DNA of 50,652 nt, from positions 1 through 50,652 of the forward strand of contig JACXWA010000120.1 of NCBI GenBank assembly GCA_014764485.1, read 5' to 3'. This document shows, piece by piece, positions 1-50,652 of this stretch. Under the pieces are notes generated by a model. That model was not told where the DNA came from, did not search any database, and saw only the letters and a list, made by a program, of their open reading frames with translations. The position numbers were made by a program, and so were the translations under genes. The number at the start of each line of letters is the position of its first letter. The stretch's first letter is position 1. Source of the DNA: Candidatus Sulfomarinibacter kjeldsenii (lineage in GTDB: Bacteria > Acidobacteriota > Thermoanaerobaculia > Thermoanaerobaculales > Sulfomarinibacteraceae).

Positions 1-1298
1 TCGACTTTTTCGCCGTTGATGGTGACGGTGGCGCTGATTTCGGTCGCGCCCTCGAAGATAAACATACGGCCGAGTTGCTGCGGTTGGTTGACGATCAGTT
101 CTGGTGGGATGGAGTCTTCGAGGAGATGTTCGGATGAGGTCGAAGAGACCCGGAAACGGCGCAGGGCGCTCCACTCGGAGTAGGCTGTTCCGTCACCAAG
201 GGCGGCAACTCTCCAGAAATAGGTTCCTGGCGCCACCAGCCTGAGGCGGGCCTCGTCCTTCGCCAGGCGGGGAGCATCAACTTCGAGCTGCGTACTGTCG
301 AAGCTCTTGGAACGGCTCACCTGGAGGTGGACGGTACCGTTCCGAGGCCGACCACGCCAAGCCAGCGCGATCATTGGGTTTTCGACGAGGTCGAATCCGG
401 CGTTGTTGCGCGGTTCGACCGGGTACGGCGGAGCGGGAATTTTTTGCTTTTCGGTTATCGTGCCGCTGGCCATCGCTGCGACTGCTTCCCGCTCTCCGAT
501 CACGACCTCTCTGCCGCCGCGGTTGCTGCGCACCCGGGCTGAGCCTTGAAACGCGGCCACGGTTGTCTTCTGGTCATCCGCCGCGACGTCAACGGCGACT
601 CGGCTGTCGCGATCGATCTCTGTTGCGGCCGAATCGGTTGTGACTGTTGAGGGCGCCCCCGATGTGTAGACATTGATTCGCCCGGCGACCATCTTGATGG
701 TGCCCGGCGACTCCCGTGACATCTCGTGATGGATCTCGAGGAGCGAATTTGGAGAGATGCGATAGAGGCTGCCATCCGCGAACAGAATCTCGGCGTTGCC
801 ATCACGACCGGTACGAACGAAGTCTCCGTTAAAAACGGGGATATTCTGATGGGCGGTCTCCCACTCGGTCTGACCTGCCCGCTGGAGCTGCACGCGGCCC
901 TCGAGGCTGAAAAACCGTCCAACGCCGACCAGCTCCTGGTCGCCAGCGCCCGCAAGTGCTTCGAATTGTTTGCGCGCACTGTCCGCCAGAGGTTCAGCGT
1001 CCTCCCAGTTCTGTTCGGCGTACTCCGAGCGAGCCATGTTCAATTGGTCTCTTGCCTGTTCGAGCTCATCCTTCCAATGAGAGGGGAGGGGCTGGGTTTC
1101 GGCGTGAGCGAGGGCTGCATCGGCGCGCTCGATTGCGCGCCTCGCTCGTGCCTCGGGTGAGAGATTGAGACTCTTATAGGCCAGAAAAACGAGAACCGCA
1201 GCAACCAATCCGATGATCACGACTGCCAACACCTTGCGCAGCGGTTGCACACGGATAACGACCCAGTCGAGTTCCAATCCTCGCGCCACCTTGGCCAT
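1..1298 (-). CDS. FecR-domain membrane-anchored protein with downstream Fn3/Ig-like region (3' end runs off window)
   Basis: Not in ORF track. Manual translation from ATG 1298 (GAGGAGG just upstream) stays open to the edge: MAKVARGLELDWVVIRVQPLRKVLAVVIIGLVAAVLVFLAY (TM)...SLEGRVQLQRAGQTEW...GDFVRTGRDGNAEILFADGSLYRISPNS (FecR-like)...PGTYFWRVAA (Fn3-like). Confidence 0.75.
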   Translation of the reverse strand, partial: MAKVARGLELDWVVIRVQPLRKVLAVVIIGLVAAVLVFLAYKSLNLSPEARARRAIERADAALAHAETQPLPSHWKDELEQARDQLNMARSEYAEQNWEDAEPLADSARKQFEALAGAGDQELVGVGRFFSLEGRVQLQRAGQTEWETAHQNIPVFNGDFVRTGRDGNAEILFADGSLYRISPNSLLEIHHEMSRESPGTIKMVAGRINVYTSGAPSTVTTDSAATEIDRDSRVAVDVAADDQKTTVAAFQGSARVRSNRGGREVVIGEREAVAAMASGTITEKQKIPAPPYPVEPRNNAGFDLVENPMIALAWRGRPRNGTVHLQVSRSKSFDSTQLEVDAPRLAKDEARLRLVAPGTYFWRVAALGDGTAYSEWSALRRFRVSSTSSEHLLEDSIPPELIVNQPQQLGRMFIFEGATEISATVTINGEKV

Positions 1299-1485
1299 AC
1301 CTCCTCAATCACCGTAACATGAGCGTATTCAAGCGGCAAGCGCACCACGAGGGGTCCGCGACGACGGTCACAAAGGTGATGCCGGGGAGTGATCTTGGCC
1401 CTTTCTGGGAGACCACCGGCTTGCGCTAGTCTCAGCTCTTCGATAGACTTCGCTGTCCCGTTTTCGGGGCAGGTGGAGGACTGGA

Positions 1486-3444
1486 ATGGCTCTCAAATGG
1501 CTGCGAGATAATCTGCGTCACCTCAAGTTCATTCTCTGGGGTGTGGTACTGGTTTTCGTGCTCCTGGTTTTTGTGGATTGGGGAGCAGGCCGTGCCGGTG
1601 GTGGCGGAGGGGGTAAAGCGACGGTTCGGGTTGGCAACAGGAGCATTTCCGAGACCGAATTTCTCGACGAAATGCGACGTCTCGATCAGCGTTTTTCGCA
1701 GATTTACGGCGAGCAATGGAACGAACTTCGAGGCCAGGTCGATCTCGCACGGCAGACTGCAAATATGTTCATTGATCGCGAGCTCCAACTCACCGAGGCC
1801 CGGAGAATCGGTCTCGGGGTTTCCCGGGAAGAGCTCCAAGAAGTGATCTTGGAGGATCCGTCGTTCCGCGATGAAAGCGGCGAGTTTGTCGGCACAGAAA
1901 CCTACAAGCGGATCATTCGCGCATATTTCCAGACGACCCCGGAGACGTTCGAGGAACGCCTTACCGAGGATCTCCTGATCGGGAAGCTCAACACCCTGGC
2001 CGAGCGCAACGCGTGGATCAGTGATGATGAGGTCGATCGTGAGTTTCGACGGCAGCGGGAACTCAGCGATTTTGATGCTATTCAACTCCGATACGAGCCG
2101 TTCCTGAGCGAGGTCGAAATCTCTGAAGATGATGCTCGTGCAGCGTTTGAAGCGAACGCAGAGGACTACCATCGAGACGAGGAGCGGTTGATTCGGTACC
2201 TGCTCGTGGAAACCTCCCGATTGCGACGCACCCTGCCGGTCGATGAAGCTGAACTGAGGGCTTACTACGATCAGCACGTCGACGAATTCCTCGAGGGGGA
2301 GCAGGCGAGCGCCCGCCATATCCTATTCCGCCTGGCCCCTGACGCGACGGAGATTACACGGGGAGAGACCGAACTCCGTGCCAACGGTGTCGCAAACATT
2401 GTTCGGTCAGGCGGCGACTTTGCGGTATTGGCCGCCGAACACTCCGAGGACCCCGGATCGAAGGACATGGGTGGCGATCTCGGGTGGTTTGGTCGTGGGC
2501 AAATGGTGCCGGAGTTTGAGGATGTCGTCTTTTCTGCCAAACCGGGCGACATTGTCGGCCCTATCAAGAGCCAGTTCGGATACCACGTCATCAAGGTCGA
2601 GGGATTTCGGCCTGAGCACCAGCAGCCCTTCGAGGAAGTCCAGGAACAGGTCCGGTTTCGGGTTTTGGAGGACCGTGCAGTGGGTGAAGCCGAAGCCAGG
2701 GCTGGTGCCTTCGCCCGCCGGCTGAAGGCGGAGGGCCCGGATACCCAGGATCAATGGCAGGCGATAGCCGACGAAGACGAGGCAGTGGTGCTCAACCAAA
2801 GCCCCCCGTTTTCTGTTGGCGAAGCCATTGCCGGCGCGTCGGATGGACCGGAACTGGCGGATGCCGCGTTTGCCTCCTCGGTGGGCGAAATCACCGGGCC
2901 GGTGGCTGTGCCGCGTGGATGGATCGTCTGGCAGCTCGCCGAGGTTCGGGTGGCGGGCATCCCTCCCTTGGAGGATGTTCGGACGGAGGTCGAACAGAAG
3001 CTTCGCCGGGAGCGCGCTGTTGAGCTTGCGACCGACCAGGGACGGCAGCTTGCCGAACGATGGCGCGGTGGAGAGGACGGTTCGACGTTGGCTGCCGAGT
3101 ATGGTTCGAACGTAACCGAGGCTCGCCAGCACCGGCGCGGACAGCTTGTCGGCACTCTCGGTGTGATGCCCGGCCTCGATGGTGCGGTCTTCACGGCGAG
3201 CGAGGAAGAGGTGCTCGGACCGATCGTGGCGGGGGTTGCCGGTGGGGTTGTGGTGGCGAAGGTCAATACGCTGGACTTGGTGGATCCAGTCGAACTCTCA
3301 AGTTCGCGTGACGATCTTCGTGCCCGCTTGATGACCGAGAGGGGCGCCCAGCTCATGCGTTCCATCGTCAACGAGCGGCGGAGAGATACTGTAGTGACAA
3401 TAGACGACGAGTTCCTGCAACGATTCGCCCCTACCAGTTCATGA
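1486..3444 (+). CDS. ppiD: PpiD/SurA-family peptidyl-prolyl isomerase chaperone
   Basis: 652 aa; N-terminal TM, SurA-like N domain, parvulin motifs ARHIL, HSEDPGS..GGDLGWF.RGQMVPEFE, SQFGYHVIKV; GGAGG RBS. Confidence 0.88.
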   Translation: MALKWLRDNLRHLKFILWGVVLVFVLLVFVDWGAGRAGGGGGGKATVRVGNRSISETEFLDEMRRLDQRFSQIYGEQWNELRGQVDLARQTANMFIDRELQLTEARRIGLGVSREELQEVILEDPSFRDESGEFVGTETYKRIIRAYFQTTPETFEERLTEDLLIGKLNTLAERNAWISDDEVDREFRRQRELSDFDAIQLRYEPFLSEVEISEDDARAAFEANAEDYHRDEERLIRYLLVETSRLRRTLPVDEAELRAYYDQHVDEFLEGEQASARHILFRLAPDATEITRGETELRANGVANIVRSGGDFAVLAAEHSEDPGSKDMGGDLGWFGRGQMVPEFEDVVFSAKPGDIVGPIKSQFGYHVIKVEGFRPEHQQPFEEVQEQVRFRVLEDRAVGEAEARAGAFARRLKAEGPDTQDQWQAIADEDEAVVLNQSPPFSVGEAIAGASDGPELADAAFASSVGEITGPVAVPRGWIVWQLAEVRVAGIPPLEDVRTEVEQKLRRERAVELATDQGRQLAERWRGGEDGSTLAAEYGSNVTEARQHRRGQLVGTLGVMPGLDGAVFTASEEEVLGPIVAGVAGGVVVAKVNTLDLVDPVELSSSRDDLRARLMTERGAQLMRSIVNERRRDTVVTIDDEFLQRFAPTSS

Positions 3445-4007
3445 TCGGCCGACTCGAGGGACACCTGCATCGGGTGGACCCGGGCACTGTTCTGATCAGT
3501 GTAGGAGGCGTCGGGTACCTGGTCTCGACCACGCTGCGCGCTTTCCAGGCCCTGGCTGACCGCGAGGATGCAGCATTGTGGATTCATACCCAGGTGCGGG
3601 ACGATGCCATCGTCCTCTTTGGTTTCCCTGATCGTGAGGAACTCGAGGCCTTCTCCAAGCTTATTGCGGTCGCTGGAGTAGGGCCGCGGACGGCACTCGC
3701 GGTGCTCTCGACACTGACCGCCGACGAGCTCGCTGAGGTAGTCGATGCTGGGGATCTCGCCCGTCTTCAACGCACCCCAGGCGTTGGTCGCAAGACCGCC
3801 GAGCGGATTCTCCTCGAACTCAAGGACCGTCTGGTTGCGGGCTCACCCGGTGCTGGCGACCGGAGGGGAGATGCGGTGTCGGCCCTTGTCAATCTCGGGT
3901 ACTCGCAGCGCGACGCTCTCCATTCGGTGAATGCCGTATGGTCCGATGCTGGCGGCGCAGAGCTCGGTGAATTGCTCCGCCTCGCGCTGCAGAAGCTGAC
4001 GCGCTGA
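3441..4007 (+). CDS. ruvA: Holliday junction branch migration protein RuvA
   Basis: MIGRLEG, VGGVGY, HTQVRDD..LFGF, GVGPRTAL, PGVGRKTAERILLELKD; overlaps ppiD stop (ATGA). Confidence 0.97.
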   Translation: MIGRLEGHLHRVDPGTVLISVGGVGYLVSTTLRAFQALADREDAALWIHTQVRDDAIVLFGFPDREELEAFSKLIAVAGVGPRTALAVLSTLTADELAEVVDAGDLARLQRTPGVGRKTAERILLELKDRLVAGSPGAGDRRGDAVSALVNLGYSQRDALHSVNAVWSDAGGAELGELLRLALQKLTR

Positions 4008-4016
4008 ACATCGCGA

Positions 4017-4106
4017 GTAACCCGTAATCAGTCATCAGTGATCAGTTTGAGAGCCCGAGGGTGTGGGCCGTCGGAACTGGCTACTGATTACTGATGACTG
4101 ATCACT
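4017..4106. repeat. Inverted arrays of degenerate 7-bp repeats forming a long hairpin
   Basis: Left GTAACCC GTAATCA GTCATCA GTGATCA GT (4017-4046); right ACTGGCT ACTGATT ACTGATG ACTGATC ACT (4076-4106), the reverse complement of the same unit. Confidence 0.85.
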
Positions 4107-4144
4107 AGGTTGGGAGGGTGGAAGCGATGAGGTAGAGTCAACCG

Positions 4145-5179
4145 GTGAGTGACGAAGTGCTGACCACCGAGCCGCAGCCGGAAGAGCGTCCTTTCGAGGA
4201 GTCCCTCCGGCCGCGCCGTCTCACAGAGTTCGTCGGCCAGACCCGTCTTTCCACCAATCTCGGAGTCTTCATCGCTGCCGCGCGCGACCGCGGCGAAGCC
4301 CTCGACCACACGCTGTTCTTCGGCCCTCCCGGCCTCGGCAAGACTACCCTTGCGCATATCGTCGCCAACGAGATGGAAGCCCAGGTTCACGTTACCTCAG
4401 GCCCGGTCCTGGAGCGGGCCGGCGATCTCGCGGCAATGCTCACCAATTTGCAGCCTGGAGATGTCCTGTTCATCGACGAGATCCATCGTCTGCCGGCGGC
4501 TGTCGAGGAAATCCTGTATCCGGCGATGGAGGATTATGAACTCGATCTAGTGATCGGGCAGGGCCCCGCTGCGCGCAGCGTACGTCTCACATTGCCGCGA
4601 TTCACGCTGGTCGGAGCGACGACTCGCACCGGGCTTCTGACTGCCCCCTTGCGTGACCGGTTTGGCATTGTCCACCGCCTCGAGTTCTACCCGAGTGAGG
4701 ACCTTGCTGTGATTGTGGCCCGCTCCGCGGATATCCTGGAAATCAATATGGCGGAACAAGCGGGTGGTGAGATTGCGCGGCGTGCGCGCGGAACACCACG
4801 GATCGCCAACCGTCTCCTGCGCCGAGTTCGAGACTTCGCCCACCACCTCGGCAGCGATGTGGTGAGCCTCGAAGCCACACAGTGGGGGCTTGAGCAGATG
4901 GAGGTTGATGCATTCGGTCTCGACCACCTCGATCGGCAACTGCTCACTACGATCATCAATGTCTACGATGGCGGACCGGTGGGCCTCAAGGCCCTGGCGT
5001 CGTCGATCGGTGAAGACCGAGGGACACTCGAGGACATCCACGAGCCGTATCTGCTGCAGATCGGGTTGCTGCAGCGCACCCCACGTGGGCGCACGGTGAC
5101 TGCTGCCGCCTACCGTCACCTCGGGCTCGACCCGACGGGGTCCCCGGGTGCGCTATTCGATGGACGGAAGCCCGAGTGA
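4145..5179 (+). CDS. ruvB: Holliday junction branch migration helicase RuvB
   Basis: [61 protein letters not shown]. Confidence 0.98.
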
Positions 5180-6069
5180 CCCCTGTCCCGGTAATTCTCA
5201 ACCCCGTCGCAGGTGGCGGCAGGTTGTTGCGCCAACAGGGCAGTCTCCAGGCGGTTGCCGCTGGCCGTGGGTCCGAGCTCGATATCTGGATTTCCGAAAG
5301 CCCCTCACACACAATCGAGCTTGCTGAAAAGGCGGCCTCCGCCGAGATCCCATTGGTGCTCGCCTATGGCGGTGACGGCACCTACAACGCGGTGGCCCGG
5401 GGTCTTTTGGGCAGCTCAACCGCGATGGGTGTGCTTCCAGGCGGCACGACATCGGTTCTCGCCTACGAGTTCGGTGTGCCGCGCCCGGCGCAGCGTTCTG
5501 TCGACGCGCTTTTGGGCGGCGAAGACCGGGCGATGCGGGTGGGCCGCACCGATGATGACGACATCGTTCTGCTGATGTTGTCGGCCGGTCCGGATTCGCA
5601 TGTGCTCGAGAGGCTGCGCCCGTCTTTCAAGAGGCTTGGTGGGCGGGTCGGTGTCGCGTTGCAGGCGATAGTTGAAGCGATGAGTGGTGGAGCTTTGCCG
5701 CGGATCCGGGTGACGTCCAATACGACTATCGATGAGGCGGGTTGGGTGATTGTCGGCAACTCACGGTGTTATGGGGGTAAGTTCTGCGCCACCCCGGGCG
5801 CCAGCCCGTTTCGTGACGACCTCGAGGTCGTGTCGCAGCGGAGCAATGGCCGCCGAGCAGCGGTGTCTTTCCTCTTCGGCATCCCCTCGGGCCGACATGT
5901 TTCGAGGGACGATGTCGTGCGAGAAGTTGTGGATCGGGTGCGGCTGGAGGCGGCCTCGCCGGGCGCCGAGGTGCCCTATCAGATCGACGGCGATGTCATG
6001 GGCGTATTGCCGGTGGAGGTCAGCATCGATCCGAATCCCCTTTGGATCCGTCTGCCGGCGCAACACTGA
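5176..6069 (+). CDS. Diacylglycerol/lipid kinase family protein (YegS/DagK-like)
   Basis: [33 protein letters not shown] motifs. Confidence 0.85.
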
Positions 6070-6111
6070 TGACTCGCCGCTCTCGCCACGCAATCCGGTG
6101 AGATATGCCGG

Positions 6112-7041
6112 CTAGAGATCGGCGAAGAGATCGGTCGAGATGTAACGTTCGGAAGTCGAGGGTGCGACGAAAACCACGAGCTTGCCCTCCATCTCGTCAC
6201 TGGATGCGACCTTGAGCGCTGCGGCGCATGCAGCGCCGGTGGAAATACCACCCAGGATTCCTTCTTCGCGGGCAAGACGCCTGGCTGTCGTAAACGCCTC
6301 GTCATTCGTAATCGTGACCGCCTCATCGATTACCGAAGTGTCGAGATTGTCGGGCACGAAGCCTGCACCGATGCCCTGGATCTTATGGGAACCCGGCTCG
6401 CCACCGGAGAGTACCGGCGAGTCCGCTGGTTCAACGGCAACGATACGGACTGATGGGCGGCGTTCCCGCCACACCCGCCCAACCCCGGTGATGGTTCCGC
6501 CGGTTCCGACACCGGCGACAAAGACGTCCATTCTTCCGTCGGTGTCTCGCCACAGCTCGAGGGCGGTAGTGGTGGCGTGAACATCAGGGTTGGCCGGGTT
6601 GGAAAACTGCTGCGGCTCTACCGAATCCGGAATCTCCGCCAGCAGCTCTTCGGCTCGGGCGGAGGCACCCCGCATGCCGTCGGCAGCCGGCGTCAGAAAG
6701 ATCTCGGCTCCGAGCAGGTCAAGCACCTTTCGCCGCTCGAGAGACATTGACTCCGGCATCGTCAAGACGCATCGGTAGCCGCGTGCAGCAGCCACCATGG
6801 CGAGGGCAATGCCGGTATTCCCCGAAGTTGCCTCGACAATCGTCGAACGACCGGGCACCAATCGCCCTTCGCGCTCCAGAGATTCCACCATGGCAACACC
6901 AATGCGGTCCTTCACCGAGTGGGCGGGGTTGAAAAACTCGAGCTTGGCCGCCACCTGAGCCTGCGAGCCGGAGGCGATGTGGTTGAGTCGAACGAGTGGG
7001 GTGTTTCCCATAAGTTGTGTGATGTCGGAAGCAATGTTCAT
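6112..7041 (-). CDS. cysK: Cysteine synthase A
   Basis: Start re-called at ATG 7041 ([26 protein letters not shown]); [17 protein letters not shown] Lys, [23 protein letters not shown]. Confidence 0.95.
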
Positions 7042-7146
7042 GGCTGCTCCAGGGTGTTGTGATAATCCACACAACCCTTTTCGGTGGTCATTCCTTCCCG
7101 ACTGCTGGGTCGCTTCCTGGGTTACAATGGCTGCCGGGGAGGAGTT

Positions 7147-8136
7147 GTGGGGTTTATTGAACAACTCGCGGCCCGAGCTGCGGCTATTGGTGGTCGGGTT
7201 GTGCTCGCCGAAGGGCACGATGAGCGGATTGTCGACGCTGCGGGTGAACTGGTCGCCGGAGGAGGGTGTGAGGTAACCCTCGTCTGCCCCGGGGACCAAC
7301 GCCAACCGATCCATGATGAGCTCGCCGAACGAGGTGTCGACATCGCAGACCCGACTGCCGATTCACGCCGAGAAGATCTGGCGGATCACCTGCACCAACG
7401 ACGGGCGGCGAAGGGAATGTCTCGCCAGGAAGCGCTGGCAGCGGTAGAGGATCCACTCTATTTCGCCTCCCTGATGGTCGCAACCGGGGCCGCTGATGCT
7501 TCCGTTGGCGGTGCCGTCCGGACGACCGCGGACACGGTGCGCGCCGCTCTCCACTGCATCGGGCCCTCGCCAGGGCTGCGAACCGTATCATCGGCGTTCA
7601 TCATGATCCACCCCGATCCACGCTGGGGAGATGATGGGGTGATGGTCTTTGCTGACTGTGCGGTGCTCCCAGACCCGGATTCAGTGCAGCTGGCCGAGAT
7701 TGCGCTTTCAGCTGCCGCCACCTTCCGATCCATTGTTGGGGGCGAGCCGAAAGTCGCTCTACTCTCATTCTCGACCAACGGCTCGGCCAGACACCCGCTG
7801 GTGGACAAGGTGACCGCGGCACGGGCCGAACTCGAATCCAGAGGCGCGGATTTCGTCTTCGATGGTGAACTGCAACTGGACGCGGCACTGCTTCCAGGCG
7901 TTGGAGAGAAAAAGGCGCCCGGGTCGGCTGTGGCCGGAAAGGCAAATGTGCTTGTCTTTCCGGATCTCAACGCCGGCAATATCACCTACAAAGCGGTGGA
8001 ACGACTGGGTGGTGCGCGCGCCCTGGGCCCGCTTATGCAGGGGCTCGCAAAGCCCGCCAACGACCTCAGCCGCGGCTGCTCTGCGGGCGATATTGTCCAG
8101 ACCAGTTATCTGAGTCTGCTCCAGGCAAAGGGGTAG
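7147..8136 (+). CDS. pta: Phosphate acetyltransferase
   Basis: GTG 7147 after GGAGG; [53 protein letters not shown]. Confidence 0.93.
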
Positions 8137-8142
8137 TCGCCC

Positions 8143-9423
8143 ATGCGCGTACTCGTACTCGGTTCCGGCGCCCGCGAACATGCCATAGTCCACGCCCTGC
8201 GGCGTTCCCCCGGGGTGAGCGACGTCTTTGCCGCTCCGGGCAATCCAGGGATCGCACAGGCGGCGGATCTTCTGCCGTTGTCAGCAAACGATCTCCCAGG
8301 CGTCGCGGAGGCGGCTAGAGATTTCCGTATTGATGTCACTATCGTTGGCCCCGAGGTTCCTCTGGCGATGGGTGTCTGCGACGAGTTTTACCGCCGGGGA
8401 CTGCGCCTCTTCGGACCACGACGCGCCGCTGCCGAGCTCGAGTCGAGCAAGGTCTTCGCCAAGGAGTTTTGCCAACGCCATGACATTCCGACCGCCAAGG
8501 CAACTGTAGTTCGCTCGAGTGACGAAGCTGTTGCGGCGGCTCGCGATCTCGGGATGCCGGTTGTCTTCAAAGCAGATGGCCTTGCAGCGGGCAAGGGCGT
8601 GCTGATGATTCGAAACGATGACGACCTCGAACAGGCGATCGATGAGTTTTTCAATCAGCGTCGCTTTGGCGATGCCGGAGATCGAGTGCTGGTCGAGGAG
8701 TGCCTGGAAGGCGACGAGGTCTCATATATGGTGATCTCCGACGGTACCCGGATGGTGCCCGTCGCCACTTCTCACGATTACAAACGCGCGGGCGAGAATG
8801 ACGAGGGCCCCAACACAGGTGGCATGGGCGCCCATTCTCCTGCACTGGTAATCCCACCCGGTACAAGCAAGCTCATCCTCGAATCCGTCGTCCGTCCAAC
8901 AATTGCGGGCATGGCTGCCGAAGGCCGGGAGTATCGTGGGGTGCTCTATGCGGGTCTGATGGTGACATCGGATGGGCCCAAGGTGCTCGAGTTCAATTGC
9001 CGCCTCGGTGACCCGGAGACCCAGGCAACGTTCCTGCGGCTTGACGACAATTTTGCCGAGATCGCCCGCGATGCTTCCGAGGGTGTACTCAAGACTGGCG
9101 GCCTGAATTGGCGCAAGGAGGCGGTGGCCTGCGTTGTCCTCGCGGCAGAGGGATACCCTGGAAACCCGCGAAAAGGAGACGAAATCACCGGTATAAATGA
9201 GGCCATGGCTTTGTCCGGAGTGACGGTCTATCATGCCGGCACACGGCTGGAAGACGGGTGTCTGACCACCTCTGGGGGGCGCGTACTATCGGTCTGCGGG
9301 CGCGGACCAACCCTGTCAGACGCCCTCGATACCGCATACGAAGGGGTGTCGAAGATCTCTTTTGACGGCATGTGGTATCGATCGGACATCGGTCGCGACA
9401 CCTTGGCCAAGCTCGGTACATAA
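8143..9423 (+). CDS. purD: Phosphoribosylamine--glycine ligase
   Basis: GSGAREHA, APGNPG, VGPEVPL, KADGLAAGKGV, GPNTGGMG, EFNCRLGDPETQ. Confidence 0.97.
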   Translation: MRVLVLGSGAREHAIVHALRRSPGVSDVFAAPGNPGIAQAADLLPLSANDLPGVAEAARDFRIDVTIVGPEVPLAMGVCDEFYRRGLRLFGPRRAAAELESSKVFAKEFCQRHDIPTAKATVVRSSDEAVAAARDLGMPVVFKADGLAAGKGVLMIRNDDDLEQAIDEFFNQRRFGDAGDRVLVEECLEGDEVSYMVISDGTRMVPVATSHDYKRAGENDEGPNTGGMGAHSPALVIPPGTSKLILESVVRPTIAGMAAEGREYRGVLYAGLMVTSDGPKVLEFNCRLGDPETQATFLRLDDNFAEIARDASEGVLKTGGLNWRKEAVACVVLAAEGYPGNPRKGDEITGINEAMALSGVTVYHAGTRLEDGCLTTSGGRVLSVCGRGPTLSDALDTAYEGVSKISFDGMWYRSDIGRDTLAKLGT

Positions 9424-9960
9424 ATGACTGAAGTGAACTCCCAAGCGAACGCCGAGGTTCTGATCCTTATGGGGTCGGCAAGCGATTGGAAACACGTGCG
9501 AGGTGCAGCGGAAGTGCTCGAAGGACTCGGCGTCAGCTTCGAGGTCCACGTATCCTCGGCTCACCGCACACCCGCCCGAACCGTGGATCTGGTTCGATCG
9601 GCCGAGGCCGGAGGATGCAGCGTCTACATCTGCGCCGCCGGAATGGCGGCCCACCTGGCGGGGGTGGTTGCGGCCCATACGGTTCGTCCCGTGCTTGGCG
9701 TACCGCTGCCGGGAGGGGTGCTCGATGGGGTTGACGCGCTCCTTGCAACGGTACAAATGCCCGGAGGAATCCCGGTGGCGACCTTCGCCGTCGGCTCAGC
9801 TGGGGCGCGCAACGCCGCCTTCTTTGCCGCCCAGGTCATCGCAGGCGAACGGCCCGAGGTGGGTTTGGCCCTGGAAGACGCACGACGCGCTGACGGGGAG
9901 AAAATCGCGGCGGCAGATCGTGAGATCAACACCGAGATCAGCACCGGAAGAGACTCATAA
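9424..9960 (+). CDS. purE: N5-carboxyaminoimidazole ribonucleotide mutase
   Basis: [32 protein letters not shown]. Confidence 0.97.
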
Positions 9961-10655
9961 TGGTGGAGCTCGTTCAATGCACAGTTACGGCTCGCCTGGA
10001 GGACTGGGTTCCGGTGGTGGTCGATCCCGATCTACCTCCGATGCCCTGCCGTGCCGGCAAGCTCGAATTGGACCACGGAGAATTTATCGTCGTCGACACT
10101 CCGGATGGGAAATTTCTCGGTAGGGTCACCGCGTTTGCCGCGCCGTCGGTCAAGAAGCCTCGCAAGCATGCGGCGCGCGTCGTACGCAGGGCAACGCCCG
10201 AGGACGAAAAGCGACATGAAGACACGGGCCACCTCGAAAGGGAAATCGAGCGCTACTTACGACGGCGGACGCGTGAGCTCGATCTCGATCTCCACCCCTT
10301 CAAGGTGCGACTCCCGCTTTCAGGCCGCAAAGCGGTGATTTACTTTTCGGCTGAGAAGCGGGTTGACTATCGACCGTTGCAGCGGGATTTGGGGCGACGC
10401 TATCGGAGGCGAATCGAGATGCGTTCGCTTGGGGTGCGCGATGGTGCCCGCCTCTGCGGCGGCCTCGGGCCCTGTGGTCGCTGTTTGTGCTGTACGACCT
10501 TTATGGATCGTTTTCATTCAGTGACGGTTCGGATGGCAAAAAGGCAGAACCTGAGCCTCAATCCGGCAAAAATTTCCGGCCTTTGCGGGCGGCTGATGTG
10601 CTGTTTGTCGCATGAGGTCGAGCTCTATCCCTCGGGCTCACGCGACCGCGACTGA
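9960..10655 (+). CDS. PSP1 C-terminal domain protein (RicT/YaaT-like Fe-S protein)
   Basis: [57 protein letters not shown]. Confidence 0.9.
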
Positions 10656-10792
10656 GGCTCACCGAAGGCGCCGATCCGTACGAGATCCGGGAAGACACCC
10701 AACACCGGATCTGATAACCTGATCACAGAACCTACCGACTTCATGCTTCCGGAATCCCGTGGCCGCACAGCATGGGGCGCGAGGAGAGCTTA

Positions 10793-11128
10793 ATGTCTGA
10801 TCGTAAGCTGATCCGACCGTCGATGAATGAGATGATGGACAAATTCCCCACCAGGACAACCGGCCGCCGCAAACAGGTGCCCGCAGAGCAAACAAACGCC
10901 GAGAGTTTTTACTACCTCAAACAAATGCAGAATCGCACCGCGATGGTCGTGGTGCTGACCGACGGCACCGAGCTCAAGGGCTGGATCGAGTGGTACGACA
11001 AGAACTGTCTCAAACTCAATCGGGTAGATGCCCCAAACCTCCTCCTCTTCAAACACACCGTCAAGTTCATGTTCAAGGAGGAGGAACTACGCTCCCGCCG
11101 TCGCCGTCGCCCGCCAGCGTCGCGTTGA
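10793..11128 (+). CDS. Hfq/Sm-like RNA chaperone paralogue
   Basis: ATG 10793 after GAGGAG; Sm-like core VVVLTDGTELKGWIEWYDKNCL...LLLFKHTV (compare Hfq LVYKHAI). Confidence 0.75.
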   Translation: MSDRKLIRPSMNEMMDKFPTRTTGRRKQVPAEQTNAESFYYLKQMQNRTAMVVVLTDGTELKGWIEWYDKNCLKLNRVDAPNLLLFKHTVKFMFKEEELRSRRRRRPPASR

Positions 11129-11136
11129 GGGCGGCC

Positions 11137-11760
11137 TCACTCTGCTGACTGCAGCATCTGAAGAATGCGACTGATGACGAGGTCGAGTGCTACGGTATTG
11201 AACCCGCCTTCGGGGATGATCACATCCGCCCAACGTTTCGAGGATTCGACAAACTCCAGGTGCATGGGCCTAACCGTGGCAAGGTATTGATCGACCACAC
11301 TGTCGACCGTTCGCCCACGCTCCGCCATGTCCCGCCGGAGGCGCCGGATGAACCTCAGGTCTGCATCGGTATCGACAAAGATCTTGACGTCGAGAAGCTC
11401 CCGAATGGGTGGAATTGCGAGGATGAGGATCCCCTCGACGAGAATTACAGGCTGCGGATCGGCCCACTCGGTAGCGGCCACGCGAACGTGGCGCGCGAAG
11501 TCGTAGACCGGCAAGGGGGCCGACTCGCCGGCCTTGAGTAAGGCGAGGTGCTTCTCCAGGAGTTCCTCTTCGATAGCATCCGGGTGGTCGAAGTTGTGGT
11601 GCGAACGGTGGTGGCCGTCAAGATGGGCCAGGTCGTGGTAGTACCGATCCTGGTTGACGATGACGATCCGGTCCCGTCCGACGCGGCGCACGATCTCGTT
11701 GGCCACAGTCGTTTTGCCGGATCCGGTACCGCCCGCCACGCCGATACAGAGAGTCTTCAC
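11137..11760 (-). CDS. udk: Uridine kinase
   Basis: GVAGGTGSGKTT, NFDHPDA, ILVEGIL, KIFVDTDADLRFIRR, VRPMH..FVE.SK..ADVIIP. Confidence 0.96.
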   Translation of the reverse strand: MKTLCIGVAGGTGSGKTTVANEIVRRVGRDRIVIVNQDRYYHDLAHLDGHHRSHHNFDHPDAIEEELLEKHLALLKAGESAPLPVYDFARHVRVAATEWADPQPVILVEGILILAIPPIRELLDVKIFVDTDADLRFIRRLRRDMAERGRTVDSVVDQYLATVRPMHLEFVESSKRWADVIIPEGGFNTVALDLVISRILQMLQSAE

Positions 11761-11787
11761 CGATCCGCCCTCTCCGTTAGCATCTCT

Positions 11788-12726
11788 TCAAAGGTATTTG
11801 ATCGTCTCCTCAGCAGTCGATGCCAGAGGCCCGTCGGGAGCAATCTCGAGGTACTTCTGGAGATGTGTCTTGGCCCCTTCCATATCGCCGGAGCGCAGCA
11901 GGAGCATCCCGTACTCGAAGTTGCATTCTGGAAAGTCGGGAGCCGCCGCGAGACATCTTTCTAGAAGTGGCCGCGCGCCCTCATCGTCCAGATTGTTGAG
12001 CAAGCCCGCGGCCTCATTGAAGAGGATTGTCGGGTCATCCGGATTCAGTTTCTGGTAAAGGACCATGTATTCGTCGCGCGAGGCCTCGTCGCCAAGCTCT
12101 CCGCTGGCGTTGATCGCGATGGCCAGGCATTGGATCGACTCCGGAGCCTTGTCGAGACAGCCGCGGGCAGCGGCCAGCGCGCCCTCCATGTCTCCCATGC
12201 CATAGGTGAGTTCGGCAAGGCGGGCGTAGGCCTCGAGGAGGTCCGGCCTGGCCGCGATGGCCTCCTCAAATTTCGTGCGCGCGGCTTCCTTGTCACCGGT
12301 GGTCATCAGCTCTTTTGCTTCCGCCAGCTCTTTGTATCCCGGTTGCTCGAGTTGTTGGATACCCCGGGCTGCAGCCGCCTGGTCCTCGGATTGAAGGTTG
12401 AAGTTAAAGGCATTGTCGGTCGACCCGGCCCCGACCTTGAACGGGCTCTCCAGCGGCTGAAATCCTTCTGCCTCGATGAGGAAGTTGTAGCCGCGGGTGG
12501 CGTCCAGGATGAGGGTCTGGAACTCGCCTTTTTCGTCGGTCGTGATGACCTTCTTGAACGTCGAAAGTTCGGTTGTAGTGATAGTGACGGTCGCAGCGGC
12601 AATCGGAGTTCCCGCTAGGTCCATCACGCGGCCTTCGATCTTGGCCTGGGTTCCGGCGTGAACCGTGGTGCTGATGACCAGCAGGCCGGCGACTGCGACA
12701 CAGGTCATGAGATGACGGTGCATCAT
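11788..12726 (-). CDS. Secreted protein with carboxypeptidase-regulatory-like N domain and TPR repeats
   Basis: Signal peptide; IEGRVMD..GTPIAAATV..TTDEKGEF beta domain; TPR-like helices ending LQKYLEIAPDG. Confidence 0.75.
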   Translation of the reverse strand: MMHRHLMTCVAVAGLLVISTTVHAGTQAKIEGRVMDLAGTPIAAATVTITTTELSTFKKVITTDEKGEFQTLILDATRGYNFLIEAEGFQPLESPFKVGAGSTDNAFNFNLQSEDQAAAARGIQQLEQPGYKELAEAKELMTTGDKEAARTKFEEAIAARPDLLEAYARLAELTYGMGDMEGALAAARGCLDKAPESIQCLAIAINASGELGDEASRDEYMVLYQKLNPDDPTILFNEAAGLLNNLDDEGARPLLERCLAAAPDFPECNFEYGMLLLRSGDMEGAKTHLQKYLEIAPDGPLASTAEETIKYL

Positions 12727-12800
12727 TCGGGCCTCCTGCGCGGGTGCGCGCGAACGAGCATACCGTCTTTCGAAGGCGGTCTCAACGACCGCGAAACCAA

Positions 12801-13697
12801 CTACCGGAACATTGCCCGGACAACGTGGTGGGCGACGGTGGGATTTTCGCGTAGACGCCGTATTGAATAGGGGTACCAGTCCTTGCCGTAGGGTACGTAG
12901 ACTCGTAGCCGGTGTCCGTTGGCCAGGATGACTCGCCGCAGTTCAGGGTCGACTCCGAGCAACATCTGGAATTCGTAACGGTCGTGGTCCAGTCCAAGGC
13001 GGTCGACGATCTGCATCCCAGCCCACACCAGGTGTGGGTCGTGGGTGGCGATGCCGACATAGGCGCCCGAGGAGAGAAGCTTTTCAGTCGCGTAGACAAA
13101 GTTGGCGCGGATCGTCTCGAAGTCCTTCCAGGCGATCTCTCTCGGTTCGCGGTAGATGCCTTTGCAGATTCGGATGTTCGGAACGAGAGGCAAAAGGCTG
13201 TTGATATCGGCGATGGTTCGGTGGAGGTAAGACTGGAGTACGACACCAACCGAGGTTGGGTGTTCTTCGTGCATCTGGCGGAAGAGACGGATGGTGTTGT
13301 CCGTGCAGGTGTGGTCCTCCATATCGACTCGTACGAAGTTGTTGAACTGAGCCGCACGTGCGACGATTCGCAAGAGGTTTTCCTCGCAGAGGGACTGGTC
13401 GACGTTGAGTCCAAGCATGGTCGGTTTGATGGAAATATTGGCGTCGAGTTTTTCGTCCTCAATGCGGTCGAGTAGCCGCAAGTATTCCTCCACCGCGGCG
13501 GTCGCCTTGACCGGTTCTCGTACCTCCTCACCGAGGATGTCCACTGTACCCATCGCCCCTTCGTCGTTGAGCGCCCGCAATGTATGGACCGCATCGTCAA
13601 GGGTGTCACCGGCAACATATCGCCGAGCGACTCGGCCGACAATTGTCTTCGGCACGAAAGGCATTCCGTATTTCACCAAAGTATCGAATAGGCTCAT
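12801..13697 (-). CDS. Monofunctional proline dehydrogenase
   Basis: Start ATG 13697; RYVAG, DILGE, SIKPT.LGL, VRVDMED, IRICKGIY.E, IATHD, EFQMLLG, YVPYG.DWYPY..RRL.E. Confidence 0.93.
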   Translation of the reverse strand: MSLFDTLVKYGMPFVPKTIVGRVARRYVAGDTLDDAVHTLRALNDEGAMGTVDILGEEVREPVKATAAVEEYLRLLDRIEDEKLDANISIKPTMLGLNVDQSLCEENLLRIVARAAQFNNFVRVDMEDHTCTDNTIRLFRQMHEEHPTSVGVVLQSYLHRTIADINSLLPLVPNIRICKGIYREPREIAWKDFETIRANFVYATEKLLSSGAYVGIATHDPHLVWAGMQIVDRLGLDHDRYEFQMLLGVDPELRRVILANGHRLRVYVPYGKDWYPYSIRRLRENPTVAHHVVRAMFR

Positions 13698-14425
13698 GAG
13701 AATCTCCTCGAATCGGGGGCATGGGCGCAAACGGCGCAGTAGACGGCACTTGCGCCAGCGTGGCGGAGTGCCTGGGCAGCCCGCTTGAGTGTTGTTCCAG
13801 TAGTCATCACATCATCGATCAGTAACGGGCTTCGACCATCGGCTTCTGATCGCGCCGAAAAACTCGTTTGGGATAACTCGAGGCGACGGGCCCTGGATCG
13901 GCCGGTTTGACGGACAAGGCCGTGCCGCCGCAGAAGCCGAATAGCCGGCCTCTCGATTCTCCTGGAAACTGACTCCGCGAGCAACTCAGACGCTGCCCAC
14001 GGTTTCTTCAGCCTCCTCCACGGGTGCGAAGGGATGGGTACTATGCAGTCGATCAGCGATGCCCACGACTCGGCTGCAACCGATGCCGCAAGGCGATCAC
14101 CGAGAGGTGCGGCAAGATCGTCGCGGCCACCGTGTTTGAGCGCCAGAATGGCGGTACGAAGTACCCCGTCATGTTCACCCCAGGCCACTGTCGCAGATTG
14201 CGGAGGAGGTGCCTGAAGGCAGGCCAGACAAGGCTCGGAGGAGTCTTGGATTGGGACGCCGCAGTGTCGGCAGGCGCTGCCGGCTCGGGGCACGGTCAGC
14301 GACCAGCACGAGCCACACAGACCACGGTCAGTTCCGTCGAGTGGATGATCGCAGTGTGGACACATGCCGGGAAGCAGGGCTTCAATCGCCGCGGCCAATG
14401 CGCCCCCCGTCTGCACGGCGTTCAT
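13694..14425 (-). CDS. ComF family protein (double zinc ribbon + PRTase-like domain)
   Basis: CPHC..CGSC..CRHC..CLAC; LLIDDVMTTGTTL. Confidence 0.9.
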   Translation of the reverse strand: MNAVQTGGALAAAIEALLPGMCPHCDHPLDGTDRGLCGSCWSLTVPRAGSACRHCGVPIQDSSEPCLACLQAPPPQSATVAWGEHDGVLRTAILALKHGGRDDLAAPLGDRLAASVAAESWASLIDCIVPIPSHPWRRLKKPWAASELLAESVSRRIERPAIRLLRRHGLVRQTGRSRARRLELSQTSFSARSEADGRSPLLIDDVMTTGTTLKRAAQALRHAGASAVYCAVCAHAPDSRRFS

Positions 14426-14517
14426 CCTACCAGAATGTCAGCCGGGTATGAAGGCCAGCCACCCTCATTGGAGAGTTGCTTCGGACGTCGTGTTGATAGG
14501 CTGGTTATACTTTGCTC

Positions 14518-14952
14518 ATGGATGTGACCCAATTCGAGTTTGAGCTCGAGAGCGACGGCCACGGACACGTATACGATCTGACTGAAGATGTGGCGGCCTG
14601 GTTGGGGTCGATCGAGGCATCCGATGGTCAAATGACGGTTTTTGTGCCCGGTTCGACTGCCGTGATCACCACCATCGAGTTCGAGCCCGGCGCTGTTCGG
14701 GACCTCGTCGAGGCTCTCGAACGAATTGCTCCGTCCGACCGCTCTTATCACCACGATCTGCGATGGGGGGATGGCAACGGGTTCTCACACTTGCGTGCCG
14801 CCCTGTTGGGTCCCTCTCTGACTGTTCCCGTAGCCCGAGGACGATGTGTTCTCGGCACCTGGCAGCAGATCGTGCTAGTCGAGTGCGATCTCGCACCCCG
14901 GCGGCGCCGGGTGGTCCTTTCATTCGTCGGTGTGTGCCATCAGGAGGTTTGA
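14518..14952 (+). CDS. YjbQ/UPF0047 family protein
   Basis: FVPGSTA..TIEFEPG, YHHD..GDGNGFSHLRAALLG, LGTWQQI. Confidence 0.9.
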   Translation: MDVTQFEFELESDGHGHVYDLTEDVAAWLGSIEASDGQMTVFVPGSTAVITTIEFEPGAVRDLVEALERIAPSDRSYHHDLRWGDGNGFSHLRAALLGPSLTVPVARGRCVLGTWQQIVLVECDLAPRRRRVVLSFVGVCHQEV

Positions 14953-15320
14953 TGCCGCACATCATTCTCACCGGAACGTTGGATTTTATGGCGGTTGCCT
15001 CGAGCCTCGATCGTGAACCTCAGCGCTGGCGGGCGGCGGTGCTCAAGAATGAGGCCTCATGGCATCGCTCAGATGGTCTCGCGGTTCTGGTCGAGGGAGT
15101 GGTGATCGAGCATTCGCGGCCGCTGCATCCGGTTGCTGTCATCAACCAGAGCCACGGCGATACGAGTGTGAGACTGTGGCGCCTTGCCCAGGTCGAACGC
15201 ACGCCCGCGGTACAACGCTGGCTGGCCTCGATCGCGCGTGAGCTGCAACGACTGGGTGCCGGCCCAATAAAAACAACAAATATCGCTGACGATCTGTTAC
15301 ACGGCCTCGATTTAGATTGA
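14952..15320 (+). CDS. Hypothetical protein (122 aa)
   Basis: ATG 14952 overlaps upstream TGA, GGAGG RBS; MPHIILTG start. Confidence 0.65.
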   Translation: MPHIILTGTLDFMAVASSLDREPQRWRAAVLKNEASWHRSDGLAVLVEGVVIEHSRPLHPVAVINQSHGDTSVRLWRLAQVERTPAVQRWLASIARELQRLGAGPIKTTNIADDLLHGLDLD

Positions 15321-15364
15321 GTGCTCCGCCTCCGCAGCAGAGAGTTTATGAGAGGTGGAGGCTA

Positions 15365-15916
15365 TTATTGCTGGTTGAGCTCCTCGTCGAGCTCCTGATA
15401 GCGCTCCTGCTGCGACTGCTGGAGATTGTCGAGCCGATCGCGGACAGCGTCGGTGGCGAGGCCCGGACCGGGGCCGCCCGATGCAGCACCGCCAAACTGG
15501 ATCGCGTCCGAAGCGACATCGAGGTATCGGCGGGCCCGCATCAGGTGGGCGGTAGAGGGCCTTGTTGCCTGTGCCCGAAGCTCTCCGGCCGCTTTCCGGA
15601 TGGCCACCGCGGCTCGCAGCTCAGAGCTTGGTGACGGCGCCGCGTCCGCCCAGGCAGCGGCGGTGGCGGCAAAGGTCTTGAGATCTTCGATGTGATCGGG
15701 AAGGGTGTCCGGTGTGGCTAGGAGGCCTTCCATCGCGCCGATCATCTGCAGTGCGAGGTCGCGGTCAAGAGCCCTGCCGGTCACGCCCACTTCGCGGAGA
15801 TCTGTGGCGACCGCAGCAACAGCGTCGAGGCTCGAGGTCGCGTTACGACCCGTGAGATACATCATGTACCCGACTGCGATCAGGATGGTGAGGAACAGGG
15901 CCCCTGAGATTCGCAA
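15365..15916 (-). CDS. Hypothetical membrane-anchored helical protein
   Basis: Start re-called at TTG 15916 after GGAGG, with TATACT -10 upstream; N-terminal TM then Ala-rich helices and Gln/Glu-rich tail. Confidence 0.6.
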   Translation of the reverse strand: MRISGALFLTILIAVGYMMYLTGRNATSSLDAVAAVATDLREVGVTGRALDRDLALQMIGAMEGLLATPDTLPDHIEDLKTFAATAAAWADAAPSPSSELRAAVAIRKAAGELRAQATRPSTAHLMRARRYLDVASDAIQFGGAASGGPGPGLATDAVRDRLDNLQQSQQERYQELDEELNQQ

Positions 15917-16027
15917 CCAAAAACCTCCACTCAGAGTATAGATGACGGCGGATCGGCAGTGTCCCCAGCAGTGGACATCATTTCGTTGGTTGACCACCGA
16001 CTGTCGCAGTGAATCACGGGTCAAGCG

Positions 16028-16043
16028 TGGCACGATCCTTGCG
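16028..16043 (+). promoter_or_regulatory. Sigma-54 (-24/-12) promoter
   Basis: TGGCACG-ATCC-TTGCG matches TGGCACG-N4-TTGCW (last base differs); followed by GGAGG 16056-16060 and ATG 16066. Confidence 0.75.
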
Positions 16044-16065
16044 AGTTTGTTGGGCGGAGGCCGAA

Positions 16066-16989
16066 ATGCGCGAGAGAAAGACTGAATTAGGCGCGATTGG
16101 GCTGGTGGTTCTGATGATGGCTGTGGCCCCGTTGCCGATCGAGGCGCAGCTCGCTGCGGACTGGATGGTTCCGGCGGCGGCTCACAATCGCGGATCGCAG
16201 GACAGCTTCTGGAAAACGGACCTCTCGCTGCATAATCCGCATGAGTTTGACCTCCCGGTCGTGATTCAGGCACTTCCTAGCGACACGGTCAATCTCGAGG
16301 TCCCGACCCTGACATTCACTATCTATCCGTGGGAGACGATCAACTTGTGGGACGTGCTTGGTCCGGATGTCTTTGACGTGGATGGCACAGCGGCCATCAT
16401 CGCGTATGCCGATCCGGCGCTGCGGTGTGATCCGATCGAGGATTGCCATTTTCTGGTGACATCGCGCACCTATACCCCCGAGAAGGGCGGCGATGGTGAG
16501 TATGGTCTGACGGTGCCCGGCGCAGCGATATCGAGCGCCACTGATTGGTCTACCTTTGGTTATGCGGCTGGCGTGCTCAACGATGGTGACTACTTCAGGT
16601 GCAATGCCGGTGTCGCGTCCTGGACACCCGACTGGACCAGGGTGCGCCTCGATATCCAGGATTCCGACGGTCAGATCGTGAGCAGCGAGGTTTTCGACCT
16701 GCCGCCGTACGGCCATGTTCAGCGCCGCCTGGCGACATCCGGGTATGGGGGCTCTCTCGTTTTCTACCTCGAGTCAGGGCCCGATGACGCCTCGGTCTTT
16801 CCCTATGCAACGGTGATCAACCAGCGGACCGGAGATTCGAGCTACCTCTTCGCCTCATCTTCGGCGGTCGGTGTTTCGGTTGCGAAAAATCTCGGATCCA
16901 TCGGTGGCCGTCCCGGGGGTCCGTCGGCCTCGACGCGAGTTGTCACACCGGTGCGCAGAGGTCGGAAACCGGCCCACCGTCTGAAATAA
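16066..16989 (+). CDS. Secreted beta-rich hypothetical protein
   Basis: Signal peptide (..PIEA-Q); motifs VPAAAH..G...WKTDLSLHNP, SRTYT, FRCNAG, YATVINQRTGD. Confidence 0.75.
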   Translation: MRERKTELGAIGLVVLMMAVAPLPIEAQLAADWMVPAAAHNRGSQDSFWKTDLSLHNPHEFDLPVVIQALPSDTVNLEVPTLTFTIYPWETINLWDVLGPDVFDVDGTAAIIAYADPALRCDPIEDCHFLVTSRTYTPEKGGDGEYGLTVPGAAISSATDWSTFGYAAGVLNDGDYFRCNAGVASWTPDWTRVRLDIQDSDGQIVSSEVFDLPPYGHVQRRLATSGYGGSLVFYLESGPDDASVFPYATVINQRTGDSSYLFASSSAVGVSVAKNLGSIGGRPGGPSASTRVVTPVRRGRKPAHRLK

Positions 16990-17054
16990 TCGCAGCTGGA
17001 CCTCCCGCGATGTAGAATTCATAGTAGGGGCGTCTATCACTCGTCGGGGGGCGA

Positions 17055-19256
17055 ATGGTCCAGTTCGACAACCAGCACCGCCAGATCAAGATCAAGATCG
17101 TCTATTACGGCCCCGCCGTGGGCGGCAAGACGACCTGTCTTCAGCACCTGCACCGGGTCACAGATCCCCAAAATCGGACCAAGCTCTACTCCTTGAATAC
17201 TGCAACCGATCGCACCCTGTTCTTTGATCTCCTGTCGTTGAACCTCGGAAGGATCCGAGGTTTTCGCCTGGCCCTTCAGCTCTACACGGTTCCGGGTCAA
17301 GTCCAGTACGACGCGACCCGCCGCACGGTGCTTGCAGGTGCTGACGGGGTGGTCTTTGTTGCCGATTCCCAGGTCGCACAACGCGAAGCCAATCTCGAAT
17401 CTCTCGAGAATCTGTGGGTCAACATGGCCGCCAACGGTCTCGATCAGAAGACTGTGCCGGTCGTCCTGCAATACAACAAAAGGGATCTCGACCCGATCCT
17501 GACGGTCGAGGAGATGGAGGCGGCCCTCAACGGCGATGGCCGGCCGGCCTTCCCGACCGTTGCGATTTCCGGTGAGGGAGTGTTCGAGGCTTTTGCGGCA
17601 ATCGGCGAGCACACACTGGCTTCGGTGGCCGACAAGCTCGGGGTTGGCACCAGCCCGCAGGCGGTTGAACGTCTCCAAGAGCAGATGCACAAGGCCGTAC
17701 AGCCCTTCATGGACGAGGATGGCGAGGCGCCGCCCACCAACGAGGATACTGTGGTCACGGTCACTGGGCCTGAAATCGAGGCCGGGCAGGTCCTGAGCGA
17801 AGACCTGCTGATCGGTGAGGCGGTCCGGGCAAACCTGGCTATAACTGACGTCACGACCCGCCTCGATATTGTCAGCCGGCAGCTCAAGCGCAAGGTGCGG
17901 GTGATGGACAGCATCTCCCTGTTCGGTCATGCGGTGAGTAATCAACGCGATCCCGCCAAGGTATTACGTCTGCTCATCACTGAAGCGATTCGCCTGCTCC
18001 AGCTGCAAGGGGCCTCAGTGATCATCATTCCCGGTGGTGGACGTGTTCGAGAAGCGGTGGTCCACGGATTTAAACAGGATCCACTGCTATACGCCGCAGA
18101 CTCAACCGGAGGGTCGGTCGCGACCGCGCTGCTCAACGAACGCAAGCCTCGGCTCTTCGTGCGAGAGGCTGAAGAAGAAAACGACGAAGCCGCTGTGGCC
18201 GCGGTCGATGGTGCGGGATTTACGTCTGCGCTTGCGGTACCCATGATGACCCAGGAGAAAGTGGTCGGATTGCTGACTGCGTACGGCGACAACGAGCGAG
18301 CCGACCTCGACGAAGACGACTTGCAGCTTGCCACAGTTCTCGCTTCCACCGCAGCCATGGGATACGCCAACGCTATAGCCTGGCGGCAGATGGAAGACTT
18401 CAACAAGGGGTTGGAAGCCAAGGTCGAGGAGCGGGCGGGTGAGCTCAAAAGAAGTCTCGTCGAGTCCCGCCGCCTCGCCACCGACCTCGAGGAAAAGAAA
18501 AACCTCCTCGAGACCGCCTATCGTGATCTCGAGGCGCTCGATGAGGTCAAAAACGAACTGATCAATCGACTGTCGCTCGATCTTCGGACGCCGGTCACCT
18601 CACTCTTCACTGCCGCCAAGATCGTTCGCCGCGAAAAGGAGGTGTCTCCGGAAAAGGCCGAGCGGCTTTTGAACATCATCTACGATGAGGGTAAAAAGCT
18701 CATGGAGATTGTCCAAAATGTATTCCAGGCATCGGTGATTGCCGCTGGCGCGCGGGATCTCGAGCGAAGATCCGTGCCACCACAGGATCTTTTCCGCAAC
18801 GCGATCTCACCCCTCCGTGATCTCGCCGCGGACCACGATGTGCGCATACAGGTCCTCATTCCGAGCGGTCTGGAGACGATTTCTTGTGAGCCGGAGAGCG
18901 CTGAAGCAGCGTTGCGGGCGGTGATCAAGAACGGCATTGAGTTCAGTAGTGGTGGAGAGGTGAAGCTCGAGGTGCGGCGGGCCACGTACGACGGGGACCC
19001 ATGGTTGCAGCTGCGGGTGAGCGATTCGGGATCTGGAATTTCGGAAGAAGATCTTGCGCACGTTTTCGAGGCCTTCTGGCAAGGTGACGATTCGAATGCG
19101 GGGAAACGCCATGGAATCGGGCTCGGTCTTACAATTGCCAAAAGGGTTGTGGAGAATCATGGCGGCACCATCGTCGTCGAAAGGGGAGCGAGTGGGGGCA
19201 CCGAGGTTGTGATGTCCCTGCCACAGGAAGTGGTGCAGGATACGGCGCCGGCCTGA
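17055..19256 (+). CDS. MglA-type small GTPase - GAF - histidine-kinase-like (His-less) fusion protein
   Basis: KIVYYGPAVGGKTT, DRTLFFD, LYTVPGQ, GADGVVFVADSQ, QYNKRDL; GAF (SALAVPM..VVGLL); H-box SLDLRTP; HATPase KNGIEF, DSGSGI, VFEAF, GIGLGL. Confidence 0.9.
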   Translation: MVQFDNQHRQIKIKIVYYGPAVGGKTTCLQHLHRVTDPQNRTKLYSLNTATDRTLFFDLLSLNLGRIRGFRLALQLYTVPGQVQYDATRRTVLAGADGVVFVADSQVAQREANLESLENLWVNMAANGLDQKTVPVVLQYNKRDLDPILTVEEMEAALNGDGRPAFPTVAISGEGVFEAFAAIGEHTLASVADKLGVGTSPQAVERLQEQMHKAVQPFMDEDGEAPPTNEDTVVTVTGPEIEAGQVLSEDLLIGEAVRANLAITDVTTRLDIVSRQLKRKVRVMDSISLFGHAVSNQRDPAKVLRLLITEAIRLLQLQGASVIIIPGGGRVREAVVHGFKQDPLLYAADSTGGSVATALLNERKPRLFVREAEEENDEAAVAAVDGAGFTSALAVPMMTQEKVVGLLTAYGDNERADLDEDDLQLATVLASTAAMGYANAIAWRQMEDFNKGLEAKVEERAGELKRSLVESRRLATDLEEKKNLLETAYRDLEALDEVKNELINRLSLDLRTPVTSLFTAAKIVRREKEVSPEKAERLLNIIYDEGKKLMEIVQNVFQASVIAAGARDLERRSVPPQDLFRNAISPLRDLAADHDVRIQVLIPSGLETISCEPESAEAALRAVIKNGIEFSSGGEVKLEVRRATYDGDPWLQLRVSDSGSGISEEDLAHVFEAFWQGDDSNAGKRHGIGLGLTIAKRVVENHGGTIVVERGASGGTEVVMSLPQEVVQDTAPA

Positions 19257-19317
19257 TCTCAACCTCGATTTCTCAACAGCTTTCCGGCCTCGCAACGAAG
19301 ACTTGTGATATTGCTCG

Positions 19318-20694
19318 CTAAGACGAAAGGGCTTCCTCGTCAAACGTGTCCGCGACTTCACGAGCGGCGTCGGCGGCCAGAGCAAGGGCCGTCGGTGAAG
19401 CAATCTCGAGCATCGTCTCGGCTCCTCCAGGAATCGTCGACGGCCAGGTTGCCGCGGTCGACAGACACTCCCTGCCGAGGTGGAGGCAGACGCCAAGTGG
19501 TGTCGGCGAGCGTGGGTCCAACACCCTGCGGATCTCGGACGGAAAGTCGGCGAGGTGTGCGAGTCTCGAACCGACCCGCCGCGACAGATGCTCGAGCAAG
19601 GTCTTTCGCAGGCGCTGGTGCGGGACTGGAAGGGAAGTGAGGGCCCAGAGCACGAGGTCCGTTGGCACGGTCACGAGGTGAACTGCCAATGACGCGGTTT
19701 CAGGGGCCACATCGAGGTGTGGCGCAGCGGCCGCAGCCGTCTGTGACCAGGCGGCTACCACCTGCTGAATGAGTTCGTCCAGCTTTGCTGCTTTGGGACG
19801 TTTCAGAAAACCACTGCCGATCATTTCTTCCCACAGGTTGAGATCGGTTGCAATCGTCTCGAGCTCGGCGAGAGATAACGGCCCCGGATGGGTGTGGTTG
19901 CGAACCGTACAGGCGAGCACCATCTGGTTCCACGCAGCGTGGGGCCGTCCCGGCAGATAAAACGGCAGCTCGTTTTCGGAAGCCGCGAGCAAACCTTCGA
20001 TCTGCCCAGCCGGCAGAGGAACCAGGCCGGGGCTCGAGGACAGCCACTGTGAGAGCGTAGTGACGATGTCGCGCACCAAGTCGTGGAGACGGCTCAACTG
20101 GTTGCCATCGATTGCATCCTCTTCCGCTACCCCATCTCGAATCATCTGCCAGAAGAGGTCTTCGAACGCCTCGCCAGTAAAAGCGAGTTCATACGAACGT
20201 CGCTTCGCTTCGCCCGGCACATCCTCATCGGACCGACGCGCGGCCTCCATCAGAAGATGACTCGGCTCGACATTGAGGCTGAGTCCGAGAATGTCGAGGA
20301 CCGGGTGGTTGGGAATGAACTCGAAGCTGACTTCGGGTGATATCAAGATCCGGCTGGTAATGGCTTCGGCAAGATCGGTGAGGCTCGCCTGGAGGTCCTC
20401 TGGTGAGACTCGGCCCTCGCCAATGAGAAGGTCCGTGAAGAGGGCACGGCGGACCATCGAAGTGGCGAGGATACGGCGAAGCTCGCCGAGCGGAATCAGA
20501 CTGCGCCGGGTGAGCCAGGTGGCGAGCCTCTCCTCGGGGATCGTCGAAGAGGCGTAGCAGACCCGACCGTCGATGAAATCGAGCCGGCGCTCACCGCGAG
20601 TGTCTTTCAGAACCAGGCGTCCACTGACGCCACCCATCTGAAACCACTGCAGGAGGTCTCCAAAATGGAGACGGTCGAGGTTTCCCTTGATCAT
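19318..20694 (-). CDS. DUF4388 (PATAN-like) domain protein with uncharacterised C-terminal region
   Basis: Start re-called at ATG 20694: MIKGNLDRLHFGDLLQW...SGRLVL...FIDGRVCYA...LLMEAARRSDE. Confidence 0.8.
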   Translation of the reverse strand: MIKGNLDRLHFGDLLQWFQMGGVSGRLVLKDTRGERRLDFIDGRVCYASSTIPEERLATWLTRRSLIPLGELRRILATSMVRRALFTDLLIGEGRVSPEDLQASLTDLAEAITSRILISPEVSFEFIPNHPVLDILGLSLNVEPSHLLMEAARRSDEDVPGEAKRRSYELAFTGEAFEDLFWQMIRDGVAEEDAIDGNQLSRLHDLVRDIVTTLSQWLSSSPGLVPLPAGQIEGLLAASENELPFYLPGRPHAAWNQMVLACTVRNHTHPGPLSLAELETIATDLNLWEEMIGSGFLKRPKAAKLDELIQQVVAAWSQTAAAAAPHLDVAPETASLAVHLVTVPTDLVLWALTSLPVPHQRLRKTLLEHLSRRVGSRLAHLADFPSEIRRVLDPRSPTPLGVCLHLGRECLSTAATWPSTIPGGAETMLEIASPTALALAADAAREVADTFDEEALSS

Positions 20695-20834
20695 CGCCCC
20701 AGTATACCGGCTTACGAGCCTAAGCCGAATATGAGACGCGACCGAGTTGCGAGCGCCCCGGCACGCACCTCGTGCTTGGACAGGCTTTGAGCAGTGGTAG
20801 GAGATATCGGGAGAGGTTGCGCTACCATCTGTGG

Positions 20835-21701
20835 ATGCGTCTCCTGCTCTTGAGTGCTCGTCCAGATCTTCGTACAAACACTCGGTTCGCCGAAGCGGCG
20901 AACGATCTTGGAATCGACCTCGGGTTGGTCGACGGGATCACCGCTTCGGCGTCACTCATCGATGGCAATCTGAAACCGTTGGGAGTCGAGATCGATCGCG
21001 AACTCCCCGACGCTGTCCTCGCGCGGGTCGGTAACTGGCGGCCCGAGAGCTTGCTCGCGGTCCTCGAGGCGTTTGTCGCATGCGGCGTGGCGACGCCCAA
21101 CCCTCCCGCCGCTATCAGAATGGGCCGCGATCATTGGGCAACCACGATGGCCCTGACTGTAGCCGGTCTGCCGGTGCCGCCAACCCTTGCCGGCGCCGAC
21201 CCGGAGGCATTGGCAGCAGAGACCGTTCGTAGCCTTGGACTACCGGCGGTTGTGAAACAGAGGCGGTCGCGGATGGGCGTCGGAGTCATTCGGTGCGCCA
21301 CCCGCGATCATCTCGAGGCGATCCTCGACTCATTGTGGCGGATCGGTGACGAAATCGTCGTCCAGCGATGGCTGGCCGGAGGCGAGCACAGTCTCCGTTT
21401 GATGGTGGTCGGAGGGTCGGTTGTCGCTGCGGCGCGTTTCAGCGCTGCCAAAGGCGAATGGCGGTCCAACTCTGCCCGAGGGGGATCTGCCGAGGCCCAT
21501 GACGCGTCACCTGACGAGAAGAGGCTTGCCGTTGCCGCAGCGGCGGCACTCGGTCTCGGCCACTGCGGTGTGGACCTGGTGGGCAGTGAGGCGGGGCCGG
21601 TGATCCTTGAGATCAACCCCACGCCGGGATTTCTGCGCCTCGAAGAGGCGACAGGTATTGATGTCGCGCGTGCTCTGGTTGAGCACGCAGTTGCCAGATA
21701 A
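20835..21701 (+). CDS. RimK/LysX-family ATP-grasp ligase
   Basis: AGLPVPPT, VVKQ..SRMGVGV, WRSNSARGG, GVDLV, ILEINPTPGF. Confidence 0.85.
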   Translation: MRLLLLSARPDLRTNTRFAEAANDLGIDLGLVDGITASASLIDGNLKPLGVEIDRELPDAVLARVGNWRPESLLAVLEAFVACGVATPNPPAAIRMGRDHWATTMALTVAGLPVPPTLAGADPEALAAETVRSLGLPAVVKQRRSRMGVGVIRCATRDHLEAILDSLWRIGDEIVVQRWLAGGEHSLRLMVVGGSVVAAARFSAAKGEWRSNSARGGSAEAHDASPDEKRLAVAAAAALGLGHCGVDLVGSEAGPVILEINPTPGFLRLEEATGIDVARALVEHAVAR

Positions 21702-21707
21702 CTCCGG

Positions 21708-22223
21708 CTACTGTGCCTCGGTTCCGGTGGCAACCGGTGCCGGTCGGCCGGCGAGTTCCCGATCGATCATCAGCAGGCCATGCGGACTGTCCTCGACCAT
21801 CTTCACCTGGTGGAAGAGCGTATCGGCGGTGGCTTCCTCCTCGACCTGCTCGTTCACATACCAGTGCAACATGACCGTCGTTGCGTGATCATTTTGGGCG
21901 GTAGCGAGGTCGACGATCTCGTTGATACGTTGACTGATGTGCCGCTCGTGATTGAGCACCGCCTCGATTGCCACCGACGGCGAGTCCCACTCCTTCTGCG
22001 GCCCGTCCAGCGCCATGAGTTCGACCGTGCCGCCACGTTCCGCGAGGTAGTCAAAGAGCTTCATCGCGTGACCAAACTCTTCCTGGGCCTGGATCCGCAT
22101 CCAGTGCGCAAAACCATCGAGGTGGTGGGCGGTGAAATATGCTGCGACAGAGAGATAGAGATAAAAAGAAAAGAACTCGGCGTGGATCTGCTCGTTCAAA
22201 GCCTTTTCGACCTTTGCGTTCAT
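21708..22223 (-). CDS. ftnA: Non-heme ferritin
   Basis: LNEQI.AEF.S..LYL, QAQEE..HA, HE, WYVNEQVEEE ferroxidase ligands; AAGGAG RBS. Confidence 0.93.
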   Translation of the reverse strand: MNAKVEKALNEQIHAEFFSFYLYLSVAAYFTAHHLDGFAHWMRIQAQEEFGHAMKLFDYLAERGGTVELMALDGPQKEWDSPSVAIEAVLNHERHISQRINEIVDLATAQNDHATTVMLHWYVNEQVEEEATADTLFHQVKMVEDSPHGLLMIDRELAGRPAPVATGTEAQ

Positions 22224-22318
22224 TTGCGACTCCTTTGTAGTGATGGCTGCCGGCGGCAGAATTCACAGCCGAAAGCGCCCAACAGTATAACCCTCCCGGA
22301 CAGGATCTGAATTCCAGG

Positions 22319-23245
22319 TTACGGATCAACAAAGGGTTGAGCCGTTGTTGGGCGACCCCTGATCGACCACGGCTCGATCCACCCTCGTACGTTGTTGGAC
22401 GATTGGGCGGTTCCCCAGAGAATCCCGGCCGATTGCCCGTCGGCAAGTGGGCGTCCCGCGACCCACACAGAGGCCGCGAAAATCACTGCGGCCAAAGCCA
22501 GAGCGAAGATTTCTCCAGCTTGTGGTAGTTCGAGCGGGCGCACGTACGGGGCGGGGTATCGAAACCATGCGAAGGCGAGGCTGGCAATCAACGGCACAGC
22601 TGCAGCGATGATTGCCGGCATCAGAACGGAACCTCGAACAAGGGACACCAGGCCAAGCCAACCAACCGCCGGCACCCCGAGGTGGATGGCCACGACTAGC
22701 AGACGATAGCTGCGGCGGATGTCGGGGCGCCTTCGCCGCGCCAACTGGAGTAGGCGGAGCGTCGGCAGGAGTGCAGCGCCGGCCGCGAAGACTGGGGACA
22801 ACCACACCAGGGCAGTTGGCCAACCGTGCAGCGCGAGAAAACGGGCCAGGTGCCCATCTTCGCTATCGAGCACAGGCAGCACCGCTACCGCCACCAGAGA
22901 CATCGCCCAGGAGATCTGGATACAACCGAGCTGGGTGACAAGGGACCTTGCTCGCGGCAGAAAACCGATAATTGTCACCGCGAACACCAGCGGCAGGAGC
23001 ATCGATCCGAGCCAATATCCCCCGGCCCTGGGCAGGGAGGCGAAGTTCAGGAGCGGCTGATTGACCAACGCCCAGATCTGGCGGTCGAGCGGCAGTGCGA
23101 CTCCGATCCAGTGGCATCCGCCGATAAGAGCGCCCAACCCCTGGCCAATTGCGGCGCTGATCAGGGCGAAGGGAAGGGCCGCAGAGGCCCCCAGCCAGGA
23201 AATAGCAATCACCGAGGTTGACGCAGTCCCGGGTTCGGTGTCCAT
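22319..23245 (-). CDS. Hypothetical polytopic membrane protein
   Basis: About 7 hydrophobic segments; start placed at ATG 23245 from a TAGCAT -10 element 7 nt upstream. Confidence 0.65.
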   Translation of the reverse strand: MDTEPGTASTSVIAISWLGASAALPFALISAAIGQGLGALIGGCHWIGVALPLDRQIWALVNQPLLNFASLPRAGGYWLGSMLLPLVFAVTIIGFLPRARSLVTQLGCIQISWAMSLVAVAVLPVLDSEDGHLARFLALHGWPTALVWLSPVFAAGAALLPTLRLLQLARRRRPDIRRSYRLLVVAIHLGVPAVGWLGLVSLVRGSVLMPAIIAAAVPLIASLAFAWFRYPAPYVRPLELPQAGEIFALALAAVIFAASVWVAGRPLADGQSAGILWGTAQSSNNVRGWIEPWSIRGRPTTAQPFVDP

Positions 23246-23272
23246 CGGCGGCATGCTACCATGACGCCCGCC

Positions 23273-25273
23273 ATGAAGCTGCAAGGCGCGTATCTCCAGT
23301 GTTTTCTGTCGTTCGCGATGTTTTTGGGGGTAACCTCACCGATCGCCGCACAGGCTCTCTATGTGGATCGCCTCGACAGTGGCGTTGAGTTGTTGATTGT
23401 GGCCCAACCCCTTGCAGATGCGACCACGGTGGTTTGGCCCTCAGTTGTTGGAGGCGACGACACTCCGGTTGGTGTCACCAGCGGCGACCTGACCCTGGTC
23501 GCCAGCCTCGAGGCTGCGCTGGGTGATGACCTAGCCGTCGCCTCCCCAGCCGTAATCGTGGCAGTTGGCGGTGCCTCGGTGTCCGATCTCCGCACCCTGC
23601 TCGATAGGATTCTCGCGCATCGCCCCGTGGCCTCCGTCCCGCCGGTTCCCCAAGAGCTTCTCGTAGAAGGCCGACTGGAGCGTCGCCTGGGTGTTGCCGG
23701 CAGCGATGCAGGGATCCGGCTCGAGGTCACCTTGCCGGCCCCACAAGACCCAATGCGAAGCGCCACCGAAGTTCTCTGGGATCTTCTGCCGGAGATCCTG
23801 GCCGACGATCTGGTTGGTGTCCGGAGCCGGGTTGATGGAAATCAGGGGCTCCTCGAGGCTCGTACCGATTCCGCTTCAGCTGACGGTTCCGTCAGTCGAT
23901 TACGCCTCGGCCTCGCGCGCGTGGCCGAGAATCCGGCCGTACAGGAGGGGCTGGTCGAGGCTGCGGCGAGACGCCTGCGGGTACGTCGGCAAGCCAGTCT
24001 CGAGGAGCATCCGCAATCGGCGGAATTAATACTCGATCTATGGCTTCAGGGCGGTGTGGACGCCGTGCGGGAGTTTCTTTTCGGTGTTGATGGAGTGACA
24101 ACCCGAACGGTTCGTAGTGCGGCATCAAGCTGGCTCCCGCAACATCCGGGTAATGTCGTTGTAACGTTACCCCCGCGATCGTTCAATCCGCGTTTCGCCT
24201 CCCCGCCCGCGATGTTGCAGCTCGAGAATGGGCTGACCGCCGCGGTTCTCGAGAGAGCGGGTGCGCCGTTGGCGGCGCTGTGTCTGCGCCCGGTGGTGGT
24301 GCCGGATCTCGACAACGAGCTCGCGGCAACGGTCTTGGCTCGTGTCGCTCGCGAGCTTCGTGAACTCGAGCAGCGTCCAGGTTGGGTTCGGGTGGATTCA
24401 CGCCCCGCACAGATGCTCCTGGCGGCGCCGACCGAACAATTTAGCGAGCTCGTAGAGGTTCTCCGCGCTGCCATGGCGCTGGCCGAAGATGATCAGCGAC
24501 CCGTCATGGGCGAAGGCGGCAGCGCCCGCCGTCGTGCTCTGCGGCTGATGGCTGGCATTCTCGGCCTCGCCGAAGGATCGAGCTTGTCGCCCGCGACCCT
24601 GTTACGAACCGGGAATCTCTCGCTCGGTGTTGTTGCCGAGGATGTCGAAGCGGCATCGGAAGCTGTTCGAAAGTTTTGGACGACCGATCGGTCAATGTTT
24701 GAAAGCGCCACGGTGGACACGGTGGCTCCTGTCCCGCGGACCCGCGAGGCTGCCGCTGGCGACGACTCGGTGCTGGTCATCGCACTGGAACTCTCGATCA
24801 CCACGGATGAGGCGCAGACTCTCGTGTTGGCCGAAGTTCTGGCATCCCGTGGCGCAGCGTTGCTGGGTGCGGGGTCGGTGGAGATTCTGCATCCTTTCGT
24901 GCCCGGCCATAGGGTTTTGCTGGTCGTTGCATCGGCCCGGGCTACGATGGACACGGTCGAGGTGAGCGCCGGCAAGGGCTGGTCTGAATTTACACGGCCG
25001 GTAACCGAAGAAGAACTCGCTGAGGCTCGACGACGGGCGGCGGCAGCCCAAGCTGGAGCATGGAGCGGCGCCACCGGCCGCGCGTGCCGCTGTGCGGCGG
25101 TTGCGTCTGGTGCTGTGGAGTGGAGGACGGCGATGGATCTCGAGATGGCGATTCTGTCCGTGCCTGTCGAAATTGTGAACTTGACCCTTCAGAGTGTTGC
25201 CAATTGGGAGGTTCTCCAGAACACTGGCGCCGGCGTGTTGCCGATCGTAGAGTTCGGCGAACGCGAGGAGTAG
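23273..25273 (+). CDS. Secreted M16 (insulinase/PqqL)-like protein, apparently catalytically inactive
   Basis: Signal peptide; two M16-like half starts (RLDSGVELLIV; LENGLTAAVLE...P) and VDGVT..TVRSAASSWL motif; no HxxEH; start uncertain (23261/23273/23318). Confidence 0.6.
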   Translation: MKLQGAYLQCFLSFAMFLGVTSPIAAQALYVDRLDSGVELLIVAQPLADATTVVWPSVVGGDDTPVGVTSGDLTLVASLEAALGDDLAVASPAVIVAVGGASVSDLRTLLDRILAHRPVASVPPVPQELLVEGRLERRLGVAGSDAGIRLEVTLPAPQDPMRSATEVLWDLLPEILADDLVGVRSRVDGNQGLLEARTDSASADGSVSRLRLGLARVAENPAVQEGLVEAAARRLRVRRQASLEEHPQSAELILDLWLQGGVDAVREFLFGVDGVTTRTVRSAASSWLPQHPGNVVVTLPPRSFNPRFASPPAMLQLENGLTAAVLERAGAPLAALCLRPVVVPDLDNELAATVLARVARELRELEQRPGWVRVDSRPAQMLLAAPTEQFSELVEVLRAAMALAEDDQRPVMGEGGSARRRALRLMAGILGLAEGSSLSPATLLRTGNLSLGVVAEDVEAASEAVRKFWTTDRSMFESATVDTVAPVPRTREAAAGDDSVLVIALELSITTDEAQTLVLAEVLASRGAALLGAGSVEILHPFVPGHRVLLVVASARATMDTVEVSAGKGWSEFTRPVTEEELAEARRRAAAAQAGAWSGATGRACRCAAVASGAVEWRTAMDLEMAILSVPVEIVNLTLQSVANWEVLQNTGAGVLPIVEFGEREE

Positions 25274-25277
25274 ATAA

Positions 25278-26519
25278 ATGGAGGTCGTGGTGCTGCCCGA
25301 GATTGATGACCATCTCAACTACCTGACGAAAGGCTGCGTTGACGTCGTACCGGCAGAACAGTTGGCAGAAAAACTCAGGAGTTCCAAGAAGACCGGTAAA
25401 CCCCTCGTGGTGAAGGTCGGTTTTGACCCTTCAGCTCCGGATCTCCATCTTGGCCACACCGTCGTGATTCGCAAGATGCACCACTTTCAACAACTCGGCC
25501 ACCGGGTGGTTTTTCTGATCGGAGACTTCACCGGGTTGATCGGCGACCCGACAGGCAAGAAGAGCACTCGCCCGCAACTCACACCGGAGGAGATCGAGGT
25601 CAACGCAGCGACCTATCGCCGCCAGATATACAAGCTGCTGGATCCCGAGACGACGATCATCGACTTCAACTCGCGATGGCTGGGTGCACTTGGCTCGGCC
25701 GACTGGATCCGGCTCGCGGCCAAGGTGACCGTTGCCCAGATGCTCGAGCGCGACGACTTCCGGAAACGCTACGAGAATCAGCAACCGATCGCTTTGCACG
25801 AGTTCCTCTACCCGTTGGCTCAGGCATACGATTCGGTTGCGCTGGAAGTGGACGTGGAGCTCGGCGGGACTGACCAGCTCTTCAATCTCCTGGTCGGTCG
25901 CCACCTCATGCGAGAACATGGGATGGAGCCACAGGTGGTGATGACCCTGCCGCTCCTCGAGGGTCTCGATGGGGTCGAGAAAATGTCGAAGTCGCTTGGC
26001 AATTACGTGGCGGTCGAGGACGCCCCGACCGAGATGTTCGGCAAGCTCATGTCGATCTCGGACGATCTCATGTGGAAGTACTGGCTTCTTCTCACCGATC
26101 GTAGCGCCGAGGAAATCGATGCCGATCGGAAAAAGGTTGCCGACGGTTCTATCCATCCGATGGATATGAAGAAAGGCCTCGCGACAACAATCGTCACCGA
26201 GTTTCACTCCGCCGAGGCCGCGGAGGCCGCGCGATGTGAGTTCGAGCGGGTCTTCTCTTCCGGCCATTTGCCGCAGGAGATTCCAGAACTTTCCCTCAGC
26301 CCTACGGGTGAGAAGATGTTGCTATCCAAGGTGCTGGCCGATGGTGAACTGGCAGCCTCGAACTCGGAGGCACGGCGCCTGATTCAGCAGGGCGGCGTCA
26401 GGGTTGATGGCGATGCAGTGCGCGAGATCAAGGCGGAGATCTCGACCACTGGCAGTGAACCGATTCTTGTCCAGGTGGGCAAACGGCGTTTCGCGAAAGT
26501 GAGTTTTTCAAAGGACTGA
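25278..26519 (+). CDS. tyrS: Tyrosine--tRNA ligase
   Basis: GFDPSAPDLHLGH, YPLAQAYDS, GGTDQLFN, KMSKS, C-terminal S4 domain. Confidence 0.98.
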   Translation: MEVVVLPEIDDHLNYLTKGCVDVVPAEQLAEKLRSSKKTGKPLVVKVGFDPSAPDLHLGHTVVIRKMHHFQQLGHRVVFLIGDFTGLIGDPTGKKSTRPQLTPEEIEVNAATYRRQIYKLLDPETTIIDFNSRWLGALGSADWIRLAAKVTVAQMLERDDFRKRYENQQPIALHEFLYPLAQAYDSVALEVDVELGGTDQLFNLLVGRHLMREHGMEPQVVMTLPLLEGLDGVEKMSKSLGNYVAVEDAPTEMFGKLMSISDDLMWKYWLLLTDRSAEEIDADRKKVADGSIHPMDMKKGLATTIVTEFHSAEAAEAARCEFERVFSSGHLPQEIPELSLSPTGEKMLLSKVLADGELAASNSEARRLIQQGGVRVDGDAVREIKAEISTTGSEPILVQVGKRRFAKVSFSKD

Positions 26520-26652
26520 GGGCCTGTCCTTCCACCAGTCAATTGGATCAACGGTCATACGGCAGAACGGCGTGACGGCCTGTCCGTCCATCCATAGGCA
26601 TCAACGCCAGTCGGTGGGACTCCCGCCGCGCTCTAAGCCGTAAAGCCCTAAC

Positions 26653-26683
26653 AAAAAACACCCCGCCGTTTCCAGCGGGGTGT
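26653..26683 (-). terminator. Rho-independent terminator of fur
   Basis: Minus strand ACACCCCGC-TGGAAACG-GCGGGGTGT followed by a T-run. Confidence 0.85.
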
Positions 26684-26704
26684 CGGGTGGTCGATGTCGA
26701 ATAA

Positions 26705-27172
26705 TCAGAAGAAAGAGGTGTCCTGCTCGACCTTTTGACCCTCTTCGCTCAACCCCTGGATTTGGATGGAGATAAAAGTCGGCCGGAATTTGTGCTCCTG
26801 GCACAAACGACGCAGCCGTTCATCGAGGTCGGCATCCCAGAACTCAATGATCTTGCCGGTAGCGGTGCAGACCATGTGATGGTGACCTCCGCCCGGTTCC
26901 ATCTTCTCGTAGAAATAGTGTTCGCGGCCAAGACGGCTCTTGCGAACCAGGCCGCACTGAACCAATAGGTCAAGGGTGCGGTAAACCGTTGCACGCGATA
27001 CCTTGCGCTGCTTGGTCTTCATCCGCGCCAACAGGTCATCCGCGTCGAGATGTTCATCGGTGGCGAAAATCTCGTCCAGCAAGGCGAGCCGTTCCTGGGT
27101 GACCTTGAGGTTATTTTCCCTCAAATATTGGATAAACAGTTTCTGTGCTCGTTGTGCAAGTTTACTGGTCAT
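26705..27172 (-). CDS. fur: Fur-family metal-responsive regulator
   Basis: LKVTQER, HLDADDL, VSRATVYRTLDLL, HHHMVC...GKIIEF. Confidence 0.9.
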   Translation of the reverse strand: MTSKLAQRAQKLFIQYLRENNLKVTQERLALLDEIFATDEHLDADDLLARMKTKQRKVSRATVYRTLDLLVQCGLVRKSRLGREHYFYEKMEPGGGHHHMVCTATGKIIEFWDADLDERLRRLCQEHKFRPTFISIQIQGLSEEGQKVEQDTSFF

Positions 27173-27182
27173 ACTTTTAATC

Positions 27183-27237
27183 CAGTCTCATTATCATTGT
27201 CTCAATCAAAGGTAGCGTTGATGAGAGCTTGTGTCAA
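27183..27237 (-). promoter_or_regulatory. Sigma-70 promoter of fur with a Fur-box-like site just downstream
   Basis: TTGACA (27237-27232)-N17-TACCTT (27214-27209); GACAATGATAATGAGACTG (27201-27183) matches 13/19 of GATAATGATAATCATTATC. Confidence 0.6.
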
Positions 27238-27435
27238 GAGACGAAACAGTTGTTTTTTGCCACTCTCCAAGGCGGTGGAGATTGTCTCATAAGCTTCGAT
27301 CATTGTTGGCTGGTGCATCCAGAGCCATGGTGCCTAATCGACCGTTGTTCAAATGTACATTGTTGATTATGAAGGGTTTGCGCCACCTTGTCAGGAATGA
27401 TGTCGTGTCGCGCGAACCGCATTTCGGAGGATGAA

Positions 27436-27892
27436 ATGGATTATCCGATTTGGGAGTTGGCGATGGGCGCTGTGGACGACCGTGCTCCAGGTCGCAGATG
27501 GATTCCTGCTACTGATGCTGCTGCCGCGACCAGTACTGCGCGGAATCATGTCGGGCGGGGTTGCGACCCTCGGTCCGTTGACACTGGCAATTCTCGTCGG
27601 CATTGGTCTCCTGATGATGCTGGCGCGAGTTTCTAATCCGGTTGAGAAACCAGGACTCGTCACAGGCACTCTTGGGGCAATGACGTTGACGATCGCGGTC
27701 ATGAGCATCACCCGTCATCAGGTCCGGGCCCTTTACCTGGAGCCTTCGGCCGCCCAGTTCAATTTCCAGGTCGTGCCCCAGTGGGGCAACTTCGTACTCT
27801 TTGCGCTACTCCTTGTTGCAGGACTTGCAACAGTTGGTTTTATGGTGTGGCGTGTTTTGACATCTCCCGCCAGCGGGCCAGACGCGGCGTAG
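27436..27892 (+). pseudogene. Probable deletion remnant: N-terminus of one membrane (cytochrome-associated) gene joined out of frame to the C-terminal part of a second
   Basis: GGAGG is properly spaced to ATG 27436 (MDYPIWELAMG), which then loses coding character; the hydrophobic coding frame from ~27461 (RWALWTT...RHQVRALYL...VVPQWGNFVLF) is a different frame. Confidence 0.5.
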
Positions 27893-27942
27893 TTCGATGA
27901 CTCCCGGACGCCATGGTGAGGCTCCGGAGGAGAATTTTTCTA

Positions 27943-27971
27943 TTGTGCTTTGTATACATTTTGTATACAAT
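27943..27971 (+). promoter_or_regulatory. Promoter with two tandem GntR/FadR-type operators
   Basis: TTGTATACAT (27950-27959) and perfect palindrome TTGTATACAA (27961-27970) inside TTGTGC-N17-TACAAT. Confidence 0.75.
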
Positions 27972-27978
27972 TCTTATG

Positions 27979-28671
27979 ATGGGTACAAAGACCGAGAACC
28001 GAGTGGCTGAAAAGTCCACCGCCGCCGAGCAGGTGTATAACGCTCTGAAACGCGACATCATCACCCTGCAACACCAACCGGGGGTCTCGCTGACGGAACA
28101 GCAGCTGGCGACGCTCTACGGCACCAGCCGGGTGCCGGTGCGCGAGGCTTGCAGGCGGCTTGGACAGGAGGGTCTCTTGACCGGGCGCCCGTACCGTGGA
28201 TACTCGGTCAACCATATTTCGCTCAAGGAGATCGGAGATTGCTTTGATCTTCGCCTCGGCTTGGAATCGCGGGCTCTTGAGCTTGCCGCACAACGTGCGA
28301 CGGCTGGGGACCTCAATCGGCTCAGCAACCTCGCGACCATCGAGTACACCTATCACGACTGGGATTCATACGTTGAGTTTCTCGATCGAAACCTCGACTT
28401 TCACATTCAGCTCGCCTCGCTATCGCGCAACGACCGGCTGGTGGCTGTATTGCGCGATCTACTCGGCAGCATGCAGAGGTTTTTCTTCCTCGGACTCGAC
28501 CTGGGCGATTTCGCTTCCGAAATGCGCTCGGAGCACGAGGAACTGGTGGCGCTGCTCTCGAGCGACAGCCCGGATCTTGCGATCGGCTGTCTGAACCGCC
28601 AAATCACATCGTCGCGGGACCGAATCCTGCGCGCGCTTATTGAAGACCGAATCGATCTACCTATCGGGTGA
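27979..28671 (+). CDS. GntR-family (FCD domain) transcriptional regulator
   Basis: LTEQQLATLYGTSRVPVREA, LRLGLE, NLDFH..LA..SRN..L, EHEELV; start 27976 or 27979. Confidence 0.92.
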   Translation: MGTKTENRVAEKSTAAEQVYNALKRDIITLQHQPGVSLTEQQLATLYGTSRVPVREACRRLGQEGLLTGRPYRGYSVNHISLKEIGDCFDLRLGLESRALELAAQRATAGDLNRLSNLATIEYTYHDWDSYVEFLDRNLDFHIQLASLSRNDRLVAVLRDLLGSMQRFFFLGLDLGDFASEMRSEHEELVALLSSDSPDLAIGCLNRQITSSRDRILRALIEDRIDLPIG

Positions 28672-28679
28672 GGTGTCCA

Positions 28680-29885
28680 ATGTCTGACTTCGTGTATCTC
28701 GACAATGCCGCCACGACCTTTCCGAAGCCACCGGAAGTCATTCAGTTCATGTGTGACTTCTATCAGACCCGGGGGGTGAACCCGGGACGTACGGGATTCG
28801 ATCTCGCGCTCGAGGCCGAGGAGACGCTGGCCGATGGACGTCGCGCCCTGACTGAGTTCTTTGCGGGTGGTGATCCAAACCGGCTGGTCTTTTCATACAA
28901 TGTGACTGATGCTCTCAACCTGCTGATCTCGAGTGTGCTCGTACCCGGCGATCATGCCATAACCACATGCCTCGAGCACAATTCGGTGCTGCGACCGATG
29001 TATATGCATCGGGAGCGGGGTGTCGAGGTCGATTTCGTGCCCTTCGACGGGCGTGGCTATGTCGATCCGGACGACATTGCTCGCCGAATCCGTCCAAATA
29101 CCAAGCTCGTGGTCATGAACCACGGATCGAATGTGATCGGCACCATTCAACCGGTGGCTGAGGTCGGTCGGATCTGTCGGGAACGCGGCGTCCTCTTCGC
29201 TATCGATGCCGCCCAGACTGCAGGCCTGGTGCCGATCGACGTCAACGCGATGAACATCGATGTAGTCTGTTTCACCGGTCACAAGTCTCTCTTCGGGCCG
29301 TCCGGCACAGGCGGTATGTATATTTGTGAGCACGTAGAAATCACACCATGCCGCGCCGGTGGAACGGGTGTCATGAGCGCGCTCAAAGGCCAGCCAGATG
29401 CGTACCCATGGCGTATGGAATTCGGCACTGTTAACACGATGGGCGTCTCCGGGCTACTCGCTGCGCAGAAATGGATTGCCGACCGCGGCGGCGTAGGGGC
29501 TATCTACGAGCACGAGATGCGGCACGCGAAGAGGCTCCATGAGGGCCTTTCCGCCATAGATGGCGTAAAGCTCTACTGCGCCGATCTTGATCACGACCAC
29601 CTGCCAGTATTCGTCTTTAACATCGACGGAATGCCGGCCGACCAGACCGGTACCTTCCTCGATGTAGAGCACGACATCATCACCCGAACCGGGCTCCATT
29701 GCGCGCCGCAGGTTCACGAGGGGATCGGGACCTTTGAGACCGACGGGACGGTCCGCTTCTCGCCCGGTGTTTTCACAACCGACGAGGAGGTCGAGCGAGC
29801 GATCGAAGCGGTCGCAGAAACAGCCGAGATCGGTCAGGAGAGAATTGGAGCGGCAAAACAGCCGGTCCTGGCGACCAACGCGTAG
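28680..29885 (+). CDS. Class V PLP enzyme, cysteine desulfurase family
   Basis: YLDNAATT, EHNSVLRP, HGSNVIG, DAAQTAG, FTGHKSL.GP.G.G, RTGLHCAP catalytic Cys. Confidence 0.88.
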   Translation: MSDFVYLDNAATTFPKPPEVIQFMCDFYQTRGVNPGRTGFDLALEAEETLADGRRALTEFFAGGDPNRLVFSYNVTDALNLLISSVLVPGDHAITTCLEHNSVLRPMYMHRERGVEVDFVPFDGRGYVDPDDIARRIRPNTKLVVMNHGSNVIGTIQPVAEVGRICRERGVLFAIDAAQTAGLVPIDVNAMNIDVVCFTGHKSLFGPSGTGGMYICEHVEITPCRAGGTGVMSALKGQPDAYPWRMEFGTVNTMGVSGLLAAQKWIADRGGVGAIYEHEMRHAKRLHEGLSAIDGVKLYCADLDHDHLPVFVFNIDGMPADQTGTFLDVEHDIITRTGLHCAPQVHEGIGTFETDGTVRFSPGVFTTDEEVERAIEAVAETAEIGQERIGAAKQPVLATNA

Positions 29886-29907
29886 CGAGCCGAAGGTCGG
29901 TTGAGCC

Positions 29908-30189
29908 TTACCCTGACCACTCTTCGGGGGTGAGGGTGCGCATCGAGAGGGCGTGGATGTCGTTCACCATCAAATCACCCAGAGCCTCATAGACGATACG
30001 CTGCGCAGCGATTCGGGACAGCCCGCGAAAACGATCTGAAACCACCAGAATCCGAAAATGTCCGCCGCCGCTCTGCGCGCCCGCGTGGCTCTCGTGGAGA
30101 GAACTCTGATCGAGGACCGTTACATACCGAGCCTCTAGCTTGTTGTGGAGGGCATCCTCAATCGCCTGTGCCCTGGCAGAAGTTCCCAC
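29908..30189 (-). CDS. bolA: BolA family protein
   Basis: DQSSLHESH, HFRILVVS..F.G.SR...QR.VY, IHALS. Confidence 0.9.
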   Translation of the reverse strand: MGTSARAQAIEDALHNKLEARYVTVLDQSSLHESHAGAQSGGGHFRILVVSDRFRGLSRIAAQRIVYEALGDLMVNDIHALSMRTLTPEEWSG

Positions 30190-30275
30190 AGCCTCACTCC
30201 TTCCTCATCTTCCCTCTCGAAGAGAAGAACCGAATCAGCGCGGAAGATCTTCCTGAAGTCCCCGATCCAAGGCAA

Positions 30276-31481
30276 CTATGTGCGGGTACGGGAAGTAGGT
30301 GATACCAGGCCGGCGGCGAGCTCCCGGGCGAGCTCCCAGTAAGGAATCGTGCGATTTCGACCAAGCTCTTTGGCCGCGTACATGCAGGTGTCGGCCTTGC
30401 GTAGGAGCTGGTCCTTGGCCTTTTTGGAATCGCGGTTCTCCGCACCGAGTTCAGGCATGATATCTGCCTGCAGGGTGGCGATTCCAATCGAGCAGGTCAC
30501 TACGCCCTCGATGCGAATACTCGTCACGCCGTCCGAGTTCTCGGGGTCAGCGCTGACCACAAATGCCCGATCAGCAATGTTCTGGCGAATGGTCTCGGCG
30601 ACCCAAAAGGTCTCCTGACGCCCTGCGCCCGGCAGGGCGATGACGAATTCGTCACCGCCATACCGAGCGGCCAACCCTTCGCCAGGGACAATCTGTTTGA
30701 GAGTCGCGCCGACCTCAGACAATAGTTGACTGCCGACAAGATGACCGTGCGTGTCGTTGACCTCTTTGAAATGGTCGAGGTCGAGGAAGATGACTCCACA
30801 TTCAGAGCCGTTCGCGACGGCATCGTCAATAATCCTCGACAAACTGCCGTGGAGATATCGATCGTTATAAAGCTCGGTAAGCTCGTCGCGTTTGGCGATT
30901 TCTTTTGATCGTTGAGCGTCGATAGCGTTTACCACCGAGAGGGAAATTGTCTGTGCGAAGATCCCAAGGAGGGCAAGATCGGCGTCGGAATAACCCTTAC
31001 CGCTCGAGTGATTGATGAGCTCGATCACACCGATCGTGCGCCCCTCGCCTTCGAGAGGTGCTCCAACGACAGAATCGATATTGAAGCCAATTCGGAGTCC
31101 GGGGCCACTTCGGAAGATCGGATCTGCGAAAGGTTCTGTACAGGAGTATGGCCGGCCGGTCCGATAGACCTCACCGATGATCCCCTTGCCGGAACTGAAT
31201 CGCTCCTCCATGAGATCGTCGGACTTGGGCCCAAATCCGGCGATCACCACGAGCGACAGCCTGTTGTCGTCCTCGTCGGTGTCCAAAGGGTCGTCCAGAT
31301 AAATGGTCCCCGCCTCCGACGGCAGGAAGTCGTTGGCGCGGTGGAGTAGCTCACGAAATATTCGGTTGAGATCAAGGTCGGCAACTGTCGAGGACCGTTG
31401 CTCGCGCTTCAAAAAATGTGCGAGCTTGGCGCTGCTGATGCAGCGAACGCCCGGCAAGCTCGATGAGGTATCTACAACCAT
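30276..31481 (-). CDS. GAF-GGDEF diguanylate cyclase
   Basis: GAF (GKGIIG, SVVGAPL, IGVIELIN); DELTELYN, DLDHFKEVNDTHGH, RYGGDEF, AD..MYAAK..GRN. Confidence 0.92.
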   Translation of the reverse strand: MVVDTSSSLPGVRCISSAKLAHFLKREQRSSTVADLDLNRIFRELLHRANDFLPSEAGTIYLDDPLDTDEDDNRLSLVVIAGFGPKSDDLMEERFSSGKGIIGEVYRTGRPYSCTEPFADPIFRSGPGLRIGFNIDSVVGAPLEGEGRTIGVIELINHSSGKGYSDADLALLGIFAQTISLSVVNAIDAQRSKEIAKRDELTELYNDRYLHGSLSRIIDDAVANGSECGVIFLDLDHFKEVNDTHGHLVGSQLLSEVGATLKQIVPGEGLAARYGGDEFVIALPGAGRQETFWVAETIRQNIADRAFVVSADPENSDGVTSIRIEGVVTCSIGIATLQADIMPELGAENRDSKKAKDQLLRKADTCMYAAKELGRNRTIPYWELARELAAGLVSPTSRTRT

Positions 31482-31532
31482 GCTATTTCAGAATAGCAGG
31501 TAGTGTCCAACTGGCCCCTGCCGAGCGGACCT

Positions 31533-31733
31533 TTAAGTATTGTTGGCGTCTTTGGTCGCGTCCTGCCCATTCTCGTCCGACGCCGTTTTTTCTTCAGTGC
31601 GCACCGAACTCTTGAAGTTGCGAATACCTTCACCGAGGCCCTTACCGAGCTTTGGTAGCTTGTTGACCCCGAAAATCAGGACGACGATCGCGAGCAAAAT
31701 CAAGAGCTCGGGAAGACCCAGACTTCCGAACAT
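31533..31733 (-). CDS. tatA: Twin-arginine translocase TatA/E subunit
   Basis: LGLPELLILLAIVVLIFG..KLP.LGKGLGEGIRNFK; GGAGG RBS. Confidence 0.95.
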   Translation of the reverse strand: MFGSLGLPELLILLAIVVLIFGVNKLPKLGKGLGEGIRNFKSSVRTEEKTASDENGQDATKDANNT

Positions 31734-31772
31734 ATCGACCTCCTAGGTTGGCGCCGCCCTATGACCTCTGTC

Positions 31773-32726
31773 TTAGCTCGCCGGATGCCGACGCCGCGAC
31801 AAGTCTAGCAGAAGGTCTACCAACTCTGAAGGGGCCTCCAGCGAGGCCAGTTCCGGCGCGATGCGGCGAACCATCTCCTCCGCCCAGATTTCGTATGCTC
31901 TGGCGCCATCTGCGGCAAGTCTCGCAAAGGTCCCGAGAACCTTGAGGCCTCGCTGCACGCTCACCAACCGCCACCGGTCCAGCCAACCCGCCTCTGCATC
32001 GGTATCCGCCGCCCACGACTCCAGGATCTGAATCCTCTCTGTCTTTTCGAGCACGCGCGGCATGCCGCGCTCACCAAGGAGTGATGCCACATCGTAGGAG
32101 TCTGGTCCGACCAGAATGTCCTGGTAATCGATCAGACCGACGGAGCCGTCCGCGAGGAGGAAAAGATTGTTGAGATGGTAGTCGCGGTGGCACACGCGTT
32201 GCGGATGTTCACCGATGGCTCCGGCAAGCTCGTCAAGCCAGTATCCAACGGATGGGGACGGCGTGACCTCGAGTTGGTGACGACAGAACCAAAGCTCGAA
32301 GCCGGCAAGTTCCCACCTGAGGCGCGAGCGATCCAGGGGCGGGTTCCACGCCGGCGAGTTGGTCGGCTGGAATCTTGCGAGGGTGACCAGGGGGGCGATG
32401 AACTGAAGACCCAGCGCTCTCCGGACACTCGGTGGAGCGTCTACCAGAGCACATTCTGCGTCGTCAGGCCCGAAATCCTCGAGTATGGCCCACCCCTCTC
32501 CAAGGTCGTGGTCGAGGAGGAAGGGTACCCGCAAGCCGTGGGCGCCACACCACGCTCGCACCTCGAGATCCCGGCTCATCTGACCTCGAACGTTTTTTGG
32601 GTAAAAGGTGAGCAATGCGGTCCGGTCGTGGCGATCCCAGAGCCGTACATAACGCCGAGAAGAGGCGTCGCCAGGCAAGGCCTGCTCGCGAATCCAGGGT
32701 TTCGGGAGGATGGTCGCGGAATCCAT
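31773..32726 (-). CDS. Aminoglycoside phosphotransferase family, AmgK-like anomeric sugar kinase
   Basis: LPGDASSRRYVR, LEDFG, HRDYH..NL, IDYQD..GP..YDVASLL, QR.LKVLG.FARL. Confidence 0.8.
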   Translation of the reverse strand: MDSATILPKPWIREQALPGDASSRRYVRLWDRHDRTALLTFYPKNVRGQMSRDLEVRAWCGAHGLRVPFLLDHDLGEGWAILEDFGPDDAECALVDAPPSVRRALGLQFIAPLVTLARFQPTNSPAWNPPLDRSRLRWELAGFELWFCRHQLEVTPSPSVGYWLDELAGAIGEHPQRVCHRDYHLNNLFLLADGSVGLIDYQDILVGPDSYDVASLLGERGMPRVLEKTERIQILESWAADTDAEAGWLDRWRLVSVQRGLKVLGTFARLAADGARAYEIWAEEMVRRIAPELASLEAPSELVDLLLDLSRRRHPAS

Positions 32727-32876
32727 AATCCAACGTCAGTGTACTCTGCCGCAACTGGCGCCGGCCGAATAGCAAAGTCAGCTGCGGCGGTTTGCACGAG
32801 CAATGGTGGCGGGCTCGGACGATGAGGTAGGATGGGAAGACCTGGCATGGACGATGGGTTGTTCAGGTGGAGGACC

Positions 32877-33239
32877 ATGGAAGAATCGCGCACCCAAAGG
32901 CTGCAGGAGCTGTTGCGAAAGCTGGGGAAGGCCCTGCACGCAACGGTCGTGCGCTCGGATGAGGTCCGGGAATGCCTCGAGGAACTGCACGAGGACGGGT
33001 GGCAGGCGGTGATGATGCTCGAAACCTCTCTGGCATGTAGAGAGGACGGTTCGGTGGAGATTGGCCGCGGAACCATGCGGCTCCACGTCGGGGAAAACGG
33101 GTCGATGCCCGAATATCGAATCGGCGTCGATGACGCCCAGTTTCTGTCTTCGATCGGAATTTCCATTGGGCGCCACCGCTCGCCGGCGAAGATTCTGCCG
33201 CGTCCGCAGTCCGATCCGGACAGCGATTTGAAGACGTGA
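32877..33239 (+). CDS. Hypothetical protein (120 aa)
   Basis: GGAGG then ATG 32877; helical N-terminus, DAQFLSSIGI near C-terminus; upstream of rlmN. Confidence 0.7.
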   Translation: MEESRTQRLQELLRKLGKALHATVVRSDEVRECLEELHEDGWQAVMMLETSLACREDGSVEIGRGTMRLHVGENGSMPEYRIGVDDAQFLSSIGISIGRHRSPAKILPRPQSDPDSDLKT

Positions 33240-33254
33240 GCCGCCGCTCAAATC

Positions 33255-34289
33255 ATGGACGGTAGAACGAATCTTGTGGGCAGAAATTCGGTCGAGATCA
33301 CGGAGCTGATCGCGCCTCATGTCGATCGTGACTTCCGTGGTCGGCAAGTTGCGCAGTGGATTGTCGACCGCAATGCTTCAAGCTTTGGCGTTATGACCAA
33401 TCTGCCACTCGCCCTACGCCGAGACCTCGACACCCACTTCAGCCTCGAGGAGCCTGAAGTGCTGCAGGTGGTGGAGAGCTCCGATGGTTCCTGCAAATAC
33501 CTCCTCGGCTTTTCGGACGGTGTCGGGATCGAGAGCGTTTCGATGCGCGAGGGGGCCAAGGCGACCTTCTGCCTGTCTTCACAGGCCGGCTGTGCCGTCG
33601 GTTGTACCTTCTGTGTCACCGGTGCTGTTGGCGCCGGCCGAAACCTGCGGCCGGAAGAAATCGTCGGTCAATACCGGGTGATGTTACGCCGTCTCGATAC
33701 CGAGGTCGAGCGCGTCAATATCGTCTTCATGGGCATGGGAGAGCCCCTGCTCAACACCGGAAACCTCGGACCAGCTCTCACTGTCCTGTCCGAGCGTGTG
33801 AGTTTGAAACGGATCACCGTCTCCACCGCCGGTGTTCTTCCCGGGGTTCGCTGGCTCGCCGGGCTCGAGAAGCGGCCGAAGCTGGCCGTCTCGTTGAACG
33901 CTCCCGACCAGGAACGCCGGACCAAAATCATGCCAATCGCGCGCCGCTACCCCCTGGTCGACCTGATGAAGGCCTTGAGGGAATTTCCCTTGGAGCGTGG
34001 TCGGAGGATCACCTTCGAGTATGTGCTGATCGATGGTTTCAATGACGCCGAGAAGGATGCTCGGTTGACGGCTCGTCTCATCCGCGGTATTCCCGCCAAA
34101 GTCAACGTTATTCCGCTCAATGAAGATCGAGAGCACTTCCCGGATCTTCGGCGTCCGGCCGCCGCAGTGGTCGATCGTTTTGCTGCCGGCCTGCGGGACG
34201 CCGGGTTAACGGTGACGGTGCGCTGGTCAAAAGGTGAGGACGTCGCAGCCGCCTGTGGTCAGCTCAGGCAACGTCAGCCCATTCGATAG
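33255..34289 (+). CDS. rlmN: 23S rRNA/tRNA m2A methyltransferase (radical SAM)
   Basis: CLSSQAGCAVGCTFC, VFMGMGEP, LAVSLNA, FEYVLI, AACGQL. Confidence 0.95.
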   Translation: MDGRTNLVGRNSVEITELIAPHVDRDFRGRQVAQWIVDRNASSFGVMTNLPLALRRDLDTHFSLEEPEVLQVVESSDGSCKYLLGFSDGVGIESVSMREGAKATFCLSSQAGCAVGCTFCVTGAVGAGRNLRPEEIVGQYRVMLRRLDTEVERVNIVFMGMGEPLLNTGNLGPALTVLSERVSLKRITVSTAGVLPGVRWLAGLEKRPKLAVSLNAPDQERRTKIMPIARRYPLVDLMKALREFPLERGRRITFEYVLIDGFNDAEKDARLTARLIRGIPAKVNVIPLNEDREHFPDLRRPAAAVVDRFAAGLRDAGLTVTVRWSKGEDVAAACGQLRQRQPIR

Positions 34290-35005
34290 ATCATCGACCA
34301 TTGCCGCCCCGCGCCGACCCCGTCCCGACGGTAGGAGGCGAGCTCCGGAGTCAAGGCGGTACAGGGTCCTGAAATACCGATCATCGTGGATTCTAGGCCG
34401 AGATCTTCGAGTCGTGCGGCAAGGAATCCGCGCAGGTCGATCTGGCGCCCCTGCCGCCACCTCGCCTCGTCAAGATCGAATTGACGAAGGCCGTCGATGA
34501 CCTCTCGGCTGACTTCGTATTGCGGCCCCGAGATGGCTGGTCCGAGTATTGCTCGCAGGTGGTGCGGCGGAACGCCGTACTCGACTTCGAAACGACGGAT
34601 TACCGCCCCTGCGATATCGGCGACAGAGCCCCGCCATCCGGAATGTACGGCAGCGACGACACCGTCTCCAGTGATGAGAATCGGCACGCAATCAGCAGTC
34701 CATATCACCAGTCCGACTCCGGTATCAGCTGTCATCAAAGCGTCGCATCGTCCCACGCAGACGGCGTTCTCGAAGGGTCGGCCAGGTTCTGCTGCCAGCG
34801 ATGCGATGACCCGACCGTGGACCTGTTCACCCCAGCGAACGGCACCGATTTGGGTCCCAAGGTCTGTCATCAACCGACGCATCCGTTCTTCCGGCAACGC
34901 CGCCGGCCTCGCCGGGCCAATGCCGAATAGCATTCGTACGCCGTCCAGGTTGAAGTCCAGGGCAAGTTCGCTGGCGATTCTTGTCAGATTGTCTGATCGG
35001 TCCAT
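34274..35005 (-). CDS. YfiH/PgeF family (purine nucleoside phosphorylase/laccase-like) protein
   Basis: EQVHG, DALMT, TADCVPI, AVHSGWRG, LGPAI...YEV, SYRRDG..GRQ. Confidence 0.9.
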   Translation of the reverse strand: MDRSDNLTRIASELALDFNLDGVRMLFGIGPARPAALPEERMRRLMTDLGTQIGAVRWGEQVHGRVIASLAAEPGRPFENAVCVGRCDALMTADTGVGLVIWTADCVPILITGDGVVAAVHSGWRGSVADIAGAVIRRFEVEYGVPPHHLRAILGPAISGPQYEVSREVIDGLRQFDLDEARWRQGRQIDLRGFLAARLEDLGLESTMIGISGPCTALTPELASYRRDGVGAGRQWSMIYRMG

Positions 35006-35106
35006 GGCCCAATGATACAATTCAGGCCCTTGGGGGGTGTGTTGAGGGATCACTGTCAGGGGTGCGAAGCAGCCCGAAAAGCGTTATCGCGAGCGCTTTC
35101 TAGCTC

Positions 35107-35775
35107 GTGATTCGTCTCCGTTCCGTCTCCAAGGAATACGAGCGACGCACCATTCTCGATGCTCTCGACCTCCAGGTTGACGCCGGTGAATTCGTATTTC
35201 TAACCGGACCATCGGGCGCCGGCAAGACGACACTACTGCGCATGCTCTACGCCGCCGAACACCCGACCGAAGGCGAGGTGTGGGTAGCGGGTCGACGAAT
35301 CGACGAGATGGTGCGAGCTCAATTGCCGTTGCTGCGCCGCAAGATCGGCGTCATCTTTCAGGATTTCAAGCTTCTGCGTCGCAAGACCGTGCTCGAAAAC
35401 ATCACCTTCGTCCTACGCATCCATGGCATCGCACCCCGTGAAGCCCATCGCCGGTCCATGAAAGTGCTCCGGCGCCTCGGTCTGCAGAATCGACAGGCGG
35501 CGTTCCCGGATGCGCTCTCCGGAGGAGAACAGCAACGTGTCGCGATCGCCCGTGCCCTCGCCTACCAGCCACGGCTGATCCTCGCCGATGAACCCACCGG
35601 CAACCTCGATGCCGATCTCGCCTCCGAGCTTCTGAGTCTGCTGTGCGACATCAACTACCAAGGGGCGACGGTCCTGGTGGCCACCCATGATCACGCCATA
35701 CTCGAGTCGATCCCCGCCCGTACCCTGGTCCTCCATCAGGGCCAAATTCACTATGATGGGATGTGGCCGCCGTGA
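35107..35775 (+). CDS. ftsE: Cell division ATP-binding protein FtsE
   Basis: FLTGPSGAGKTT, LRRKIGVIFQDFKLL, LSGGEQQRVAIARA, ADEPTGNLD, VATHD. Confidence 0.92.
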   Translation: MIRLRSVSKEYERRTILDALDLQVDAGEFVFLTGPSGAGKTTLLRMLYAAEHPTEGEVWVAGRRIDEMVRAQLPLLRRKIGVIFQDFKLLRRKTVLENITFVLRIHGIAPREAHRRSMKVLRRLGLQNRQAAFPDALSGGEQQRVAIARALAYQPRLILADEPTGNLDADLASELLSLLCDINYQGATVLVATHDHAILESIPARTLVLHQGQIHYDGMWPP

Positions 35776-36626
35776 TCCGGCACGCCTTCGCCGAAGGCCT
35801 TATTGTCTTGCGTGAGCGGGCAGTAGTCAGTGTGATTCTGGCGTTTGCCCTTGGGGTGCCGATCGCTTTTGCCGGAGTCGGCCTGACCCTTCAGCACTGG
35901 TTGGGTCCGGTCGCGGACCTCTCCGGCCAGAAGAGTTCCGTGGCGGTGTTGCTGCATCCACAGATGGAGTCGGGCGAGCGGCGACGATGGATCGCAGAAA
36001 TAGCGATCGATCATCCGCGCTGGACCGTCTCGGAGGTGTCGAGCAGCGACCTTGCCGAACGCCTGCAACGCTGGTTTCCATACCTCGAAGACCTGATTAA
36101 TTCTGGCGATGCCGCATTGCCATCGCTTGTCGAGATCCTCACCGACAATCCCGATTCTGTGACAGTGCTCGAGGGTCGGGCGGAGGTACTCGCCATTGGT
36201 CCTCGTTCCTCGATCCAACAGACCCTCGGACGGGTCGCGCGTGGTCTGGCCCTGATTGTAGGTGTCGTCAGCTTTGTGCTGTTGGCGGTGGCGGTATTAC
36301 TGGCTGCGGTGTGGGTCCACCTCGAGCTCTATCGACATTCCGACGAGGTGATCATAATGCGTCTCGTCGGTGCAACCGAGGGCACAATTCGCGGCCCATT
36401 CCTGGTCGCGGTCGCGATTCCCGGATTGGTGGCCGGAATCCTCTCGGTGGTGGGTTCGCTCGTGACGGTGTCGGGCCTTTCGCAGCTCGCCTCCGCCCTC
36501 GGCCTCTCGGCGATGTCGATTCCTGCGAGCGTCCTCGCCGGGCAACTTGCGGCCGGTGTTTTCCTGCCACTGCTCGCGGCTGTGGTCACCCTTGCTCGGT
36601 ACGCCGCCGACGCCACCGAGGGCTGA
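35772..36626 (+). CDS. ftsX: FtsX-like permease
   Basis: GTG overlaps ftsE stop; 4 TMs; EVIIMRLVGAT...IRGPF motif. Confidence 0.85.
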   Translation: MIRHAFAEGLIVLRERAVVSVILAFALGVPIAFAGVGLTLQHWLGPVADLSGQKSSVAVLLHPQMESGERRRWIAEIAIDHPRWTVSEVSSSDLAERLQRWFPYLEDLINSGDAALPSLVEILTDNPDSVTVLEGRAEVLAIGPRSSIQQTLGRVARGLALIVGVVSFVLLAVAVLLAAVWVHLELYRHSDEVIIMRLVGATEGTIRGPFLVAVAIPGLVAGILSVVGSLVTVSGLSQLASALGLSAMSIPASVLAGQLAAGVFLPLLAAVVTLARYAADATEG

Positions 36627-36641
36627 CAAAACAGAACCGTC

Positions 36642-36671
36642 AAAAAAAGCGCAGCCAATCGGCTGCGCTTT
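36642..36671 (-). terminator. Rho-independent terminator of exbB...TPR operon (possibly bidirectional)
   Basis: AAAGCGCAGCC-AATC-GGCTGCGCTTT hairpin preceded by A7 on the plus strand (U7 tail on minus). Confidence 0.85.
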
Positions 36672-36697
36672 GAAGAGAAAATGTGGAAAACGTCGTA

Positions 36698-37930
36698 TCA
36701 GCGACAGCGTTCGGAGTAGTCCTTCTCGAGCGCTGGCAGTTGATCCAACAATTGCTGCGCACTGTCGTTATCACCGATTTTCTGGAGCTCGTCAACCTGA
36801 AGTCGGAGAGCGGCGATCGTCTTCTTGAAGTCCGCACATTCCTTGTCGGCTGCCTGATTTTGGGCAGCTTTGCTCTTTTTGTCTTCCATTTGGCGCACCA
36901 TCGATTGGTTGCCCGCCTCCTGATACCAGCTGATGGCGTTGTTGTAGTCTTTCTTCTTGTCGTAGATGAACGCGCCCTGGTTGTAGATCTGGTTTCGAAG
37001 TTTTCCAGAAGCGCCTATCTTCAGAGCCTGCTGGAGATCTGCGAGCGCAGGGTTGAGCTGGTTAATCTGTGTCTTGCACTGGGCGATGTAGTAGTAGACG
37101 AGGGCGTTGTTGGATTGCTGGGACCTGGCCTTGTCAAACGAGGCCTGTGCCTTCTGATACTGCTTGGCGCCAAGCCAGGCTTCACCCGCAAGAAGCTGGT
37201 GCTCAAAGGTCGGGGAGGCGTTGGCCAACCGGTCCGCGATCTGCCCGGCCTGGTTGTAATAGTTGCTTTTGCTCGAGTTTGAACTCGAACGCCGGGCGAC
37301 TGATATCGCCGCTTTCACCGCATTGCGGGCACTTGTGGCATCTTTGGCGTTGAGGTCGTATGCACTTTTATATGCCTCAAATGCCTTGGCTTCGTCACCC
37401 GAGGCGGTATATGCGGAGCCGAGGGCCTGTTGCAGACGGTAGTTCCTTGAGTCCGCTCGAGCTTGGGTCGTCAGGACACCGATGGCTTCGCCGGGCCGGT
37501 TTGTCTTGGTCGCTGCCTGAGCAAAGAGGAGAGCGTAGCTCGACCGATGTGAAGCGTCCATCGAACTCATGCTGAGAGGTTTCAACAACTCATAGGCATT
37601 CTGATACTGATCCGCCTGAAGAAGCGCCTGGCCAAGAGCGATCTTGTACGATGCCTGGCTGCCGTCGAGCTCCACCGACTTGCGGAGGCTGGCAATGGCG
37701 GGGCTCAACTGGCCAAGAGCACGTTGTGATACACCCAGCATGTAGTAGGCGCCCGCATAATCTGGGTTGGTCTTGGTGACCTCCTCGAACTCCTTGACGG
37801 CATCCGCCCAGTCCTTCTTCTTGTAGGCCTCGAGGCCCTTGTTCCACTCCGCGTGTGCCGGAAGCGCCGCCGCCAGCAACAACAGTGCTGCTGCTCCTGC
37901 GATCGTCGCACGGCTGACCCTCGATTTCAT
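36698..37930 (-). CDS. Secreted tetratricopeptide repeat protein
   Basis: Signal peptide ending AHA; multiple TPR units (e.g. AYYMLGV..ALGQ..AIASLRKSVELD). Confidence 0.85.
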   Translation of the reverse strand: MKSRVSRATIAGAAALLLLAAALPAHAEWNKGLEAYKKKDWADAVKEFEEVTKTNPDYAGAYYMLGVSQRALGQLSPAIASLRKSVELDGSQASYKIALGQALLQADQYQNAYELLKPLSMSSMDASHRSSYALLFAQAATKTNRPGEAIGVLTTQARADSRNYRLQQALGSAYTASGDEAKAFEAYKSAYDLNAKDATSARNAVKAAISVARRSSSNSSKSNYYNQAGQIADRLANASPTFEHQLLAGEAWLGAKQYQKAQASFDKARSQQSNNALVYYYIAQCKTQINQLNPALADLQQALKIGASGKLRNQIYNQGAFIYDKKKDYNNAISWYQEAGNQSMVRQMEDKKSKAAQNQAADKECADFKKTIAALRLQVDELQKIGDNDSAQQLLDQLPALEKDYSERCR

Positions 37931-37965
37931 TTTCTGTGCCTCCAGTTGTTTTAACGCAATCTGAC

Positions 37966-38802
37966 TTACATTTGTTGCACTTCACCAAGCAACGGTCTGA
38001 CCTGTTCATCGAACATCGCCGCCGTGTCAGAACCCTTGAGAAGCGAAATCGCCTTCGTATGTTGCTCTACCATCTCTCGCAGAGCATCGAAACCCTCACC
38101 GCGTTCAATCAGGGTCCGCGCTGAAGTGTACTGCTTCTCGATCGTCCGTTCACCCCCCGAACCAACAACGTCGAGTGCTACCGAACGAATTTTCTCTGCC
38201 AGGCCGAGCAATGTCACCGGGTTGGGCCCGGACTGCCACCGCTGAATGCCATCGCTGGCATCTCCTGGATTACCGAGAGCCACCAGCCCTGTGGTGATCA
38301 TTCCGAAGAGCAGCTTCGATACGTCGAATGGCGCCCATTTGAGCTCGTTGGCAATCTCCTCGATGGTCAGCGCACCATCGATACGAGTGACCAGTATCCA
38401 CTCTTGTGGACTGAGAGTCACCTGGTCCGTTCCCTGCTCGCGCGAAGCAAAGTAGGGCACGAGATCCAGAGATGGGATTTTCCGCGAAAGCACGCGCCAC
38501 TCGTCGAGGCGGCGGGCCGCCTCCATCATGAGGCTGGCGTTAGACATGTGGATGGTGACGTGTTCCGATTCCTCGCCAGGGTTGAATGAGAAGGTGCCCT
38601 GGGTCCAGATGGCCATCTCGTATACTGCGCTGTCACCGCGGAGTCGCCCGACGAGGGCGTCAACTATCTGGCCGTCACGGAGGTAGATCTTTCCCTCTGC
38701 TTCATCGCATTGGATTTCGAACGCACCCGTTTTGCCTGAGACACTCACGAGTTGAATGACGTCCGGCAGCGGAAGCTCGTTCAAAGATCCTTGCAGCGAC
38801 AT
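37966..38802 (-). CDS. DUF4388 (PATAN-like) domain protein with winged-helix-like segment
   Basis: MSLQGSLNELPLPDVIQL...KTG..I...IYLRDGQIVDA...LMMEAARRLDEW; LSPQEW..LVTRIDG..TIEEIA. Confidence 0.88.
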   Translation of the reverse strand: MSLQGSLNELPLPDVIQLVSVSGKTGAFEIQCDEAEGKIYLRDGQIVDALVGRLRGDSAVYEMAIWTQGTFSFNPGEESEHVTIHMSNASLMMEAARRLDEWRVLSRKIPSLDLVPYFASREQGTDQVTLSPQEWILVTRIDGALTIEEIANELKWAPFDVSKLLFGMITTGLVALGNPGDASDGIQRWQSGPNPVTLLGLAEKIRSVALDVVGSGGERTIEKQYTSARTLIERGEGFDALREMVEQHTKAISLLKGSDTAAMFDEQVRPLLGEVQQM

Positions 38803-38811
38803 GTTCGAGGG

Positions 38812-39534
38812 TTACTGCAGGTTGAACCGCACCGTCAGGATGTAGAGAACCTCTACCGGCTTTCCGTTAAGGGTCGACGGCTCGAACTTCCATTTGTTGA
38901 CAGCATCCACCGCGGTTTCGGTCAGTCCGAGCGGGAGCCCCCGCAGGACTTTGACGCTCTGAACACTCCCGGTCTTGCCGATCACGCATTCGAGCACCAC
39001 GACACCCTGGATGCGCGCTCTGCGAGCGGCCTCAGGATAGACAGGATTGGGCCCGCTGATCTTCTTTGGTTCGGTGATGTTCCCACCTACCACAAAACGA
39101 ATCGGACCCTCGGGCTCTGGCGGTGGCGGCGCGTCGGGCACTCCGAGAACCAGGTTGTCATCCGGAATGAAATCAACATCCTCATCGGGTTCCTGGTCCC
39201 GAATCGGCTCGGGTTCATCGGGCGTAGGATCTGGAATCGGGACCTTTTGAATCTTGGGTTTCGGGATCTGCTGCATCTCTCTCCGTGGCGGCTGTTTGAA
39301 CTTGACCTGCTTGACCACGTAGATCTTGCTCTTCTTCTCCTTGGCATCAGAGAGCCCGCCGGCAAAGGATGGCCAGTGCATGGCGAAGATGATGATGTGG
39401 AATATGACCGCGATACCCAGCGACCACCGCGCTACCTTTTTGTCCTGCCCCTCCTCGAGGGCCAGCAGCTCGGCTGTGGTCATCGACATCTTGTCGTCTT
39501 TTTTCTTTGGCGCGGCTTTTGGAGAATCGCTCAT
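38812..39534 (-). CDS. tonB: Energy transducer TonB
   Basis: TM with His (AVIFH), Pro-rich linker, TonB-C YPEAARRARIQGVV...AVDAVNKWKFEP. Confidence 0.9.
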   Translation of the reverse strand: MSDSPKAAPKKKDDKMSMTTAELLALEEGQDKKVARWSLGIAVIFHIIIFAMHWPSFAGGLSDAKEKKSKIYVVKQVKFKQPPRREMQQIPKPKIQKVPIPDPTPDEPEPIRDQEPDEDVDFIPDDNLVLGVPDAPPPPEPEGPIRFVVGGNITEPKKISGPNPVYPEAARRARIQGVVVLECVIGKTGSVQSVKVLRGLPLGLTETAVDAVNKWKFEPSTLNGKPVEVLYILTVRFNLQ

Positions 39535-39545
39535 GGCTTCCCCCT

Positions 39546-40043
39546 TTACTGGATCCCGAGCATCGACCACAGGTTCTCGATCTCACGCCGGGTCGGGATC
39601 GAGATCGTTTGAATATCCGTCAGCGGCTTTCCGTGGACGTCCATGTGCAGCGGCTGGCCGTCGGCGTCCGTCCACTCGATCCTGGCCGTGCGCAGAGTGT
39701 CGAAGGCCCGGATCATGTCGCCATAAGTCGCATCAGGATCGGTGCGCAGAATCACCGGCTTTTCGGGATTCTGTTTGAGCTTGTCGAGAACATAGGGAAG
39801 CAATCCTTCGAGCGGCGTGCCATTGCCATCGATCTCGATCGCACCGCCGCGCAGGACGTGGACGTCGATCGAATCTTCCTGTTTGATCTCAGGTGTGTCG
39901 GTGTCCTCTGGAAGGGCGAAGTCGAGACCTCGATCAGCCGAAAATGCCGACGTAATCATGAAGAAGATGATCAACAAAAAGGAAATGTCGGCCATCGACC
40001 CGGTGAAGATCTCGGATTGGACTTCTTTCTTTTTGATCCTCAT
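39546..40043 (-). CDS. exbD: ExbD/TolR family protein
   Basis: SMADISFLLIIFFM TM with conserved Asp; ILRTDPDATYG. Confidence 0.9.
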   Translation of the reverse strand: MRIKKKEVQSEIFTGSMADISFLLIIFFMITSAFSADRGLDFALPEDTDTPEIKQEDSIDVHVLRGGAIEIDGNGTPLEGLLPYVLDKLKQNPEKPVILRTDPDATYGDMIRAFDTLRTARIEWTDADGQPLHMDVHGKPLTDIQTISIPTRREIENLWSMLGIQ

Positions 40044-40055
40044 GGTCGCCCCCGC

Positions 40056-40505
40056 CTAATCTTTCACGGTCTTCTGTTCGGACAGCAAGTAGATGTTTTT
40101 GACCTTGGACTGTTTCAGAGCATCGAGCACCGCATCGACGTGCTCGTAGGGCACCTGTTCATCTGCCTTGATGATGAATTCTTTGTTCGGATCCCGCGCC
40201 ACCTCGGTGGAGGCGAATGTGACGACCTCCTCGGTGGTGCTGACCGGCAGTGACATCTCTTCACCTGTAGAAACCCGCACCGTCAACGGTGCAGTGATGT
40301 CGTCCGGCGGAGCGATCGAGATCACGGCTGCCTTTTCAGGAACCTTGCTCCGAATCCAAGTGTCCGGGAGATCCATCTTCGTTCTGTCCACCTCGACCTT
40401 GTAGGTGACGATAAAGAAGACCAATAACAAGAACACGATGTCCGCCATCGAGGCCGTGAAGATCTGTCCTGCAGGTTTGCGTTCTCTTCCGCGGATGAGT
40501 CCCAT
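40056..40505 (-). CDS. exbD: ExbD/TolR family protein
   Basis: SMADIVFLLLVFFIV; IKADEQVPY..V..VLD.L. Confidence 0.9.
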   Translation of the reverse strand: MGLIRGRERKPAGQIFTASMADIVFLLLVFFIVTYKVEVDRTKMDLPDTWIRSKVPEKAAVISIAPPDDITAPLTVRVSTGEEMSLPVSTTEEVVTFASTEVARDPNKEFIIKADEQVPYEHVDAVLDALKQSKVKNIYLLSEQKTVKD

Positions 40506-40519
40506 CTGCGGGCTCCCTT

Positions 40520-41176
40520 CTAGGCCTGGCCCTCGCCTCCCGAACCATATCGCTGGCTGTCCATCTCGGTGAAGGTCTCGACCAGCATGTTCGAGGCGGT
40601 CTCGATATCGCGCACAAAGCGGGTGATCTTGGTGGTGTACCAGTTGTAGACCAGCTGAGCGGGAATCGCGATGATGAGACCGGTGGCAGTTGTGATCAAC
40701 GCCTCCGAAATTCCGACAGCGACCGCCGCCGGGTTGGTGAGACCCTGCTCGGCAAGCGTCGCGAAGGACTTGATCATCCCGGCGACGGTGCCGAGGAAGC
40801 CAAGCATCGGTGCGACGTTGGCGGTCGTCGCCAACACACCGAGGCGCTTCTCGAGCCGATCAAGCTCATACAGCGCTGCGTTCTCAATGGTCTTCTCGAC
40901 GTCCTCACGGGCATGGCCGTAGCGCAGCAGGCCGGCCTTCATCACCGAGGCAACGGGGCCCTTGCTCTGCTCGCAGATTTTGATCGCTTCCTTGACATTC
41001 CGATTGACAAGCAATGCCTTTCGGATTTTTGTCAGGAAATCGCTGACGTTGATCTTCGCCTTTGAAAAGACGATAAATCGCTCGATAGCTACGGTCGCAG
41101 CCAGCACCGAGAAGAAAAGAAGCGGGTACATGAAGATCCCACCCTGGCGAAAATACTCTGCTACCTGTCCAGTCAC
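40520..41176 (-). CDS. exbB: MotA/TolQ/ExbB proton channel family protein
   Basis: GGIFMYPL, APMLGFLGTV.GMI..F, GISEALITTATGL.IAIP; GGAGGAGG RBS. Confidence 0.92.
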   Translation of the reverse strand: MTGQVAEYFRQGGIFMYPLLFFSVLAATVAIERFIVFSKAKINVSDFLTKIRKALLVNRNVKEAIKICEQSKGPVASVMKAGLLRYGHAREDVEKTIENAALYELDRLEKRLGVLATTANVAPMLGFLGTVAGMIKSFATLAEQGLTNPAAVAVGISEALITTATGLIIAIPAQLVYNWYTTKITRFVRDIETASNMLVETFTEMDSQRYGSGGEGQA

Positions 41177-41357
41177 GGCTATGCCTCCTCCTGGTTAGAG
41201 TCCTCAGGCAAGGATGAGTTCCAAACCCATCCGGGTTCTGTTCCTCATTGGTTCGAGGCGCTCAGCCAAACAGCCGATTACTCCGCGCCAATTCGGTTAT
41301 GTCGTGCCCCATTCGAGAATGAAAGGCAGGGCATCGTAGCATGAGCCCCAAGGGGCG

Positions 41358-41843
41358 TCAACGAGCTTTATTCCACGCTCCGAGATGGATGTGGGTGATG
41401 GCCACCGCCATGGCGTCCGCAGCGTCACTGGGTGGTTTATCATTGAGGGACAAAAGCCTCACCACCATATAGTTAACCTGTTGTTTTTCGGCCCGGCCGT
41501 GGCCGACGACTGCGGACTTGACCTCGGCGGGACTGTACGAAGAGACCTCGAGATCGAGTCCGCCGAGCACCGCCAGAATCACGCCCCGACTCTCGGCAAG
41601 CGCGAGGCCGGTCTTTGGATTGAGACCTAAAAACGAGGACTCCACCGCGGCACAGTCGGGTGCCAACTCCCCGACAACGTTGGCGAGGCGGTGCTGAAGA
41701 TCGGCCAACCGTCCGTGCCGGTGGTCGCCGCGCGGCCGGACAACGCCCGATTTCTCGAGCCGATAGCGATTTCCCTCGGCGATCACCAGTGCCCAACCAG
41801 TTGCTCTCGAACCGGGATCGATGCCGAGGACACGGACGCCCAT
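41358..41843 (-). CDS. ruvC: Crossover junction endodeoxyribonuclease RuvC
   Basis: LGIDPGS..TGW, AVE, RGV, VK..VVG.GRAEK.QV, DAADAMAVA..H. Confidence 0.96.
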   Translation of the reverse strand: MGVRVLGIDPGSRATGWALVIAEGNRYRLEKSGVVRPRGDHRHGRLADLQHRLANVVGELAPDCAAVESSFLGLNPKTGLALAESRGVILAVLGGLDLEVSSYSPAEVKSAVVGHGRAEKQQVNYMVVRLLSLNDKPPSDAADAMAVAITHIHLGAWNKAR

Positions 41844-41853
41844 GGTCCCCGGA

Positions 41854-42603
41854 TCAGCCCTCGGCCAGAATTTCGTCGTCGATGTCGAAGTTGGCCCAAA
41901 CGTTCTGCACGTCGTCGTGGTCGTCGAACGCTTCCATCAGACGAATCATCCGTTGTGCGGCCTTGCCTTCCAGTCGAGTAGTGCTCGACGGTTCCATTTC
42001 CATTTGTGCTGCTTCGACCACCAACCCCGCTGCCTCGATCTGGTCTTTGACCGTGTGCAGTTCGTCCGGTGCGGTGTAGATGCGGAAATAGTCGGTGTCG
42101 TCTGTGTCGAGATCTTCAGCGCCGGCCTCGAGGGCCAGCTCTAGGAATTCGTCTTCGTCAAGTTCTTCCGAGCGGGGAACCAGAATCATGCCTTTACGGG
42201 TAAAGAGCCACGAGACGCAGCCGTTTTCCCCGAGATTTCCTCCGTATCTCGTAAAGAGGTGGCGGATCTCCGGAGTTGTCCGATTGCGATTGTCGGTGAG
42301 CAACTCCAACATCACCGCGACTCCGCCGGGACCGTAGCCCTCAAAGCTGATCTCCTCGTATGACACACCATCGAGCACTCCGGTGCCGCGATCGATGGCA
42401 CGCTTAATGTTGTCGGCGGGCATGTTGGCCGCCTTGGCCGCGGCGACCGCGGCGCGGAGTCGGGGATTGCTGTCCGGGTCGCCACCCGCCTCGCGAGCCG
42501 CGACTGTGATCTCACGGATGATCTTGGTAAAGACCTTGCCGCGCTTGGCGTCGGCCCGCCCCTTCTTGTGCTTGATCGTGCTCCACTTACTGTGACCCGA
42601 CAT
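41854..42603 (-). CDS. yebC: YebC/PmpR family protein
   Basis: MSGHSKWSTIKHKK, NPRLR, EGYGPGG, TDNRNRT, DDVQNVW.N. Confidence 0.96.
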   Translation of the reverse strand: MSGHSKWSTIKHKKGRADAKRGKVFTKIIREITVAAREAGGDPDSNPRLRAAVAAAKAANMPADNIKRAIDRGTGVLDGVSYEEISFEGYGPGGVAVMLELLTDNRNRTTPEIRHLFTRYGGNLGENGCVSWLFTRKGMILVPRSEELDEDEFLELALEAGAEDLDTDDTDYFRIYTAPDELHTVKDQIEAAGLVVEAAQMEMEPSSTTRLEGKAAQRMIRLMEAFDDHDDVQNVWANFDIDDEILAEG

Positions 42604-42995
42604 GAGGCCTCCCAACGCCTCCGCAGGGTAGCTGGCTATAGGCCTGCGGAGGTGGGCGCATTATAGCCCGCATGTTTGACGAACAATCCACTGTGGCTAA
42701 ATATGCGCAGCAATCTGGGGCGGTTCTTCCCGTCGGGTTACGCGCCGCCTCCGTCGCCGCCGCTCATGGGCATTGGAGAACAATCCGTCATCGCGGTGCT
42801 TTGAGTCCAAACCCGTGACGCATGCAACGGACTACGCTGGAAATCCGCCCCGGCCTTGGGGTTGCACACGCAACCGTTCACTACGCCATCTTTGCCTCGC
42901 AAGGAAAGCTCCTGAGATATGCGGACCGGTGTCCTACACCTTCCGCGCGGTTGGTGAGGGTGTTCGAATACCCGATGGCGAGGCGTCAGCCTCGG

Positions 42996-43023
42996 TTGAC
43001 TTTGCACACCCGTCACCGATAAT
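42996..43023 (+). promoter_or_regulatory. Putative sigma-70 promoter of the kinase gene
   Basis: TTGACT-N16-GATAAT, 44 nt upstream of ATG 43068. Confidence 0.55.
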
Positions 43024-43067
43024 GAGGTCAGGACTCTTCGGTCAACGGAGAGATAGAGGGCGATTCA

Positions 43068-45941
43068 ATGAACGCGAGCATTTTAGTTATCGAATACGAA
43101 CCGCGTTACGTGGAACACCTGCGCGAAGCGCTTGCAGGGCCTGATTTTCATCTCGAAATCGCCGGCAATCTAGATGACGCGGTGAATCTCTGCGCTTCCT
43201 TCGAACCCGCCGTCGTCATCATCAATTCCGTTCTCCCCAATCTCAATATTGAGGATGCCATCACGCAACTTCGTGCTCGCGCAGGTTTGCGTGCGACCCC
43301 GTTTCTCATCCTGATGTCTGGTTATCGTGGAGAGACACCAAAAGAGGACGCGGTCCAATACGGTGCGCAGGACATTCTCGAGCGTCCATTCGGAGCGGAT
43401 GCTCTTCGTGAGCGTGTCGAGGAACTGATTCGGATCACACCCGATCCGGCTGCCACCCAGGCCATCCCGCAGGAGATGCTCGAGACTCTTCGCCGCAGCG
43501 CAGGCCTGTCTGACAGAGAGGCTCCCGTGACCTCTGACGACTTATTCGGGGACATTCTTTCAGACATGGAGGGGGGCGAACAACAGCCGGTGCAGGCGCC
43601 ACCCGAGATCACGACACCGCCGGTGGCCGAAGAATCCACCGAGGACTCGTCGCTCAACGAGGCACTTGCCGATATTCTTGAACCCGAAAAAGGAACCAAG
43701 CTGCGCACGACCAAGTCGACCGACGAGGAAGTGGACAAGCTGCTTTCAGATACCTTGTCCGGGCTCGATATTGCTGCCCTCAGGAAAAAACCGGTCGAGG
43801 CGGAACCCGTGGCGCAATCTGCCACCCCGACCTCACCTCCACAGGAAACCGAGAAACCGGCGGCTCCGCCGACCCCATCTGAACCTCCGGAGTCGTTACC
43901 GCCGGTTGAGGAGCCGGTTCCCGAGGAGAAACCGACGCATGTGACACCGCTTCCGGCGAAGCCTCCGCGGAAGAAGCCCCCTGGGCGGAAACCGCCGGCA
44001 GAGTCTGCGCCGCCAGACGCGTCTGAGAGCCCCGCGCCATCGGGCTCCGAGTTTGGCCAGTACGTTATCGAGGAGCATATCGCCACCGGTGGCATGGCTG
44101 ACGTTTACAAGGCCCGAATGATGGGCATGGAAGGGTTCCAGAAGACAGTTGCCATCAAGCGCATTCTCGGCAACCTCACTGACAGCGACGAATTTGTCCG
44201 CATGTTCATCGATGAGGCCAAGCTCGCCGCTCAACTCAATCACAACAACATCATCCATATCTACGACCTCGGAAAGGTCGATCGATCGCACTACATCGCG
44301 ATGGAGTACATCGAAGGACACGATCTTCGCTCAATTCTCGAATTGTGTCGTCAACGTGATGTGAAAATGCCGATCGAAGTCGCCCTCTACGTCACCAATC
44401 TGCTGGCATCGGCTCTCGACTATGCGCACAAGAAGCACGATTTTGAAGATCGAGCACTCGGGCTGGTTCACCGGGACGTGTCGCCCCAGAACGTCCTCAT
44501 CTCGTTCGATGGCGACATCAAGCTCTGCGATTTCGGCATCGCAAAAGCGGCCTCCAAGGCGTCTCAGACACGCTCTGGCGCGCTGAAGGGCAAGCTCCAG
44601 TACATGTCACCGGAGCAGGCGTGGGGTAAGGATATCGACCACAGGTCGGATATCTTTTCACTCGGCCTGGTGCTCTTCGAAATGCTGACAAACGAAAAAG
44701 TCTTCTCCGGCACGTCCGAGCTGTCGGTGCTCGAGCAGGTGCGAGACCCGATCATCACCGCACCGTCGATGAAAAACGCAGACGTCGACTCCGAGGTTGA
44801 TCGAATCATATTCCTCGCGTTGAGTGCTGAGCGTGATGAACGGTATCAGTCAGCTGAAGATCTCCAACGTGATCTTGAAAAGGTCATGCGCAAAAAAGGA
44901 TGGTCTGTCGATCGTTCGAATCTGGTTGCTTTCCTCGAAAGCCTCGATTCAGGGCGCCAGGTTCAGCCGGTCGCCGACGACGCATCCGTGACGCCGGTAC
45001 AGTCGGCCCCACCATCGGAGCCGCCACCGCCAGTCCCTCCCATCGAGCCGCCTGTTGAAGCCACTCCGGTGCCTCCACCAGCGGTAGAGCCTGAAGTTTT
45101 GCTTGCAGAGAATGATGGCCTCGATGGAGTCCTCTCTGTGACGCCGCCGATTTCAAGGAGTGCGGAATCCGGGATCGATGATTCCGGTTTCGGGCTCAAG
45201 AACGCAGCTGCCGGCGGCAATAAAAAGCGGTTATGGGTGGCGTTCGGCGCTTTGGCAGTGGTGTTGGCTGCGGCTGGGGGCTGGTTCTTCTTCGGTCGCG
45301 GAGGGCTCGAATCATCTCCGAGTTCGAGGGCTGTTCCAATCACGATTCCGGCAACCGAAACTCCTACACCGGAACCAACCGTGGGTTTGATGTCTGATCA
45401 GGAGTTGATCGAGAGAGCTCGAGAGGTTGCGGCTGCGGAGATCACCAAGCAAGAGGAAGAACTCCGCAAGCGCCTCGAAGAAGAGTTCCCAACACCGACA
45501 CCGATACCACCGACGCCGACGCCAACCGAAACTTCAACGCCCCTTCCGACCGACACACCGACACCGATTCCACCGACGCCGACCTCACCACCGCCGACGG
45601 CCACTCCGATTCCGCCGACTCCGACACCGTCGGTTCGCGAGGGTGACATTGTTGTCCCGGGCCCAGGCGTCATTCCGCCGGTGATAATTTACCGGGAACC
45701 ACCGAGGTATCCACCGGCAGCTCAGAGAATGGGTGAGTCCGGAGTAGTGGAAGCCGAGGCCTTGGTCGGAATCAACGGTGTAGTGGAGCAGGTTCGAATA
45801 ACCAAAGTCGAAGGCCGAAGTCTGGGATTTGAAAAGGCGGCCGAAGAAGCGATCTTCAAGGGTCGCTACAAACCAGCTACCAAGGGTGGGATCAAAGTCC
45901 GGGTGTGGGTGACGATCCGGGTGCCCTTCCAACTCGAATAG
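43068..45941 (+). CDS. Pseudo-receiver - Ser/Thr protein kinase - TM - TonB C-terminal domain fusion
   Basis: REC-like N-terminus; Hanks kinase GGMADVY, VAIK, HRDVSPQN, DFGIAK, YMSPEQ; one TM; PT-rich linker; TonB-C PRYPPAAQRMG..GVV...YKPAT..G..V. Confidence 0.9.
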   Translation: MNASILVIEYEPRYVEHLREALAGPDFHLEIAGNLDDAVNLCASFEPAVVIINSVLPNLNIEDAITQLRARAGLRATPFLILMSGYRGETPKEDAVQYGAQDILERPFGADALRERVEELIRITPDPAATQAIPQEMLETLRRSAGLSDREAPVTSDDLFGDILSDMEGGEQQPVQAPPEITTPPVAEESTEDSSLNEALADILEPEKGTKLRTTKSTDEEVDKLLSDTLSGLDIAALRKKPVEAEPVAQSATPTSPPQETEKPAAPPTPSEPPESLPPVEEPVPEEKPTHVTPLPAKPPRKKPPGRKPPAESAPPDASESPAPSGSEFGQYVIEEHIATGGMADVYKARMMGMEGFQKTVAIKRILGNLTDSDEFVRMFIDEAKLAAQLNHNNIIHIYDLGKVDRSHYIAMEYIEGHDLRSILELCRQRDVKMPIEVALYVTNLLASALDYAHKKHDFEDRALGLVHRDVSPQNVLISFDGDIKLCDFGIAKAASKASQTRSGALKGKLQYMSPEQAWGKDIDHRSDIFSLGLVLFEMLTNEKVFSGTSELSVLEQVRDPIITAPSMKNADVDSEVDRIIFLALSAERDERYQSAEDLQRDLEKVMRKKGWSVDRSNLVAFLESLDSGRQVQPVADDASVTPVQSAPPSEPPPPVPPIEPPVEATPVPPPAVEPEVLLAENDGLDGVLSVTPPISRSAESGIDDSGFGLKNAAAGGNKKRLWVAFGALAVVLAAAGGWFFFGRGGLESSPSSRAVPITIPATETPTPEPTVGLMSDQELIERAREVAAAEITKQEEELRKRLEEEFPTPTPIPPTPTPTETSTPLPTDTPTPIPPTPTSPPPTATPIPPTPTPSVREGDIVVPGPGVIPPVIIYREPPRYPPAAQRMGESGVVEAEALVGINGVVEQVRITKVEGRSLGFEKAAEEAIFKGRYKPATKGGIKVRVWVTIRVPFQLE
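45490..45630 (+). repeat. Coding low-complexity Pro/Thr repeat (PTPTPIPPTPT...)
   Basis: Repeated CCGAC(A/G)/CCAAC units encoding the extracytoplasmic linker. Confidence 0.8.
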
Positions 45942-45956
45942 ACCATGGGGGAAAAC

Positions 45957-46184
45957 ATGTCCGGATTGACTGATGCGCAGAAGAAATTCTACGAAGATGC
46001 ACTAGAACAAACGAAGACAGAAATTCAGGACCTCGAGGGTCAGATCCAGGTAGAACTCGGGAAGGTCAAAGAGACGATTGCCGAACTACAAAATGCGCAG
46101 AAAGCCGCCAGGCAAATGTACGACGCCGCCTGCCAGCGGCTCGGGATACCCAACGACCTCGAGAACGACGAGTCGGGAAGCTGA
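45957..46184 (+). CDS. Small coiled-coil hypothetical protein
   Basis: 75 aa heptad-rich helix; purine-rich RBS; alternative start 45945. Confidence 0.75.
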   Translation: MSGLTDAQKKFYEDALEQTKTEIQDLEGQIQVELGKVKETIAELQNAQKAARQMYDAACQRLGIPNDLENDESGS

Positions 46185-46302
46185 AGGCCCGGCATCGCGG
46201 AGCCGAACATTAGCGATGCCCGGGTTGACGTATTGAGGGCCGATCACCCGACGTCTTGATACCAATCGGGTCGGACGCGGCCGCGGAGAGACGGAGCTAT
46301 CG

Positions 46303-47103
46303 ATGGCCAATGACAAGAGCAGGTCTCAGGGTCTGTGGATCAAGTGTTCCGATTGCGGAGAGATCCTTTATCACCGCGAGGTGACCGGCAATCACCACGT
46401 TTGCCCACGCTGCGGGTACCATTTCAGGATTTCGGCGGAGCTGCGTTTCAAGATGTTTTTCGACAACGGAAAGTACAAGCGTCTTTTTGGCAAGATCCGT
46501 TCGTCTGATCCACTTGGCTTCGTTGACTCCAAACCGTACGCGGACCGGCTCAAGATCTACAACAAGAAGTTTAACGGTACTGACGCCGTGGTGGTCGCCC
46601 AGGGTGAGATCAACAAAATTCCGACGGTCATTGCGGCCATGGAATATGGATTCATGGGTGGTTCGATGGGCTCTGCGGTAGGAGAGAAACTGACCCGAGC
46701 CGTCGAACGATGCCTCGATCGAAAATTACCGTTGATCATAGTTTCATGCTCGGGCGGCGCGCGTATGCAGGAGGGGATCCTGTCTTTGATGCAGCTGGGG
46801 AAGGTTTCGGCGGCGCTTGCCCGACTGCGAGGCAAACGTCTCCCATATATTTCGGTGCTCACCGATCCAACCACGGGTGGTGTGACAGCGAGTTACGCGA
46901 TGCTCGGCGATCTCAACATTGCCGAACCAGGTGCCCTGATAGGGTTTGCCGGTCCGCGGGTCATCGAACAGACCATTCGCCAGACGCTGCCCGAAGGTTT
47001 CCAGCGCTCCGAGTTCCTTGTCGAACATGGCATGTTGGACATGGTAGTCCCACGACCCGAGCTCAAGGACACCGTCGCCCGATGCCTGTCGATGCTGCGG
47101 TGA
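46303..47103 (+). CDS. accD: Acetyl-CoA carboxylase carboxyltransferase beta subunit
   Basis: LWIKCSDC..VCPRCGYH zinc finger, FMGGSMG, SGGARMQEG, PTTGGV.AS, GFAGPRVIEQT. Confidence 0.97.
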   Translation: MANDKSRSQGLWIKCSDCGEILYHREVTGNHHVCPRCGYHFRISAELRFKMFFDNGKYKRLFGKIRSSDPLGFVDSKPYADRLKIYNKKFNGTDAVVVAQGEINKIPTVIAAMEYGFMGGSMGSAVGEKLTRAVERCLDRKLPLIIVSCSGGARMQEGILSLMQLGKVSAALARLRGKRLPYISVLTDPTTGGVTASYAMLGDLNIAEPGALIGFAGPRVIEQTIRQTLPEGFQRSEFLVEHGMLDMVVPRPELKDTVARCLSMLR

Positions 47104-48287
47104 AACTCAGGCCCCGATCTGTGGGCCGAATTCGGCCCGAGCTGGACGAGTTGCGGCGGGTACTCGCGGAGCGTGGCAACCCGCAACTGGACTTCCCCTC
47201 GATCCTGGTTGTTGGCACCAATGGAAAAGGTTCGACAGTAGCGATGCTCGAGGCCTTGCTCCGCACCCATGGCCTCGGTACGGGCCTTTTCACGTCACCC
47301 CATCTCGTACGGATCGAGGAGCGGGTGCGATTGAACGGTGTCCCGGTTGCCGAGACGGTGCTCGAATCGGCAATTGCATATTTTGACGAGTATCCGGACC
47401 TCACCTACTTTGAGACTATGACGGCGGCCGCTTTTGTCATTTTCTCCGAAGCACAGGTCGACGTGGCTGTTCTCGAAGCCGGGATGGGCGGGTCGTGGGA
47501 CGCTACCCGGCTGGCTGAAAGCGCGATTGCCGGTCTCACCAATATCGGCAGCGATCACGCAGGGTGGCTCGGCGCTGAACCGACCGAGGTTGCCCGAGAC
47601 AAGGGACGTGCATTGGTGGCCGCTGAAAAGGCGGTGATCGGATCTGGGGTGGATGACGATCTGGTGGATTGGCTCGGAGCGCCGGCGGCACAGCCTGCGC
47701 GATCGCTTGTCAGGTGCACGGATGCGGGCGGGGGCCGGGTTTCAATGAGCTGGGACGGCCGCGCCTCGAATGTCCGCATGCCTCTTGCCGGGGCCTATCA
47801 ATGTGACAACCTCGAACTTGCCATGGCGCTGGCCCTTGAAGCCGCGAACGCGGGTTGGGTGAGCCCGATCGAACCCCCCCGAATTCAAGTAGCACTCGAT
47901 GGACTGAGCTGGCCCGGCCGCCTTAGCGTTCACCGGTTTAAGGGGCGCGAAGTGCTGACCGATTGTGCACACAATCTCGAGGCTGCGAGAGCTCTGGCCG
48001 AACATCTTGATGAGCTCGAATGCCGCTACAACCTTCTTTTTTCCTGTCTCGACGACAAGCCGGTCGAGGCGATTGCGGAGATTCTCAAAGATCGTGTCGA
48101 TGAAGTGGTGGTCTGCCGGCTGGATGATGAGCGGGCGATGCCGCTCGAGCGCCTTGCTGCGGCCTTCCCCGGTGCCGAGGTTGCAGAAAACCCTCAATCT
48201 GGTCTCGATCGCACGCGCGATCCGGTTTTGGTGGCCGGGAGTATTCGGTTGGTTGGCGCTATTCTGGCGCTGGTGGAGAGGGCGTGA
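47100..48287 (+). CDS. folC: Folylpolyglutamate synthase/dihydrofolate synthase
   Basis: Start re-called at GTG 47100 overlapping accD stop; VGTNGKGST, FTSPHL..ER, TYFE, EAGMGG..DAT, WPGR, DCAHN. Confidence 0.92.
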   Translation: MKLRPRSVGRIRPELDELRRVLAERGNPQLDFPSILVVGTNGKGSTVAMLEALLRTHGLGTGLFTSPHLVRIEERVRLNGVPVAETVLESAIAYFDEYPDLTYFETMTAAAFVIFSEAQVDVAVLEAGMGGSWDATRLAESAIAGLTNIGSDHAGWLGAEPTEVARDKGRALVAAEKAVIGSGVDDDLVDWLGAPAAQPARSLVRCTDAGGGRVSMSWDGRASNVRMPLAGAYQCDNLELAMALALEAANAGWVSPIEPPRIQVALDGLSWPGRLSVHRFKGREVLTDCAHNLEAARALAEHLDELECRYNLLFSCLDDKPVEAIAEILKDRVDEVVVCRLDDERAMPLERLAAAFPGAEVAENPQSGLDRTRDPVLVAGSIRLVGAILALVERA

Positions 48288-49621
48288 TGACCGAAACCAT
48301 CGTGCGCCGCCGGACCCAATTGGAGGTCGACGAGACGAGCCGTCTGTCCCTTCATGCCATTCGCTCTTCCGAGGCGACCCGTCGCCGGAAGGTGGAGGAG
48401 GATCCGTCGGACATTCGACTGGCGTTCCAGCGTGATCGCGATCGAATCCTTCACTCGCGCGCCTTCCGTCGCCTCAAGCACAAGACCCAGGTCTTCGTTC
48501 CTCATGTTGGAGATCATCCGCGCACCCGCCTCACCCACACCCTGGAAGTCGGTCAGCTGGCACGCACGATTGCCCGCGCGCTCGGCCTCAACGAGGACCT
48601 CGCGGAAGCCGCAGCACTGGGCCATGACCTCGGACATACGGCCTTTGGCCACACCGGCGAATCAGTCCTCGACGAGATCCTTCGCGGCGTCAACCATGAG
48701 TTTTCGCTTCCCGAGAACGTCTCCTCTGCGGTTGGCAGGTTCAAACACAACTACCAGTCACTGCGAGTGGTCGACCTCTTTGAGCGTCGCTATGACCTCC
48801 CAGGCCTCAACCTCTCGGACCAGGTCCGGGAGGCCATTCTCAAACATACTTCATGGAAGGTGGATTACCCATTTCCGGTACCTGATCCTGGCGGCCTTTT
48901 TCTCGATAAACCGTGCCACTTCGAGGGCCAGGCGGTGGCGGTGGCCGACGAGATTGCGCAGCAGACCCACGATCTCGAGGATGGCTTGAGAGCCGGGTCG
49001 GTGGATCTGGAAACAGTCGAGGAGCTGGCGGTCTCGCAACGGGTGATCTCGGAGATTGGATCGGACCCGTATTTCAGAAACCAGCCCTGGATTCGCCAAA
49101 ACAGTCTCATCCGCGGTCTCATCCGACTCTTTGTCCTGGACGTCGTCGAGTCCTCGGCAGCACGAATCGACCGTTTTCTCGGACGCCATGAAATCTCCGA
49201 CCACGAGAGCTTCTCGGGGCAGGCTCGGGAGGTGTCGCAGACAACGGTTTGGATGTCGGCCGAGGTCGAGGAGTTCTTTTTAGAGCTCAAGGGCTTCATC
49301 TACGCGAAGATCATCAATCAAGGACCGGTCAGCCGCCAGGATTGGCGGGCGCGGAAGGTGGTCACCGCCCTCTTTGGGGCCTACTGGTCGGAACCGACAA
49401 TTCTGCCCGACTACCTCCTGATGCGCGCCACTGAAGAGCTCGATCTCCCCCATATCCGCGATCTTCCGCTGAAACGCGTTGCGGCAACCGTCGCCGAACG
49501 GTACCATTCGACTCCTGGCTTCGCGCGACTCATCGTGGACCATCTGGCGGGGATGAGCGATCGCTTCGCCCTCGAGGAGTACCGCACCTTGCAGTTGCCG
49601 TCGCCGGACCAGGATATTTAG
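48284..49621 (+). CDS. dgt: dNTP triphosphohydrolase (dGTPase family, HD domain)
   Basis: FQRDRDRILHS.AFRRLKHKTQV, RTRLTHTLEV, HDLGH..FGH.GE, ADEIA..HDLED. Confidence 0.93.
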   Translation: MMTETIVRRRTQLEVDETSRLSLHAIRSSEATRRRKVEEDPSDIRLAFQRDRDRILHSRAFRRLKHKTQVFVPHVGDHPRTRLTHTLEVGQLARTIARALGLNEDLAEAAALGHDLGHTAFGHTGESVLDEILRGVNHEFSLPENVSSAVGRFKHNYQSLRVVDLFERRYDLPGLNLSDQVREAILKHTSWKVDYPFPVPDPGGLFLDKPCHFEGQAVAVADEIAQQTHDLEDGLRAGSVDLETVEELAVSQRVISEIGSDPYFRNQPWIRQNSLIRGLIRLFVLDVVESSAARIDRFLGRHEISDHESFSGQAREVSQTTVWMSAEVEEFFLELKGFIYAKIINQGPVSRQDWRARKVVTALFGAYWSEPTILPDYLLMRATEELDLPHIRDLPLKRVAATVAERYHSTPGFARLIVDHLAGMSDRFALEEYRTLQLPSPDQDI

Positions 49622-49630
49622 GAGGACTCC

Positions 49631-50068
49631 ATGATTGTCATCGCCTCCGACCACGCGGGAGTCGACCTCAAGGCGCGGATCGTCGAGCTCATCGGCGGGG
49701 CCGGGCATGACGTTCGTGACCTCGGTCCTACAGCAACGACTTCAGTCGATTATCCAGACTTCGCACACGCCGTAGCCAGGGCCGTGGCTGCGGGTGAGGC
49801 CGAGCTGGGAATCTTGATTTGCGGTACCGGCATCGGCATGAGCCTGGCTGCCAACCGTCACCCACACGTACGAGCCGCCCTGTGCCACGACGCCTTCACC
49901 GCCGAAATGGCGCGACGCCACAACGACGCCAACGTACTTTGCATCGGTGCGCGGTCAACTGGTTCAGGAGTGGCGGAACAGATGGTAGGAATCTTCCTCG
50001 AGACCGCCTTCGAGGGCGACCGCCATCAGCGACGGATAGATTTAATTGAGATCGAGCGGGGGAATTGA
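49631..50068 (+). CDS. rpiB: Ribose 5-phosphate isomerase B
   Basis: [39 protein letters not shown]. Confidence 0.96.
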
Positions 50069-50652
50069 TGACCGACAACCTCAAGGAACAGTTTTTTTCA
50101 GTTCACAACCAACTGGTCGAAGCGGCTGACCCCGAGGTGGCTCAGGCCCTCGAGAACGAACGGCTTCGGCAGAACGAGGGTCTCGAGCTGATTGCTTCGG
50201 AGAACTTCGTGACCCCAGCGGTGATGGCTGCGATGGGCTCGGTGATGACCAATAAGTATGCGGAGGGCTACCCCGGTCGCCGCTACTACGGCGGTTGCCA
50301 GTTCGTAGACATCGCCGAAGAGCTCGCGCGGGAGCGGGCCAAGGAGCTCTTTGGCGCCGATCACGCCAATGTTCAGCCGCATTCAGGTGCCCAGGCCAAC
50401 ATGGGTGTCTACTTGGCGGTCATGCAGCCTGGTGACACCCTGCTTGGTATGGACCTCACCCATGGAGGTCACCTCACCCACGGCCATCCTCTCAACTACT
50501 CGGGCAAGGAGTTCGAGGTCGTTGCCTACGGGGTCGACAAGGAGACCGAGACCATCGACTACGAGCGCCTGCGCGAGCTCGCGCTCGAGAACAAGCCGAA
50601 GCTCATCGTCTGTGGTGCCTCCGCATACCCCCGGACGATCGATTTCGAGCGT
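50068..50652 (+). CDS. glyA: Serine hydroxymethyltransferase (5' part; runs off window)
   Basis: Not in ORF track; [44 protein letters not shown]. Confidence 0.97.

Follow-up and report, generated by a model that had tools for sequence, protein, structure and literature searches.

An MglA-type G domain fused to a histidine-kinase transmitter without its phospho-acceptor histidine in Candidatus Sulfomarinibacter kjeldsenii

A gene of Candidatus Sulfomarinibacter kjeldsenii (Acidobacteriota) joins, in one 733-residue polypeptide, a G domain of the MglA type, a GAF domain and a HisKA/HATPase_c transmitter in which leucine occupies the position of the phospho-acceptor histidine. It lies in the window, by which we mean the whole 50,652-nt stretch of contig JACXWA010000120.1 that was analysed, taken from a MAG of 127 contigs that is 67% complete. 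The histidine is missing from all 119 aligned close relatives and every domain is under purifying selection. On balance, we lean towards the view that the product is a GTP-switched histidine pseudokinase with a non-phosphorelay output through partner binding; signalling probably depends on such binding, with no phosphotransfer.

Architecture of the fusion and its G domain

The coordinates of the gene, its domains and its neighbours are collected in Table 1. The ATG start is backed by N-terminal conservation, M1 being present in at least 90% of 51 family members. The original prediction had placed MglA signatures in the first ~190 residues, followed by a GAF domain, a coiled coil and a kinase core, and this order is borne out by the Pfam matches to GAF_2, HisKA and HATPase_c and by the AF2 monomer, in which the "coiled coil" is a continuous helix that enters DHp helix 1. 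The model has good domains (mean pLDDT 80.9) and a pTM of 0.44, too low for reading inter-domain contacts. Its linker comprises a helix (201-219), a low-confidence stretch (220-248) and a long helix (249-295) running into GAF. Existing annotations of such proteins read only "ATP-binding protein", "GAF domain-containing protein" or "histidine kinase/SRP receptor subunit beta", and the ESM Atlas returned only generic histidine-kinase clusters, the top one most commonly from Acidobacteriota.

Table 1. Features of the fusion gene and of the genes on either side of it (window positions)
Feature	Position	Strand	Basis
MglA-GAF-HisKA(His to Leu)-HATPase_c gene	17055..19256	+	ORF and Pfam domains
MglA-type G domain, residues 1-195	17055..17639	+	phmmer vs PDB MglA, E 1.9e-60; motif positions
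P-loop (Ala at position 21)	17109-17132	+	Motif positions, G domain
R53	17211-17213	+	Motif positions, G domain
Q82	17298-17300	+	Motif positions, G domain
NKRD	17475-17486	+	Motif positions, G domain
Linker, residues 196-295	17640..17939	+	AF2 model
GAF domain, residues 298-435	17946..18359	+	Pfam GAF_2, E 2.9e-12; GAF, 5.3e-10
Continuous signalling helix and DHp helix 1, residues 420-526	18312..18632	+	AF2 secondary structure
HisKA (DHp) domain, residues 499-560	18549..18734	+	Pfam HisKA, E 1.8e-7; dN/dS 0.03-0.07
Codon 508, CTC (Leu), phospho-acceptor His position	18576..18578	+	Alignment to SHELRTP of solved kinases
HATPase_c (CA) domain, residues 616-725; N626, D657xGxG, G687xGxGL	18900..19229	+	Pfam, E 1.1e-22
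Upstream gene, protein with hydrophobic N terminus	16009..16989, likely start 16066	+	ORF
DUF4388/PATAN protein, convergent neighbour, 458 aa from conserved ATG	19318..20694	-	Pfam DUF4388, E 4e-18

Compared with the PDB, residues 1-212 matched Myxococcus xanthus MglA best (5ymx_A; E 1.9e-60, residues 7-190 on 7-190), then Thermus thermophilus MglA (3t12_A; 1.3e-46), with Rab-4B next at 3.8e-6; a Pfam Arf match covers residues 10-160 (E 4.2e-5). With similarity to MglA far above that to other Ras-like GTPases, the domain is classed by sequence as MglA-type. Its signatures are GPAVGGKT (19-26), DRTLFFD (52-58), TVPGQ (78-82) and NKRD (141-144), and both the arginine finger R53, in DRTLFFD, and the catalytic Gln82, in TVPGQ, are present. 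Across a 41-row motif table R53, Q82 and NKxD are retained, the sole exception being one row with S at 53. The accessible text of PMC3441718 treats the intrinsic Arg finger as a mark of the MglA subfamily.

The fused domain nevertheless differs from the Myxococcus and Thermus proteins, with which it shares a 184-residue match. It is the N-terminal part of a 733-residue protein carrying GAF, HisKA and HATPase_c, not a stand-alone protein of ~195 residues, and so departs from the single-domain build of ~150-240 residues of Group 1 MglA. Its gene is not beside mglB, and position 21 of its P-loop is Ala rather than the canonical Gly, so that its GTPase cycle may differ from that of MglA, or be slow. 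Of the 56 fused proteins, 43 have Ala here, whereas Gly is found in 23 of the 25 on the canonical MglA side. The original prediction that the window holds no mglB/Roadblock gene stands, as the contig has no Robl_LC7 match at E<=0.1; the only above-cut-off match in the genome is on another contig, adjoining a 194-aa mglA in a separate mglB-mglA operon. In a G-domain tree, with "G only" proteins represented by the first 45 representatives, a split with support 99 separates 29 of the 30 fused G domains from canonical MglA; the present domain is on a separate branch from the canonical MglA of its own genome. G domains of the fused side also precede GAF-GAF-GGDEF (P0172), PAS-HATPase-REC (P0198) and GAF-PAS-HATPase (P0168), and the domain looks like a modular N-terminal unit.

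In our literature search we met no published account of a fusion between MglA and a histidine kinase. The 2014 MglA survey of Wuichet and Sogaard-Andersen, in the portion available (PMC4316618), dropped sequences longer than 240 aa, 39 of the 488 in the MglA subclade, and its supplementary tables may list these 39 proteins.

The transmitter and the loss of its histidine

The H box reads SLDLRTP (507-513), as originally predicted, and aligns with SHELRTP of HK853 and SHEIRTP of 7z8n, placing Leu508 opposite the kinase histidine. Among 120 aligned sequences (the query and 119 relatives, 62-99% identical), residue 508 is L in 113, S in 6, G in 1 and H in none, which disposes of the possibility, raised with the prediction, that orthologues all retain His. 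In four named orthologous MAG loci the codon is CTC, CTC, CTC and GGC. Around the lost histidine, K499, R505, S507, P513, S516, L517 and A520 are invariant in the 120 sequences, and variation is almost absent at the acidic +1 residue (D or E) and at R511, T512 and P513, the last three having entropies of 0.1, 0.2 and 0 bits. Keeping Asp/Glu at +1 and Thr at +4 would suit a phosphatase no less than a scaffold.

The ATP-binding boxes of the CA domain, which the prediction had described as retained, were all located (N, 623-631; G1, 656-662; F, 670-676; G2, 687-692), and neither N626 nor D657 varies across the 51 sequences of the family alignment. Keeping the CA domain complete would also be compatible with phosphorylating the histidine of another kinase. 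Rows of the motif table that lack His retain R53, Q82, NK(R/Q)D, N626, DxGxG and GxGxGL. Against three orthologous loci (L031/L030/L033), dN/dS was 0.07/0.04/0.03 for DHp, 0.075/0.12/0.08 for CA and 0.095/0.12/0.10 for the G domain, with the linker the least constrained segment (0.24-0.34). As judged from these ratios, purifying selection acts on every domain and the kinase module is not decaying. Leu508 sets the protein apart from HisKA sensor kinases, which carry the phospho-acceptor His in the H box; a transmitter fold kept under purifying selection with its His replaced is the profile of a DivL-like histidine pseudokinase. Since residue 508 is Leu, autophosphorylation at the canonical site is not expected, and the output would then be non-phosphorelay.

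Full-length matches to the fusion were obtained from 34 of the 201 genomes sampled in the phylum. The fusion is ancestral, older and wider than the window's clade, and most members keep the histidine (SHELRTP). For the kinase tree, 15 partial or differently built proteins were set aside along with 8 near-duplicates; it gives at least four losses of His. The window's His-less clade (8 rows, SH-aLRT 98) is nested within a 15-row clade (support 100) whose members P0125, P0128, P0126 and P0121 keep SHEL(R/K)TP or AHELNTP. In a second large His-less clade, family f25, the Thr was lost too, giving boxes such as RTDISKP. Thus the fused pseudokinase of the prediction holds in that His loss is conserved in its clade, but the fusion itself is ancestral and mostly His-containing.

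Gene neighbourhood

We compared 23 loci with flanks, 12 with the histidine (His+) and 11 without, using six-frame scans and local DUF4388 and receiver HMMs built from few seeds, which may miss divergent copies. In 8 of the 12 His+ loci the gene immediately upstream, on the same strand, encodes a receiver; this is so in 0 of the 11 His-less loci. A DUF4388/PATAN gene adjoins the kinase gene in all 5 loci of the window's clade and, among the matches listed, stands beside the fusion in two His-less clades and beside 0 of 12 His+ loci. Gene neighbours change together with His loss. However, the whole 14-kb neighbourhood is syntenic within the window's clade, so PATAN adjacency there is weak evidence. 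At two loci without His (L042 and L057) no DUF4388 is found for ~8 kb around, or as far as the locus end if nearer; in genome G143 the PATAN orthologue and the fusion are on different contigs; and G165 (98% complete) has a PATAN orthologue at 48% identity and no MglA-kinase found with these queries. From these gene contents, the PATAN link is not obligate.

The PATAN reading frame runs mechanically to 20877, and conservation begins at MIKGNLDRL in 5 orthologues. The upstream gene, which ends 66 nt before the kinase gene on the same strand, is conserved in that position in L030-L033 and, at 49% identity, in G143. Its product has no Pfam match, and neither it nor the DUF4388 protein has a PDB sequence match at E<=1. 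A complex prediction pairing the 733-aa protein (51-row alignment) with PATAN residues 1-170 (5-row alignment) scored 0.00, which counts neither way. Between 15900 and 20900 a scan gave 1 promoter-like site (shuffle mean 1.0) and 6 terminator-like sites (mean 3.5), none usefully placed between genes, and metatranscriptome run X15 gave seven short contigs on the kinase gene and its two neighbours (185-251 nt, depth 2-4.5), too thin to show transcription and possibly DNA carry-over.

An adjoining PATAN gene recalls the known occurrence of PATAN/DUF4388 near mglA/mglB; Makarova 2006, as cited in the available part of PMC4316618, already reported the association for Group 1 and Group 5 MglA. Other known PATAN systems include the Synechocystis PATAN-REC regulators (bioRxiv 10.1101/2021.06.11.447907). 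Unlike in the known PATAN-mgl pairs, the neighbour here is an MglA-kinase fusion that lacks His; two separate clades show this arrangement, which is not found throughout.

The claim that the window holds no cognate response regulator needs qualifying: none is adjacent, but a receiver domain, the sole one on the contig, is present 24 kb off (43080-43421) in a REC-Ser/Thr kinase-TonB_C protein, and the genome has 24 receiver-domain matches. With ATP-binding boxes kept, dN/dS low and no receiver gene adjacent, the predicted switch without His-Asp phosphorelay, or pseudokinase, is supported.

Readings of the His-less transmitter and their significance

A sequencing error or a private mutation could have produced the leucine, the fusion could be chimeric, or the kinase half could be a decaying remnant; this was worth considering for a codon (CTC) one base from CAC in a fragmented, incomplete MAG. 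This reading is refuted by the conserved Leu, with no His in 120 sequences and CTC in three independent named MAG loci, by DHp and CA dN/dS of 0.03-0.12, and by contigs from other studies that span the gene. A single 7,835-nt contig of run X2 spans 16000-20900 and shows 12 differences, and run X12 has a 3,507-nt contig over 16000-18861; none of the 40 differences listed, of 68, falls at 18576-18578. The spanning X2 contig and the occurrence of the fusion in 34 genomes exclude the assembly chimera against which the prediction had cautioned.

Two other readings give the transmitter a catalytic role or a kinase partner. In HisKA kinases a [DE]xx[TN] motif beside the histidine is the phosphatase determinant, and some EnvZ His mutants retain phosphatase activity. 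The protein could, though we think it unlikely, be a dedicated response-regulator phosphatase that has given up phosphorylating and that docks an orphan receiver and dephosphorylates it at a rate set by the GTP state; survival of the remainder of the H box and the number of receivers in the genome are in keeping with this. Against it, none of the 11 His-less loci has an adjacent receiver gene, the Thr loss in family f25 means that this cannot be the general fate of His-less forms, and DivL, the best-studied His-less HisKA protein, is reported in the accessible text of PMC4211667 to be without phosphatase activity. Less probable still is an ATP donor in a heterodimer, the CA domain phosphorylating another kinase's histidine or the His-less DHp titrating a partner kinase. 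RetS titrates GacS in this way, and the RetS chain 6dk8 is among the solved relatives (E 8.3e-11); the ATP-binding boxes are complete and constrained, and two His+ relatives, G045 and G029, have a second GAF-HisKA-HATPase kinase immediately downstream. Yet no kinase gene adjoins the His-less loci, and the nearest other kinases in the genome are only 24-30% identical over the transmitter, which speaks against heterodimers formed through DHp, although at 67% completeness a partner could be missing from this comparison.

In the pseudokinase that we favour, the protein would be cytoplasmic and probably dimeric, the G domain leading through the long helix to GAF and on through the signalling helix to the transmitter. 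The G domain together with GAF would provide the input, the GDP/GTP state setting the conformation of the transmitter, and the output would be nucleotide-dependent partner binding via the constrained DHp surface and the ATP-binding CA domain, by analogy with DivL. Dephosphorylation of an orphan response regulator would also be possible because the acidic +1 residue and +4 Thr are kept. We infer GTP control, ATP binding, the direction of signalling and the candidate partners (the PATAN protein, a response regulator), as well as GTPase, ATPase and phosphatase activities, from sequence.

DivL of Caulobacter likewise has, under selection, a HisKA/HATPase_c transmitter without the phospho-acceptor His, and the solved relatives include a DivL chain, 4q20 (E 3.8e-15). 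It carries Tyr at the phospho-acceptor site and PAS sensor domains; the present protein has Leu and an MglA-GAF input. DivL is described in the consulted portion of PMC4211667 as a histidine kinase repurposed to bind DivK~P, without kinase activity, whereas receiver binding here is only putative. The actinobacterial conservons/AGPS (CvnA-D), as presented in the accessible part of PMC13343842, also couple an MglA-family GTPase with a histidine-kinase-like ATPase. They consist, however, of four separate proteins (membrane kinase CvnA, MglB-like CvnB, CvnC and GTPase CvnD), and their GTPase belongs to Group 2, without the Arg finger found here. According to the same part of PMC13343842 their membrane kinase autophosphorylates, and the system includes no response regulator in the available text of PMC4316618. 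The fusion is one cytoplasmic, His-less polypeptide in Acidobacteriota, with no Roadblock on its contig and, as neighbours, a protein without a Pfam match and a DUF4388 protein.

More tentatively, the MglA-type G domain, usually with GAF, may be a modular cis-acting input cassette, a distinct Ala-P-loop subfamily that has been joined to histidine and hybrid kinases and to a diguanylate cyclase; in several lineages it would have come to drive a pseudokinase beside PATAN, so that a GTP switch would feed into the control of cell polarity or pili with no phosphotransfer. If true, this would amount to G-protein-gated two-component and c-di-GMP signalling within a single polypeptide.

Among bacterial polarity GTPases MglA serves as the model, and work on it has dealt with a free-standing switch partnered by MglB. 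Here a G domain of this kind is covalently wired to a two-component transmitter, in a fusion found in many families of Acidobacteriota in kinase-competent and His-less forms, so that the connection of small GTPases with histidine-kinase-like ATPases is no longer confined to the actinobacterial conservons. The His+ and His-less forms provide a natural series for the coupling of a GTP switch to a histidine kinase and for the passage from kinase to pseudokinase.

Architecture of the MglA-kinase protein and the lost histidine

MglA-kinase joins an MglA-type G domain to GAF, HisKA (DHp) and HATPase_c (CA) domains, whose coordinates are collected in the table together with segments from an AF2 model that used an alignment of 51 sequences (mean pLDDT 80.9, pTM 0.44). 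In a comparison with solved structures, M. xanthus MglA aligns with residues 7-190 (E 1.9e-60) and T. thermophilus MglA with the G domain (E 1.3e-46), while the top non-MglA GTPase, Rab-4B, reaches only E 3.8e-6; the four MglA motifs of the original prediction lie at residues 19-26, 52-58, 78-82 and 141-144. The last 268 residues resemble many solved kinases (7z8n, E 1.1e-25; HK853, 2e-22; DivL, 3.8e-15; RetS, 8.3e-11), and SLDLRTP pairs residue for residue with SHELRTP, bearing out the predicted loss of histidine from the H box. Codon 508, the phospho-acceptor position, is the predicted CTC (18576-18578).

Features of MglA-kinase and of other genes in the window
Feature	Position	Strand	Basis or remark
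MglA-kinase ORF	17055-19256	+	733 aa, ATG start
Arf/Ras-type G domain, weak	residues 10-160		Pfam, E 4.2e-5
GAF	residues 298-435		Pfam
HisKA	residues 499-560		Pfam, E 1.8e-7
HATPase_c	residues 616-725		Pfam, E 1.1e-22
G domain	residues 1-194		AF2 model
Helix	residues 201-219		AF2 model
Low-confidence stretch	residues 220-248		AF2 model
Long helix	residues 249-295		AF2 model
GAF	residues 300-411		AF2 model
Single helix bearing H box	residues 420-526		AF2 model
DHp helix 2	residues 532-563		AF2 model
CA domain	residues 572-723		AF2 model
ORF opposite upstream gene	15365-16273	-	302 aa
Upstream gene	16009-16989	+	hydrophobic N terminus
RimK-type ATP-grasp gene	20772-21701	+	
Ferritin gene	21708-22223	-	
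TPR protein	36698-37930	-	
Second DUF4388/PATAN protein	37966-38802	-	E 4.3e-26
TonB_C protein	38812-39570	-	
MotA/ExbB channel protein	40520-41176	-	
Receiver-kinase-TonB_C protein	43068-45941	+	957 aa: receiver (5-118), Ser/Thr protein kinase (332-594), C-terminal TonB_C (878-956)

A word-indexed search listed 120 relatives (62-99% identity, 650-773 aa), of which 119 were aligned with the query at position 508; the one omitted, the 650-aa P0083, has the H box SLNLRTP. Among the 120 aligned sequences, query included, residue 508 is Leu in 113, Ser in 6, Gly in 1 and His in none. Codon 508 is CTC in three and GGC in the last of four MAG loci (68-92% identical) named as Candidatus Sulfomarinibacter, Sulfomarinibacteraceae or an uncultured Thermoanaerobaculia bacterium. 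Region 16000-20900 is present at >=85% of sampled words in 14 DNA runs from six studies of marine sediment or seawater; one 7,835-nt contig of sequencing run X2 spans it with 12 differences, and a 3,507-nt contig of run X12 spans 16000-18861. Among 40 of the 68 difference rows for contigs from the runs, none falls at 18576-18578. Sequencing error, private mutation and chimeric assembly, which the original prediction had named against itself, are all rejected by the absence of His from 120 sequences, the codons at orthologous loci and the spanning contigs.

That the kinase half is a decaying remnant is likewise rejected, by low dN/dS, invariant residues and retained nucleotide-site motifs. Pairwise Nei-Gojobori dN/dS of the window gene against orthologous loci L031, L030 and L033, respectively, is 0.070, 0.042 and 0.028 for DHp, 0.075, 0.117 and 0.084 for CA, and 0.095, 0.118 and 0.101 for the G domain; the linker (196-290) gives 0.24-0.34. 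K499, R505, S507, P513, S516, L517 and A520, near the lost His, are invariant in the 120-sequence alignment, as are N626 and D657 in the 51-sequence family alignment, where identity falls to 26%. Relatives without the His (His-less) in the motif table keep R53, Q82, NK(R/Q)D, the N-box Asn, DxGxG and GxGxGL.

The wider family and its gene neighbours

In a sample of 201 genomes of the phylum, matches reached E<=1e-60 in 43 and spanned the whole MglA-kinase in 34, the latter in families f1, f12, f18, f25, f26, f27, f44, f57, f60 and f66. When 1.84 billion representatives were searched exhaustively, 2,372 proteins scored E<=1e-30, and domain-wise phmmer found both G and CA domains in 44 of the best 150. 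Most family members retain the His (SHELRTP, SHEMKTP and similar boxes), including, among the nearest representatives (39-57% identity), P0121 (SHELKTP), P0125 and P0128 (SHELRTP) and P0126 (AHELNTP); P0123 (Asp), P0124 (Glu) and a copy in genome G143 (Asn), at 50-53% identity, are His-less, and genome G173 holds another such copy (Gly). On an unrooted 56-row tree (quick IQ-TREE, SH-aLRT support only), the window's clade (8 rows, support 98) is wholly His-less and sits inside a 15-row clade (support 100) whose basal members have the His (His+). Every row of the f25 and f57 clade (12 rows, support 100, long stem) is His-less, with degenerate boxes. The tree requires five changes of His status, at least four on well-supported branches; because histidine kinases have the residue, we read these as repeated losses, the tree itself being unrooted.

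A receiver domain is encoded directly upstream, on the same strand, in 8 of the 12 His+ loci that have flanking sequence (L043, L044, L050, L051, L052, L053, L055 and L056) and within the flanks of none of 11 His-less loci. L043 (5681-10957, minus strand) and L044, from genomes G045 and G029, have an apparent operon of two single-domain response regulators, the MglA-GAF-kinase and a GAF-HisKA-HATPase kinase. The original prediction saw no cognate response regulator in the window; the window does hold a receiver domain, the only one on the contig, in the 957-aa protein, an unusual mix of domains.

A DUF4388/PATAN gene adjoins the MglA-kinase gene, convergently, in all five loci of the window's clade, which says little because gene order there is conserved over 14 kb. 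In the f25 clade a TPR-DUF4388 gene lies directly downstream on the same strand in 4/4 loci (own HMM), and Pfam coordinates place DUF4388 adjacent in 8/8 genomes; our HMM found no DUF4388 gene in the 12 His+ loci. Genomes with the adjacency hold 7-17 DUF4388 matches each, so that the chance of fortuitous adjacency is small, not nil. Against an obligate pairing count G143, whose PATAN orthologue (42% identity) is on another contig, the 98%-complete genome G165, which has a PATAN orthologue (48%) and yielded no MglA-kinase with the queries used, and His-less loci L042 and L057, near which no DUF4388 was found. PATAN genes near mglA/mglB were already reported in a 2014 census of prokaryotic small GTPases (PMC4316618), and a preprint has PATAN-REC regulators binding the Synechocystis pilus motor (bioRxiv 10.1101/2021.06.11.447907). 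In the window, the run at 36698-41176(-) recalls gliding-motor loci in that a PATAN gene stands beside a Ton/Exb-type motor.

The upstream gene is conserved directly before the kinase gene in L030-L033 and the more distant G143 (49% identity), and its product has no Pfam or PDB match; the 302-aa ORF overlapping it is conserved too by tblastn. The RimK-type gene, followed by the ferritin gene, overlaps the part that mechanical calling adds to the 5' end of the DUF4388 ORF, which supports the shorter start at 20694.

The G domain as an apparent module and its possible role

A genome search for mglB found the gene (162 aa) in a canonical operon with mglA (194 aa) on another contig (C40) of the window's genome (1.78 Mb, 67% complete). 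Two further paralogues with long, low-complexity, Pro/Glu/Ala-rich tails, of 471 aa (L003, contig C80, 1498-2913(+)) and >695 aa (L004, contig C19, 1-2085(-), running past the contig end), share 47% and 46% identity with the fused G domain and bring the genome's MglA-type G domains to four. On a 78-row G-domain tree, 29 of 30 fused G domains share one side of a split (support 99), with canonical MglA and both long-tail paralogues across it. Fused-side proteins first labelled G only proved on re-examination to be G-GAF-GAF-GGDEF (P0172, 772 aa), G-PAS-HATPase-REC (P0198, 794 aa), G-GAF-PAS-HATPase (P0168) and G-GAF (P0171, P0173, P0192); the fusions to GGDEF and HATPase-REC show that it is not bound to a single output. 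At P-loop position 21, 43 of 56 proteins with GAF, DHp or CA have Ala, and 23 of 25 across the split, with canonical MglA, have Gly. Gly21 of MglA is the counterpart of Gly12 in Ras, and substituting Val for it blocks hydrolysis. Q82A is reported to hold MglA in the GTP form (PMC3441718).

MglA proper is a single domain coupled to mglB, and MglA-kinase has neither of these defining features; it also lacks the histidine that defines a histidine kinase. Conservons have another construction: they consist of four individual proteins, among them a membrane kinase that autophosphorylates and a GTPase lacking the Arg finger. Proteins >240 aa were left out of the 2014 census (PMC4316618), and source annotations of MglA-kinase relatives carry generic names. 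No paper on an MglA-histidine kinase fusion was found in the literature searched, which stopped short of the census supplements, where such proteins may be listed. We see in MglA-kinase an MglA GTPase joined to a probable histidine pseudokinase, both known kinds.

We read the G domain as a putative GTP/GDP-dependent input to the transmitter because its N-terminal position, varied fused outputs and helix-GAF-helix link resemble sensor-kinase input modules. Its nucleotide state would then feed the transmitter, and His+ relatives would be G-protein-gated kinases acting on the response regulators encoded upstream. Since the acceptor is lost, the receiver genes are gone and all domains are still constrained, the proteins of the window's clade are best read as GTP-switched pseudokinases that would act through partner binding, as DivL does. 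A putative phosphatase role would be consistent with the kept [DE]-x-R-T-P box, and putative trans-phosphorylation or ATP-dependent conformational control with the intact CA domain. Broader, and of greater interest, is the possible use of the MglA-GAF cassette as an input to output domains of more than one kind.
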